Part shown: positions 1 to 64,000 of the stretch, one piece after another
How the letters are laid out: each line of letters starts with the position of its first letter
How positions within the stretch are numbered: the stretch's first letter is position 1
Assembly (NCBI GenBank): GCA_965603825.1
Contig: CBFDEM010000039.1
Coordinates: 372,001 to 436,000, forward strand
Length of the DNA stretch: 64,000 bases
DNA from: Blepharisma stoltei ATCC 30299
Taxonomy: Eukaryota > Protista > Ciliophora
Reading direction: 5' to 3'
Translations under genes and position numbers: made by a program
Notes under the pieces: model-generated
What the model saw: the letters and a program-made list of their open reading frames with translations, nothing else
Told to the model about the DNA's origin: nothing
Databases searched by the model: none

Positions 1-225
1 ATGAATCAAAGATTTGTATTTTTCTTGCCCAGCTGTGTCCCAGAAATGCAACTTAAGAAGTTGTTCATCTTTGTATAAAGTCCTTGATAAAAAATCAATC
101 CCAATCGTCGCTGTGTATGCAGGGTCAAATATATTGTACATATACCGACAGATTAAGGAAGTCTTTCCTACATTTACATCTCCCAAGAAGATTACTTTAT
201 ATTGTACATATGGGATGCCTTTCAT
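1..225 (-). CDS. Rab-family small GTPase (Rab6-like), 5' part; runs off the window edge
   Basis: Hand translation from ATG 225: MKGIPYVQYKVIFLGDVNVGKTSLICRYMYNIFDPAYTATIGIDFLSRTLYKDEQLLKLHFWDTAGQEKYKSLIH. It has the P-loop GxxxxGKT, switch I TIGIDF and WDTAGQE motifs. Confidence 0.92.
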   Translation of the reverse strand, partial: MKGIPYVQYKVIFLGDVNVGKTSLICRYMYNIFDPAYTATIGIDFLSRTLYKDEQLLKLHFWDTAGQEKYKSLIH

Positions 226-613
226 TTTATAATTCCATTAAAAAATTGCAATTGAGAAACCAAGAATACATGAGCTGGCCTAATACGTAGAAAATATAAT
301 AATTGAAGTTACGGATTTAGGAATATTTTTATATTTAGATTAATTTGTTTTTGACAATAATAATGGTAATTATATAACTGATTATTGTAAGAAAAAGAAA
401 GATATCTAATTTTTTCTTAATTTTTGGTTTCAAAAATTTTTTAATACATTTCACTAATTTTTTTCAGGCGTTAATTTTAGATAGCACTGAAAAATGTATA
501 AAATAAAGTATTTGTTTTATTAGTGCTTTAGAGCTGACTTCAAAATCAATTCAATAAAATGATTTCCATTTATAATAATTTTTTGGTAAAATATGCTCAA
601 TCCAAAAGGGATA

Positions 614-904
614 AACTAACCTTACATGATGATTGAATAGTTGCCTGAATTGATGAGGTCAATTATATTCTGAATTTTCATGCTTGCATAAAGACTCCTA
701 GCAAAGAGCTAAATAAGACTGCAACAAAGAGTCCTTTAATATAATATTTGGATCAAATTCACTTATTTTGATCCAAATTTTCAGCTAACTTTCCTTATGA
801 CTAAAAATCCCTAAACCAGGCAAAGGCATTGCTTAAAAGTCCTTCATTATGCTGGCTTAGTCAAAGGATATGCAAATCACAAGAGAACAGTCGCAAGGTT
901 AATT
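614..904 (-). ncRNA. Candidate structured RNA (independent ncRNA or structured 3' UTR element), family unassigned
   Basis: Nested helices found by eye: 892-904/614-626 (13 bp), 869-875/684-690 (7 bp), 857-868/792-804 (12 bp plus bulge), 767-778/746-757 (12 bp perfect), 728-736/690-698 (9 bp). Non-Watson-Crick positions are G-U on the minus strand. Confidence 0.55.
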
Positions 905-1137
905 CTTCACCATGATCTATTCATCGCTTAAGCCCTTCATTTCTAGCTATAAAACCCTTATAGAAGCTAATCTTGACACTTATTCTTAGTGCAGACACTT
1001 TTCATCCTTCCCAATATCATCATTTCTTTCTTTTTTCCCTTTCAGTTTCTTTTCCTCTCTCAGTGTTTGCTCATCCTTACCTTCTCTCTTGTCCTTGCAT
1101 GCACTATAGACATTAATATGCATTAAACTATCTAAAA

Positions 1138-1929
1138 TTAACCTAGATGAGTAGGCTGATATAAATATGCAGGGGCTGCTGAGTCTCCTTTCTTTAATTG
1201 CACTTTTAAACGTTTACCAAGGACTTGGAACCCATTAAGTGCCCTTACAGCGTTCGAGGCACTTGTGGGGTTATCATAAGTGAGAAAACCAAAGCCACGA
1301 CTTCTCCCTGAGTCTTTTTCTGTCATGATTCTCGCACTTACTATTTTCCCAAACGGAGCAAAATGTGCAACGAGCTCAGTTTCTGTTCATTCGTTTGGGA
1401 GATGGAACAGGAATAAATTGCAGCCAGACTTCGTCTGAGCCATTTGATGAGAATTCGTTTGGGCTGGAGAGGAAACTTGAATCTGGTCAACTGGAATTAC
1501 AAGGGCATTTTCAGGCTTTTCCCACTGGGTTTCGCCAGTTTGAGAGTTTCAGTAATAAGGGCGGCCGTCTGAAGAAGTGTACTCAACAAATGTGGACACG
1601 AACTGAGCAGGGGCTTGCTTGTAATCGGCAAGTCGTTCTTCTTCGCCATCAGCCCATCGAAGAGTTATATTTTTCTATATAGAGCTGACTGGAAATTACC
1701 TTACAGTTGTCCCTCCAAGATCACGAATGCATTTTTCAGCTTGAGACTTTTTGGCAAATCTTACATAAGCGCATCCGAGGCCTGAATGAAAATTACTTTT
1801 TCCTTGTTCTTTGAAGGCTGATGTGTCAAGAATAGTTCCGTAAGATTCGAAATATTCTCTTATTTTGGTCTCGTCCCATTCTTTGGGGAGCTTAGAAACA
1901 AAAAGCTTCAAGTCAGGTTCAGAGGACAT
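1138..1929 (-). CDS. CELF/Bruno-like RNA-binding protein, RRM-WW-RRM, ~253 aa; 30 nt (1675-1704) must be spliced out; 2 TGA=Trp
   Basis: RRM1 KLFVSKLP...GCAYVRF...LRWADGEEERL; WW domain FVEYTSSDGRPYY(W)NSQTGETQWEKP; C-terminal RRM GCNLFLFHLPNE(W)...GFGFLTYDNPTSASNAVRALNGFQVLGKRLKVQLKK, matching CELF RRM3. Confidence 0.9.
1675..1704 (-). other. 30-nt intervening sequence interpreted as a nested intron: inner 1685-1699, outer 1700-1704 plus 1675-1684
   Basis: Minus strand GTAAG[GTAATTTCCAGTCAG]CTCTATATAG contains in-frame TAA and TAG. The inner unit and the reconstituted outer unit are each 15 nt, GT...AG, with A at position 10. Confidence 0.7.
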
Positions 1930-2456
1930 TTATTTTTATGCTTTTTAAGAGAACGTCATACTTCCCAAGATATAAATTCATTATAAACATTTTAGAGAGA
2001 CAATAAATATATAATATTGTTAGATTCAATTTAAAAGAAGATTACTATAATGAAAAAATATAGAGGAAAGCTCAGAAAACATCAGAGTTTATAAATAGTA
2101 AAAATGGTATCTGCCAATGCATAAAATTCGGTAGTCTAATCAGTAAATAAGACAGCAAGTTAATAATAATTTAATATGAAGTTAATTAATAATAAAAATA
2201 GAAAAGAGTTTGTATTTTACAAGAAACTTTAACTTATATCAATAGTCATATTAAAAAAATACAAAATAAGGATTGGCAATTTCTGGGTAAAAGAAAAAAA
2301 ATAAAACGCATTATATTTAATTTTTTGACCCTTGAAGAGATATTGTATCAATTTCTCCTTATCGAAGCATTTTTCTTTTAAAAATTAATTGAGGAATATT
2401 TTTATTAAGTGCAAAGGATTGTTTTATTCACACTGATATTAATTAAAATAGATTTT

Positions 2457-4304
2457 CTACTTTAAAAGGCCTTTAGTAATCATTGAGAGAAAAAGACGTA
2501 AGTCTATAAGTGATATTCTAGCCTCCGCCACAATATTTACTATATCATCTAGATCTATATCATCATGTCCTGGCCTTTGAATTATTGCGCTTTTATTTGC
2601 CATCACTGCATTGCATATAGAATTTCATTGTTTTTTAGCATATTCAGGGCATTTTTTATCTTCAAATATTTGAATTAATGCATTATTCATCTTTTTTTCA
2701 TCAATGTCTTCTTTTTTAGTTATCCCAAGATATTTGAATAAAAAGACAACAATATTGTAGAGCTCCGCTCTTTCCAGAACCAAAATTATGTAAAATAAAG
2801 AAAACTCTTTTCACGTCATTTTATCCCCTTCAAGCAGCTTTTCGTTAATTCCTTTCAGCACTCCAAAAGGCAGAGAATATTTCATGCATACTATATTCGG
2901 AGCTAAACCTTCTGCTGATTCAGATTTTAATTGAAGAGAGCAATACTCTGTTGCTATTGCTATTGTTTCATTTCGTGTCAAAGAATTTTTTAGAATTTTA
3001 TCTACTGATTGAATCTCTTTAACTACGTCTTTCATTTTTGGAAGCTTGGCAGGGGATTCTTCATTATGATATTCACTTGGCATTTGGAGAGTTTGAATTC
3101 TGTAATTTCGTCTGTCATTTTCCAGCTTTAAAGTAGGCAGTGAGGTTTTTCTAAACCCGCCAGTTCCTTCTTTTACTTTAAACCCATTAAGAGACTTTTC
3201 TCTGCCGCTTCCATAGGTCGAAGGTTTTGTTTCAAAGTTATTTTGAATTATGATTGATTTTCTGGAAGATTTTGGAAGACTTAATTTCATGTCTTGAACC
3301 AAAGCTCGCCAACTGATAAGCTTGGTTTCTTCAATATTTGCAAATAAAGGCAATGTTAAAGGCATATCAGTTTTTCCATTAAAATGCTGCGTACTTTTGC
3401 TACGTTTAACAAGAGGAAGAAATTCTATAAAATTGCAGCATTTTTTCTCAGATTTTTTGTTATTTTCAGTCTGCTTACCTTCTTTATTTGGAGATTTGTT
3501 TTTTCCCTCTATGACTGTTTTGCCTCTTTTTGGCAAAATTTTGAAAGTACCTCCAAGTCCAGGGTCGAGCAGCGATGTGTTTATAATAATCTGAGTGTCT
3601 GGGTCATAGCCAGTGAGTGAAGGATCAAAATTCAGCCTATTTCTTGGGCTGACAATAAAGATATCACTTTTTTCTGGGAGATCTTCAATTTTAATGATTG
3701 GGAAATCACTATACGAAGAATAAAGATAATGAAACACTTCATCATAAACCTCATCCACAGAATTTCTATAATAATCTCTAATAATTTTGCTTTGGGGAAA
3801 TTTTGTTAAGATTATATCAAGAAGCTTTTTCAGTTTTCAGCCAACAATAATTTTTATGTCTCCAGTTAAGAAATATAAAAAACTTCCAGTCTCTTTTTCT
3901 TCTTGAGAAGGTTCTCATTGAGCTTTTAGAGGTTGCCGCTCTGAAAAGGCAGCACTTTGAGAGCTTAGCCATTCAATGTCTCTGTCAGTTGTTTTCGGTT
4001 TTTTTGAAGCTTTTTTACTTCATAGCAATATCGATGTTTGAGGAAGCGTTTTGCGAGGAAATAGACTTGACTTTACTTCTCTTGGGACTGAGCTTTGATT
4101 TGTCTGATTTTTTAGCTGGCTTTTGAGACTAAAGGCTTTAGTTTCTAGAGAAAATCCACTTTTTATGTGTATACTTTTTGCTGATTTGGTTGAAAGTGTG
4201 AACTTGTCGCCTTTTTTTGGATTTTCTTTAAAATCGACATTTACTCAGACTTTGGATTTATTTTCTGATTGTAGAGAAGTTTCTGCAGCTTTATCATCAG
4301 TCAT
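2457..4304 (-). CDS. Hypothetical protein, ~615 aa, helical C-terminus; 6 TGA=Trp
   Basis: One continuous frame from ATG 4304 to TAG 2457-2459 with TGA read as Trp; includes track ORF 2811..3758. No family recognised. Confidence 0.75.
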
Positions 4305-4496
4305 GACTAAATGCTATTTATAAATAATCATATTTACTAGCATCTCAAAATTAATTGTTTATTTTCATCATATCCTTGATTTAAATATTATTTGATCATT
4401 AGATATATAAGAAATAAATTTTACAAGATTATTTTGTTAAATTACCAATTAATGCTCTGGTGGTGCCAAATTTAAAATATTCTTGTAATGCAATAA

Positions 4497-5192
4497 ATGT
4501 CTGGAGCACGACACTCTTTTCAAGAAGTCATACCAGGACTTTTTATTGGCTCTCAGTTTTCTTTGAGTCTTATAAAGCATATAAAAGCTGCTGGAATTAC
4601 ACAGCTTCTTTCAGTGAACAATTTTAAAGATATGCCAAGCGGTTTTACAACAAAAACTCTTAATGTTGAAGATGAGACTGATGAGGATATTTCAATATTT
4701 TTTGAAGAGTGCATTGAATTTATTAAATCAGGGAGCACACTTGTTTTTTGCACTGCTGGAAGATCAAGAAGCGCAACAATTGTTGCTGCTTACCTTATTA
4801 AAGAAAAGAAAATGAGATTGAAAGATGCTCTCAGCACTATCAACCAAGTGAGAAAGGTTAATCCAAATCCTGGATTTCTAAAGCAGTTGAAGAACTGGGA
4901 TAATAAATTGCACTGCGAACTATGCAGACTAGAAAAGATATCCGAATGGTTTTTTGACTGTGATGATTTCGCAGTAATGATTTGCGATCAATGCGAGCTC
5001 CCTATGGCTGTATATAAGAAGCACACAAACTTTGCAAAAGAGTCACATAGAAAAGAAATAAAATCAAAGCTGAGTCAAGTAGCTAACCAATATTTTAAAA
5101 ATCAACATTGGAAAATTGATTACAACCAAAGGACCATTAAAGATCATCTTCACTGGCACGCAAGACCAATGCTGATCGTTCCAAAGCTTTAA
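4497..5192 (+). CDS. Dual-specificity phosphatase with C-terminal CxxC/HIT-like domain
   Basis: IPGLFIGS, active site VFCTAGRSRS (CX5R), AYLI, PNPGFLKQL; C-terminal CELC, CDQC and HLHWH. Confidence 0.88.
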   Translation: MSGARHSFQEVIPGLFIGSQFSLSLIKHIKAAGITQLLSVNNFKDMPSGFTTKTLNVEDETDEDISIFFEECIEFIKSGSTLVFCTAGRSRSATIVAAYLIKEKKMRLKDALSTINQVRKVNPNPGFLKQLKNWDNKLHCELCRLEKISEWFFDCDDFAVMICDQCELPMAVYKKHTNFAKESHRKEIKSKLSQVANQYFKNQHWKIDYNQRTIKDHLHWHARPMLIVPKL

Positions 5193-5217
5193 GTATAAAT
5201 AAGCATAAATTACACGA

Positions 5218-7398
5218 TTATCTGAATATTCCTAAATCATATGGGGTCCTCATTTTCGCTCTCATTTCCCTCGGTTTCGAAGAATAATCAACATGTGTAG
5301 TTATATCGAAATACTCGACCTGATACTTGATTACTCCTGGTTTTTGGTCTCCTTCTCCCTTTCTGTTTAAATTCATAAGATAAAGGGTATTGTTAGATCT
5401 ACAGAAAGTAATCGGCCAAGCAGTCTCTGTAGGCTCATCTAAAGGCCTTAGACAGTCTTCAATTCTATATATCTCTGCACCTCCTTGCGGATTATATCCT
5501 ATTCCTTGCATATCTAAGGAATTTTCAATATACATTACAAAGACTCAGTGAGAGCCAGTTCCTCCCATAATGGCAATTCTTCTATTAGTAATAGGAAAAA
5601 CAGAGAGCCTAGCTAGTGGTCTTGGAATTGTAGTAGTTAAAAGTTCTCAATGATTGAATAGAATATTATACCGCTCTATTGTGTTACCAGTTGGAGTGAT
5701 TGGCTCTCCTCCAAAAACATAAATATAAGTAGAATCCAGCGCAGTACACGCTGCAGCTTCATGGCGGATGTAATACATAGAAGCTATAGGCTGCCAAGAT
5801 GACTTTGTATTTATATTAGTTCTCTCGCATTCTTTCATACCTTTTCCTCCAAGAACATACACATAATCATTCACTAATAGACAAGTTGGGCATTCTCTAG
5901 GATAAATCATGCTTTTATAACTCTTTAGTGTATGGTATTTCTGTGGTGAAAATGTCCATACATCTCTCATCTCATTGCCAGTTTCTCTGCTTCTTCCACC
6001 AATTATCATAATTGAGCCTTTGGATAGATACACAAGTCTGCTGTTTCAATTAAAGCTCCAATCCCCTCCTCTATCTCTTTTCAGCGCTAATTTATTTCTC
6101 ATTTTGGCTTGCTCCCAAAATTCTCTATCAATATCATATCTTCAAATATTCTTCCCGTGCCACTCAAAATAATACAAATAGCGGTCATGGAATTTCTCCA
6201 TATAGCCTAAGTGGTCTTGATGGAGATATTGCTCTAGCAATGGGAGATTTAGAAGAGTCAAAGCGTTTTCCATGTACTCAAGCATAGGGTTGATTTTCAT
6301 TGCAATATTGATTTGCCCTTCACATTTCACGTACATTCCTTGGAGTTTCCATTGCTGTGTAAATATAGGGTTTCCTGGGAGAATATACTCCTTTTTTCCT
6401 GACGTAAAGGTAAACTTGTTTTCGTCTAGAAGTAGGACTTTTTTGACAGTGTACTCATCAAAGGGGAAGTAAAAGACAAGGTCGTCCATTTTAAGTTCGA
6501 ATTCTTCTTTAATTCTGATAGGCCTGAAGTATCTTAAAGCTGTTGCTGTATGTGCTTTAAATGCTATAATGGTGAAACCATCTTCTATAGAAGTTACAAA
6601 ACAGCGGTAAGGATCAAATTTGAAAATTTCGCCGCCTCTGAATTGTGCATAGCAATTAATAGCGATTTCTTCTTCAGGAATCACAGAGTGTGCAGTCAAG
6701 CACAAGTTTTCGTTCAATAGAATCCCTATCCCATTTGGCATTCCATAATATCTTTTTTCAGAACTATAGCCTTCACTTTTAAAATAAATTGCGAAAATAG
6801 AACGAATCATTCATTCTTTTGGCCATTCCGGCTGCTTAGGTTTAGGAGCAATCTGCTTATAATAATTATCTAAAAACTCTTCTTCCTCATCAATATTTTC
6901 ACTTCTTGCTGCTTTTGAAGGTGAGGCTTTTGACATTGTATATCGGGAAGCTGATCCTCTGACAGTTCCGTTTCCTCTTGTGATAAGGATGGGGTTCATT
7001 GTGTCTGTGTTTATTGGCTTCGTGAGAGTAAAAGAATTTAAATCTTTTGCGCTTTGAACAATACTGTTTCCAGCTCGTTTTAAACTGAAAACTGATGGGT
7101 TTGTCATCAAGCCTTTAGACTCGTTCGCTGCTTTGGAGTTATTCTGTGGGCTTTTCGACAAAACCTGGGAGTGGCTTAGCGACTTGACACTTGCATTACC
7201 AGAGTTTTCCTTTATTGAAATTTCAGGACGATCAATATTCCGAGTATTATAGAGTTCATTCATAGCTTTTGAGTTCATTGATGGATTTTTTGATAAGACT
7301 TGTGAGTTACTTGGGGATCTTGTTTTTGATTTATTAGGGTCTTCTCTTATCGCAATTTCAGGAGGTTCAAAATTTCGACTTGAACTGTGACTTAGCAT
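5218..7398 (-). CDS. ~726-aa protein: disordered N-terminus, degenerate trypsin-like domain, Kelch repeats; 5 TGA=Trp
   Basis: Four track ORFs join in one frame through TGA. Kelch signatures IIGG, YVYVLGG, YIYVFGG, IERY...W; trypsin-like GIGILLNENLCLTAHSVI and PGNPIF...WKLQGM. Confidence 0.85.
7120..7377 (-). repeat. Two diverged 45-codon tandem repeats in the N-terminus of the Kelch protein
   Basis: PEIAIRE...SQVLSKNPSMNSKAMNE versus PEISIKE...SQVLSKSPQNNSKAANE, period 45 aa. Confidence 0.75.
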
Positions 7399-7432
7399 TT
7401 AATTTTATAATTTTTAAAAGATATAAAGTTAT

Positions 7433-7807
7433 TTAACTGAAGACTTCGTCAACCATTTCTTGTCGTGTTAATTGTCCTTCTTCTAATCTAATCACCTCAT
7501 TTCCATTTTGGTATCTAATGAGAGTTGGCACACATCTCAAACGTGTTTTTTGGTGCTTCCTAAAGCTGTTTTCTGGGTTTTTCCACACATCTCTTACCCC
7601 TACTTCACTAATGATGATGGTTTTTTCCCCACCAGAAGCATAAGCATTATGGATAAAAGGATGGGCATTTCTACAGTCACCACACCAGTTTTCTCCTGTG
7701 CTTGGGTCAACTGATCCTACAAACAGCGCAAGAAGCGGTCCTTCACGCTTGTGCTCTTCAAATTTGGCAACAAAATCTTCTACGCTTGAGACGAAGACTT
7801 CTCTCAT
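7433..7807 (-). CDS. TXNDC17: Thioredoxin domain-containing protein 17 (TRP14)-like
   Basis: WCGDC active site, VGVRDVWKNPENSFR, VPTLIRY, RLEE; 124 aa. Confidence 0.88.
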   Translation of the reverse strand: MREVFVSSVEDFVAKFEEHKREGPLLALFVGSVDPSTGENWCGDCRNAHPFIHNAYASGGEKTIIISEVGVRDVWKNPENSFRKHQKTRLRCVPTLIRYQNGNEVIRLEEGQLTRQEMVDEVFS

Positions 7808-7844
7808 ATTTTTCTACAGCTTTATAATTTAAGACAAAAAAGGA

Positions 7845-8912
7845 TTACCGCAATTTAATTTCTTCGAGCTTAATAGCGTTTTCTACCTTCTCATTATTGA
7901 GAAACTGAGATAAAGAGGTAATTGTCCCGCTCATTATCGCACTTACAGCTTCCTGCGTGAAAAATGCCATGTGAGAGGTTACAACTACTTTTGGGTTGCC
8001 GAGGAGTCTCATCATTGTTTCGTCTTGAACTCCACTTGTGGACCTGTCTTTATAAAAGATTGAGTCTTCATATTCATAGACATCTAATGCAACCCCTGAG
8101 AAATGGTCATGGTTTAAAGCTTTGATTAAGGCTTTTGAATCGATAATGCCCCCTCTGCTGACATTTATGAGGTATGAGCCTTTTTTCATTTTAAATATAT
8201 TTTCACTATTGATTAAATGGTGAGTGCTAGGAAACAAAGGGAGAAATATAGTCAAAATATCGCTGGCTGCAAGGACCTCATCGATAGATTTATATTCTAC
8301 AAAGTCTGAGAGATCTGGATTCGGCTTCGTATCAAAAGCAAGTAGCTTGCATTCAAATCCTTTCATTATTTTACAAAAAAGAGAACCAATACTTCCTGTG
8401 CCAAGAATTCCAATAGTTTTCTGATAAAGATTCATCCCCATAAGTCCATCAATTTCAAAATTGCACTCCCTTGTACGATTATATGCTCTATACAGCTTGC
8501 GATTCAACATTTGGATCATTCCAATTGCATACTCAGCTACAGCATAAGGAGAATAAGAAGGGACTGCTGCTACTGTGATCCCTAGTTCTTCTGCTGTTTC
8601 AAGAGAAACCATATTAAATCCAGAGCACATGCATAAAATAATCCTGACTCCTAAATTATGTAGTTTCCTAATTACAGCCTCAGAAGCATCATCATTTACA
8701 AATATTGCGACACCTGCACAGTCCTGAGCTAAAGAGACTGTTTCTTCATTAAGTGTTGTTTTGAAGAATTTTGGCTTAATGTACGCTTCCATTTGTTTTT
8801 CCTGAATTGCTGACTGAATTCCGTCCATGACATATTGCTTACCTCCATATACCCCAAGTTTGGCCATTGAATTTTTTATCAGAATTGAGGAAAAATGTCG
8901 AGCTCTATTCAT
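7845..8912 (-). CDS. ldhA: NAD-dependent D-lactate dehydrogenase (LdhA-like), copy with 15-aa N-terminal extension
   Basis: IFVNDD, PSYSPYAVAE, GTGSIG Rossmann motif, NVSRG, LDVYEYE, SHMAFFT. Confidence 0.88.
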   Translation of the reverse strand: MNRARHFSSILIKNSMAKLGVYGGKQYVMDGIQSAIQEKQMEAYIKPKFFKTTLNEETVSLAQDCAGVAIFVNDDASEAVIRKLHNLGVRIILCMCSGFNMVSLETAEELGITVAAVPSYSPYAVAEYAIGMIQMLNRKLYRAYNRTRECNFEIDGLMGMNLYQKTIGILGTGSIGSLFCKIMKGFECKLLAFDTKPNPDLSDFVEYKSIDEVLAASDILTIFLPLFPSTHHLINSENIFKMKKGSYLINVSRGGIIDSKALIKALNHDHFSGVALDVYEYEDSIFYKDRSTSGVQDETMMRLLGNPKVVVTSHMAFFTQEAVSAIMSGTITSLSQFLNNEKVENAIKLEEIKLR

Positions 8913-8996
8913 ATTATAAAATCATAATTCCATCAAAGAAAGCTTTAAATAAAAATAATTAAAAGACTAGAACCATTAATTAATGAAGCTTAATCA

Positions 8997-10019
8997 TTAT
9001 TTAGCCTGCATTACTTCAATTCTGACCTCATTTTCTACTTTTTCATTCCTCAAAAACTGCATAAGTGAAGTCAAAGTGGTTTGCATTATATTTCTCACAG
9101 CTTCGACTGTGAAAAATGCCATATGGGACGAAATGATTACTTTAGGCCAGCTTAAAAGTCTCATTACTGTGTCATCAACAACTCCAGTCGATGAAAGATC
9201 ATGATAAAAAATTGAAGACTCATGCTCATAAACATCCAGGGCGACTCCTGCGAAATGATCTTGCTTTAAGGCTTTCAGCAGTGCCTTGGTATCAATAAGC
9301 CCTCCTCTGCTCACATTGACTAAGAAAGCTCCTTTTTTAATTTTGAAAATATTTTCCTCATTGATTGTATGATAAGTGCTGGGATAGAGTGGCAAAAATA
9401 CACTTAAAACGTCACTTTCAGCAAGAACTTCATCTAATGATTTGTATTCCACGAGTCCTGCCAACTCTGGGTTGTGGTATATATCATATGCAATGATTTT
9501 GCACCCAAACCCATTCATAATCTTGCAAAAAACACTTCCAATGTTCCCTGTGCCCAGAACTCCGACTGTTTTTTGGTATAGGTCAAATCCCAACAGTCCT
9601 TCAATTTCAAAATTGCACTCTCTGGTTCTGTTAAAAGCACGGTGGATTTTTCTGTTAAGTGACATTAGCATCCCGACTGCAAATTCAGCCACTGCATGAG
9701 GAGAATAAGTAGGAACCCTTGCAACAGTAACCCCTAATTCTTCTGCTGTTTCAAGAGAAACCATGTTAAAGCCTGCACACATGCATAAAATTATTCTTAC
9801 TCCAATTGAGTGAAGCTCGCGGACGACAGCTCCAGATGCATCGTCATTGACAAATATTGCAATGGCAACGCAGCCTCGGGCGAGAGAAACAGTTTCAATG
9901 TTGAGGCTTGCTTTAAAATAGTGAGGGATAACTGCTTCACTTAAGTTTAGCTCTTTGATTGCAGCATCCATGCCGTCGTTAACATATTGCTTACCTCCGT
10001 AAACTCCAAGCCTAGCCAT
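8997..10019 (-). CDS. ldhA: NAD-dependent D-lactate dehydrogenase (LdhA-like), tandem paralog without the extension
   Basis: Same motifs (CAGFN, VPTYSPHAVAE, GTGNIG, NVSRG, LDVYEHE, SHMAFFT); colinear with the neighbouring copy. Confidence 0.9.
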   Translation of the reverse strand: MARLGVYGGKQYVNDGMDAAIKELNLSEAVIPHYFKASLNIETVSLARGCVAIAIFVNDDASGAVVRELHSIGVRIILCMCAGFNMVSLETAEELGVTVARVPTYSPHAVAEFAVGMLMSLNRKIHRAFNRTRECNFEIEGLLGFDLYQKTVGVLGTGNIGSVFCKIMNGFGCKIIAYDIYHNPELAGLVEYKSLDEVLAESDVLSVFLPLYPSTYHTINEENIFKIKKGAFLVNVSRGGLIDTKALLKALKQDHFAGVALDVYEHESSIFYHDLSSTGVVDDTVMRLLSWPKVIISSHMAFFTVEAVRNIMQTTLTSLMQFLRNEKVENEVRIEVMQAK

Positions 10020-10368
10020 TTAAAACTAATGACGAATTAAAATGATGCGGTTTTCTCGAAGTTTAAATGATCAATTAAAATTGATTTAAAGACAAAAACA
10101 AAATCTGATGTACCATCTTAATGATATTTATTCTGATTTTTTGGAAAGACCTATAAATAACTATTTGATTTTGATTTACAAAAGCATTTAATTAGTAGAA
10201 AGATTTATAACTGTATTTTAGGAAGTTCACCAAGAAAGATATAAGGATGTATTTGATTAAAGCTAAGCATGTGAAATAAGCCCTATTTTTTATGCTCTTA
10301 AGTTCTTTTTACTGGGCAATTCTCATGCTGCTTAAAATTTTGTGCCATAAATACAAGTCAATATTAAT

Positions 10369-10767
10369 TTAATTAAAGAAAATATTTGTTGCTTTATTGT
10401 AAAGTGATCTCAGGATCCTGTCATTGTTTTCAACTTCGTTTTTTTGAATTAAGAAATCGCTATATATTCTATGATCTTTAATTCGTCTATGCAGTTTTGA
10501 GATAATATCTCTTTGTTTGTCTCTTAGAGGTTTTTGGGCTAGATAAATTTCTCATTGAGAAAACCCTGATTTTTGAGAAAAACTTGAATTCTTGGAAAGT
10601 ATAGGCGTTCCATCTCCGTGAATAGGAACAAGATGATGATTTATTGGGGGAAGTAGCTTTGAAGATTTGTTACTGACATGCATGCTTTTAGATAGGGACT
10701 GGTTTCGGGGTTTAGAGGCTTGACGGCTCACATTCAAACTGTGTGACTGAGAGTGGCTGTTTTTCAT
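10369..10767 (-). CDS. Hypothetical basic protein, ~132 aa; 1 TGA=Trp
   Basis: ATG 10767 to TAA 10369-10371, reading through the TGA at 10552. Confidence 0.6.
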
Positions 10768-10825
10768 ATATATCAATTATTGTTTTGATTATATCAATAA
10801 TATATAGTTATTTTTAAATTATCTA

Positions 10826-13150
10826 TTAAGAAGACAGAACGTAACTATTAAGTTCCTCACCAATTGCCTTGATTTCTTCAAACTGTGAGTTAATTAAATA
10901 CTTTGAGCATCCAATAATCTCAGGCTTAATTTCATCAATGCATTTTCTATCTAAAAGTTTTATTAGGTCCACAATTTCACGATATAGTCTACTCTTATAA
11001 GATTGATCTGAATGAGGCTGAAGCATGATAATCTTTATATTTGGGAAAATTCGTTTTGAAAATCTTGATTCAGTTACAAAAAATTCTGGGTTTTTTTGAG
11101 ATATTAAAGAAAACAGATTTAAAATTGCTAATGATATACCGAAACAATTTGAGTCTGCCAATGATTTCATGCAAAATACAAGTGATGGAAAATATTCATA
11201 AGAAATTTCAGTTAGAGCATTCGGAATTGTAACATTGAGTCCTTCTTCTATAGCGAATGGAGATTTATCTAGTCTATCAATTTCTATTGGAAAATTAGAT
11301 AAGCACGGGACTGAAGATATATAAAAGTTGATTGTTGCCATAATAAGCTTACGATTTTCAAGCTGATTCATTTTAAGAGCTAAAAATAGCTTTAATCTCA
11401 TCAAAATGCTTCTGATAAGATTTGCGTTCTGGATTTTTTCTGAAATCTGGAATTCACGAATGTATGGAACTAGCATTGAAAATAGTTCAATATAGCCGAG
11501 CTTAGTTTTCACATCCATAATTTGATATGATTTATCAAATTTCTGCAGGCACGCAAGCAATGAATCTGTCAGCAAATCGACATTTTGAGAAATTTCAAGA
11601 AGACAAAGCAAGGCTGATTTAATTTGATCAATCCCAAAGATCTTAATTTTCGCGATCATTGATTGCTTCAGACTTGAATACTCCTTTTTAATCATCTCAT
11701 TAATGCTTTCGAAATTTTTCTCTTTTGATATTGTTTCAATTAAATTTAAGCAAGATTCTTTTGTGGATTCTTCATAAGTTAGCATGATGCTATCCAAGAT
11801 GTCAGTAAGCTCCATTTCTTTAGAATGTTTTAGAGTTAATTGCAAAAGCAGACTTCTAATAATAAATTTATTTTCAGTCTCACAACTTTTAATAGTTAAT
11901 TCTTTGAGGATGTAAATTGAGTTTTGTGGCCAGCTGAAGCTTAGGAGATAAGCAATTTTCAGTAAGTCATCAGCTATGCCAAAATCATTATTTTTAGCTA
12001 ATTTTCTTTGCCCCTCACTCTGCTCCTCTATCAGCTGATCAAATATTTCATATTTCACAATGATTGTTAACAGCTTTTCCAGAGACTTATGACAGTTTTC
12101 ATCTCTTTCACAATATTCTATTACATTTTTAAGGCTGAACTCTCTTAAAACCGAAACAGAAAATTTGATAATTTGTTTTATAATACTCACAATTTCATTT
12201 GCTTTTCTTGTAAGAAAATAAGGCAAAGAGTCTCCTAGTAGTTGTAAAGAATAAACTAGAGAATTCATTGATCTTTTTTTCATGCTTATATCAGTGATTA
12301 AAATTAAACTTTTCAGTAATGAATATGATATTGAGTATAAATCGTTTTTATCTATAAGTGATAAAAAAGGAAATACTTCAAGATCAGCTGAAATTAATAT
12401 GTAGCACTTCAAAATTTCTTTGAAATTTAAATCGAGAGTTTCTTTCAAATTTTCAAGGAGAAATTTTAGCAAATCAAGCATTATTTCTTTTGAATAATCG
12501 TAATTTGATGCAACTATAGAAATTAGCTCTTTAGATAAGCTTGATATAAAACCTTTGCATTTTTCTTTGGCAAAAATCGTCCACTCATCATTATTTCTAT
12601 CAGAAATATATTCCAGCACTTTAATTAAGACTTCAATTGTTATCCCAAACGCATATTTTGATGTCCCGAGCCCCTGATTATTAAATCTTTCAACTTCACT
12701 TATCAAGCATTTCATTATTCCAGGATAGCACTTTTTGATTATTTCTTGTTGAGAAATTACTGTAAAAAACGAATTTAGTGTACTCCAAGCTTCTTTTCTT
12801 ACCCGTGAATCACTCTCTTCTGCAAGCTTGATTATCCCGCTTAAAAGAATTGTAACATGCATTTCGCTTTCTTGAGAATTTTCATTTAGCCAAGATGAGT
12901 CGTAATTGGTGAGAAGCACGCTTTCTATTTGCAGGGCTCTTATTAATGTATCAGAGTGTTTTGATTTCTTTTTGAGAAAGCCAAGCTGAATAAAGATTTG
13001 TTTGGAAAAAGATTCAGGTATTGCAAAGTGTAGAGATAATATTTGTTGGATCAGTTGAAGAGATGTCTGCACCTCTTCATCAGACTTGGATTTTAAATTG
13101 TGGATTGCATATAAAAACTCATTGGCCAGCTGCTGAATTTCGGCATCCAT
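10826..13150 (-). CDS. HEAT-repeat helical protein, possibly TTI1 (TTT complex)
   Basis: 774-aa Leu/Ile-rich ORF. YPGIMKCL and C-terminal FF..SRF.K.IFP...KYL...Q resemble TTI1 as recalled; assignment tentative. Confidence 0.6.
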   Translation of the reverse strand: MDAEIQQLANEFLYAIHNLKSKSDEEVQTSLQLIQQILSLHFAIPESFSKQIFIQLGFLKKKSKHSDTLIRALQIESVLLTNYDSSWLNENSQESEMHVTILLSGIIKLAEESDSRVRKEAWSTLNSFFTVISQQEIIKKCYPGIMKCLISEVERFNNQGLGTSKYAFGITIEVLIKVLEYISDRNNDEWTIFAKEKCKGFISSLSKELISIVASNYDYSKEIMLDLLKFLLENLKETLDLNFKEILKCYILISADLEVFPFLSLIDKNDLYSISYSLLKSLILITDISMKKRSMNSLVYSLQLLGDSLPYFLTRKANEIVSIIKQIIKFSVSVLREFSLKNVIEYCERDENCHKSLEKLLTIIVKYEIFDQLIEEQSEGQRKLAKNNDFGIADDLLKIAYLLSFSWPQNSIYILKELTIKSCETENKFIIRSLLLQLTLKHSKEMELTDILDSIMLTYEESTKESCLNLIETISKEKNFESINEMIKKEYSSLKQSMIAKIKIFGIDQIKSALLCLLEISQNVDLLTDSLLACLQKFDKSYQIMDVKTKLGYIELFSMLVPYIREFQISEKIQNANLIRSILMRLKLFLALKMNQLENRKLIMATINFYISSVPCLSNFPIEIDRLDKSPFAIEEGLNVTIPNALTEISYEYFPSLVFCMKSLADSNCFGISLAILNLFSLISQKNPEFFVTESRFSKRIFPNIKIIMLQPHSDQSYKSRLYREIVDLIKLLDRKCIDEIKPEIIGCSKYLINSQFEEIKAIGEELNSYVLSS

Positions 13151-13581
13151 GGAAAATGCTTTATAAATGTTATTACACCAAAATGGAAATGGATAAAGCC
13201 AAATAAAATCGAATTATATTTAATTTTGTTTTGAAACTATTTTTAATGTATTTCTTAGTTATTTGTTGAGATTTAGCAACTGACTTTATAAGGATTTATG
13301 ATCATTTTGAACTTTCAATTCTAATTAGAAAAAATTAGTTTAAGATCTATCTCCATTATTACTTTTTTTTAAAAAATAAAGAAAAATATGTAAATTTTAC
13401 AATTTACTGGAAGATTTTGAATTTTTATATTCTGATAACAAAATTAATGATTAAATCAGTCAATATTATTAGATTTTATATGCTTCTTATGGCTTTTTTA
13501 ATAGTATGCTGTTTCTAGCAAATATTGAATTCCGAATATCCATTTTAAATTCAAATTATGATACCTTTTATATAAATAAGG

Positions 13582-14022
13582 ATGATAGGGCAACAATTCA
13601 GCTGCTACTACACATGGTGCGACAAAAGTTTCAATAGCAAATATAATCTCAAACGACACATTAATGCGACTCATATCGGTATTAAAAAATTCAATTGCGA
13701 TATATGCAATAAAAAGTTAGTAAGCAAGCAAAACCTTACCGAACATATGTATACGCATACAGGGGAGAAGCCGTTTAGTTGCGAAGAGCCAGGGTGTGGA
13801 AAGAGCTATCGACAATCCTCACAATTAAGCGTCCACAAAAAGGTTCATAAAAGAAATCAAAAGAAAGCAGGCTCAAGGAAAGTGAAATCCAAAGAGAGTT
13901 CAGACGATGAAGAGAGAGAGCAGGCTGTTCTAGAAGGTCTTGAGCTTCCTCCAATTGATTTTGAGAGTTATTTGAGACAGCAAGATATTAAATTGCCTAT
14001 TTATCACTCACTGCTAATATAA
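13582..14022 (+). CDS. C2H2 zinc-finger protein (3 fingers)
   Basis: Three C-x2-4-C...H-x3-4-H units with an HTGEKPF linker. Confidence 0.93.
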   Translation: MIGQQFSCYYTWCDKSFNSKYNLKRHINATHIGIKKFNCDICNKKLVSKQNLTEHMYTHTGEKPFSCEEPGCGKSYRQSSQLSVHKKVHKRNQKKAGSRKVKSKESSDDEEREQAVLEGLELPPIDFESYLRQQDIKLPIYHSLLI

Positions 14023-14450
14023 TGCACCATTTTTCCATAAATTTTTCATATTATTACCGTTAAATTGTTCTGATTAGTGCTTTTTTTCCAGTATAAATTT
14101 TGTCTTTTACAATAAAACTCCATATTTGAGGCTAAAAAGAAATAACTTGAATGTAAAAAAAATTCCATCTGCTTATAAAATTATCTTAATAATGACATTA
14201 ATAATTTATTTTTTATAGAAAATCGTCAAAAAGCAAATTATTAAATTAATATATATTAATCAAAATAAACAATTATTATAATATTTTACTCTCAATGAGA
14301 TGCTTCTCGAATTATAAATAAAAGTCATTATTCGTGCATAAAAACAGATATTAAGATAATTAAATTTTACAATTTTTTTTTGAAACTTATGAATTTATTA
14401 AAGCATGATAAAAAATCCCCTTTAAGTTTTCAGCCTTCATCTTTAATTTT

Positions 14451-15728
<1,278 letters not shown>

Positions 15729-15869
15729 TTTTTATGCCAGCTGGTTCAATTTGCAAAAGAATAATGATTAATCTGATCTTTATAATATTAAAATTTGAAT
15801 TCATATTTAATTTAAATATCAATCGCATATCTTAATGGATGCAAGATTCATTAATGATAGTTCATATAA

Positions 15870-17660
15870 ATGTTATTGCACAATTGCAGAAGATCCGCTT
15901 CATCTGAATTCCATCACCTATTCAAGCTCCTAGTTCCAGAAAAGACCCTGCTAATGAAATTTGCATTTTCTTTAACAGTTTCTTCTGGAGTAAGTCTCTG
16001 CTTTCCTCTAGCCTTGGTAAACACTATTTAGCAAGATATATATAACCTATGTGCCGTTCCTACCACATCTCAGCATGAAATTGTCAGAGTTGTAGGAAAA
16101 TGAACCGCTGTCTTTGGAGCTGGTGCATTATCCACCTATATGAGAAGATTGGCCATTGAGGATCTGGTATGGTCTATATAGTCAAATACTGTTGCAATGA
16201 AAATGAGAATTGAATTTTTCGAAGACCTTTTAAGAAAGAAATACCAGGTTTTCGGAGAAAACACAACAGGGGACTTGTCACATCAGCTGAATAGTGATAT
16301 ATGGACAATTGCGTACACAATAACGAATGAATTTTCTTCTGCGATGCGTGGCGTAGCTTTTTTCACTGGCGGGGCAGGATTTTTGTTATATACGTGCCCT
16401 CCGCTTACGATGATTTCTTTGTTTCCGATGATGGCGCTTGCATCGATTTCAAAATATTATGGAAATCTGCTTAGGAGGGAAAGGGAGACTCAAGCTATTT
16501 ATTTAAGGCAGCTGAACTCGTTTGCACAAGAAAGACTTGTTCAGATAAAGACAATTAAGCATTTTACTGCTGAAGGTATTGAGCTTAAGAAATACGCAGA
16601 AAAGCAGACAAAAGTATACAATAAAGCTATTGATGTAGCAAGGTATTCAGCAAAGCACCATGCTCTGATGGAAGCAATGGGCCAAAATGCAGTTCTATGA
16701 TGCTTAGGTTATGGAGCTTATCTGATTTCTACAGGCTCTGGGCTAAGTGTAGGAGCTTTAACAGCTTTTGCAATGTATAGTGTCTATGCTGGGCTAGGAT
16801 TCAGATTATTAGCCTCAGGCTACACTGAATTAAAAAAGGCAGCCGGCGTTTACAATAAAATTCTCGAAACAAAATCTTCTATCGATGACAAAGAAGAAAT
16901 TTTAATTTCCCCAACAATTTTGCCAAAATCCACAGTAGGACGTAATTTTTAAACAGCTTCCATTATCTTCAAAAATGTCTCCTTCACCTATCCAGGAAGA
17001 GAAATTCCAGTGCTGGATAATATTAACCTAGAGATCAAATCTGGAGAAATATGGGGAATAGTAGGGCCAAGTGGCTGCGGAAAGTCAACTTTATTTCATT
17101 TATTAACTCATCTTTATGCGCCGACCTCTGGGCTAATATATATTGATAACGTAGATATCCACACAAAGCCAGCTTGGTGGGCACGACAACAAATTTCTAT
17201 TGTAAGCCAAGAAGCTCCCTTGTTTTCAGGAAGTATCCTAGACAACATAAAATATTCAAATCCAAATGCGACGATGGAAGAAGTTATTGATGCCTGCAAG
17301 AGAGCAGATGCGTATGATTTTATCAATAACTTTGAGGATAAGTTTGATAGTGAAGTAGGAGAAGGAGGCTCTGCTCTTTCTGGAGGACAAAAGCAAAGAG
17401 TGGCAATTGCGAGGGCACTTTTGAAGACACCTCATATGCTTCTTTTAGATGAAGCAACGTCTGGGTTAGATCATCAGTCAGAGAAGACTGTGCAAGGGAT
17501 TCTTGAAAGAGAAGTCAAAAATAGGGGTTTCACAGTATTATTGATTTCTCATAAAATCAGAACGCTGAAAGCTCTGACTGATAGAATAGCAGTACTTCAT
17601 GCAGGTAAGATTATTGCTACGGGGACATTTGATGAGTTAAAAGAAAGTAAACATATTTAG
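15870..17660 (+). CDS. ABCB half-transporter (ABCB10/MDL1-like, probably mitochondrial), ~581 aa; introns 16017-16031, 16167-16181, 16942-16956; 2 TGA=Trp
   Basis: TM domain followed by Walker A GPSGCGKS, signature LSGGQKQR, Walker B LLLDEATS. Three 15-nt introns each carry an in-frame stop. Confidence 0.88.
16017..16031 (+). other. 15-nt spliceosomal intron
   Basis: GTAAACACTATTTAG, phase 0, terminal TAG in frame. Confidence 0.85.
16167..16181 (+). other. 15-nt spliceosomal intron
   Basis: GTATGGTCTATATAG, phase 0, terminal TAG in frame. Confidence 0.85.
16942..16956 (+). other. 15-nt spliceosomal intron
   Basis: GTAATTTTTAAACAG, phase 1, contains in-frame TAA; removal joins the linker to SIIFKNVSFTYPGR. 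Confidence 0.88.
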
Positions 17661-18368
17661 ATATTCTGGTTAGATAATAGATTAATTTGAATGATAAAGG
17701 ATAGTTTTAGTCTAAGAATTTTTATGAATCATTAAGTTACTTGGTAAACTGTTGATTAATAAGAATATTCAATATTTTAAATAATTTCGCTAGTATCTAA
17801 TAAAAATACCAATATACAAATTATATTAAAAAAAGCTTTTCTAATCCTAAATAATTAAAGATAAAATTTTAAAAAAGATATTCTTGATTACAGAAGGATA
17901 CTAGATACATAAAAATGCTATTTGGGGAAGGATTCCGATTAAAACTTAAATTTCCATATTTTAATAATTAATTTTAAAACCATAATTTGCAAAAGCAAAT
18001 AAAGCTCAGAAAATAGCTTATGTCTAAAAAAGTATGCTTTAAATAATTAAGTTAATTGTGCTATCTTACTTCTTATCTTCAAAATTATTACCATAAACTT
18101 GAGCTCTATCATTTACTTGTATGAAACTCAATCCTATAAATCTAGTTTTATGTGCCAGTATACTTTCAAACTTTTATTCTGCTATTATCTATTTTTAAAT
18201 ACTTAAGATAAACAGTTAAATTAGCATCAAATCAAAAAACCGAATAAAAATAAAAAAAGGCTTACGCGTCATATTATCACCAGAAAAATATTTTGAAATA
18301 GATTATTAAAGCAACTCTATAGCTAGATTAACTTATTTTATAAAAATTATAGCATTAAAACAAAAAGA

Positions 18369-19016
18369 ATGAAAATATGCATTTATCTTTTATCTTTTTT
18401 TGCCAATAATAAAAATATGCAAAGTGGAAAGCAATTATTATCCTGCGAATATTTTGATTGCGAATTTTATAAAATGGATTCATTATATTCGCCTTATGCT
18501 TATTCTTTAAACCAGGAAAGTCATCAGGGTACTCGTGTGAAACTGCTGACTATCGAAGATAATTCCCAAGCAAAAAATGAAGTGAGTTATGATAACAAGA
18601 GCTTATCGATCATGATGAATCCACAGTCTTTGAAATCATTTGCAATTATGGTCTCTTCTATCCCTCAAAATATCATCAGCTTATCCATTGTTAATTCTTA
18701 TCTGGGACATAAAATTGTCAGAAACCTTGCTCCATGTTTGAGGCACCTACCAAGTCTGGAATATTTGGACTTGTCAGGAAATTACATTGAGGATAGAGGA
18801 ATGAATTTACTTAGGGAAAGTGGAGATTGTCTAGAAAAATTGGATACATTCATTATTTGTTTGAACCATATTTCTTATAAAGGTGCGCTGCTAGTGGCGG
18901 ACTTTTATATTTTCCGAAATCCTATGCATGCGATTGTAGGAAATTTTAACTTACATGATTGGGAAAAGTATCAAGAAGCTGTTAAAACAATTGATTTAAC
19001 ATGTAAATTCGCTTAA
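18369..19016 (+). CDS. Leucine-rich repeat protein (RI-like); true start may be a later ATG
   Basis: LPSLEYLDLSGNYIEDRGM and flanking LRR-like units. Confidence 0.7.
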   Translation: MKICIYLLSFFANNKNMQSGKQLLSCEYFDCEFYKMDSLYSPYAYSLNQESHQGTRVKLLTIEDNSQAKNEVSYDNKSLSIMMNPQSLKSFAIMVSSIPQNIISLSIVNSYLGHKIVRNLAPCLRHLPSLEYLDLSGNYIEDRGMNLLRESGDCLEKLDTFIICLNHISYKGALLVADFYIFRNPMHAIVGNFNLHDWEKYQEAVKTIDLTCKFA

Positions 19017-19315
19017 TGTCCATATAAATATTACCGAATTATGCAATTAATAATTATCAATATTAAATGATGAATCTTAAAAATATCTGATATGGGAAAA
19101 TAGACTCTTAATTTATTTTAAACATAAGAAAAGGAATACTAAAGTGAATCTTCTGTTTAATCTATATTTTTTAATTTAATATTATAAGAATTTTGAACCA
19201 AAAATTTTTGATGCTATGAAAATATGATTATTGCAATTCTATTCTATTTTAAGTTTACAAATCTATATTAATTAAGCAATTCTATATTTAGAATTGATTT
19301 TTTTGCTTCGATATA

Positions 19316-19858
19316 TTACGCAACACAACGGTGATCAGTCCTTACAACCAAATTTGAAATATTTCTTGTCAAAAGTTTCGAAAAATGACCTGGAAGTGAA
19401 TCTTTATTAATTCTATAGTTTTGGGATAGCCTTTGGAGATTTTTTCTGTACAGTCTTTTATTTTCCTTTTCTAAAGCAGTTTCGCTATTACATCTACAAT
19501 GTGATAGCTTTAAAGGTGATGCTCTCCCCTTATTAGTTTCGTTAATTTCAAAATTAATTTGTAAACTCTTCTTTTGCAAACACTCAATAGGCCTGCATCT
19601 ATCTTCACTTTGCCTGTAAAATTCTGGACTTGAGTATCTCGGCTTGGCTGTATTTGTAATCACTTTAAATGGGTTTGATGATTTCTCTCAATTTTTGGAA
19701 TTGCTGCAATTTCTTTCTGTTATGGATTCAAACGGCCTTGGCAGATCACAATTTCTTTCTGGCGAATTTTTCTTTATTAAGCTTAACTTAATATGAACTC
19801 TTCTCGCTAAATTATAATTACGTTGAATTTTCTTAGTATATCTTGAACTTGTGCTCAT
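19316..19858 (-). CDS. Hypothetical basic protein, ~175-180 aa; 1 TGA=Trp; possible stop-free intron 19807-19821
   Basis: Open frame from ATG 19858 through one TGA into track ORF 19316..19663. Confidence 0.6.
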
Positions 19859-20000
19859 CTTTAATTAACTGTATAATAATTTTAACACCATTAAGGATAG
19901 AAATCTACCCTGAAGAATTATTATTAGTCATTTTTTTAAGAGGTAAGCTTCTCTAATTCGACACATATAATTAAGATAATTTTGAGTTAAGTTTAAGAAA

Positions 20001-21107
20001 CTAAGCACTCAAAGACTTGAATTTGCTACTTTCTAGCACTTTTGGATGTTTAATAGGTGGCAGAGTTTTCAAAAAGTACTCTTCTGCTTTCTTATCGTTG
20101 CTTTTCAGCACTTCTTTTTGGTCTGCCTTTAATCCTACAAGTTCAGCTACAACCTCAGGGGAGAACTTTTCAGCCTTGGCCTTGAATTCATCAACGTATT
20201 TCAAAACTCTTGGCAATAGAGGATCACCTTCATAGCTCATTTTTCCTTGTCTGATTCCTTGTAATGCTGCTTGGAAAGCCTGTTTCTTAATTTCACCTTT
20301 GTCAGCTTCTAAATCTTTTTCCATTTTCACCACAGCTGAGTCTAACATGTCTCGAAGGAGTTTTTCAGCATTATCCTTTTCAAATCTATCTGCTGCCCTC
20401 AAGGCTGCAATAGTTCTTTCATAAGTATGCTTCTTAAGCAGAAGTCTGCTAGTTTGTAAGTGTTTTTCTAACAAAAATGTCTTGGTGCCGATATATTCGT
20501 TGTGGATTCTCATATAATCAGCTTGGCTCACAGATTCTTTCTTCTTCTCGAAAGCTCCGTTTTCTTCGTTTTCCCAGGTAGCAGAGATCATTTGGTTCAT
20601 GTTATATTCCATCCATATATGTTTCCATGGGTTTGGAACAATCATTGCAGTTCCTCTCATGAAATAAATAGCTAGTGTATAAAGCCATATTTCTAAACCG
20701 AACATCATGTTAAAGACAACGAAGCCAAATGCATGGTTTTGGTGAGATCTCATTACAATGCAAAAACCGAGAAAGAGGAAGAAATAGTTGAACCATTTTC
20801 CAAACTCCTCAATGCTATCGAAGTGAGGAGAAACTGGCTCAGGGCCTACAGTCTTTAGGATAATTCTATATAAGTAGTCGCCGTGAATCGAAATTGGGAA
20901 CTCCTCAGTGCAGTAAGGATGCTTGTAAACTCCAGCTTTCGGCAATTTTTCATCATTTTCTTTCAATAGCCAAGCTTTGGATACTTCTTCGGTCTTTTTG
21001 GCTTGCAGTGCTGCCTCAGCTAAGAGAGCCTTTGTGCGTTCTACGAATGGGGCTGTAGTGAATGGTCTAACCAGGTTACGAGTGACAAACCTGCCTGCGT
21101 AAAGCAT
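20001..21107 (-). CDS. Mitochondrial ATP synthase peripheral-stalk subunit b, ciliate type
   Basis: Arg-rich presequence, two TM segments, long helix; YKHPY, GPEPVSPH and GKMSYEGDPLLP match the Tetrahymena subunit b as recalled. Confidence 0.8.
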   Translation of the reverse strand: MLYAGRFVTRNLVRPFTTAPFVERTKALLAEAALQAKKTEEVSKAWLLKENDEKLPKAGVYKHPYCTEEFPISIHGDYLYRIILKTVGPEPVSPHFDSIEEFGKWFNYFFLFLGFCIVMRSHQNHAFGFVVFNMMFGLEIWLYTLAIYFMRGTAMIVPNPWKHIWMEYNMNQMISATWENEENGAFEKKKESVSQADYMRIHNEYIGTKTFLLEKHLQTSRLLLKKHTYERTIAALRAADRFEKDNAEKLLRDMLDSAVVKMEKDLEADKGEIKKQAFQAALQGIRQGKMSYEGDPLLPRVLKYVDEFKAKAEKFSPEVVAELVGLKADQKEVLKSNDKKAEEYFLKTLPPIKHPKVLESSKFKSLSA

Positions 21108-21150
21108 TTTCCCTATTTATTATATGTGGACTGCAATTTAATTATGAAAT

Positions 21151-21876
21151 TTAGTCAATTGAATCTCTTAATAAATATCCTAAAGATGTACATGCTAGAT
21201 TTAGGCTGAGCTCGCATTGGCAGCTTATTAGTTTTCTGTCAATTATTATAAGGTGCTGAGATGGCTCGCTGGAGCAGAAGTTCCCTCCAAGTTCGCGGAT
21301 TTTGTCCTCTATTAAGAAAGGGATCAATGGGAAATATTCGTCGTTTCATTGCTGAATTAGTGGGACACTTGCAATATTGAAACCATCAAAAATTCATTTA
21401 CCTTTAGCATCTTTACTTTCAAAAGCTGCGGCAATTCCATGGCCGATACAAAGCATTCCTTTGCATTCTAGATATACTTCTCGGAGAATTTTCCCTAATT
21501 TGTTTATGAGGGGCTCGCCTTTGAAGTTTGCAATAATCGCAGGAAAACTGGGAATGATGATGGCAGAGTACTCGTTTCCTCGGATTTCATTGAGGTTTGT
21601 TGGGGAATTTAGTCTTTCTAAGTAGCTTCGATAGAAATCAACAGCGTCTTCTGAACTGTCATCATTTATTACTGATGGCTTTTCGCCTTCTAATGTCCCG
21701 ATTTCCCAATCAAAAGCAAAAGTAGTAAGAACTTTGTGTATACTCAGTAAATTTGAAATTTTAATCCCTGATTCAATATTTTCAACCCCTTGTGGCAACT
21801 CTAAGTGGCATGGTAAAGCCAAAATTAATATTGAGCCTTCTGAGTATCTTCTGCTTGGACTCTGTTTCATAGACAT
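21151..21876 (-). CDS. GATD1: DJ-1/PfpI-superfamily protein, GATD1 (PDDC1)-like, ~241 aa; 2 TGA=Trp
   Basis: CIGHGIAA, K(W)IFDGFN, PFLIEDKIRELGGNF, IIIDRKLIS; ends at TAA 21151-21153. Confidence 0.8.
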
Positions 21877-21936
21877 AGAAATTTTATGTATTTCATATTA
21901 ATTGCAATTGAGAAAAGATTAGCCAAAATTTATTAT

Positions 21937-22902
21937 TTAAAGCGGATTTTGTGACCTGAAATGCTTCATTAAGTGGTTGTTTTTCATCCCTTGTCTGAGA
22001 TCGACTGCTAGCGTATCTTTGGCTTGTTGAACTCTGTCTTTTGGAGCCTGAGGCCATGATGTGCAAATCGCTAAAGACTTGTATTCCTCTGCAAGTACTG
22101 CTTTGAGCTGCTGCTGATATTGAGGTCTTGGCCTGTAGTACTGTTTATAGTATCTTGCAAATTCTTTAGTTCCAAGAATTTTCCCATTTTCAAGCCTCAA
22201 TTCTCCAGTGCTAGTTATTTCAGCAGTGATTCTATTTCTATGCAGCAGCATAGTGTTTCCAGACTCTTTTTCTTCCTCTTCTCCTTCTTCATCACTGTTT
22301 GCCCAATTATAAAATTCTTCATATTCTTCTTCATCATCCTCTGTGTTTATAAAGCAGTGCTGCTTATCCCTCATATGCTGTTGAACTGCTTGAGGGCTGT
22401 TAAAATTCACCCCCTTGTTATTGCAGTATAGACAAATCATGCCTTCTCTGACCTTTTTTTGTAAATAAGCCATCATAGCTTCCACATTGTTCACATATAA
22501 AACGTCAGGAATGAAAAACCCATGCTCTTGCATCATATGTTTTAAGTTATTGTCCAAGTTTGAGCTTGAGACACCACAAAATAAGCAAGCCAGCAAAGGG
22601 TTGTATTCGGCCTGAGACTCACTCATACTTTCTCTTTTTCTTTTTGCTTCTATATGCTTCTGATAAGCTTTGGCTGTATTGAATTGTTTCTGACAGCATG
22701 CGCAAATGCATTGGAAATGAACTTCTGTGGATATTTTTTCAGCTTCTGCTTTTTTTGCAGTGAAGATCTCGAGAGAAACAGGGTCAAGCTTAACTAGTTT
22801 TCTTTTCAAGTTGTATTGGTGGAAATCGGATTTGTAGTGTTCTCTTTGTTCGTCTTGGGAAGTGAGTATCACTCTGCAGGATGTGCATGTGACACCGTCC
22901 AT
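21937..22902 (-). CDS. ZNF622: Pre-60S maturation factor ZNF622/REI1, ~321 aa
   Basis: TCTSC...HYKSDFHQYNLKRK, CLFC...HMMQEHGFFIPD, CLYCN...QQHMRDKQHC, RYYKQ. Start placed at MDGVTC (22902). Confidence 0.92.
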   Translation of the reverse strand: MDGVTCTSCRVILTSQDEQREHYKSDFHQYNLKRKLVKLDPVSLEIFTAKKAEAEKISTEVHFQCICACCQKQFNTAKAYQKHIEAKRKRESMSESQAEYNPLLACLFCGVSSSNLDNNLKHMMQEHGFFIPDVLYVNNVEAMMAYLQKKVREGMICLYCNNKGVNFNSPQAVQQHMRDKQHCFINTEDDEEEYEEFYNWANSDEEGEEEEKESGNTMLLHRNRITAEITSTGELRLENGKILGTKEFARYYKQYYRPRPQYQQQLKAVLAEEYKSLAICTSWPQAPKDRVQQAKDTLAVDLRQGMKNNHLMKHFRSQNPL

Positions 22903-23011
22903 TTTAATTATGATGATAATTAGTGCATAATGCTTTCTGCTAAGAAAATGCATCTCTAAGTCGTGTGGCTTTAGAGAGATAAATCTATCTTTAGCAATAA
23001 ACTTTGAAGAC

Positions 23012-24148
23012 ATGTGAACCTCTGAGTCTCAGCTCAAGCATCTATGGAATAAATCAGTCAAGAAAAATGCAGCAATGAAAAAGCCCTTTGTCCTCAGACT
23101 AAATGGAAAATATTGCTTCGCAAATGAAAAACTCCAACTTACCTCAGACATCAACCACAGTTCTCTAAACTTATGAAAAAGATGAGAAAATAAAGAAAAA
23201 GACCAAAGCAAATGATCAAATAAAGCTCAAGGAATAGCAACCCAATTTTATCGACTAAAAGACAAAATGTGAAGCGAGAACAACGCAAAAGCAAACGAAG
23301 AGAAGAAATGACTGAGAAATTACCTACCAGAAATAATCATAGACAGCCCCGCAACATTAAGCAGCATTTTGAAATCAACAATAACCAAGCCTGGAAATAT
23401 AAGCTATTTTAACCCTACTCCTCCAAGATCTCCCTTAGTCTATTATATTGCTGACAAATACAATATGTGCATCCACAATACCTTTTTCCCTTATCGAGAC
23501 TACTATTACGACGCCAAAAAAGAATACGAAACTCTCCCAAAATATATCAAAGAAATGTATGAAAAAGCTAATGAGCTCGATACCTTGCGAAACCAAGCTG
23601 AATCCATGAAGTGTGCCAATGCAAGCTATTTAAACTATTTAAATGACGCAATTTCTTGAAGAGAAGTCTATAGGCGTCCTTTGTCATCATGCTTTGGAGA
23701 AAACTTAAAAGTGATGTGCAAGTTATCTGTTTTTATGGCGATTAAAATAGATAATCTTATCAGCCACTTAATGAGCAAGCTTGAAAGTATCTACAAAGAT
23801 AAAACAGGGAAAATCAAAAAAAGCAAAGTTTTAAAAGAAGCCGTGAATTATTGCATAAAACAATACCCTCAAGATGGTCATGTTTGCCATTACATTATTT
23901 GTGGGGAAGACTTGAATAGCTACTCTCCGACTCTTTCTATAATTGAACAAGCAATTTTTCATAGAGATACTTGGTTTGAGAGTAGTGAGAATAACGGAGA
24001 AATTGTGGACTTTCATGGCTGCCCACTTGTGAAGCCGAACAAAATTGTTAATTTAGGGTATGGGATGACTGCGAAGCTTTTTAAGATTGAAGACGTTTGA
24101 TTTGATAGTGGATCTACAAAGAAAGTCAAAGAAACCGAAAGCTATTAG
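23012..24148 (+). CDS. Hypothetical protein, ~378 aa; 8 TGA=Trp
   Basis: One frame from ATG 23012 to TAG 24146-24148, joining track ORFs 23369 and 23681. Start uncertain. Confidence 0.65.
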
Positions 24149-24175
24149 CTTATATGTAAACAATTTAATAATGTG

Positions 24176-25015
24176 TTAAATCAACCTTGTTAAATAAGGA
24201 GAACAGTGTCTTTTCATTGGCTCGATGTGAGAATGGTTCATTTCTTTATGTGTAGTATGTCTCTCCTTTGGGTAAAGCCTTTGAGATATTATAAAGGACC
24301 TTGGACTTGCACTTTTATTAAGCTCTCTGGAAGAAACTTCTTTAAAAGGGTTCGGGTTTACGAGCTCTAATGGAAGCAGAAGCTTTGGGATTTTTTGGAC
24401 TGACAAACTTTGCTTTAATGGCTGAGCGATAATTTTTTTCTTTGCAAAGGCTGATTTTTTTGGGTCAACATTTTTTTTATCATCTTTCAGTAAATATTTA
24501 TTTGCTGGAGTGTGGTTTCCTTCAATTATTATTTGGAGAATTTTAAGTCTTTCTTTTTCTAACTCTTTATCGTCTTCTTCTTGAGAAGTTCTTGCCATGC
24601 TTCGCTTGTTTCTGGACTTTATCATTGTTTTAGAGACCATGTCTATAAATCCAGGGTTGAGGGTATGGTCTTTCTCCTGCTCATGTTTCGATGTGATGCT
24701 ACTGAGCTTATAAAGGCTTTTCATGATTTGAAAACTTTCTGGGTGCTGAAGAGAGTTTTTGAACTTGTTTGGATTTGATTTGAGAGATTCTATTGATTTT
24801 GTGCTTTGGGCCGAAAACGCACATTTGAGGAACCCTGCGGCAAGTATTTTCAGCTTTGAAGTTTTTTTGAGCTTTTTTCATTCATCAGACTCTGCTTCAG
24901 ATTCACTGTTATCAGAACTATTTTTATCATGCAATCTACTAGAATTTGCTGCTTGGGCATTAGAATTCCTTATAAGCTTGAATAAATCCAGACTTGAAGA
25001 AGATTTATTTGTCAT
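24176..25015 (-). CDS. Hypothetical Lys/Ser-rich protein, ~279 aa; 1 TGA=Trp
   Basis: ATG 25015 is in frame with track ORF 24176..24724 through one TGA. Confidence 0.7.
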
Positions 25016-25104
25016 TTATATTAAACAGCACTTGGATAAATAAGCAATGTATTAGCTCTTTAATAAGATAAGCTTATAAAATATAGCTTATTATCAATAA
25101 TTAA

Positions 25105-25515
25105 ATGGTAGTTTATACAGGAAGCTGCCATTGCCATGCTGTAACTTTTGAAGTCGAAGCACCATCAGACCTTGTCGTGTGGCGTTGTGATTGCTCAATT
25201 TGTGTAATGAAGCAGAATCATCATTTCATAGTTCCTGAAGCTGCAATGCATATTTTAACTGGAGAAGATGTACTTACAGAATATAGATTCAACACGAATG
25301 TAGCTAGGCATTTATTTTGTAAAATTTGTGGAGTTGAATCTTTTTATAGGCCGAGATCAAACCCTGATGGTTATGGAATTAATATATATTGTATCGATAA
25401 AACACCTTCAACTTCTATTATTTGGCAAACCTTTGAAGGAAGTAACTGGGAAGAATTTTATAAAACAGCAGATATTCAAAAATATTCTAGGGTAAATGAT
25501 TCAAATACTTTATAA
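25105..25515 (+). CDS. GFA/CENP-V family protein
   Basis: GSCHC, CDCSIC, YRFNT..ARHLFCKICG...FYRPRSNPDG, F.G.NWE. Confidence 0.92.
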   Translation: MVVYTGSCHCHAVTFEVEAPSDLVVWRCDCSICVMKQNHHFIVPEAAMHILTGEDVLTEYRFNTNVARHLFCKICGVESFYRPRSNPDGYGINIYCIDKTPSTSIIWQTFEGSNWEEFYKTADIQKYSRVNDSNTL

Positions 25516-25665
25516 TTTGAATTAATTTATTAAATATTTATTATTTTAGGACAATTATTTTAAAATAAAGCTAAATATCAATAACAAGCTGCCAAAACCA
25601 ATTTGAAAAATCTAATCAAAATAGAGCTTAAAAGTAACATTTAAAGCTCAGCTAATATTTAAGTC

Positions 25666-26682
25666 TTATTCTAATTGAGGAGCAGATGGCTGCAGCATAA
25701 CACCTGGCATCTTTATTGGATTCCAATCATTTATCTCTGGATGCTTTTGTCGTTTTATTTTAGGTAATATATCAATAAATATTTCAATGTTTGGATTAGG
25801 ATGCAAAGTAATTGAGTTCAAGTAAACAGTAGAAACAATTGAATAGGAACAATTAATTAAATTTCCCCTAGTAGAATACGCCTCATCTATTTCTTGTTTA
25901 ACAAATCCTTTGTCCAATCCAAAACAAATCTTAAGACTCTTAGGCTCCCTTTTTGCATTTGGCCCTATATTTGCCATATTCCTATGCTGGATGATTCTAT
26001 ATTTTATCATTTTAGTAGCTCTTTTCTCGCTCTTGAATAGTACAGTTTTATATAAAACAGTTTCGACTGATGCATTATTATGTCGTATTTCTGAATATAT
26101 TTCTAAGTTAATTTCAAGCTTTTCTCCTATCAAATAAGCAGATTTATTAGTATTGGCTCTCATAAAAATATTTCCCTGATGAAAACAGCATCACCTTATT
26201 GGCTGCGATATTGTTGCTGATGAAAGTTTTATTATCTTTTCTGGCTGGTTCTGAATCAGCTTTATTTCTTGCTTCCCTAAAATAGGTTCTGGAATTGAGT
26301 CAAGAGTGGCAGATATAACATATTTAATTGCCGACTGCGTCATCTTTGAAGAATAGCTAAAGCTTCCTGGGAGATTAACAGGTGGCATAATAACAAAAGG
26401 AAAAGAATACTTTCCATAGTTCATCTTCCTATTATGGCACTGATATAAGACTATTGAATTATGACAAATAACTTCATATCCCTTTCTTATGGCCACTTTA
26501 CTTTCTTCTTTATCTGAAAATTCTTCTCAAAATGTCTCTTCAAATCCTAAAAATTCCAAAACTAAAGTGTCGCATTTTACATTCTGTATTAATGATAAGC
26601 ACACTTCTCCAGAAATGACTTCTCCAGCGAAAAAACTAGTGTTTTTCAAATTGATATAAATCGAGCTATTTTTGTTTCCCAT
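25666..26682 (-). CDS. Arrestin-domain protein, ~338 aa, N-terminal MG (possible myristoylation); 2 TGA=Trp
   Basis: FFAGEVISGEV, GFEETF(W), GKYSFPF...LPGSF...IKY, (W)CC, YLIGEKL, STRGNLINCSY. Confidence 0.85.
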
Positions 26683-26692
26683 ATTTATTTTA

Positions 26693-27562
26693 TTATTTTC
26701 GATTAGGTTTAGGAAAACTCTGTTGAATTGCTCTCATCCACTCCTCATCTTGATTTCCATGGGAACCTTTACTTACATTTGGAGGTGGCCCAATAGACTG
26801 AAAAGAGTCTTCTCCAGACGATACAAGAATTGCTTGGGCATGGTCTTTTTGGCTTTGTTTTCTTATAGGCGACCCAAATAAATGATAAGACAGAACCATC
26901 CTAAGCGCGCCTACTAGTTTTTGGTCTCTAGCAGACCAATAAAATAAGCTGATTCCATTTTTATGACAAAAATATCGCAGTGCTCTTGCCATTCATTTCC
27001 TATTCTCACTTTCCTGGTCACAAAACACATCATACTTCGTAGCAGCTACATATACAGGCACCGGAATTGGTTCCAGTCTTGCTGAATCTTCATGTTTGTT
27101 TCATTTTTTTGCAATTCGTTTTTGGTATTTTTGGGCTTCTTTTGGAGGGAGATGAGATAAGATTTCATTAATTCGGTTCCTGACAACCTGTAGCCAATAA
27201 AGAAGGGAATCAATAACTTTATATGGATGTGAGAGGTCAATTACAATTACGATCATCAGCTCTGAAAGCGTTTCTGCTGTCATTGGAACTGATACTAAAT
27301 TAGCAAGAAGTCGGCCACCGCCTAGCTCATAAATATATCCTAAATCACGAGTAGAGTTTATACCAAGAGGCGCTCGGGCGTAAGAGTATTCTAAAGCGAC
27401 AGTAGGTCTTGGCTCTTCAGTGTTGGATGATTGTGATATGAAGTTATTTACTAATGTTGATTTCCCTGACTTTCTTTCTCCTAGCACAAATATGGTTCGC
27501 TCGCTGGGAGTAGATTCTTGAGAGGCTGTTTGTTCAGACAGAGCCCATATGTCTGGAATCAT
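26693..27562 (-). CDS. DYNC2LI1: Cytoplasmic dynein-2 light intermediate chain (IFT dynein), ~289 aa; 2 TGA=Trp
   Basis: DIW, GERKSGKST, PRPTVALEYSYAR, YELGGG, VIDLSHP, TKYD, RALRYFCH, GEDSFQSIG. Confidence 0.88.
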
Positions 27563-27875
27563 TTCTTTATTTAAATAATTTTCATTTTTTGTATTAATCC
27601 TTGTTAAGAGTAATATCTAGCCAAAATTGATATATAAACTTATAATAATTGCCTGCATCTAAAAATTTGTTTTTGACATGTGCAAGCCTATTATCTCATG
27701 TGAAAACAATTTTCGATTACCAAATGAATTAAACATCTAACAAAATCATTATATTTTTAAAGATTTAATATTTCTAAAATATATAAAACTGATTTTAAAT
27801 AATTTCCAAGAGAATTGTTTTCTATAATTCAATTCTTCAATTCTAGCAGTTTCTTTCACTTTCATAATTTTCATA

Positions 27876-29105
27876 ATGGACAGTTCCAGCGATGAGTTCC
27901 AAGAGGACAATGATCCTTCAAATGAATTTGAGACGAAGCTTCAAGAATCTTATCAGTTCCACAAAGAATCAAATTCAAGGCCAATATCTTCATCTTCTTC
28001 GAATAGACCGCAAACCGCTTCTAGACATCGAGATGACCCTGACCCAAGAGTAGCAGTCTTCATAATACCTCCATTTCAAGTCTATTCAAAGATCGCAAAC
28101 CATTTGACAGCTCAAGGTATTCCTAAATCTGAAGTGGTCTCAGCTTTAGGTGAGTTTTCAACACTTGAGAAGTTTCGAAATGGCTTTTCCACATTGGGAC
28201 TTGAATTGACTGAGGATGAAATCTTAGTTTTATTCAGAGATAATGGCATCTCTAAGAACGGGATCTTGAGGATAAGTGAAATATATTCCAAAATTATCAA
28301 CGAAGTAAAAGAAGAGGAAGAAGACACTTCTCATCATTCTCAAGATAACAACCCTGATCAATTAAGAAGAGAAGCTGAAAAGCTACTACAAGCTACTCAG
28401 CCAAAACTCGCAAAGAAACTTAAGCAAAAAAGCGATCGATCTTTAAAAAGACCTGTTTCTGGGGCTATAAGATCACATGGCTCCAGTGCCAAATCATTCA
28501 GACCTGTCAGTGCTTACGAAGGATCCAAGCTTTCTCAAACTAAACCAGACAGGGTTATTTTTAAGAAAAACTACCTTCAAGAAACAAAGTCCAAACAAAA
28601 AGAAGCAGAAAAAGAACTAGCCTTAACTGTTGATAAATGCAAACGAGAATTTGAATACGAAAGTCTGCACAAAATGGGTGAGGCAAATGAAATTGCCCAG
28701 TCCATGGGTTTACCAACAATATATAGAGCAATAAAAAAAGAAGATGGGACAACCAAATGTCATATTTATCATAACGACCAATTTGTTGAAGAAATCACTC
28801 TTGATAACTTTCTAAGAGAGTGGAGAAGGCTGAAAAGAAAGCAAAAACCTGCCATTAACATGCAACCCCAAGCAGCTGCTATAACTACCCAGCCATCAGT
28901 AAGTGAAAATCTAATGAAGTCTACTCAGCAGCCTTCTGCAAAAGTAAATAAAAAAGAGCGCCAAGAAGAGCTTAAAAAACTTTTATTGGAAACCAAGGAG
29001 CTCACAAATAAGCTGAAAGAGCAACTGAAGATACTTGAGAAAAAAGGGATTGTGTCGAAATCAATGCATTCGTCGGTAGCAGGCTTCTCATCATCTTTAA
29101 TATAA
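27876..29105 (+). CDS. Hypothetical protein with degenerate EF-hand-like and coiled-coil regions
   Basis: 409-aa ORF; LGLELTEDEILVLF...NGILRISE resembles an EF-hand pair; C-terminal heptads. Confidence 0.7.
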   Translation: MDSSSDEFQEDNDPSNEFETKLQESYQFHKESNSRPISSSSSNRPQTASRHRDDPDPRVAVFIIPPFQVYSKIANHLTAQGIPKSEVVSALGEFSTLEKFRNGFSTLGLELTEDEILVLFRDNGISKNGILRISEIYSKIINEVKEEEEDTSHHSQDNNPDQLRREAEKLLQATQPKLAKKLKQKSDRSLKRPVSGAIRSHGSSAKSFRPVSAYEGSKLSQTKPDRVIFKKNYLQETKSKQKEAEKELALTVDKCKREFEYESLHKMGEANEIAQSMGLPTIYRAIKKEDGTTKCHIYHNDQFVEEITLDNFLREWRRLKRKQKPAINMQPQAAAITTQPSVSENLMKSTQQPSAKVNKKERQEELKKLLLETKELTNKLKEQLKILEKKGIVSKSMHSSVAGFSSSLI

Positions 29106-29402
29106 TATTGATGCACGTCTAGAAATTATAATACCGAATAATCTTCTGTCTGATTTTTATATAATAAATTTTTTTGTATTAGAGGAATCTAAATCTTATA
29201 TTAATCCAAAGGCTGTCTCTTTTATATATCTAAAAAGAAAATGCCCTTATTCATCAAAAATCCACGAAATTGCAAAAAAATAAGGTAAAATCGTTTATGT
29301 GGTATTTTATTTTAATTTTACTTAAAATCATCATAATTTAGTGGAGTTCTTTTCTCTGCCACTGATCACGTATGCCATTTCACCACAAATCATAGTAATA
29401 AA

Positions 29403-32400
29403 ATGGAAGGCAGCGAGGAGGTCAATATCATTCAAATTACACTTATTGACCCAGAAGAGCAAAAGCACAACATTCGGCTGACTCCAGCAGATTTTCTGAT
29501 TGAACTGAAGACATGTTTGGCTGACTACGCACCCACTTCTTACTTTACAAATTACCATTTTGAATCCTCAGGACACACACTAAGCGATTATGTCGAGCTC
29601 GCTGAGCAAGGACTTCAGTCAGGCTCCACAGTCCGCATTGTGCTGGACCCATATAACGAAAAGGCCATAAAGACACACATTAAAAGGATAAAAGACACAA
29701 TAGCGAACCCATCTCCCCCGAAATCAAACATTTTTGTGCAGGAAAAAGAAGAAACCAAGACCCTTTCTACAGCTCCAGATAGTTCTTTACCTTTATTAGA
29801 CCAACAAGAACTGCTTTGTGTGCCTAACAAGCTGCTTTCTCCTCCATCACAGCTGCCTATATATGAGACTGATATAGAGGAAATCTCAACAGAATTGCCA
29901 AAGTGTGTGGGCGCGATTAATTTTTATGAATTAAGGACTCCTTCACCAAAAAGAAGACTTTGTGGAGATTTGGCTTATCTTGTGGTCCAGACACTGGAAG
30001 GGGAAACTTATTACATTACTTGCTCAGTTGTCGGATTTTATGTGAATGCTACCACAAGTGATAATGGGAGCATCATATTTAGACCTGAAATATCAGATAA
30101 AAAAATTGCAGGGAAAACATTGGTGGAATTATTGAAAACAGTGAGTAAGAAATTTAAAGATGACTGGCAATTGCTATTAGTAAAAGCTGCAGAATCAGAA
30201 AACTACAAAGAAATAAAAACAAGCTTGCCAACTCCAGAATGGATTGTCCAAGTCAAGCCAGAACCTCAAAGAGAAACAGAGTTTGACGTAGAAAGTATAA
30301 GAGACTGGAACGAAGAGTTCCAAATGATAAGAGACCTTCCTGCAGAGTCTCCTTTACAGAGGATACAAAAAGATAAAGCTTTAGCCAAAGTCTACTCAGA
30401 CTTTTTAGAAGTAGCCGTAAAAGGTGCAAAAACAATAATTGCTGGTGGCTTGAAGCCATTAAACCCAATGGATCCTCTAAAGCAGCAGCTTTTCATATTT
30501 AACCATATTTTTTTCAGCTTCATAGACGACTCAGAGTACGTCCAACATCAAGGCCCAGATGCTTGTTACACCTTGATTTCTGCAAACCACGACCTAAGAG
30601 CCATAAAATTCTTATGCAATGCTGAAATCCCTGGCCTGCACTGCATTGCAAGTGCATTTGTAGATTACAGGGGCTATAGAGTTTTGTGTCAAAGCATCAT
30701 TCCAGGTATTTTGGACAGAACTCCAGAAACCAGTGCTCAATACGGCAGCATTGACGATGGTAAAACCATCCATACAGACCCAGAATTCCACGAAATCATG
30801 AAGCAAATCTGTGAAAAACTCTGCCTTTCCAAATCAGTCGTCCTAGACTACGAAGGAAACAAGCACGAAATTTGGGGAGCTGTAGATTCCAAAGGGATCA
30901 GAGGATCTGATCAAAGAAAATATTTCTTGGAAACCCTACGACTTACCCCACGAGACGCAAACTTTTTAGGAGAAGAATACGCCCTTTGTTTATTGAGGCC
31001 TGAATTAGTAGAGCAATTCCAGCAGATCAAGACTAACGAGTTTATCGAAAACAAAGCTGAAGAAGCCATTAAGAAAAAGAAGGAAGAAAATACAGAAGAA
31101 AGCAAGTTGACCATTGAAGAACTACAAGAAATAGTCAAAGCAGCACCAAAGCTGGAATTCAATCCAAATGTGTTCACGTCTGCAAAACTTGCTGAAGGAC
31201 AAGAAGAAAGCGAACAAAAAGTGCTTGAAATCAGCACATTTTTGAGAGAAAAGCAGCTGCCATTGGTTGCAAAGTTAATTTGCAATGATGATGGAAGCTG
31301 GACAAGAGTAGGGAACAGCTTTATTGAAGTGCTGCACAGGTTTGGAGTCAATGCTAGATATTTAGGAAAAATCAGCACTTTAATAGCAGAGCCAGAGCAC
31401 AAACACGTGAAAATTATGTGTGAAAGACTTGCAGTGGCAAGAAGTGCCAAAAGAGTTATTAATGAGCACTTAAGAAACACATCAGACCTTTATCTTGCAG
31501 AAACTATTGCCCACCTATTAAACTGTTTAATGAACAATTTGTCAGCTACCCAAGAGTCAAAATCAGGGAAAAAAAGGAGAAATAAGAAAAGCAAAAAGGC
31601 GCAGTCAGAAGTCAAAGCCAACCTTATTGAGTTTGAAAGGCCAGAAGCCTTACAGATTACCCCAGAAATCTTGTGGGGACAAATAAAGGCTAGAGCTGAC
31701 AAGCACTTTGGCTTGAATCTGCCTAATAGGATTGAGTTCTGGGAAGCAGCAAGCTCTCCAGGGCTTAGAATTGCCTTTTTAAGAGAAGTTTGTTTACAAA
31801 CAGGCATCCAGCTGAACCACTCAGTATCTTTTGATTCACCTTTTACCTCTGAAAGCGTTGCAAGCCTCAACATTCGTGTAAAATCAATAGAATGGAAAAG
31901 CATGGAAAGCCGATGGCTTTATGAAAACGCCATGAAATCCCTTAACGAGCAGAATATTGACATGGCGGCCGAAATGCTAATACAGAGCGCAGGTATCCAA
32001 GAGCAGGTTTCAGGGCCACTTCATCATGATATCAGTTTTGTTTACCAGAAACTAAGCCAAATTTATCTTTCACAAGGAGATTTGCACCAAGCAATAAACT
32101 ACCAGCACAAAGCAATATTGATTATGGAAAGAATTCTCGGGAATGACCATCTTATGGTTGGCCAAAGCTACATGAATTTCGGGTATCTTTATCAAGGTAT
32201 CAGTAAGTATAAGCGCGCTATGAAACATATGTTGCATGCTTTGCAGATTTTCTTTGTAAACAGTGGAGAAATGAGCCCAGAAGCTATACCAGCTTTGCTT
32301 AGCATTGGAGTTATGTATAGAGAGCTTGGACTTCATGATACTTCTATAGGAGTTTTGTCTCATGTCATGGAAATGTGTTTAGCACTTTATGGAGAAAAAA

Positions 32401-32828
32401 ACTTAAGGGTTGCAGAATCCTCACAGATTTTGGCAACTGAGTATAAGTTCATGAAAGATTATGAAGCTTCTAAGCTGTGGGAAACTAGAGCCCTTGATAT
32501 TTTTAAAGCAATTCTACCGGAAAACCATCCAAGAATGAAGGAATGTGAAGAAAACATCGAAAACTTGAAGAAACTTGCGGCTGGGACTATTGCAACTGAT
32601 CCTAACCTTGCAAACCAAAGAAATGCAAGACCTAATGACAAAAAAGCATACTTAAAACAAAAACTACACGCCAGAAAGATGAAAGCCAAGCTCGGTCTCC
32701 CAATGCACCAACTCTACCAAGCTACTGCATTTGATGAGATGCCAGGAAGAATGACAAAAGAACAGATAGACCAAGAAAAATTGAAGAAAATCTTTGAAGA
32801 AATCCAGAAAAAGGAAGAAACTAAATAG
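29403..32828 (+). CDS. CLUH: Clustered mitochondria protein CLUH/Clu1
   Basis: 1141 aa; GDLAYLVVQTLEG, RDWNEEFQ, VDYRGYRVLCQSIIPGIL, YGSIDDG, KGIRGSDQRKY, C-terminal TPRs. Confidence 0.95.
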   Translation: MEGSEEVNIIQITLIDPEEQKHNIRLTPADFLIELKTCLADYAPTSYFTNYHFESSGHTLSDYVELAEQGLQSGSTVRIVLDPYNEKAIKTHIKRIKDTIANPSPPKSNIFVQEKEETKTLSTAPDSSLPLLDQQELLCVPNKLLSPPSQLPIYETDIEEISTELPKCVGAINFYELRTPSPKRRLCGDLAYLVVQTLEGETYYITCSVVGFYVNATTSDNGSIIFRPEISDKKIAGKTLVELLKTVSKKFKDDWQLLLVKAAESENYKEIKTSLPTPEWIVQVKPEPQRETEFDVESIRDWNEEFQMIRDLPAESPLQRIQKDKALAKVYSDFLEVAVKGAKTIIAGGLKPLNPMDPLKQQLFIFNHIFFSFIDDSEYVQHQGPDACYTLISANHDLRAIKFLCNAEIPGLHCIASAFVDYRGYRVLCQSIIPGILDRTPETSAQYGSIDDGKTIHTDPEFHEIMKQICEKLCLSKSVVLDYEGNKHEIWGAVDSKGIRGSDQRKYFLETLRLTPRDANFLGEEYALCLLRPELVEQFQQIKTNEFIENKAEEAIKKKKEENTEESKLTIEELQEIVKAAPKLEFNPNVFTSAKLAEGQEESEQKVLEISTFLREKQLPLVAKLICNDDGSWTRVGNSFIEVLHRFGVNARYLGKISTLIAEPEHKHVKIMCERLAVARSAKRVINEHLRNTSDLYLAETIAHLLNCLMNNLSATQESKSGKKRRNKKSKKAQSEVKANLIEFERPEALQITPEILWGQIKARADKHFGLNLPNRIEFWEAASSPGLRIAFLREVCLQTGIQLNHSVSFDSPFTSESVASLNIRVKSIEWKSMESRWLYENAMKSLNEQNIDMAAEMLIQSAGIQEQVSGPLHHDISFVYQKLSQIYLSQGDLHQAINYQHKAILIMERILGNDHLMVGQSYMNFGYLYQGISKYKRAMKHMLHALQIFFVNSGEMSPEAIPALLSIGVMYRELGLHDTSIGVLSHVMEMCLALYGEKNLRVAESSQILATEYKFMKDYEASKLWETRALDIFKAILPENHPRMKECEENIENLKKLAAGTIATDPNLANQRNARPNDKKAYLKQKLHARKMKAKLGLPMHQLYQATAFDEMPGRMTKEQIDQEKLKKIFEEIQKKEETK

Positions 32829-32852
32829 GATTAACACTTTTTTTAATAATAT

Positions 32853-35150
32853 ATGGGTAAGAAAAAGAACTTAATAATCCCAGAAATCACGATATCGACA
32901 GCTACAGAGCTTGTGCCATTCATTACACACGAAACAAGCTTAAAATCAAACCAGGACCCCACTTTTAACTCTTTTTCATTTGATGACCTAGCTGACAGCA
33001 CTCTTACAGAAAGATGAAGAAACCATATTCTGTCCAGGCCAGTTATGAAAATCGATTTAGCTAAAAAATTACAAAGGGCTGTTATTAGGGTAAGAGGAGT
33101 CTTATTGTGACTGAAAATGATTGAAGATATAAAAACTTATGGGACTAGTGCATGTCTTTTTGGAGTGGAAGGGACTTATAAAAAGAATATATCAAATATT
33201 GTGGAAAATAATCAAGTTAAGGTTAATACTCAGCATGAAGTTGCAGTAACTAAAGCAAAAATCATATACCCTAATTCGAAATTTAAAAAATTCTGGAATC
33301 CGATTGTGCTAATTGGGCTGCTTTATACGTTTACTTTGATGCCTTATTCGATGGCTTTTGAAAATGATCAAGCTATTAATGTATGGACATGGCTTGACTA
33401 TTCGATAAATGCAATTTTTATTGCTGATATTATTGTAATTTTGAATACTGCTTATTATGATAAAGATGGGGTCTTAGTGACTTCAAGAAAAGCTATTTTT
33501 TATAACTACGCCAAATCAATGCTAATAATTGATATTATTTCAGTCATACCATTTTCTGAATTAGCTGGAAATAAATCAAATGTTTTTGTAAGATTTTTAA
33601 GACTGAGTAGGATTACTAAAATTGTGAGAGCAAGGACTTTAGCCTCTACAGTTAAATTTATTACTCAATCTGAAACATTAGAAAATCTTTTGAAGACTCA
33701 TCATGGGATATCAAGGCTTGTTAGTGGACTAATTATTATTGGGATTATAGCGCATTTTATAGCCTGTATATGAATATACTCAGCAAAGCTTGATGATTTT
33801 GGTCCTGATACTTGGATAGTGAGGTATGATTTGCATAATTCAGGAAGAGGAAGAGTGTATTTGACTGCTCTTTATTGAGCTATAACCGTTCTAACTACAG
33901 TCGGGTTCGGGGATATTCATGCTTTAACTGAAACAGAAATGTTGATTTGTATCATTTGGATGCTTTTTGGGGTAGGATTTTATTCATTTATTGTTGGTAC
34001 AATTACATCTGTGATGACTTCTTTAGACGAGAAAGCAGCCAAAATAAATGGCAAGCTATTAAAGGTCGACCTATTTGCTAAAGATACAATGATTCCTAAA
34101 GAGCTTGCAGATAAAATCAAGAAAACAATGAAGGACGTTGCTGACTTGTCAGCTCTGGATGAGTCTGAAAAAACGAATATTATTTTGCATTTACCGAAAA
34201 AACTTCGATATGGCATGGCAATTGCGATGTACGACAACGCAATCAAAACAATTGATTTTTTTCGAAACAAAGATGAGTCTTTTATAGCAGATATTGCATT
34301 GTGGCTCAAATTTTTAGAATTAAATGAGCATGATTATTTATATAAGTACAAAGACTATGCAGATGAAGTATATTTTCTTATAGAAGGAAGAATCGGCTAC
34401 GTCTATGGCACTAACAATTTTGTGTTCAAAAATATGATAAAAGGGTCATATTTCGGTGAAATCGAAATAATTGACAAAATCCCTAGAAAATTCACAGTTA
34501 TGGCTACTGAAAAATGTTCATTATTTGTCATGAAAAAACAAATTTTTGATACTATGATGATGGAATATCCAAGTGTAGCCTCATCAGTTAAAAGTGTGGC
34601 AGAAGAAAGGAAAAGGAGAAACACAAAAGCGATGAACGAAATAATTGACTTGATGGAAATTGTCGAGCTTAAGAAAGAGTTTACTTTTGATAAGATTGCA
34701 GGCATGAAAAAAAGTGAAAAAGCGCATAAAAGATCGAGAAGCTGTACACAAAGCTCAGCAGCCACTTCGAATGCTATGGATATGAGCTTGAGAAGGTCTT
34801 ATTCTCCTTCTGCACTAAAAAAACAGATTCAGAGCAAAAGTTTGGCATTGAAGGCACAGACTTTGGTAAGGGTTACGTAGGCATTGAGGGAAAAAGCAAT
34901 GATTGTGGATGAAAAAATAGAGAGATTGATAAAAGCGCTGGAAAATGAAAACAGGCCTATATCTATTATGAGAAAAAACAGTAAAAGCCCAACATCACAA
35001 AGACCAAAAGCTAGAAATTCACCTTCAGCAAGTAATATTGCAAGTATAGATAATAATAACAATTATAGCAACGAGGAATCAAAAAGAAGCAGACTACCCC
35101 CTATACATAAAAAACGAAATTCTATAAAAAAGCTTATATCTACCGAATAA
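32853..35150 (+). CDS. EAG/CNG-type K+ channel with cyclic-nucleotide-binding domain, ~760 aa; intron 34866-34880; 4 TGA=Trp
   Basis: S4 VRFLRLSRITK, pore LY(W=TGA 33876)AITVLTTVGFGD, CNBD EVYFLIEG...YFGEIE...PR. Confidence 0.92.
34866..34880 (+). other. 15-nt spliceosomal intron
   Basis: GTAAGGGTTACGTAG, phase 0; removal joins the two track ORFs. Confidence 0.8.
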
Positions 35151-35346
35151 CTTGATATATGGAGTGCTAAAGATAAAAATATTTGCAGATTACTTTTTAC
35201 TTCAATTTAGTAAATCATATAATAATGAACAATAATAAAATTCGCAAAATTTTAAAAAAATTAATTTTATTCAATAAAATATTTAATAGAAAAAAATTAA
35301 TTTTTTTAAAATTATTAGCCAACATTCATAATGCAATAAATTAGGC

Positions 35347-36087
35347 TTATATAACCATAGATAGGCAAATTGGGCAATAACTATTGGATCTTAATCACTC
35401 ATCTATGCATTGAGGGTGGAATTTATGTTCGCATTGCTCAAGGATTTTTGCATCATGGTTTGCCTTTATTCTATCTATGCATATCGAACATAGATGATCT
35501 GAGTCTATTCGGACAACCGGAATATTCTATATAAAAAATACTGCAATTTCTTCTTCTGGAAGCCCTATATGAGCTAAATGCTCATGCCCTGGGAAGTGGC
35601 CTTGATTATAATCTTCTGGAGCAGCATTTGACTCATTTATCATCATTTCAAGCTGCATTTGCTCAAATGCTTCTTCTCTGTATTGCTCTTGCATCAAATT
35701 TGTTTGCAGTATAATTAAAAGCTGCCTAGGGTCAATTCGTCTTCGTTCAGGTCTCTGCTTCATCTCCTCATTTTCGCTTTTAAGCTTCTTAATGATGGCT
35801 TTTTGTTTTCCTATTTGCACCCTGGCCTGGGCTATTTGCTAAATTTTTTTTACGTCTCTTTGTTTTCTATCTATTTCCCTTATTTTTTCCAACTCAGTCT
35901 TCATTTCTATGAACTCTTGGGATTCCATTACTGATTCATGCTGGTTTTCTATTTCTTTCGGTGAGTTCATTCGGGACTGCCACATCGCAACAATTTGTTG
36001 AGGCTTCTGGTTGTTTTTGAACAACTGCGACGCGTACCTCGGGTTCGTTGATTTATTTCGGATTCGGAAATCAGGAGATTTCTCCAT
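35347..36087 (-). CDS. RING-H2 E3 ubiquitin ligase with coiled coil, ~236 aa; introns 35839-35853 and 35527-35541; 1 TGA=Trp
   Basis: Last exon CSIC...CEHKFHPQCIDE(W=TGA 35395-35397)LRSNSYCPIC. Introns GTAAAAAAAATTTAG and GTATTTTTTATATAG. Confidence 0.9.
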
Positions 36088-36210
36088 GTTTTAAAGCTGA
36101 GTTTTTATAAAAAATCCATCAAAAATTTCTCGATCATTGAAATAAATATTCTATAATCTTGTAACAAAATTGCTTTAAAGTTATTAAATTCGAACAAATA
36201 TAACATAAAT

Positions 36211-36972
36211 ATGCTAAAGGTTCTTGTGGGTGCAAAAAGAGTCATTGATGCATATGCCAAGGTACGCTTACTTCCTGACAACTCAGGTGTAGATCTCAGC
36301 ACAGTGAAGATGGCTATGAATCCTTTTTGTGAAATTGCTGTTGAAGAAGCAGTCAGGCTAAAAGAAGCTGGAAAAGCGTCAGAAGTCACAGTTTTAACTA
36401 TTGGCCCTAAGCAAGCATCTGATGTGCTGAGAGCTGCTCTTGCGATGGGAGCAGACAAAGCAATTCATGTCCATGTGGAAGAAAGAATTGATAGAGATAT
36501 TCTCCCATTAAGCATTGCTCAGCTTTTCAGAGCACTTATTACTAGAGATAACTACAATTTGGTGCTGCTTGGAAAACAGTCAATTGACTCTGATAGCAAC
36601 CAGGTCGGGCAGCTGTTAGCAGGGCTTCTTAATTGGCCACAGGCAACTTTTCTAAATAAACTCGAAATTGGGCAAATAATTAGAGCAACACGTGAAATCG
36701 ATGGTGGCTTGCAAACAATTGAGTTTCCTCCTCCAGCTGTTTTGACATGCGACTTAAGGCTGAATACTCCAAGATTTACAGCTATCCCTGCTATTATGAA
36801 AGCCAAGAAAAAGCCATTAGAAACTTTAACCCCCGACAAGCTCGGAGTCGATCTAACCCCTGGCTACCAAACTTTATCAGTCGAGCCTCCAGACAAACGA
36901 AAAGCAGGTATCAAGGTTGAATCTGTCGACCAGCTTCTTGATAAACTCCGCAACGAAGCCAAAGTAATCTAA
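36211..36972 (+). CDS. ETFB: Electron transfer flavoprotein beta subunit
   Basis: KRVID, MNPFCEIAVEEAVRLKE, ALAMGAD, GKQSIDSD, REIDGG, DLRLNTPR, IMKAKKKP. Confidence 0.96.
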   Translation: MLKVLVGAKRVIDAYAKVRLLPDNSGVDLSTVKMAMNPFCEIAVEEAVRLKEAGKASEVTVLTIGPKQASDVLRAALAMGADKAIHVHVEERIDRDILPLSIAQLFRALITRDNYNLVLLGKQSIDSDSNQVGQLLAGLLNWPQATFLNKLEIGQIIRATREIDGGLQTIEFPPPAVLTCDLRLNTPRFTAIPAIMKAKKKPLETLTPDKLGVDLTPGYQTLSVEPPDKRKAGIKVESVDQLLDKLRNEAKVI

Positions 36973-37001
36973 AAGCTAACTAGAAGTTTACAAATAATAA
37001 A

Positions 37002-37622
37002 ATGGTAGGCCTTTTCTATATCTTCCTACTCAGTAGTGTTTCTGCTTTGCACTTTTATCTTACAGAAGGGTACGAGAAATGCTTTATTTTGGACGTCCCT
37101 GACCAAACTGTTGTGCTAGGAGAGTATAACCTGCTAGACCCACCTCCAGAAGACGCCCCAGATCAAGGAGTGAACTTAAAAATCACTGACCCTAATGGAG
37201 TCATAATCCATCAAAGATTAGTCAGGTCAGCTGGGAAATTCTCATTTACATCTCAGACCAGCGGACAAAATCGCATTTGCTTGTTGCCGACGTCAAGTTC
37301 TTGGTTCGGGACTAGCAAAAAGATAAGATTTGACCTTGGGATGGACAACACAAGGGAAAAAATCCACCATGAGCACTTGGCAAGCAAAGAACAAGTCACA
37401 CATTTAGGCGAAATTGTGACTGCAGTTAATGAAAGACTGTCAGAAATTGTGAAAGGCCAAAACTATGCCAGAGAAAAAGAAGCACTTTTTAAGGATGAAA
37501 GTGAGCAGGTGAATTCTAGAATTCTGTGGTTCACTATATTCCAAACTGTGGTCATTTTGGTCTCTGGAGTCTGGCAAATTTGGAGCTTGAGAAGGTTCTT
37601 TATTAGTAGAAAATTAGTTTAA
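37002..37622 (+). CDS. p24/TMED (gp25L/emp24) GOLD-domain cargo receptor
   Basis: Signal peptide, LHFYL...KCF, coiled coil, C-terminal TM, LRRFFISRKLV. Confidence 0.92.
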   Translation: MVGLFYIFLLSSVSALHFYLTEGYEKCFILDVPDQTVVLGEYNLLDPPPEDAPDQGVNLKITDPNGVIIHQRLVRSAGKFSFTSQTSGQNRICLLPTSSSWFGTSKKIRFDLGMDNTREKIHHEHLASKEQVTHLGEIVTAVNERLSEIVKGQNYAREKEALFKDESEQVNSRILWFTIFQTVVILVSGVWQIWSLRRFFISRKLV

Positions 37623-37631
37623 CTTTTATAA

Positions 37632-38780
37632 ATGAAACCTCAAGGATCTAGATTAAATATTTCCAATTCCAGTTCTTCTAACTATGGGAATCGTCAAGCA
37701 ATGCTATACTCTTCAGGCACTTATGAGTCTCTTGGCTCTCTAAATGGATTTGACTCACAAAAGAAAGCTTGTCCTGGAGATTTTTGCAATTATATAGTGA
37801 TAAATAAAGATATCAATTACAAAGAAGAAATAGACTATGATGAACTGCTACGAAAAGTTAAAAAAGCTTATAGCAGCGAAGGAGACAAAGAAACAACAAG
37901 CATCAAACTTGGAATAGCAGTTGATTATATGATAAAAGAAATGGACAAAATGAGATGCAAAACAGAAAAGCGAGTAGTTCCTTATAAATATTTGATCTTA
38001 GGCAGGCAATTATTGCAGCGGTCTAATATTTCTCTGAACCCTAAAGGTTTAAAAGGAATTGATTTTTCTGAGCTTTTCCATCCTTTATCAAACCGAGGCC
38101 CAGATGTTGAGAAATTGCAACTAAGAAATTTTGCTATGAAGTTCCCATTTAAATACTATCAATCAGTAAAAGTCTGTGAAAGGTGCTACCAAGTCTACTG
38201 CCTTCTCATTTTGTCTCAGAAAATCCAACTAAAAAATGATATTATGAAATCACAAAAATCATTTGAAAGGTCAATACACTCCTTTCCGACTGATTACTCA
38301 CAAAAAGACTTATCAAGGTCTACTATAAAATCTTTTCGTACCCCAAATCCCAAACTTGAGCTTAAAGAAATTGTTGAAAGTCCTATCGGTCCAATCAACG
38401 CAAATAATATTGATGACCTTCTAGCTGATATGAACCACGCACTTGTAGATATGGAAGTTAAAAGTTTTGACTATAAAAAAGAAGCCAAAGAAATTTTTGG
38501 ATCTATGACTGAGAGCCGTAAGAAACTAATACAAATCAAAGTAGCTGAAGAAAAGAAAAAACAAAAACCGTTGATCCATCCACAAGCTATTGAAGATATA
38601 AAAATTCAAGACGATTTAACCCTAAACTTTATTCCTGCAGCCAACATGCAGAGAATGACAATGAAGACAAAAGAAGAAAAAGCTGACATCGCTTGAGCTA
38701 GATACAACGCTATGATAGAAATGGAAAGAATCAAGAAGAAAAAGCGAGCAAAATCACACCGAATCCGAATTAGGTGTTAA
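37632..38780 (+). CDS. Hypothetical protein, ~382 aa; 1 TGA=Trp
   Basis: Track ORF extends through TGA 38694 to TAA 38778-38780; has CPGDFC and CERC cysteine pairs. Confidence 0.7.
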
Positions 38781-38807
38781 TTAATGTAATATTTTCATAA
38801 AGGCGGT

Positions 38808-40644
38808 TTAATTATTAAGACTTGGTTTGAGATTATGGTATTTTTTGGAAATAAATTCCACGCAACTTTGCATTTGAGACTTCGAGGTCATCAATAATGA
38901 GAGAGGCTTATCTAAATTACTGAAATGAAGAGTGATATTATTTTCTATATTTCTTGGAGAGCTCATCTTCAGTAAATTCTCAATCTTGAAGCAGCCAATC
39001 AGTTCCACTATTTTTTTGGGATCTGAGCTTGGAGCGAGGCCTAGGTAGATATCTGAATCTGAAACCACCAGTGAAAAATTATCTTGGGACTTTTCTCCTG
39101 TTGACTTGTCATATTGTTTACATAAAAAATATTTTGTATTTGCACTTACCACTAGTGGAATATTTTCTCTTTCTGTCTTTTTTGATGGCTCAAGGAGAGA
39201 AATTGATTTTCCAATCCCTTTTAAGTTCAAAGAAAGCGCTCGAACTCTTCCAACCATTGACCTTTTCAGGTTTGACAACTTATTTTTAACTATTGAAGTA
39301 TATTTAGGCCCATTTGGAGAACAGACCAAGCAATAATCATGAGAATGATTGGTAATCAGCAAGTCATTATATAACGCGATCTCATGACATCGCTCAAAAC
39401 CTCCTTCTACAACGCTTACATAAGGAAAATCTTTTGCAAAAAGGATTTGCAATAAATTTTCTAACATATTTTGGACCGCATCTTGGTTATTGGTGTCATA
39501 GCTTCCAGACAAATCAAAATTGGAAGTTCTGAAACACTTGCTTCCTAGCAGACAGATATGATAAACCCCTTTGATTCCTTCCAGCATATCTGGAATTTGC
39601 ATGAGTATATTGTGGTCTTTATATGCATTTGGGTCTAAAAGTGCTGTATTTGGATAAACCCCTGCTTTCTGCTCATACTCAGTTCTGCAGTCTAAAATCA
39701 TTACAAGTACATCATTTTCACTTGCAGTGCACCACGAGCACGCCCTGTGTGTGCATCCACAAAAATTGACATCAGGATAACACCTCTGCATTGCTTCTCG
39801 TGAAAGAATTGACAGCGTGCACTCTTTTTTAAGATTTTGTATTGTTGAGTTGATTGTTTCTAAGTCATATAGCTCATAGCTTGCCAATTTGCTGTGCATA
39901 GAATTCGGCATATTTTTCTTCATTTTCCTTGCGGAGTCAATTATTTCGCCAGGGTCAATTATTTCTGAGTCAAACATTCTGGAAATTGATGAGGCAAGCC
40001 TCTCGTCCTCAGCACTCATTATAAAATTCTTGAATTTTTTTAGAAATGCAATCCCAATGAAACAGAAAAATAAAGGATCAGCTTCAATGATGCTTTCTTC
40101 CCAAATCTTATATAAAACTTCCAAATTTTTTATTTTGCCAGCAAAGCCTGTGAGGAATCAAGAAGTCGCAAAAAGTTCTGGGGTTATGCACTTTGACTGC
40201 AAAAAATTGCAAATTACAGGCTCATGGTATCTTAGGAGCAGTTTGAAAATTAAAAATAATCCTTGAACAGGTCTCAAGCTTTTATCAATAAATAGATAAG
40301 GCAAGCATACACCAACGAAATTCTCGAAGCAGCTATACACTTTGTGAATTGGGATACCGTCTCTCATCATATATACAAATGGACCAATAACTTCATTCAT
40401 GCCTTGTATGTATCCAAGTTCATGCTCTTTACAATATCGTGTAAGGAGACGCTCAATGAATTTGCGTTCTTCAGCCGTTAATTGGTCCGCACGGGTCCTT
40501 TCAGAATCAGATTTAATAATCGCCTGACTGAAGTGGTCAAGCTTTGTTTCAACATTATAAGGTAAAATTTCGTCTGGTATCAGCAATTGCTATATAAGGC
40601 TTTACGTTGATTCTTAAAATACATGATTGAATTGCAGGTTCCAT
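38808..40644 (-). CDS. TBC-domain plus rhodanese-like protein (TBC1D23-like), ~606 aa; 16-nt intron 40590-40605; 1 TGA=Trp
   Basis: IKSDSERT, YIQGMNEV, LLLRYHEP, FATS(W)F, ILDCR, HICLLG, FPYVSVVEGGF. Intron GTAAAGCCTTATATAG links ATG 40644 to the main frame. Confidence 0.85.
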
Positions 40645-40719
40645 TGTCTAAATTAGATAATTAGCATAACCATTTTGCTTGATGAAATTGCAAGTTTTAA
40701 TTTAGTGACTCAAAATTTT

Positions 40720-43218
40720 ATGTTAGAGAAAAATATTGAAGACCAAAGCTGTGAAGGAATTCCTGAAGCAAACCCTTTGGTGCCTAAAGGATACTCGTTA
40801 GAAGCTGATATGCTACTTGGATGAAGGCCGAAAAATATCAGGCAGCCAATCGAAATCAATTTTCCATTAAACTTTCCTACTTGGAAGAAAGCTGAAAAAG
40901 GGTACAAAAAGGTATATAGTGGATACCGGCCAAGCGATTCTTATTCATTTCATCGTGAACTTTCTGATGGTTCTGATGATACTTATAAGTTTGATTTTTC
41001 AGACCCTCATATCAATACATACATGCTGACGAAACAAAAATCATCAGCTGAAAGAATAAAAAATGAGGATCCAACAGGGTTGATTTTTGACTCATTTTTT
41101 GAAAGTGGGAACCTGGATAGAGCAATTATGATTGCTGAAGATGAATATGATTTATATATGAGATGCGATACCAATACTAATGGTCACCTTCATTGATTTT
41201 ATTTTTCTGTGTCAGGAATAAAAAGTCCTAGGACAATTAGATTTAATATTGTAAATTTTTCGAGGTCAAGTGTCCTGTACCAATCAAATATGAGACCTGT
41301 TGGGTTCAGCACAGAAAAAGTTAGATTAGGACTGAGCAAAAACTGAGATTATGTTGGAGATGACGTGAAATTTAAACTGAGCAAAATTAATGATATTATC
41401 TTATCAAAAAGACCTTATTATATCCTAACATTTTCTTATCATTTTGAGTACCCTAATGATAAAGTTTGGTTTGCAACTGCAATTCCATATACCCTATGTA
41501 GATTAGACAAAATACTTAATTCTATTGTATCAGACGAAAAAGCGTACCAAATTCAGCATGTTTCAGTGCAAACACTTTGCAAAACACTATGTAGGATCGA
41601 TGTCCCAATAATTACGATTACTGATCCTTCAGTTCCTGAAGCTGAAAAACAATATATTATTGCGACTGCAAGAGTTCACCCTGCAGAAACTGTAGGCTCA
41701 TGGGTAATGGAAGGATTCATTCGCTTTATTTCGAGCAAACATCCAGAAGCAAAGCAACTTCGAAAAAAATTTGTTTTTAAAATAATTCCTATGTGCAATC
41801 CTGACGGCGTTGTAATTGGCAATTCAAGAACTTCTATAGATGGAAAAGATTTGAATCGGCTATATATAAACCCTGACGAGAATATGAATCCTACAGGATT
41901 TCATATTAAATCACTAGTAAGAAATTTGATTTCAGAAAATAAGGCAATATTTATGTTTATCGATATGCATGGACATTTCAGTAAAAAAGGTTCTTTTATA
42001 TATGGTCCTTACTATCCTATTCATCATTCTAATTATTTTAAGACTAGAATAATCCCAAAGTTATTGAGCGAGAGGACACCAATTTTTCGATATTATTCTT
42101 CCAGATTTAAAATAGAAAAATCAAAGAAAAAAGCTGCAAGAGGAGTCATGTGGAAAGAGTTTGGGATAGCAAATTCATATACATTGGAAACTTCTTACTA
42201 TGGCTTTATCAATGATAATAGAGAAGTTCAGAGTTTTACTACAACAGACCTACTTACATTGGGAGAAAAAGTGGCTAGAAGTATATTAGAATATCAGCTT
42301 ATGCTAGAAAGCAAGAAAAACAAGAAAAATATAAATCAATTCTTGAAAAAATCTTTTGCAGCTTTTAAAGAGTCAAATAAGCAAAAACCCAATAAAGAAA
42401 GCACAAATACACCAGTTTTAAGCGACAAATCTCCAACAAATTCTATTTTTTCATTAAAATTCGAGCCAGAATTTCACGAAAAAAAAGAATTAGAGGAATG
42501 GATAAACGTAAACTTTATTTAGATCATAAAAGAAGAAGAGCCTCAACAAGATAGTTCTTCAAGCGAATCTGATGACGAAATCAGCGAAGAAGAAATTATT
42601 ATAAAGCAAGAAATTGAAGAAGAAATCAAAAGCAACGCCCCTACTGAATTAAAATCAAATACTTATCAGCTTCAAGAACAGCTCAGCTATGAGCTTCCAC
42701 CTCTAGAGCCTAAAAGTATAAAATCTGCTTCTCGCAATCTCTCGAGAAATTCCCAAAACAATTTTGGGAAGGACTCTTTTGAAGAAAATCCTATAAAACT
42801 AAAACGACAAAGATTTCTCAGTAATCAATCTTCAATAAAAAGACAGCAGCCTATATCTCTTGCACCGAAATTCAAATTTAACCTTTCAAGCTTTTTGATG
42901 ATCGAGAAAAGACAGAAAGAAATTTATAAAGAGACACCAAAAATGATTAAAGCTTTTATCACACCAAAAAAGTTAATTGAAACTGTCAAAAAAGAAATTG
43001 ATTTGCAGAGCTCAATCATGAGCAGCCCACGGACTATGAAGGAAGATATTTTAGAGCTGGCTTTGAATAAAAAAGGCCTTTCGCTATATCATAAAGGAAC
43101 TCATAGAAAAGGTAATTCTTTGGATTCACAGAATACACACATGAAAGATAATCCTAAACAAGTAAAAATTCAAATAGAAGCTTTAGATACCATTTTCCAC
43201 AACTTAGCTTATATATAA
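40720..43218 (+). CDS. Cytosolic carboxypeptidase (AGBL/CCP, M14D tubulin deglutamylase), ~827 aa; intron 42508-42522; 3 TGA=Trp
   Basis: FDSFFESGNL, H(W=TGA 41194)FYF, PYT, ARVHPAE, PMCNPDGV, DLNR, IDMHGH, SYTLE. Intron GTAAACTTTATTTAG. Confidence 0.92.
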
Positions 43219-43438
43219 TTTGTAAATTTTGTTCGAATGCTTTTGTATGTAATTTATTTAACCGTTAAATGAAGAGAGTGTATAGTTCTTTGAATAAAAA
43301 TATATATTGAAATCAAAATCATAGCAGAATAAAAGATCAGTCGTTTTTCATCACTAATTATCAGTCGGCAAAAGTATAGTTGTAATGCCATGACGAAAAG
43401 TATAAGAATTAGAAACAGACAAATAATAAAAAATTAAT

Positions 43439-43699
43439 ATGATTGATTATGACGAGACTCCTAAGTCAGAATTATCAGATGGTATTGCAACCTTTGGGTC
43501 TTTTTCCAGAAAAGTTCAAAGAAAAAGAACAATAGGAAGACGATCAATGGAGCATGGTTCTAGTATAAATGAAGAAGCGTACGATGAAGATTGTTTTGAA
43601 GACATCTATTATCATAGCGTATTACATAATTCAAGGATTTCGAAAAATAGCTCGACGAATCTTCCCGTTTGTAGTCCCTGCAGCTGTGCGCTTTTTTAA
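43439..43699 (+). CDS. Small protein with C-terminal CaaX-like motif
   Basis: 86-aa ORF, GC-richer than its flanks, ending VCSPCSCALF-stop. Confidence 0.6.
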   Translation: MIDYDETPKSELSDGIATFGSFSRKVQRKRTIGRRSMEHGSSINEEAYDEDCFEDIYYHSVLHNSRISKNSSTNLPVCSPCSCALF

Positions 43700-44256
43700 C
43701 ATATACAATTTAAATTGGGCATGTACTTAAACTATCTAAAGAATTTTTTAATTTGTTACCATTTATAAATAGCTGCTCTCATAAGTTATAAAAAGAGAAA
43801 ACGAAATTCAAAATAATTCAAAAGTTATTAACGAATAACAATTTACGGTTGATCCCTTCATTTTATCTTTTTATCTTGATTTTTTTTTCAATAGATATGG
43901 AAATAATTTCTTTTAATCAGCTAATTCTGTTTGCAATTAAATGATTTTATAGCTCACTTATCTTTTATGAATATATCTAAACAATATATTAAATAAGATT
44001 ATTTTCATTGTTTTGGCTAAAAGCCTCATCTATAATAGTTGCTTTCCAAAAATTTTAAAAAATAGCAGAATTTATATACACTATTATTACGTTACGTTTC
44101 ATAAAATCTAAATTAAATAAAAATCAAAAAAAATTATAATTACTTAGCCTCCAAATATATCTATCACACAAACAGTAAGCTAATTTATAGTAGCACTTCC
44201 TTAGAATAGGCTGTCTATAAATTTAATTCAAGTATCTTAATAAAGTTGAAATAAAT

Positions 44257-44871
44257 ATGGGAAACAAAGCACCTACTCCTGAAGAGCAGATGAGAGAGTC
44301 CAAGAGACTTATAAATCGTGCAATTCGTGAACTGGACCGCGAAAGAGTCCACCTTCAAAACGAAGAGAAGAAAATTCAAATGGAAATAAAAACCCTAGCT
44401 CGCAATGGCCAAATCAACGCATGCAAAACCCTCGCAAAAGATTTGGTTCGGTCCCGTCGTTACGTCACTAAGTTTTACGAAATGAGATCCAAACTCCAAG
44501 GGGTCCTCCTGCAGTTGCAGACTGTAAAATCAACTCATAGCATGAGTCAGGCTTTAATGAACGTCACAAAAAGCATGAAAGCCTTCAATAAGTCAATCAA
44601 CAACGAAAAACTGAATAAAATCATGCAAGAATTCATGAGAGAGAACGAAAGAATGGGCATGACTGAAGAAATGATGGGAGAAGCTGTAGACATGGCTTTA
44701 GATGCGGAAGGAGACCTTGAAGCTTCTGATCAAGTTGTGGGACAAGTTTTGTCTGAATTGGGTGTAGAGATCTCAGATCAGCTAGAAGGCGGAGTCCCAG
44801 TAGTAAAAGCAGAACCTCAGAAAGAGAACAATATGTCAGATTTGGAGTCGAGATTTCAAAATCTTAAATAG
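44257..44871 (+). CDS. VPS2: ESCRT-III subunit VPS2/CHMP2A
   Basis: RAIRELDRER, LAKDLVRSR, IMQEF..E.E.M...EEM, C-terminal MIM1 DLESRFQNLK. Confidence 0.94.
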   Translation: MGNKAPTPEEQMRESKRLINRAIRELDRERVHLQNEEKKIQMEIKTLARNGQINACKTLAKDLVRSRRYVTKFYEMRSKLQGVLLQLQTVKSTHSMSQALMNVTKSMKAFNKSINNEKLNKIMQEFMRENERMGMTEEMMGEAVDMALDAEGDLEASDQVVGQVLSELGVEISDQLEGGVPVVKAEPQKENNMSDLESRFQNLK

Positions 44872-44917
44872 AATATTAAGTAAACTTTTATGATTTAATA
44901 TAAATTTAATAAGAAAG

Positions 44918-45682
44918 CTAAGGAATATTATTTGTTTGTGTTTCGCCTGCAGGGGATTCTGGTTTTTGTTCTTTTATATTTTCTTCAGGAACCATTTTCC
45001 AAAAGAGTGTACAGTTTTTAAAAAAGCTTTTATAAAATGGATTTCCTGATGGAAAAACTGTTTTTTTGTGCTCATAAGTTGTCTGATTTGTGAAAATTAA
45101 AAATGTGTGGTATATTAATAATCCCCCTATATGCCAGAGACATAAAACTCCAATAGCAATTAAAACAGATTCAATAATATATAATCCTGTATCAGTTACA
45201 ATCCATGCTATCATATATATAGAATTTCCAATAGTAAATACACACTGGACAACAAGAAAAAATAATAAAAAAATAAACATCCTATGGTTGTTACGCCCAA
45301 TGCAATTTGCAACCCAATGGCAGTGATGGTCTCTACGATCAATACAGACATTACATATCTTACAGTGATGAGCTCTAGGCGGTTTTATAATATTACAAGT
45401 GGAACAAGTTTTCAGTAAAATAGTGTTTCCGAAAACTTCTATAATCCGGACAGGCTCTTCTGGTGGATTTGTCATTTTTATTAGAGTGCCGGGATTTATA
45501 ACAGCGATTCTTATTATCATTAGCATGTTGATAATTGAGAGTGTCAATGTGATAATGATCATAGGCGATTCATATTTATTTGATAATTTGGGAGATAAAC
45601 TAACCATTGTAGAACTGACACCTGCTATTAAGACAAGAACAGATATCACATATCATATTTCTTTGTTGTACTTGATTTCCAT
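44918..45682 (-). CDS. DHHC palmitoyltransferase, ~254 aa; 1 TGA=Trp
   Basis: CSTCNIIKPPRAHHCKICNVCIDRRDHHCHWVANCIGRNNHR, NQTTYE, NPF. Start extended to ATG 45682. Confidence 0.93.
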
Positions 45683-46021
45683 CAATTTAATTTTTTAAAT
45701 AAAAGGAGATAATATTCTGATATGGGAAAAATGGAAATTTTCATTTACTTCTAATAAATTAGTAGTAAGCAGTATGGGAAAATTTTGCAATATACCTCAT
45801 AGATCAGATATTTCATATATATTAGCAAAACATATACATGGCTGATGACTATTTAGGATTTTGTTTTTCGAAATAATTCTTTAATAGCGGTCTTATGCCA
45901 GTTTAAAAATAATTATACATCAAATCGTAGTTGGTTTTATTATTCTCAGTTTTAAATTAAAATTTATAACTTTTAAATTTAAATATGAAAAAATCCTTCT
46001 AATAAATATTAATTACATTAA

Positions 46022-47929
46022 ATGCAAGAAGATATCAATATTCTCAATACAGATGAGCTGTATAAAGACAACTACAATGTAAAATTTATTTAGAAACATG
46101 AATTGAATGAAACTTTAAGGACTTCCGAAGATCTCATAGAGAAAGCCCAAGCCTTAAGAAAATATGCTAAAAATCAGAATTGCACAGAAATCGATGATCT
46201 CTTTGGCAAAATATTCAATTATTTAAAAAATGATGACCCTCAAGTCAAATACGAGTGCATCCACGCTCTTACTCATATTCTTATAAAAAATTACAAGACA
46301 ATAGACTTTGATTTACTCCATAAACTTTTTGATGAGCACTTTACATATCTAGTTACTCATAATTCAAAGGAGATACAGAAAATAACTATGAAATTCTTAA
46401 GCCTTGCTTTAGATTTACCTTATCACCCCAAATATATAGAGAATTTCAATGCATTTGTAGATTACATCTCCGAAAGCACTGATGAAGAAGGTAAAGCTTA
46501 TGCTGCAGAAATTTTGCAAACTTTATCATTTGATGAAATTGAAGAGAATGATGCTCTTAAACTTATTCCAGTCCTTATTAAAACGCTAGAGACATCATCA
46601 GAAAAAGATCTAACAATTTACTCAATTAGAATGCTTAACGATCTACTCTATAGATTCAATGATAAAGCTCTTGCAATAGCCATGGAAAATGTTAATTTAC
46701 CAGGAATTATTTTAAATAAATTATGAAATCAAGATGAAGAAGTAAGACAGCCTACTATAAAAGTGCTAGAGCAATTAAAAAAGAGTGAATTTTTTTCCCT
46801 TTATCTTGCTGATTCAAGTTTAATGACACTTATTGCTTTGCTAAGAAACGATAAATTAGACATAATAGTCCCTATAGCTAAAATAACCCACGAATTAGCA
46901 AGCCAAGGTCCTGAGTTTCGCAATAAAATGATGATTCACGGAATAGCTCCATTTCTAATTGATTCTTTAGCTTCCCATAATCAAGAAGTAAAAGGCGAAA
47001 TGCTAAAAATTATTTGGAGCTTTGCGATTGAGATGAATTATACTCATATAATGGAACTTGTAGAAAATAATTTAATTAGTGTTCTGTGTAGAATTGCGGA
47101 AAGAGATTATGAGCATAGGGAAAAAGCTTTGGATTGCTTGGAGATTTTACTAAATTCAGGTGACGAAATATGTAAAGCAGTTGCGGGATCATGCAGATTT
47201 TCAAAACTTTTATCTAAGCTTGTGGATGAAGATCAAAAGAATAGGGAAACCTGCATCAGGATATTAAAAAATCATTATCCAAATGTTCCTATTCATAAGC
47301 CTCAACCATATCTAAATCCATTCAGTAATAATTCTTCAATTTTTTATCCATCGAACCCTCAATTGCCAGTGACTCCAAATTTTGCACAAGCAAATAATTT
47401 GCAAAATAATATATTTCATATAAATCCTCAGCAACCTCAAACACAATTAGTAAACAGCCAAGCAGCTCCAAATAATTTAAACGATGGCTCTCAACAGCCA
47501 TTAAATCAAAATAAGCAAATCAAAATGGTTCAAGCTAAATTAAGCACTCAAAATTTAAGCAAGAAAAAAGAAAAAAAGAAAGCCCATAAAAGTGAAAAGA
47601 AGAATACTTATTTTAAAGCAGGAAAAGGCAAAAATACTGCAGGAGGCAATAGACAAAAACAAATTTTTCCTCCTGGAAAAATCTTAAGAAAATTAAGAGA
47701 AACAAAATACCGAGTTAGTAAAAGCTGCGGCCACTTTTTAAGTGGCGTTTTCGAGTATCTATGCTCTGAAGTTTTAGAATCTGCAGCAATCTCCGTGAAA
47801 GGAGAGAAAAAAAAATTAATTCAAGCAAGACATCTCCTGAAAGCTGTAAAATCTGACGCTGAGCTTGATTCATTAGTAGGCGAAGCTGTATTTGCACAAG
47901 CTGGCTATATTCCTAAATATCATAATTAA
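46022..47929 (+). CDS. ARM-repeat protein fused to a C-terminal histone H2A fold, ~630 aa; intron 46079-46093; 1 TGA=Trp
   Basis: Intron GTAAAATTTATTTAG; TGA 46724 joins the two track ORFs. ARM-like units such as HGIAPFLIDSLASHNQEVKGEMLKIIWSF. H2A fold FPPGKILRKLR...VFEYLCSEVLE...RHLLKAVKSDAELDSLV...AQAGYIP. Confidence 0.85.
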
Positions 47930-48007
47930 TAAAATTAAATTATACAATTTAATATGAGTTTCCTAATATATGAATAAAAACTGAAATTTTAATATTAACT
48001 AAATTGC

Positions 48008-48394
48008 ATGGAAAGAACGGAGAGGCAAGAAAACAGTGTGAAGCAAGACATGAATCAAGCAGAAGAGTCTATTTTAAATTTGCAATCAAATCTAAGAGAT
48101 TGCAAACACTTTGCTGAAGACATCCGAGCTGAGCTTAGATCAATGGATAGTTCAATAAAACTTTCAGCAGATGATACCTCAGCCTTAACGTCCACAAAAA
48201 TCGATGAACTGATGGCTGACCTCCAACGCGCGATTCAAAGTCAGCTAGATCAAAACACTCACTTCAATATGCAGATAACTGAGCTTAAAAAAGACAAGTC
48301 AATATTACAACAACGCATTATTAAGAGTAGAAATCGATCCCAAACTCTTGAACAAGATGTGGGTGTTAAAAGCAAAAAAAAGTCACTAATTTAA
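48008..48394 (+). CDS. Small coiled-coil protein
   Basis: 128-aa ORF with heptad periodicity. Confidence 0.7.
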   Translation: MERTERQENSVKQDMNQAEESILNLQSNLRDCKHFAEDIRAELRSMDSSIKLSADDTSALTSTKIDELMADLQRAIQSQLDQNTHFNMQITELKKDKSILQQRIIKSRNRSQTLEQDVGVKSKKKSLI

Positions 48395-48590
48395 TGTTTT
48401 CTTCATAAACCTTTGGGAGTTTCATGATAAGTTAAATATAAAATTATTTTTAGAATTGGCTATTAAGAGCTAAGGCTTTTTAAAAGTTTATGAAATAGCA
48501 AATTTTTATCACCAATTATTATATATGAAATATATTTGCTTAAGTTATTTTTTATATAAGGATCTATCTCAATAAAATAAATTATCTAGC

Positions 48591-49784
48591 TTAATCTTCT
48601 TCCAAAGGCAATGGGACTCCCATGAATTTAAACCCTTCTTTGAGTTTATTGATGCATTCGTACATATCGTCAGCATAGAGTTCTCCAATATTCCCTAATC
48701 TAAAGGAAGGTGCTTTGCTAAGTTTTCCGGGATAAATAACAATGTTCCTTTCTGCCAAATAGTCATATAAAACTTTGAAATTGAATTTAGGGTGTGATGG
48801 CTGCATAAATGTAGTAATGCAGACTCCTTGATTCTTTGGATCCACGTATAATTTGAACCCAAGTTTTCTCATTTCTTCTGATAAAATTCTTTGGTTATTT
48901 CTGTATCTTTCCCCTCTTGCTTTGACTCCTCCTTCAGCTTCGTGCTCAACTAAAGCTTGATGGAAAGCAGCCATAACATGAGTTGGAGGGGTAAATCTGA
49001 ACTGTCCAGGGTTGCTCAGCTGATAATCCCACTGTTCATATAGATCAAGGCCTACTGATCTTGAGTTTCCTTGGCATTGCATCAAATCACTAAGCTTCGC
49101 AATCACAAAGGCAAAGCCAGGGACTCCTTGAATCATCTTGTTAGAAGAACTTATAAGATAATTGACGTGACCCTCATATAGATCTAGATGAACTGCTCCA
49201 AAGCTGCTCATCCCGTCCACAATGTAAATCAAGTTAGGGTTGTGTTCATGCACAACCTTTCCAATTTCCAAGCATGGATTGATGATCCCTGTTGTGGTCT
49301 CTGAATGGATGACTGATACATGGGTAATCTGATGGTGTTCGTTAAGTTGCCTTTTTACGTCATCAGGATTGACTATTTCAGAGTCTGCGTATCTAAGGAC
49401 AATGTGTGGGATGCCCAATACTTCGCAGATTTTTACTTGTCTTTCGCCATATGAGCCATTAGCAATAATCAGCATTCTCTGAGACCGGTCACCTGGGTCA
49501 AGACGAGGGAAAGCAGTCCCTAAGCATGATTCTACAGCGTATGTGCCATTTCCTTGTACAAGGACTGCAGCATAGTCTTTAGGTTTGACGTCAGCAATTT
49601 TCAATAGTCTAACTTTTATATCTTCAACAATTTTACCAAAGTCAGGATCGCGAGAGCCAAAGTCGTACATCATGGCTTCTCTGACTGTAGGTGTGGTGTT
49701 AAGTGGACCAGGAGTGAAGAGCTTTACTTGAGGCTTTCTGATAATGCTGAACAATCTGTGCAGTGCAGCTGCTCTTCGGAACAT
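48591..49784 (-). CDS. phnW: 2-aminoethylphosphonate:pyruvate transaminase (PLP class V) with N-terminal presequence
   Basis: LFTPGPL, DFGSRD, GTYAVE, HSETTTG, VDGMSSFG, SSNK (PLP lysine), FRFTPPTH, IYPGK, FRLGNIG. Confidence 0.92.
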   Translation of the reverse strand: MFRRAAALHRLFSIIRKPQVKLFTPGPLNTTPTVREAMMYDFGSRDPDFGKIVEDIKVRLLKIADVKPKDYAAVLVQGNGTYAVESCLGTAFPRLDPGDRSQRMLIIANGSYGERQVKICEVLGIPHIVLRYADSEIVNPDDVKRQLNEHHQITHVSVIHSETTTGIINPCLEIGKVVHEHNPNLIYIVDGMSSFGAVHLDLYEGHVNYLISSSNKMIQGVPGFAFVIAKLSDLMQCQGNSRSVGLDLYEQWDYQLSNPGQFRFTPPTHVMAAFHQALVEHEAEGGVKARGERYRNNQRILSEEMRKLGFKLYVDPKNQGVCITTFMQPSHPKFNFKVLYDYLAERNIVIYPGKLSKAPSFRLGNIGELYADDMYECINKLKEGFKFMGVPLPLEED

Positions 49785-50067
49785 TTATTATATATATGTT
49801 TAGTGGATTTGGATTCAAATGCTTAAAACTAGAGAAAAAATTAATACCAAAGCAGCTGTCAGCTGATTTTGGGTAAATATTTTATTTTTTTAAACTCTAG
49901 GCATAATATGGGTTTAGATCCTTATCTATGACGTAATTTTTTAGAAGCCAATAAAATAGATTTTATATATTTTAATATTATAATTATAATAATATAAATA
50001 AATTATAATTTGAATGAATTTTCATTTTGTTTTAAATAAAATAAAATATAAACATATAATTAAAGAC

Positions 50068-53000
50068 TTAAAATTCAATATCATCAGCTAGCTTTGCTCT
50101 TACAAAAAATGAATTCAACGATCGATTTACAGGCTGATGAGTCACAATCTTATTAAAGATGTAGTCAAACCTATCTGGGCAATGTGTCTCCAAAAGTGCT
50201 TTTGTCACCTCACTTACATTTATTTTTCCTGCTTGCCCATTGCTTTCCATTTTATTCGCGATGTCAACATCAGGCCCATATATATCATACCTCACTATAT
50301 TAGTCCCTGTAATTCCAGCTGTAACTTCTCCAGTGTGGAGGCCAATTCTCATATTTAAGCTCATATTTTTGCTTCTATTGATTCTTTTAATGCATTTTAT
50401 CATATCTAAAGCCATATTAATCATATTTGTAACTTCTCTAGCAATATTTCTTGTATAGCCATTATCCCCACTGTCACTAAAACTAAGAACAACATAGCAA
50501 TCTCCAATAGTGTGGACTTTATAAACATTATTTTTCATGCATAAATGATCAAAATTTGAAAAAAGCTTGGAAAGCATGCTAACAACTTCTATAGGCTTTT
50601 TATCAGAAGAATATGCAGTAAACCCAACGATGTCTGCAAAAATCATAGTAACGTCTGCATATTTATCGGTTGTTGTGACGTTATTGTGTAAGTTTTTGAC
50701 AACTGATGGAGGCATCATTTGGCTGAGGAGCTTTTCGGTGTTTTGGATATCTCTTTGAGCCATTCTGCTTAAATTGTAATTTCTTCTATTATTGTATTCT
50801 CTCATATAGCTAGCTGCACCATTAATAAAGGTAAAAATGATCACAAAAAACGTGGCTTCAATTGACTTTGAGAACTCATCTGGATTCAAAATAACAGTTG
50901 TTATCCAATGTATTATGCTACACAATGAAGCTATCAAAATATGTCCAAATGGCAACCCTGAAATATGATTGATAACTACATTTGTATACATTTCTTCAAG
51001 CACAATAATATAAAAGAAATCAGACCCAATTCTTGATATTGACAATGTACTAATATAGCTAGCTGCCACATAAATAGCCATTACCCCCCAAGGAAACATC
51101 ATATTCTCATACACCTTATTTAAGACTAACGCTAGTAAAATCATTGCACCTAAATTTCCAGCCCTTAGTCCAATCAAAACCCCTGTTCCAAAGCTAGTCA
51201 TCAATTTAAATCCGACAATAAAATTCATCAACAGCACCGCATACACAATAATCGTCATCCATAATCCCCATTTCATATTCTTCATTTCGCTTTTTAGCGT
51301 TGTAACTCTATACTCGTGCTGCATTGCCATCTCTTTAAAGCTGCAAGTGAGCCATTGTACAGGTCCTGCAAGTCCAGTGTAGTCTTCATCACCATCAAAG
51401 CTTTCGTATTGTAATTTATCAATGTCAAAGACTGTGCTTGATTCTTTTATATTGATGTTTTCTTGTTCAGAGGGTAATAAAGGAAGACTTGATACGTTTA
51501 GAGATTTGTCTGGAGGAGGCTGCTGCTGTTGTTGCTGCTGGAATTGGGAAGGAACCATTTCTTCAAATGTCGTGATTCGGCGGTTTTTCTTTTTGGGTTC
51601 TTGGTTTTTTATTATATAGGTGTCAAGCATCCCCTTGCCTTTGGCTTCAACTTTATTTGGGGTAAATAAGTAAGGCTCACCTTTGACGTATTCATAAGTA
51701 TCTGATGATATTTGGATTTGACAAGGCTCTTTTAGGGTAGAGCACATTCTGCTTGCTGTATTGATAGTATCACCGATTAAAGAAAATTGAGGCTTGTGGT
51801 CTCCTACAACTCCTGCGATAATTGGGCCGCTGTTGATTCCCATTTTGACTTGGAATTTGTCTCCATTTTTCAAGTATACAGGCTCTATTTTTTTAAGAAT
51901 ATTCACAGCCAATTCCAATACCCTTTGTGCATGATTTTTTTGAAGCAATTTTTGTGAAAGATTTTCCTCACTATCTTTTAGCCCTCCACAAACTAAATAC
52001 GTTTTATTAACAGTCTCTATTTTCGTTACTCCATGCTTATCACACAGTCCATCCAAAATTCCAAAGAATTTATCAAGTAAATCAAGAAGCTCATTAGGGC
52101 TGTGAGTCACACAAATTTTATCAAAATTATAGATATCGCAGAACAATAAGGTAACGATCCCTTGGTCTTCAGCAATATACCTCACTCCTTGCTTAACTCT
52201 GTCTTTTACAAATCTAGGCAATAAATTTCCTAGGATTTCCTGTCCTTTTTGGAATTGGTGCTCAAGCTTTTTACGAAGAATATAATTGGTCCTTCTTGCT
52301 TTTTCTAAAGCGTATCCGACAAAAGCACTGATAATTGTAATACCGACTAAGAGAACGATATAGTTCATAGAAATTATTTCCATGCCAACTGCATCTAGAG
52401 ATGATGAGTAATGAGCGAGAACTCTTATAAGGTAAATCAGCAAAAATAAAATATTGATCAAAAATACTTTATAAGTGCTTACACTAAATAGCACAAAGGT
52501 TAATATCGGTACCAATGCTGTTGTCATTGATCCATCATTTTGGTTAATAAACTCAAGAGCAACTTTAATTACCAGTCCAACAACCAAAACAGCAAGCACA
52601 ATTGGCTCATAATATCTTACAAACAGTTTTGAATGGACAAAAATAATAAAGCCAAAAAACACTACCACAACGCCAGCCCTTATCGCAATCATACTATTTG
52701 TTGATCCTTGAGCAATGTCGTATACAGTTCATATTAAACTCAAAATAAATAAAAGGATAAAGATTTTTCTTATAAATTTCATAATTTTATCTGTTGTGTA
52801 CCTGCTGAAACTTTTTTCAAGGTATATATTGTAAAACTTTAGTGTCAACGCTTTTAGCGAATAATCATTTTTTGGAGCTTCTTCTTCAACTGCTTTCAGC
52901 TTGATGCCTTTAGGATTAAACACGTCTGATAGTCTTGTTTTATATTTTGAAGCTCTTGACACAATTAATTGTTTAGCTTCTTCTTGATCTGGCTGTTCAT

Positions 53001-56000
53001 AAGCAATCTCTGGGTGCACTTTCCCTATTTTTCTCGACTTTATATGATCGATATCTGAAGGAAACCATAGTGAATAAACAAAATCTTTTGCGAGGATTAT
53101 AAGAATGCAAATATAAGGAATCAAAGTTCAGCTTAAAAACCAAATTAGCTCACGAAACATGTTTTTAGTGACTCCAGCTAGCTCAGCAGTTGGAATCTTG
53201 GTATAATCATAAAACAGAACAAATGGGAAAAATACAGCCAGGCTTAAAAATAAAACAATCAAAAACAAATAATTTCAATTGTGAGTTTTAATAAGCATCA
53301 TTAAAGTAACAGTCTGCACTATTGAATAAAAGCAAACAGTCCCCATCAAATTGTAGGATTCTGGATCTCCATCAGTAGATATAAGCTCGTAAGAATTCAT
53401 AGTGATAAGGAAATAAATAATGATGCTTTGAAAAATTGCTTTAAATGTCCATTTAATGAAAATCTTTGCATTAAACATCTTTGAGTATATCCCATCCTGA
53501 TACAGAGAAGGGTTAATCAGCACTTCATCTGCTTCTAAATCTTTGTCAACAGAACCTACAATAACAATAGGCAAAGACGTCAATGCAACATTATATGATA
53601 AAAGTAGCCATGAATCATAAAGTGCAGTTCCTGAGTACATATTGAAGAAACTGAAATAAAACATAGGGAGCACCAATATAAAGTTTTTATAGAACGAATA
53701 CAAGATAACAATAGTGATTCTCTGATAATTCCATCTCCCATGCAAAAACAGCAAAGGGATCAAGTATTTAAATCTTGCTATTGCATAATCACTTGAATTT
53801 ACAGCTTGCAAGCCTTCTTTTCCACAAATCCCAATACCTACATGAGCTTCTTGGATCATAGACACATCATTAGCCCCATCCCCTATAGCAAGTGTAATCG
53901 GCGCAAACTGAAAATTGCACTTCACAAGCCTGACAACTTCTGATTTCTGTAGTGGAGAAACTCTACAGCAAATTACAGCATGACATAGACAAGAAAGCAT
54001 CGCAAAATGCTTCATTGCTTGGAGGTCAGAAAACACATACAAAAGGGTTTCTCCATCAATAACAAGTCCAAGGTTCAAACTGTCGACGTCAATTTCTTTT
54101 TCATTGTTATTATTATCTTCTTGGATTCTGATCAAATTTGAAGAATTTGACTCGATTTCTTTGTAAACATACTTCATTAAAGCTTTTTTCAATTGTAGTT
54201 TGGCTGCTTCAAGGGAATGAGAATTAATGATGATAACTTCCATATCTTGTTTAAGCATTTTGCAGGAATATCCAATGTTTATGGCTGTTTCTTGTTTATC
54301 GCCGGTAAGAACCCAGACTTTGACACCACCTTCCATTAAATCAGCTATTGTTTCTGGGACCCCTTCTTGGATTTTGTCTTCTATAGCAGTAGCTCCAATT
54401 AGCTCCATATTCACCTCAATTTCAGCAGCAACCTCGTCTAATCTTTTTTGTCTATCTGCCATTGCATTTTTGGCAGCCTGCCATTTTCTTTCAAAATCTT
54501 GTGACTCAGCCCTTGTGAGCTCTCTTTTTGCCAATACAAGTGTTCTAAGCCCTTGTACTGAGTAATCATATAGCTGCTTATTTAACTCACTTTTTTCAGC
54601 TTCAGAAGCATTAACTCTTTCTAAGATAATATTATCAGCCCCTTTGCAGTATAAAATAGGAGGTCTTGATGGCTCAGTCAACGACTCAAGAACCACTGAC
54701 ATTCTTTTTCTAGTCGAATTAAATTCATTGACCCCGACCACTTTATATTCAAATGTTTCATCGTTTACTCTAACTGCTATGTATCCTGGTTTTGATTTAG
54801 TAAAAGAATATCCTAAAGCGTGAGCTGCTATAACAAGAGCTTCTTCGTCAGGAGACGCTGCTTGATATATGAGTTCTCCTTGTTTACCTTTATCAGGAAT
54901 AACAGTGTGGCATGTAGACAAAAGTTCAAGAAACTCGCTGACTTCTCTTTTTCTTGGACCCCTTAAGTCACTCAGGAGTGAAGAATCGTAAAATTTGAAT
55001 TGCGGATGAGGGTTAATTGAAATTTCAGCTCTATCAGTGTTACCCTCAGTTTCCATTGAGCCATAGATTTTGCCTTTGATTGAGCACATTTTAAATTCCA
55101 TTTGGTTTTCAGTTAGTGTGCCTGTTTTGTCTGAGAAAATATACTCAATTTGTCCTAAATCTTCGTTGAGGTCGCCAGTTTTAGCTATAGCTGGCCTATC
55201 AATTGGCTCATAGTACATCCTTAAATCCCACTGTATAAACTTCGCTTGTATAACCCTCACAATATCCATAGTCACATACAGGGAAATTGGAACCAAGCTG
55301 TTGTATAGGATTAAAAAGGTAATAAAATTGAGGACTGACATCGCAGAATTGTTGTCTCCTGTAAAATACTCCACTGCGTCTGGATTCTGATAGTTATATA
55401 CAACTGAAATGGTTGCTGAAAGCAAAGAAATCACTAATAAAATTGTAAAGACAATGCTCAAATATCTATTGACCCTCCTTTCTACATTGCTTCTTTTGTG
55501 AGGAGGCATTTTCGAGTTCATCATCAGCTTAGTATCGATCCCTGTAAATATTGCACAGCCTAACACCCAATTTGTATTTTTGACAGTACTGCCCCTAAGT
55601 AAAATATTCCCATTATCAATCGGAACAGCCTTTGGGTGTCCTTTTAATATGAGACTCCCTTCAAACGAATATAAGCGGTTATTAGGGTGTTCACTTTTTA
55701 GTTTGCTGCTATCAAGTTTATATATCATCTTCATTGCTGATTCAAGTTCCCCTTCAAAAATTGCAGACGTCTCAGGCAATGAATTTCTTATCTTCAAATT
55801 GGTTTCTCCGTCCAAATTTGATGTCTCAATATAGCATATATGTTCTTCATGAGAAGTGGCAAAAATGACTAGATCAGCTGGAATTGCTGAGTCGCTCTCA
55901 AGCAGAACTAAGCTTCCAACTTGTAGCTGCATTCATTTGACTGTCTCAAAAGTGCCTATTTCTTCTTTTCAAATTTTTACCTCTCTGTTATTTAGCTCTT

Positions 56001-56322
56001 TATCACTTTTTCTTCTTCTGTAGTCTTGATACGCATCTTTAATTAGTGTAACAGTAAGAACAAGTGAAAGAGGAGCTATTGTGGCCCAAGAAGATGTTGG
56101 AGATAGATTGAGGGGTAAAATTTGAAAAATTGAAACAATTAAAAACCATATGTTTGCTACTCTATGAAATTGTTCGAAAAGATTTTTTGGAATTAGGGTT
56201 ATAGTAGTATATTTGGCTGTTGTGATGAAATTGTTTGGGAATATGTTGGCGTTATCATTTCGGCCTCTGTTTAGAGCAATTTCGCGAAATTCTGAGGCAT
56301 CTCTATTTTTCCTGTCTACCAT
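50068..56322 (-). CDS. Alveolate-type bifunctional P4-ATPase/guanylyl cyclase, ~2084 aa; 5 TGA=Trp
   Basis: Four track ORFs join in one frame. Flippase motifs [34 protein letters not shown], followed by two TM blocks and two class III cyclase domains. Confidence 0.93.
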
Positions 56323-57358
56323 TAATAGCTTTAAAATATAATAAAAAAACCAGGTTATTTCTTTTTCTTAAGTTAAGAAATAATAAATATGCAAATCAAA
56401 ACTTTCGCCACTGGAAATTTAAGTAAAAATAAATATTTTATAAATCCATGATTAATAGGCTGTAATTATTAAAAATTAGATAGGGCTGCAATTATAAATA
56501 TTTATAAGTTCAATAAAATGGTTATTTGATAAGATTTAAACATATATTAATCTCTTTAACGCCACAAATTTATAAATAACCATATATTTAGGTGTATTTA
56601 ATTATATTTTTAACTGTTGATTTGAGAAATAGAATTAATCCAAATATTTTAACAAAAGTGATGAGACATAATTTATTATGATACGGTCTTTAACAATTTG
56701 CTTATGGAAAAAAGCCTGAAAATTTACATGATATTAATAAACGAGGGCAAAGTATATAGAAAAATAATAAAATATTTAAATTTTAAACTATTAATTCTGG
56801 TAAAATTGAAATTATATGGCTTTCATAATATAAAAATGGCTAAAGATATAGATTATGAAATTTGATTTTAATTATCAATCAATCTCTTATACAATTGTGC
56901 ATCAATTCAAAATTAATGAATCTATGACTCTATTCTTACTTAAATTTGATATCCCCTTTAAAGATAGTGGAAATGGTAGCAAATCTCTATTTCGTGAGTA
57001 TCTAATAAGCAAGTTATCTTTTGGAGGACTAGCAATGATTTTCCTCTAAGAAGAAATAGTCTATTTAATATATATGTGAATTTTATTATCAGCTAGATTT
57101 ATTTTTGTATCTACTAATTGATAATTTGAAAATTAATAAGATAATTTATATGCAGTGCACAGCTCAAACTTAGAGAATTTCAAAATAAAAACGAAGAAAT
57201 TGATCGTAATATATCTGTTAAACATGCAATTTTTTAAAACAATTCACTTACGTTCTTTGTCTTTGTTATAATTCAAAAAATTATGATTCTTATTATATTA
57301 AAGCTTATGCTATAGAAATTAATATTACTCAAGTTCGGATATTCGTTTCCCATCCATT

Positions 57359-58123
57359 ATGATTTTTTTGATTTTATTCTCACTCACATCAGCTGCTAGC
57401 TTGTCTTGAACTGACCCATCATCATCAGCAGTATATTCTTATGACTCTTTGCAGCGCCCTTATGACCAGCCATGAAAAGTAAATTCAGGTGACGCTGCCT
57501 CAATCTACACTGTTTATGTTTTTAATTTTGGACAGAATGTTCCTCAGCTTTGTGGAGCCCAAGACGTTGCGGCTGTAGAAGTTGTGCAAATGTATGATGA
57601 TTTATTTGAATCTTGCGATGTATTAGGAAGAAAAGAAATGATTGCTTATGACCTTATTAAATCAGACCTCCCTGAAGCTGGCTTTAAGATAACTTATCAG
57701 GGAGGAGATCTTTGTTATGATGGCTTTGATTTAAATCGACAAATCACTTTTAAATTGCATTGCAGCGATGTTGATAGCGACTGGGAAGTTGTCGAAGAAT
57801 CTGGAAGTGGATCTTGCCATGTATTTTTGTCTAAAAACACACCTTTTGGCTGCCCTATTTCTGGTGGGAGTAGTGGACATATAGGATGGTGGTGGCTTAT
57901 CGGCATCTGCGCATTATTTTGGCTTTACTTTGCAGGAGGAATGGCTATAAATTTTTTAAGAGGAAAAACAGGTGATGATATGATCCCTCATTATGCTTTT
58001 TGGGTCTCGATTTCTAATCGTTTGCAAGAATTTGTAGGCCTAGCTACAACTAAAGCAAAATCAGGGATAGAGGCAGTTAAAGAAAAAATAGCAAAGCGGA
58101 ATACTAACTATGAAATGGTCTAA
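57359..58123 (+). CDS. Mannose-6-phosphate-receptor/ATG27-like type I membrane protein, ~254 aa; 2 TGA=Trp
   Basis: Signal peptide from ATG 57359, Cys-patterned lumenal domain (ITYQGGDLC, FKLHC), TM, IPHYAFW, terminal YEMV sorting motif. Confidence 0.82.
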
Positions 58124-58175
58124 ATATAAAATCTAAAATTATTAATTTAGCTTGCACTGTATCTATAACAATTAT

Positions 58176-59387
58176 TTATGGAAGCTTTTCTTTTTTATAC
58201 CTTTCTATTATTTTCTCTTCAAAATGCTTTGCTTCTAATAAGATCAGCTCAGAGTGCTCGTTTTCTTTTGATAAAATTTCTTTTTGTTCTTTAAGATGGA
58301 GTAGTCGTTGTGTTTTTCTGCTTTTTTCTGCTTCTGACATTCTCTTTTTCTGTTCTTGCTCATCTATTTGTCTCTGAAACTTTTCTTCATCTATTTTTTC
58401 TTTTAAAAGTTGAATTTTGTCGTTATAAAGATTTTTTATATTTTCGATTATAAGCTTCTTTTCGACGTCTTTTACTTCTTTTTGTTCTTTTATTATTTTA
58501 CTGTCTTCAATAATTTTTTGTCGCTTGTATTTTTGAAGAGTTGACTCCACTGATTTTTTTAGCCGAAATTCGCAAGTTTCGTGATATAACTCAGTGGATT
58601 TTTTTACTCTTGACATTTCGTCTTCAAAGTTCTTTTGTCTTATTTCTTCGCGCTTTTTTTCTTTATCTTTATTATTGATTCGTAGTCTTTCCCTTTTAGA
58701 TCTTTGATATGGAGCCTATATAAAATTTACCACTTGTTTTTGTCCTAACTCCCGCTCAAGAATTTCTTGAAACTCATTTGTTTTGAACTGGAAAAATTGT
58801 TGAATTTCTTTTTGGTCTAAATTACTTAATGCTCCAGGATATTTTGAAGCATATGCGTGATGAATGGATTTTACAAGATCATTTGAAATAAGTTGTGTCA
58901 AATGTATAGCTTCATCATTAGCTTGTTTTGAGTTAACTGATCTAGATCTCTGCAATTTAGCGCTTTGAGGGCGCTTTATTGATTTTTTTTTATAAGGGCT
59001 ATTAAGGATCTTTTGATTTGTTGTGATTTTTGGTGTGTCATGTCTTATTACAGTTCCTAAGCTTGGGTAGCTTTCTGTGCTTTTCGATTCTAAATAGAGT
59101 TTACTTATTGATTTACTCCTATCTAATTGGAGTCTGGGAACGGAAGGTCTATCATTTTCTGGTAAATCTGCCACGTCTTCTACTTCTGTTATTTGGGACT
59201 CTGAAACTTCATCTTTGATAAAGCCTGCACTTTCAACGTAGATTTCACTGTTATCACCTAAAATATGTGAGAGTCTATTCATAACTGAGTCACTTGAAAT
59301 ATCACTGATATTTCTTGATTCACTTGAAGACAGTAAATGATTTTTGCGAAATTTTGAATGCTTTTCTGAATCCTTTTGGTTTTCCAT
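58176..59387 (-). CDS. Hypothetical protein with charged coiled-coil C-terminus, ~398 aa; intron 58716-58730
   Basis: GTAAATTTTATATAG (15 nt, phase 0) joins the two track ORFs. Confidence 0.75.
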
Positions 59388-59816
59388 TTAAATTATTTTA
59401 TTTTGTTTGATTTGAAAACACTAAATAAGAGAAATAGTGCACTGAAATAGATCCTGCAATCATTATAATGTGACATTTTAAGATATAAAGTGCTTTATAG
59501 AATTAAAATTAATTTGTAAACTTTATTTGCATATATATTTAAATATTAAAACGGATTTGTAAAAAATACTTAAGTTTCAAAGATGCAGATAATAACAGTA
59601 AATAAAGATTAAGTTATTCTTTTTATATAATAAAGCATTGCAGATATTATTATTGAAACCACTATATATATAAAATTTATCTCCTGCAAAAGAAGATTCA
59701 ATAAGTAAAAATGAAACTTAATAATTTTCTAATTTAAAGTTTAATTGATACTTCAGTTGAATTAGGCTGTCCGTTAGTGCAAAATTTCCCAAAATAATGG
59801 ATGGCTTTTATAATAA

Positions 59817-60347
59817 ATGTCAAAAAGAGGAGCAGCAGCCAAAGAGGACCCTAAGAAAGTACCAGCAAGAGGAAAATCCCCAGCCAAAAAGGCTCCAGAG
59901 ACCACCAACCTTACTGAGGACGAAATCAAAGAAATCAAGGAAGCCTTCGATCTCTTCGACTCAGATAACTCTGGTACCATCGATCCTAAAGAAATTAACG
60001 CAGCTCTTGCATCTCTTGGCCAAGACAGAACTCCAACCATCTTCAGACTTCTTGCAGGAATTGAAGAACTCGGAGCAGCCATCACTTTTGATGACTTCTT
60101 AGGCCACATCAGCGAAAGACTCGGCCATAGAAATAGCAAAGAAGGTATTCAAAGGATTTTCGATCTCTTTGATGCAGACGGATCAAGCTCAATCAACGTC
60201 AAAAACTTAGCTAGAGTTGCTAGAGAGCTCGGAGAAAGCATGACTGAAGAAGAACTCCAAGAGGCTCTTGCTAAAGTTTCTGCTGATAAAAAAGCAATGA
60301 CTATTGACGACTTTTACGCAGTTATGACTAAGAAGATTTATGGCTAA
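59817..60347 (+). CDS. Centrin-family EF-hand protein
   Basis: [65 protein letters not shown]. Confidence 0.93.
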
Positions 60348-60589
60348 CTTAACTTAAATTAAACTGAGTTTCTGCAAGTAATTTTTAGGAATTATTGGTA
60401 GCGATTGAAATATGGATGGAGACCACAATTTTGAATTTTTAAGAAAAAATATTTTGTAAAGTAGCTTTTTTATTATGAATATTAGTAATTGGGATTATAG
60501 ATGAAGAGGAGCTGAAGGTGTTAGAAAATTAGTTAATATTTTATAGGGAGTCTCGGGGTATTAATTTAAAATAGCAGAGATAATCAATG

Positions 60590-62389
60590 TTAAAAGTCTG
60601 ATTTCCTTATATCGAATTTTGATTTTTGTTTAATAGGCGAAGAAATTTTGAAGATGTTTAAAGCGTTTTTTTTACGAACAAAAGGCGATTCTCTGTTCAG
60701 CTCATCTAAATCTGGCATATGGAGCATCGCTTCAGTTTCTTGAATAAAAGAATGAATGTTTCAGTCCCGAGGTGGGGAGAAATTTTGGATTGGAGAGTGC
60801 CTAATTGAGTTAGCTTTTCTAAGTTTGCTTATCTCTTGCTGCTTTCGTTTTATGTCACTTTGAAGCCCTTTTATGACTTCTTTTAAAAGCTTAATTTGAC
60901 TCTCTAAATTTTCGACTTTCTTTTTTATCGTGTCATAATCTTCATTAGGAACCTGCTTATTACGAGGAGGAGATGATAAAAGCTTTTTCTTAAGAATTTC
61001 AATTTGCTTATTTGCATTAACAATAATTTGTTCTTTTAAAGACAACGTATCAGACTGCTCAGCAAGTTGCTTCTCGGTGCTTGCTATCTTGCTGTTTTGC
61101 TGCTTAATTTTAGCATCTTTTTGTTTGTTTTCTTTTTCTAAAATATTTTTTTCTTCACTTAAAAGTTCAGTAACTTCTTTTAGATTGTTTCTCTCATTTT
61201 CAATATGCTTATTCTCATCGTAAGATTTTGTAAGGAAAGAAATTTTTTCATATGCAGATTCAAGCTTTAAAGCATTTTGGGCTGCTCTTCCTTCTAATTC
61301 GTCTATATAATCTGACAGCTTTAGAATATGAAACTGACTCTTTTGGTGCTCTTCTTCAATTCTGTATAATTTTGACTGTAAATATTGGTTTTCTTGTTTA
61401 ATTTCTAGTAAAGCGTGTTCTAAATTCTCTGATTTTTCTTTATAAAATGCTAATTCTTTTCAAGCGGCTTCAAAATTTATTTCTTTATTTGCTATTTCAG
61501 CTTGCAATTTCGAAACTATGATATTTAAATTAATCAGTTCTTCGTTGTTATTATTGGTTTTTAAGGAATTCAGTTCTATACATAAATTTAAAGCCAGCTG
61601 CCTCATTTCTTCTGATATCATTCCATTTCTATTTAATTCATTTTTTAACTGTTCTATTAGAGTAATATATTTTTCCTCATTTTCACGCAGTAATTCTTGA
61701 GCCTGTCTAAGTTCAAGATTAGATTTGCTTAATTTTTCATTTAATTCGTTTACAATATTTTGAGATGAACGTAAAGATGTATTCAAGTTGCTGATAGATT
61801 GATTTTGCCTTTCGATAATCAAGTGAGATTGCTCGATTTCGTTTTTTAGTGATTCTTTCTCAATATTATGATCACCAGTTCTTACTTTTAATTCTGCAAT
61901 AATTTCATTTAAAGCTTTAATCTTAGTCTCTTCATAAGATTGATGCAATTTTACAATTTCTCCATTTAATCTTGAGTTTTCTTTCGTTAATTGGTCAATT
62001 TTTGCTTCTAAATTGCCTTTTAGTTTATTGAAGATAACTGCATTTTCTTCAAGATCTTTAATTTTCTTCTGAAAGTTAAAATTATCTTTCGATATTTCTG
62101 CGTTTGCTTTTCTAAAATCTTCATTTTCTAGGCTGACTAGATTCAGTTGATTTTCTAATAGCTTTGCTCTTTCTAAAGAATCGTTTTTTTCCTTAATCAA
62201 ATTTTCTTTATCAACATTCCCTTCTCGATACTTGGATAGTTTTTTTTGTAATAGGTCTATTTGCTGCAATAGACCGTTTATTTGTAGAGACTTGCCATGC
62301 GATTCCTCTTCTGCTGTTCGGTATTGGATTTTGAGATTTTGATTTTCAGTTTGCAGATAGGCAACTTTATTCATCTCACTTAGATCCAT
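60590..62389 (-). CDS. Long coiled-coil protein, ~599 aa; 2 TGA=Trp
   Basis: Continuous frame from ATG 62389 to TAA 60590-60592 through TGA 61460 and 60761. Confidence 0.78.
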
Positions 62390-62587
62390 TTTAATTCTAT
62401 ATTGTGTGTTTATGATTTATCTCGCAACGATAATTCTCAAGTATAAATCTGAACTTACCTTAATAGAAGTTTTTTAACAAAAAATTATCATTTTTGCATT
62501 TAATTTAGATAATTTATATTTTTTGAAAGATATAATTAGCTATAATTATCACATTTTTAACAAAATATATCAACAATAATTAGCATT

Positions 62588-63868
62588 TTATTTGTCAAGG
62601 TCTTCTAAAATTGGACTTTCAGATGTAGGGATAACTGATAAATTCAAAGGCGAAATTGACCTTAATGACGGTGACGGAGGCTTCGTAGTTCCTCTTGCTT
62701 TATTTACTGATCTACTCCGAATGGTATTTAAAATTCCATCTCTCTTGAACGAATCATTAAGCTCTGATTCAACTGCCAGCTTGCTTTTAGCTTTTAACAC
62801 TTTTCCAATTAAAAATTTTATTTCATTTTTTAGCGATTTTTCAGTTTCCGCATATTTTTCGTGCGATAAAACTTGGATTTGTTTAAGATTTTTAATTTCC
62901 ATCAAAGCTTTATCCATATCAACCTTAATTTTCTCTTTTTGCAAGATTTCATTTTCGACCTTGTTTGACAAATCTTTTATAAGATCTTCTTTTTCTTGTA
63001 TTTGTCCTTTAAGTATTCTGCAGCTTTCACAGGTGAAAAAATCTCTTTGAGAGTTTAAAACTTGGCTTTTCAGAATATTTGATTTGTTTTCTTGCTTGAA
63101 AATTCTAGCTTTAGGAGAGTTATCTTGTGAGTTCATAGATGATGAAGTCTCTGAAGTCGTCTGCACCGTAATTTCATCAGCCCTTTGCTTATTTACCATT
63201 AATTTTTCTTTACTTTTAAGCTGCTCTATTTTTTCCGCTTGATGTCTATTTTTGAATTGGAGAGATTTTAATTGAACCTTCAAGGTCTCTATTTCTTTCG
63301 CGTAATTGTTCTTTAAAGAAACAATGCTTTCCTCAGCTTGTTGAGCCTTGAGTCTTAGCTCTTCCTTTTCTTCATCGAAATTCTTTTTTAATTCGTTATA
63401 CTTAAACTCCTGCTCAAAGCTCAGTTTTTCTTGATAATTCGGACTTATTAGAGCTTTAGGTGAGCTAAGGGTTGTTAGCTTATCAGTTTCCATAGACTGG
63501 ATTTTTGCCTGTAGATCATGCCTTTCTCCCTCGAATCTGAAATTTTGGTGTTTGAGATCAAGCTTCAGCTCTTTATTTTGTAATATCAAATCATGGTTTT
63601 GTTTTTCTAAAGCTGCAATCTTATCATTATACCTCTTTTTCATGCTTTCTATATCTCTTTCATGCTGCTCATTCACTTTTTTTAATTCTTCCAATGCGAG
63701 ATCCTATATGATTTTTACCTGAAACGGGTTAAACTGCTGGACTGCTAAAATCAAAGATTCATTCATCTTTTTTAAACTTGTTTCGCGTTTTTTCAGCTCA
63801 TCGATTTCTATCTTCAGAAATTCAGCCTTTTGATCAATTAGCGCCTCATGGATTCCTTTAGCTGACAT
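62588..63868 (-). CDS. Coiled-coil protein, ~421 aa; intron 63704-63718
   Basis: ATG 63868, 50-codon first exon, intron GTAAAAATCATATAG, then track ORF 62588..63694. Confidence 0.78.
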
Positions 63869-63937
63869 TTATGTTACTTTAAAATGGAAAATTATTTATA
63901 TAGGAATTTAACTATTTTTTATAAAAAATCAAATAAT

Positions 63938-64000
63938 TTATCTTTTGGTCTTCTTTTTGCCACGTCCCAGCTGACTCATCATTTCTGACATGTCCATTTT
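63938..64000 (-). CDS. 3' end of a gene entering from beyond the window
   Basis: KMDMSEMMSQLGRGKKKTKR-TAA; GC content is coding-like; too short to identify. Confidence 0.5.
   Translation of the reverse strand, partial: KMDMSEMMSQLGRGKKKTKR

Follow-up and report, generated by a model that had tools for sequence, protein, structure and literature searches.

To our knowledge, no spliceosomal introns are shorter than those of heterotrich ciliates, and the reason for their fixed length of 15 nt is still a question. The window, by which we mean the whole 64,000-nt stretch of Blepharisma stoltei DNA analysed here, puts this question in a particular form. In one of its genes, an insert of 30 nt with in-frame stop codons lies near the end of the region encoding the first RRM of an RNA-binding protein. 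Is such an insert removed in one step, or as two introns of 15 nt, one inside the other? The first-pass annotation had proposed the latter, with two ordered cuts that could make the insert a regulated switch.

On the minus strand, the gene starts with the ATG at 1929 and ends with the TAA at 1138-1140, in a stretch in which UGA encodes Trp (Table 1). UGA 1549-1551 (-) gives the first Trp of the WW domain, for which the paralog described below has TGG, and UGA 1387-1389 (-) gives the Trp of the motif NEW in RRM2, a codon that is UGA in both B. stoltei copies. With the 30 nt out, the product has 253 amino acids, or 248 if the upstream intron at 1782-1796 is out as well. Its RRM-WW-RRM architecture is also that of the public protein of the paralog (P0157). 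CELF/Bruno RNA-binding proteins have three RRMs, two N-terminal and one C-terminal, with a divergent linker between. The nearest likeness of RRM1 is to CELF1 RRM1, and that of RRM2 is to RRM3 of CELF/Bruno proteins. The earlier label "CELF-like" is therefore apt for both RRMs, whereas the protein as a whole, with two RRMs and a WW domain between them, is not a member of the CELF family. Downstream of this gene and on the same strand, positions 1-226 (-) of the window hold the start of a Rab/Ras-like small GTPase gene, which runs off the left end.

The insert begins exactly 75 codons past the ATG and reads GTAAG-GTAATTTCCAGTCAG-CTCTATATAG on the minus strand (1675-1704, 30 nt); the last strand of RRM1 is encoded after it, by 1660-1674. 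Its in-frame translation is V R stop F P V S S I stop, with TAA and TAG as the stops. With all 30 nt out, ...LGGTT is joined to KNITLRWADG... and the frame is open to the TAA at 1138-1140. The open frame of the unspliced RNA would end at the TAA after 77 amino acids, and that of an RNA lacking the inner unit only would end at the TAG after 79; the exact 77-aa unspliced product has no match among protein records. Both the stop-containing insert near the end of RRM1 and the junction formed by its complete removal had been described in the first-pass annotation, and both were borne out when we re-read the frame. The observation of the insert is confirmed.

Inside the insert there is a sole 15-nt unit of the form GT..A10..AG. 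If this unit is taken out, 1700-1704 and 1675-1684 join into a second 15-mer with A at position 10. The convincing introns in the window share a consensus of GTA, T9 A10 T11 and TAG, which the re-joined outer unit fits. The inner unit has C9, G11 and C13 (a CAG end) and is the weaker of the two; that of the paralog has T9. The earlier description of these units was accurate in its further points also: the intron named for comparison is present at 16167, the convincing intron candidates within the window are 15-16 nt long, and the other single cuts are dead ends, the removal of 1675-1689 alone leaving the TAA and that of 1689-1704 (16 nt) or 1675-1699 (25 nt) shifting the frame. An exhaustive script that took every internal 15-mer found only one 15-in-15 split of the insert; among random 30-nt introns of the form GTA..A(-6)..AG, such a split occurs in 0.7-0.9% of trials (P about 0.007-0.009). 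We also looked for an RNA fold that would shorten the 30-mer, and found no significant or conserved hairpin (fold z-scores -0.95 to +1.26).

The region upstream of the insert, taken earlier as exon 1, holds a conserved 15-nt intron at 1782-1796 that had been missed. The intron is in frame and stop-free; if kept, it lengthens the RRM1 loop that precedes RNP1 by five amino acids (NFHSG). In 13/13 orthologous loci this site has a GT..A..AG unit of 15-16 nt, with a stop in 3 and a frame shift in 1, and the public protein of the paralog lacks the 15 nt.

We gathered orthologous proteins and DNA by searching first with a part of the paralog that has no stop, and afterwards with public proteins. In a representative protein search, orthologs made up 4 of 150 matches, the rest being dominated by multi-WW proteins. 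The B. stoltei genome holds one paralog (G000:C4, locus L002), with 81% nucleotide identity to the window gene. Its insert is identical to that of the window at 24/30 positions, and the inner unit at 13/15. Between the two copies the amino acid is kept in 204/239 codons versus 50% change at 4-fold sites. At the end of the coding sequence and the start of the 3' UTR, the two copies share an identical stretch of 46 nt. Likeness continues for ~30 nt beyond it, to about 1104, whereas elsewhere 50-61% of 4-fold sites differ. Two causes come into question for the identity, local gene conversion and a conserved RNA element at the 3' end. The paralog's public protein (P0157, 247 aa, listed as unnamed protein product [Blepharisma stoltei]) does not contain the homologous 30 nt, and the annotation behind it takes its introns only from RNA-seq reads that are spliced. 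Protein P0169 has the same spacing at the site and is insert-free.

The first-pass annotation had suggested a comparison with Stentor orthologs, and the nested layout is indeed found in both S. coeruleus paralogs. A complete internal intron within an external one is present in the window, the paralog, the two S. coeruleus genes and the Stentor-like loci L009 and L019. In these six sequences, both the inner and the re-joined outer unit have the properties of heterotrich tiny introns (15-16 nt, GT..AG, A at 10 or 10-11); the 30-mer taken whole does not. Other heterotrich loci carry different inserts at the site (Table 1). In the public models SteCoe_10259 and SteCoe_14690, both the 30-mer (10 amino acids, VSK.Y.....) and the upstream 15-nt unit are translated, and the two models probably contain unremoved introns. 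In a protein tree, the Stentor group with the 30-mer stands apart from the group of L007, L023 and L024, deeper nodes not being resolved. In L023 and L024 the slot is apparently a tiny in-frame intron that turned coding, its sister locus L007 still reading GT..A10..AG. No isoform of the junction, whether of Blepharisma or of S. coeruleus, turned up in metagenome scans.

Table 1. Positions of the gene, its domains and its introns in the window, and of the homologous insert site in other loci. Layouts are given as outer 5' piece + inner unit + outer 3' piece, in nt.
Feature	Positions	Strand	Basis or layout
RRM-WW-RRM (CELF-like) RNA-binding protein gene	1138..1929	(-)	Reading frame, Pfam
RRM1 coding block 1	1705..1929	(-)	PF00076, residues 9-74 = profile positions 1-62 of 70
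Ordinary 15-nt intron GTAATTTTCATTCAG, phase 1, branch A 1787	1782..1796	(-)	X5 contig, paralog protein, orthologs
Whole 30-nt insert (G000:C39:373675-373704), phase 0, read as a nested tiny intron pair	1675..1704	(-)	Sequence, X5 contig, paralog protein P0157
Outer intron, 5' piece GTAAG	1700..1704	(-)	Sequence
Inner 15-nt intron GTAATTTCCAGTCAG, branch A 1690	1685..1699	(-)	Sole 15-nt GT..A10..AG unit inside the insert
Outer intron, 3' piece CTCTATATAG, branch A 1680	1675..1684	(-)	Sequence
WW domain	1513..1587	(-)	Pfam match at start of piece 1390-1548
RRM2	1195..1419	(-)	Pfam RRM_1 in piece 1144-1386
Stretch identical to C4 paralog, CDS end and 3' UTR start	1133..1178	(-)	46 nt
Paralog insert	G000:C4:710880-710909		5+15+10, as in the window
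S. coeruleus SteCoe_10259	L017:820-849 (MPUH01000164.1:55577-55606)		30-mer, unique 4+15+11 split, same codon
S. coeruleus SteCoe_14690	L018:820-849 (MPUH01000275.1:65856-65885)		30-mer, unique 4+15+11 split, same codon
Uncultured Stentor-like	L009:168-197		30-mer, unique 4+15+11 split, same codon
Uncultured Stentor-like	L019:643-672		30-mer, unique 4+15+11 split, same codon
Uncultured Stentor-like	L020:562-600		About 39 nt; inner unit intact (with TAA); outer acceptor reads AA
L007	1720-1734		Single 15-nt unit, GT..A10..AG
L023, L024 (Stentor-like metagenome contigs)	820-834 each		15 nt in slot without GT/AG, coding LNTEN / LTSAN
L010-13			Single 15-nt intron with TAG
L014-16	L014:1382-1416		35 nt; splits 7+20+8 or two other ways
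L022	550-600		51 nt; Blepharisma-type (5+15+10) start; inner acceptor CG; no stepwise split found

If both units are functional introns, each should carry its own conserved signals. We aligned the inner unit in seven sequences (the window, the B. stoltei paralog, both S. coeruleus paralogs, L009, L019 and L020) and the outer unit in six. Pairwise 4-fold differences among the seven genes are 43-88%; judged by these alignments, their synonymous or free positions are near saturation, that is, close to randomised. In register, columns 1-4, 10, 14 and 15 of the inner unit (GTAA, A10 and AG) are invariant in 7/7 sequences, and the other 8 columns all vary (Fisher P = 1.6e-4, signal versus other columns, seven sequences). 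In the outer unit GTAA, T9, A10 and AG are invariant in the six sequences and the remaining 7 columns vary; invariance is thus found in 7/7 signal columns versus 1/8 others (P = 1.4e-3). According to the published constraint on the single 15-nt introns of B. stoltei, bases 5-8 and 12 are free (PMC9942806 SI). This profile appears twice in the 30-nt insert. The insertion point of the inner unit follows outer base 5 in Blepharisma (5 + 10) and base 4 in Stentor (4 + 11), and both units are still 15 nt. We considered protein coding as the cause of the invariant bases and rejected it. The Blepharisma insert has stops. In Stentor, the invariant GTAAGTAAG (nine bases, 5' end) shows no synonymous change, whereas the flanking codons have some, and of the 10 residues the S. 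coeruleus paralogs have in common only those encoded by splice signals. The nested 15-in-15 reading gains from this comparison, with both signal sets conserved in seven far-diverged heterotrich sequences, and it is very probable that a nested pair of tiny introns is maintained here by selection.

Splice forms were sought in Logan contigs of the public runs X1, X2, X5 and X7, which represent the dominant path only and whose RNA nature is presumed. We took the contigs as RNA because they are gene-length, with stops at about 1149 and 5' ends near 1953-2001. All de Bruijn contigs break at about 1149 because the 46-nt stretch is common to both paralogs. The contigs of X1 and X2, from the same species (100% identity, depth 84-94), retain the upstream intron along with the full 30 nt. 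That of X7, from a sister taxon (about 97% identity), lacks only 1685-1699, retains the remaining 15 nt without mismatch and keeps the upstream intron. In the contig of X5, also from a sister taxon (about 97% identity), all of 1675-1704 is out and the upstream intron is removed. Mature mRNA without both introns is thus represented by the X5 contig and by the paralog protein P0157. The unspliced, inner-only and fully spliced forms are each dominant in some public run, as presumed RNA contigs, the same-species runs having the unspliced form only and the inner-only form coming from the sister taxon of X7. In X7 the consensus outer 15-mer is kept in the dominant form, and a second step would therefore not be fast.

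In B. stoltei, 97% of introns are 15 or 16 nt long and about 3% are longer than 16 nt; splicing efficiency drops with length, and introns shorter than 15 nt are not spliced (PMC9942806 SI). In the route that we propose, the spliceosome would first cut the inner 15-mer, which sits between bases 5 and 6 of the outer intron. Only once it is out would the outer pieces (5 and 10 nt) make a normal consensus 15-mer, and a second reaction would cut this re-formed unit. Double splicing would yield the mRNA for the full RRM-WW-RRM protein. Because the heterotrich spliceosome works best on 15-16 nt, two consecutive 15-nt reactions appear most likely, and we put the probability that they are the main productive route at roughly two in three (0.65-0.7). 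We infer that the inner-only form is an on-pathway intermediate and that one-step removal is minor. Of the reading in the first-pass annotation, the nested 15-in-15 part is supported, and a contig that may be the predicted inner-only intermediate (X7) and one lacking the 30 nt (X5) both exist, each from a sister taxon and presumed to be RNA; an obligatory order of the two cuts would go beyond this.

The alternative that survives best is that of a plain 30-nt intron whose removal takes a single step (donor 1704, branch A 1680, acceptor 1675), with the inner cut an occasional dead-end side reaction. The mature product is identical for the two routes. The unspliced RNA has the donor, the branch A and the acceptor of the outer intron; since the donor GTAAG is intact before the inner cut, it is length alone that argues against one-step removal. 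The small fraction of B. stoltei introns above 16 nt (PMC9942806 SI) speaks for this alternative, as do the annotation pipeline, in which the paralog passes with one 30-nt gap, and the accumulation of the inner-only form in X7, as a dead end would accumulate. Moreover, inserts of 35 nt (L014) and 51 nt (L022) occupy the site in other heterotrichs, the 51-mer without decomposition, and longer one-step cuts may therefore be possible. A single cut, however, leaves unexplained both the invariant GTAA, A10, AG and exact 15 nt of the inner unit in seven sequences and the compensated 1-nt shift of the insertion point, by which the outer unit stays 15 nt. A side reaction yielding stop-containing RNA should, furthermore, be selected against rather than conserved, and the published drop of efficiency with length (PMC9942806 SI) also counts against a one-step cut. 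On balance we regard it as unlikely.

Somewhat less probable still is that the window copy is a duplicate with poor splicing and little productive output, in which the insert is mostly retained, the C4 paralog supplying the protein. This would agree with the same-species contigs X1 and X2, which at their depth of 84-94 keep both the insert and the upstream intron; with the protein collection, where the paralog's protein is present and a full-length protein of the window gene is not; and with the inner C9, G11 and C13, which depart from the consensus of the local introns, the paralog having T9. Should the public annotation lack a full-length model of the window gene, this would agree with a spliced share under the 0.2 cut-off of the annotators; records of this genome may, however, be left out of the collection. 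Nevertheless, the coding sequence is intact and conservative (204/239 codons keep the amino acid against 50% 4-fold change), the X5 ortholog is fully spliced, and contigs hide minority forms.

The X7 contig could also represent something other than an intermediate, if the X5/X7 lineage had lost the inner intron from its DNA, e.g., through a reverse-transcribed intermediate, so that X7 keeps and X5 splices an ordinary 15-nt intron. X5 and X7 differ at 8 sites (about 1.2%) and have 15 differences from the window in common, and both are known from contigs alone. Single 15-nt units exist at the site in heterotrichs (L007, L010), and such a route has been proposed for fungal stwintrons (PMC5639578). 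We consider splicing much more probable than a genomic loss in X7, because the nested state is older than the split of the Blepharisma paralogs and is also found in Stentor; a precise 15-nt loss within about 3% divergence would be needed, and a consensus 15-mer retained as the dominant form would be unexpected. Improbable as it is, such a loss would remove the RNA evidence only, and the comparative evidence for two functional introns would stand. An assembly or sequencing error, with the 30 nt absent from the real DNA, can be dismissed: we found nothing in its favour, two independent run assemblies carry the 30 nt without mismatch, and the paralog and six heterotrich loci have a homologous insert.

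Two consecutive 15-nt cuts, our preferred reading, may be compared with known systems. The inner and the re-joined outer unit each fit ordinary heterotrich tiny introns (15 nt, GTA(A), A10, AG, positions 5-8 and 12 free; PMC9942806 SI, PMC9505925), from which the insert differs in that one intron lies inside another. In fungal stwintrons, a canonical internal U2-type intron lies near the 5' end of the external intron and interrupts one of its splice motifs, in most cases between donor bases 1 and 2; the external intron is unrecognisable until the internal one is out, and consecutive splicing has been proposed (PMC5639578, PMC9024468). The heterotrich insert resembles these in the position of the internal intron near the 5' end and in relatives that have gone back to one intron at this site (here L007 and L010); the diagnostic molecule of stwintrons lacks the internal intron only, and the X7 contig is a candidate for it. 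Unlike them, it keeps the first 4-5 donor bases, the bases that follow being unconstrained in heterotrich introns, and the inner cut would restore a permitted 15-nt length and donor-to-branch distance instead of a motif. Further differences are the intron size (15 nt versus about 50-60 nt), the ciliate host and the occurrence in both Blepharisma and Stentor, where the insert is known from sequence and contigs. In the strict sense, the internal intron of a stwintron interrupts a conserved motif; with its GTAA intact, the heterotrich pair is not a stwintron in that sense, although it would work like one.

At the ratchet points of recursive splicing in Drosophila and vertebrates, a juxtaposed AG/GT regenerates a donor at the exon junction within very long introns. 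Stepwise removal by the same spliceosome would be common to both systems, but the nested insert forms no AG/GT exon junction and its first cut would be wholly internal. A ratchet-point or tandem-intron reading was tried and rejected, as the 16-nt cut 1689-1704 has no branch A at 10/11 and leaves no GT. Introns of the types GGT-AG and GT-AGG in B. stoltei itself contain overlapping GT-AG units with cuts 1 nt apart, of which the shorter leads to a premature stop (PMC9942806 SI). They are another case of competing splice choices in the same genome, but their cuts are mutually exclusive, whereas the insert would be two complete introns removed in series. We scanned the genome assembly (41.46 Mb, 64 contigs) for an inner unit placed after outer base 1-8, with GTAA donors, A10, AG and 15-nt units, and retrieved only the two paralogs and two ordinary single introns. 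Within the scanned patterns (GTAA donors, 15-nt units), the nested insert is a singular locus and not a class. The earlier statement that nothing of the kind was reported for heterotrich tiny introns agrees with the literature that we searched: the papers on the B. stoltei genome (SI included), on ciliate introns (2026) and on the Stentor spliceosome mention no nested, twin or recursive introns, and a literature search for stwintrons in ciliates returned no match.

Would such an arrangement serve a regulatory role? Unproductive splicing or intron retention is a means by which RNA-binding proteins of the SR, hnRNP and CELF types autoregulate. As in these systems, the host encodes an RNA-binding protein, its stop-containing isoforms are abundant and its dominant isoform varies by sample; autoregulating proteins act on their own transcript, and for the window protein the likeness is one of isoforms. 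The difference in dominant form between runs is the one hint of regulation. On this basis we raise, as a tentative and rather doubtful idea, that the ancient nested intron of Stentor and Blepharisma is a two-step gate, in which the weak inner 15-mer would have to be removed first and the output of the CELF-like protein would be set by holding back stop-containing RNA, possibly through its own action. If this were true, the heterotrich spliceosome would measure about 15 nt as a ruler and could not simply span 30 nt.

The locus is kept as exactly 15 + 15 nt with a junction that has moved by one base, and is in this respect a natural experiment on the length rule. Its three isoforms are separable by 15 nt, which makes it a simple, testable substrate that could show whether spans beyond about 16 nt are within reach of the spliceosome, and how it assembles anew on RNA that has just been spliced. 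With the finding, two public Stentor coeruleus models in which the insert is read as 10 amino acids would need correction, and nested "twin" spliceosomal introns would be known from ciliates as well as fungi. It further hints that splicing may control a conserved RNA-binding protein.

Follow-up and report, generated by a model that had tools for sequence, protein, structure and literature searches.

An armadillo-repeat protein with a C-terminal histone H2A fold in Blepharisma stoltei belongs to a conserved family of chimeric H2As

RESULTS

One reading frame encodes ARM repeats and an H2A fold

Within a 64,000-nucleotide stretch of the Blepharisma stoltei ATCC 30299 genome (contig CBFDEM010000039.1, positions 372,001 to 436,000; hereafter the window, with its first letter as position 1), the plus strand carries a gene of 630 codons whose product has armadillo (ARM) repeats in its N-terminal part and a histone H2A fold at its C-terminus, and which we refer to as ARM-H2A. 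The gene is organized as follows.

46022-47929, plus strand: gene of 630 codons, with the ATG at 46022, one 15-nt intron, one in-frame TGA, and the stop codon TAA at 47927-47929
46022..46078, plus strand: exon 1, ATG and 19 codons, translated as residues 1-19 of the public protein P0001, with an in-frame stop directly upstream
46079..46093, plus strand: intron of 15 nt, GT..AG, phase 0, with an in-frame TAG inside; missing from the public protein
46094..47929, plus strand: exon 2, including the TAA at 47927-47929, corresponding to P0001 residues 20-630
46724..46726, plus strand: in-frame TGA, translated as Trp at residue 230, where P0001 has W

In B. stoltei, UGA is reassigned to Trp and introns are mostly 15-16 bp long (PMC9942806). 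Upon removal of the intron and translation of the TGA as Trp, the three translated pieces of the gene are identical to residues 1-19, 20-229, and 231-630 of P0001, a public protein of 630 aa, with W at position 230 between the latter two, and the single 630-aa frame that an earlier note on this DNA had proposed from the letters alone is therefore borne out. P0001 is listed at NCBI as 'H2AFY_2 [Blepharisma stoltei]', an automatically assigned name, and in UniRef as 'Histone H2A/H2B/H3 domain-containing protein'. The exon pieces were searched separately, and full-length analyses were performed on the public record. The presence of the intron in the published gene model implies spliced reads.

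Exon 2 contains no TAA or TAG in its coding frame, whereas its two remaining frames contain 54 and 38, and across the 360 nt of the linker stretch that joins the two domains, only 0.02% (0.0002) of shuffles keep the frame open. Because the frame stays open, we conclude that the ARM and H2A parts constitute one constrained reading frame.

Domain architecture of ARM-H2A

The protein encoded by this frame is divided into the following parts.

46094..47281, plus strand: solenoid of about nine to ten ARM repeats, residues 20-415 (AlphaFold2 pLDDT about 90)
46907..47281, plus strand: best-conserved ARM block, residues 291-415, with an ELVENN...CR..ERD motif (50% mean pairwise identity)
47282..47560, plus strand: N/Q/P-rich disordered linker, residues 416-508 (pLDDT 30-38)
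47525..47527, plus strand: internal ATG, Met497, potential start of a stand-alone 134-aa H2A (read from the sequence)
47561..47659, plus strand: Lys-rich basic stretch, residues 509-541 (K+R fraction 0.35)
47663..47926, plus strand: H2A histone fold including alphaC and the docking segment, residues 543-630 (Pfam PF00125, phmmer, AlphaFold2, VIA)

AlphaFold2 was run on the full-length protein with the alignment of the family described below, and modeled residues 20-415 entirely as helical repeats. Foldseek matched this solenoid to designed ARM proteins and importin-alpha (E 3e-10 to 2e-8; TM by target 0.50-0.56) at 13-20% identity and an rmsd of about 8 A, and in the ESM Atlas, importin-alpha, Vac8, and armadillo were matched at TM 0.61-0.78. 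AlphaFold2, Foldseek, and the ESM Atlas thus all indicate a right-handed superhelix of three-helix ARM repeats, in agreement with the roughly 410 aa of ARM-like repeats that had been recognized by eye. The Pfam Arm profile (PF00514) had no match in P0001 itself, where HEAT_2 scores 25.5 against a cut-off of 27.7; among the 21 family members, 9 exceed the threshold of the Arm profile, for example P0006 with 37.7 bits versus 20.6.

The region that follows the solenoid is of low complexity (16 N, 14 Q, and 11 P in residues 421-500) and gives way to the Lys-rich stretch, a composition that fits the linker and basic tail of the original description. AlphaFold2 leaves residues 426-539 disordered. 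On the basis of its sequence, the basic stretch at 509-541 is a putative equivalent of the H2A N-terminal tail or a nuclear localization signal (NLS).

For the C-terminal part, the histone profile PF00125 scored 28.3 and 27.0 bits in P0001 against a cut-off of 26.4, supplying the Pfam match that had been proposed as a check, and it matched all 21 family members (best E 8.5e-13). A phmmer search of the histone part against the PDB returned H2A for each of the top 60 matches (E 4e-15 to 5e-13), and a profile built from the histone portion of the family detected H2A and H2A.Z in the PDB with E 2e-34 to 1e-29, an H2B segment scoring just 9.6 bits. In the full-length AlphaFold2 model, the histone fold spans residues 541-618 at a pLDDT of about 85, with alpha1 at 546-554, alpha2 at 562-589, alpha3 at 597-606, and alphaC at 608-613. 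A separate model of residues 500-630 reached a pLDDT of 85-96 and was aligned by VIA with the H2A chains of solved nucleosomes at Z 10.3-10.9 and an rmsd of about 3 A over 87-97 residues, equivalent to nucleosomal H2A residues 14/20-111; the best alignment (Z 10.9, rmsd 2.9) covered nucleosomal H2A residues 20-111. Pfam, phmmer against the PDB, the family profile, and the structural alignment therefore agree on a complete H2A fold.

Residue comparison with canonical H2A confirmed that E56, E61, E64, D90, and E92 of the acidic patch are kept in P0001, with E91 replaced by Ala. It also confirmed that loop L1 is 2 residues shorter, as it is in all family members, and that the chain, ending at about H2A residue 112-113, reaches neither K119 nor the SQ region.

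ARM-H2A proteins form a conserved family

The ARM part alone (residues 1-420) was employed as a phmmer query against 1.84 billion representative proteins. This search found 15 proteins, 13 of which, including the query, were at E <= 1e-10. The 12 other long matches (P0002-P0013; E <= 3e-16, 380-662 aa, 26-37% identity to the query) all share the same order of ARM domain, unconserved low-complexity linker, basic stretch, and C-terminal H2A of the same type, and a further search with P0002 as query added five members (P0024-P0028). The two short ARM matches are fragments, and on the contig of one of these, the ARM end, basic stretch, and H2A fold lie in a single frame broken by TAA and TAG, suggesting that these stop codons are reassigned in that organism. 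Judged by sequence, then, there are about 20 distinct proteins with the ARM-linker-basic-H2A layout, so that the search for the same architecture elsewhere suggested by the earlier note met with about 20 relatives. All relatives were recovered from metagenome or SRA assemblies, with activated sludge and lakes among the sources.

The phmmer search of 1.84 billion representatives contained no stand-alone relative of the ARM domain, and a search of the B. stoltei genome revealed no ARM paralogue beyond one weak match (E 0.008). A word-index protein search with a 400-aa piece or the H2A region alone, an insensitive method, returned only P0001, and a scan of metagenome contigs with the family alignment found the ARM motif in 0 of 80 loci, all of which were ordinary H2A genes.

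Tiny introns of 15 nt are a hallmark of heterotrichs, including Stentor. The contigs of seven fuller relatives contain 15-nt GT..AG introns, and P0002 and P0005 each have a 15-nt GTAA..CAG stretch, translated in frame, at the site aligned with the Blepharisma intron. Since introns of this size are typical of heterotrichs, the family is probably heterotrich-wide; the taxonomic placement draws on intron size and genetic code, and the short contig with TAA and TAG in frame points instead to a code with reassigned stop codons.

The recurrence of one layout in about 20 independent assemblies excludes an assembly chimera, which the earlier note had named as a result that would overturn its reading, and makes separate ARM and H2A genes very unlikely. 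It might still be suspected that the gene is an artefact of annotation or assembly, or a fusion that is decaying and has no function, given that the H2AFY_2 label is automatic and that the Pfam scores of P0001, at 27-28 bits, are marginal, but we regard this as scarcely credible in view of the independent assemblies that share the layout, the 31-47% identity of the family's H2A parts to canonical H2A, the frame statistics, and the confidence with which both domains are modeled. These results indicate that ARM-H2A is a real, single B. stoltei gene that belongs to a conserved family of chimeric H2As.

Conservation is concentrated at both ends of the protein

The two best-kept parts of the family are the end block of the ARM domain, residues 291-415, and the H2A fold, with mean pairwise identities of 50% and 46%, respectively, compared to 27-29% for the remaining ARM domain and 22% for the linker. 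The invariant ARM columns (P305, K319, E340, E343, N344, N345, C351, R352, R356, and C386) are located in the last three repeats, at about residues 291-415. At the level of the alignment, selective constraint is thus shown to act on both ends of the ARM-H2A protein.

Within the H2A fold, E61, D90, and E92 of the acidic patch are invariant among the 21 members, position 56 is always D or E, and position 64 is acidic in 16 of the 21. Y57 and I79 are also invariant, P80, L93, and L96 are kept, and the docking helix is kept across the family. R42 is Arg in 20 of 21 members, V43 is nearly invariant, and R29, R32, and R35 are mostly basic. Other positions depart from the canonical histone: R77 is kept in just 7 of 21 members, H82 is replaced by Asp in 18 of 21, and a family-specific PESGN-type motif occupies the loop after the docking strand, shortly after which most members end. 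Given the changes at R77 and H82 and the PESGN loop, contacts with H3-H4 may differ from those of canonical H2A.

Most members are without a C-terminal tail, and the Pfam family Histone_H2A_C (PF16211) had no match in P0001 and a match in 1 of the 21 members (P0008, 41 bits). P0008 forms a subclade with P0025 and P0026 in which a longer H2A-type C-terminal tail is present; the tails of P0025 and P0026 are without a PF16211 match.

The H2A part of P0001 shares 35% identity with the canonical H2A encoded in the same genome. In an H2A tree, the family domains were separate, with support of 87/80, from every one of the 12 stand-alone H2As of Blepharisma, and P0001 was placed on a long branch beside P0007.

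The linker and an internal start codon

The combined length of the linker and basic stretch ranges from 25 to 159 residues across the family. Met497 lies in this variable region of P0001, just upstream of the basic tail, and initiation at its ATG would yield a product of 134 aa resembling a normal H2A with its tail. It is therefore conceivable that the gene has two products, with the short H2A as the main one and the ARM-fused form as a minor or regulatory one. Against this, the linker frame is open here and in all relatives despite its unconserved sequence, no conserved residue was seen in the variable stretch of the family alignment around Met497, and the ARM domain type is found only fused to H2A. 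We accordingly consider it highly unlikely that the short form predominates.

Other histone fusions in the B. stoltei genome

A PF00125 scan of the whole B. stoltei macronuclear assembly (41.46 Mb, 64 contigs) gave 45 matches, ordinary histones included. Among them are a TPR-H2B fusion (L016), two VIT-VWA_3-H3 proteins (L012 and L024), and an open frame in which an importin-beta-N-like (IBN_N-like) domain and an H2A are joined through a TGA codon (L038). Like ARM-H2A, these proteins combine a histone fold with a protein-interaction domain; the partner domains and histone classes differ. The 45 histone-fold matches yielded no fusion of a leucine-rich repeat (LRR) to H2A.

Eleven putative H2A proteins are annotated in the Blepharisma genome paper, whose Fig. 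S11 displays histone-domain proteins (PMC9942806). The text of that paper discusses, of such fusions, only the VIT-VWA_3 H3 proteins, which are described in the SI, and not the ARM-H2A architecture, and neither TPR nor HEAT appears as a word in the SI. Searches of the literature on Stentor H2A and armadillo and on ciliate histone-fold fusions likewise turned up no account of the ARM-H2A architecture. ARM-H2A is thus a conserved kind of chimeric histone, of which the protein was public but previously undescribed.

DISCUSSION

Relationship to known H2A variants and ARM proteins

The macroH2A identity implied by the H2AFY_2 label can be rejected, as there is no Macro match in Pfam and the extra domain is N-terminal. 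MacroH2A resembles ARM-H2A in combining H2A with a basic flexible linker and a large globular non-histone domain, but it belongs to a different lineage and places the histone first and the macro domain last; the opposite order, pointed out from the outset, thus holds. Macro-type H2A was the only variant to which the earlier note compared the protein, and Tetrahymena H2A.Y, which has the same layout, is a closer precedent.

Tetrahymena thermophila H2A.Y (TTHERM_01079200) is described as an 'essential, chimeric H2A variant' (Song et al., Genes Dev 2012; PMC3380720, ref. 52) with an N-terminal non-histone leucine-rich-repeat domain of phosphatase-regulating activity followed by H2A (PMC3380720), and its histone part is given as 47% identical to H2A.1 (PMC4122937). 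H2A.Y and ARM-H2A have in common that they are ciliate proteins with an N-terminal non-histone repeat domain and a divergent C-terminal H2A, and they differ in that the repeat domain is leucine-rich in H2A.Y and an ARM solenoid in ARM-H2A. Consistent with this difference, no LRR family of Pfam had a match in any of the 21 ARM-H2A members. On the strength of those descriptions, H2A.Y rather than macroH2A is the closest precedent.

In the short H2As of mammals, such as H2A.B and H2A.L, the acidic patch is reduced and the docking domain shortened. Like ARM-H2A, these variants evolve fast and are without the C-terminal tail that includes the K119 region; unlike them, ARM-H2A keeps the patch and the docking helix and has an N-terminal addition of 500 residues.

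With regard to the N-terminal domain, importin-alpha, Vac8, and beta-catenin likewise form a superhelix of nine to ten ARM repeats over about 400 residues. ARM-H2A differs from importin-alpha in that structural matches to it are distant (the 13-20% identity and rmsd of about 8 A given above) and its conserved residues lie in the last three repeats. The IBB domain (PF01749) had no match in any ARM-H2A member, and the Trp/Asn array of the NLS groove is absent, with a total of 0-3 Trp per member and none in invariant or nearly invariant columns. Membership in the importin-alpha group is rejected on the same two grounds, and the resemblance is that of ARM proteins in general.

A proposed role on chromatin

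Based on the data presented above, we propose that ARM-H2A is a chimeric H2A that is incorporated into nucleosomes and tethers an ARM adaptor there, in the manner of Tetrahymena H2A.Y, and from the combined analyses we would give this proposal an even chance. ARM-H2A would then probably display a docking scaffold on chromatin. Its H2A part would pair with H2B and enter nucleosomes, and the basic stretch would act as the H2A N-terminal tail, leaving between the DNA gyres, or as an NLS. The flexible linker could serve as a leash on which the ARM solenoid swings out from the nucleosome, with the last three repeats (about residues 291-415) holding a chromatin partner. The shortened L1 might alter the H2A-H2A' contact, and with the C-terminal tail missing, the DNA ends would probably be held less firmly. 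The logic would be that of H2A.Y, in which a phosphatase regulator reaches chromatin through the N-terminal non-histone domain.

Several of the features conserved in the family matter on the nucleosome: the minor-groove Arg in loop L1, the basic face of alpha1, the acidic patch, and the docking helix. Because the residues that are fixed are those important on the nucleosome, incorporation as an H2A-H2B dimer is favored. The extra mass of ARM-H2A lies on the N-terminal side, where the H2A tail exits the nucleosome particle, and such a position is compatible with wrapping of the DNA.

The main alternative, if an unlikely one, is that the protein works away from nucleosomes. The H2A fold would then be only a dimerization handle for H2B or TPR-H2B, or the protein would be a decoy or a chaperone, with the acidic ARM domain shielding the basic tail and the histone dimer, or carrying them, as karyopherins do for H2A-H2B. 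The net charges of the two parts, -4 to -20 for the ARM domain and +8 to +20 for the linker and basic stretch in all members, would suit such an arrangement, as would the fold class common to the ARM domain and importin-alpha, the TPR-H2B and importin-beta-N-like-H2A fusions in the same genome, the altered docking region, and the loss of the C-terminal tail. However, the acidic patch, the minor-groove Arg of L1, and the docking helix have been kept over deep divergence and would be unneeded in a mere handle, the ARM domain is without an IBB domain and the Trp/Asn array, and in the AlphaFold2 model the tail is undocked from the ARM groove. The earlier note had considered both a nucleosomal scaffold and a chaperone or decoy, suggesting for the latter that importin-alpha-like repeats could bind the protein's own tail; the architecture of one protein that it described stands, but the importin-alpha-like self-binding finds no backing, as the hallmarks of NLS binding are missing and the undocked tail is modeled at a pLDDT below 40.

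Returning to the proposed nucleosomal form, the family may have a broader history. ARM-H2A could represent an old histone lineage, heterotrich-wide or perhaps wider, whose specialized nucleosomes bear a solenoid for docking proteins; in that case the principle of H2A.Y would have been invented twice, independently, and in Blepharisma ARM-H2A may pair with TPR-H2B to place two scaffolds on one dimer, thereby marking a nucleus or a stage such as the micronucleus, meiosis, or the developing macronucleus. We view this extended scenario as decidedly unlikely in full, and a role in nuclear dimorphism or development is speculation.

Implications for ciliate chromatin

To our knowledge, few histones carry whole folded domains, and the known cases among H2As are macroH2A and Tetrahymena H2A.Y. 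With a conserved ARM-H2A family there would be three H2As with a folded domain and, if so, ciliates would have fused a regulator-recruiting domain to H2A more than once. The conserved last three ARM repeats offer a direct handle for finding the partner that is recruited. Together with its TPR-H2B, IBN_N-like-H2A, and VIT-VWA-H3 proteins, ARM-H2A makes Blepharisma a natural system in which to test the amount of cargo that nucleosomes tolerate.

Genomic context of the ARM-H2A gene and other histone chimeras

In the main environmental clade of ARM-H2A genes, represented by L050, L052, L053 and the P0003 contig, the neighboring genes are constant and comprise OST48, PheRS alpha, SPC22 and a Syf1-like gene. 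In contrast, the Blepharisma ARM-H2A gene has different neighbors, with a coiled-coil ORF downstream and the following ORF upstream:

window 44918-45649, - strand, DHHC-type palmitoyltransferase-like ORF

This upstream ORF encodes several hydrophobic segments together with a DHHC motif; it looks like a palmitoyltransferase and appears to be unconnected to the ARM-H2A finding.

Elsewhere in the B. stoltei assembly (G000), one site faintly resembling the conserved end block of the ARM domain and four histone-fold chimeras of other architectures were observed:

G000:C57:829080-829496, weak match to the ARM end block (L032; E 0.008, 28% identity)
G000:C24:12018-15350, TPR-H2B chimera ORF (L016; histone match C24:13518-13850)
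G000:C23, large VIT-VWA-like and H3-type protein (L012)
G000:C27, large VIT-VWA-like and H3-type protein (L024)
G000:C62:552265-553540, importin-beta-N-like piece and H2A fold (L038; locus 129-875)

The weak L032 match, which spans residues 268-407, is the only other site in the genome to show a faint likeness to the end block. The L016 frame is long and open, with many TPR repeats preceding a complete H2B fold at its end, and it is possible that this TPR-H2B protein is a partner of ARM-H2A. In the L012 and L024 proteins, the H3-type fold is internal and the VIT-VWA-like region N-terminal; both were already described, with weak expression, in the supplementary information of the genome paper (PMC9942806). 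At L038, an importin-beta-N-like piece of 118 codons, whose IBN_N score of 17 bits falls short of the 21-bit cut-off, is connected by a single TGA codon to an H2A fold (PF00125, 49.8 bits). This H2A is placed, on a long branch, among canonical H2As.

Ancestry and reach of the ARM-H2A family

A longer H2A C-terminal tail is retained in one ARM-H2A subclade, consisting of P0008, which matches Pfam Histone_H2A_C, P0025, which has an LLPKK-like motif, and P0026. Its retention in this subclade suggests that the ancestral H2A was full-length, with the tail disappearing at a later stage in other lineages.

A fragmentary family member was also found:

Logan ERR3980585 contig, 1085 nt, GC 51%, fragmentary ARM-H2A (L054)

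In this contig, a single frame, interrupted by in-frame TAA and TAG codons, combines the end of the ARM domain with the basic stretch and with an H2A fold in which the 2-residue L1 deletion is absent. Its source organism probably has a code in which stop codons are reassigned, and therefore the ARM-H2A family may extend beyond the group with 15-nt introns and the standard code.
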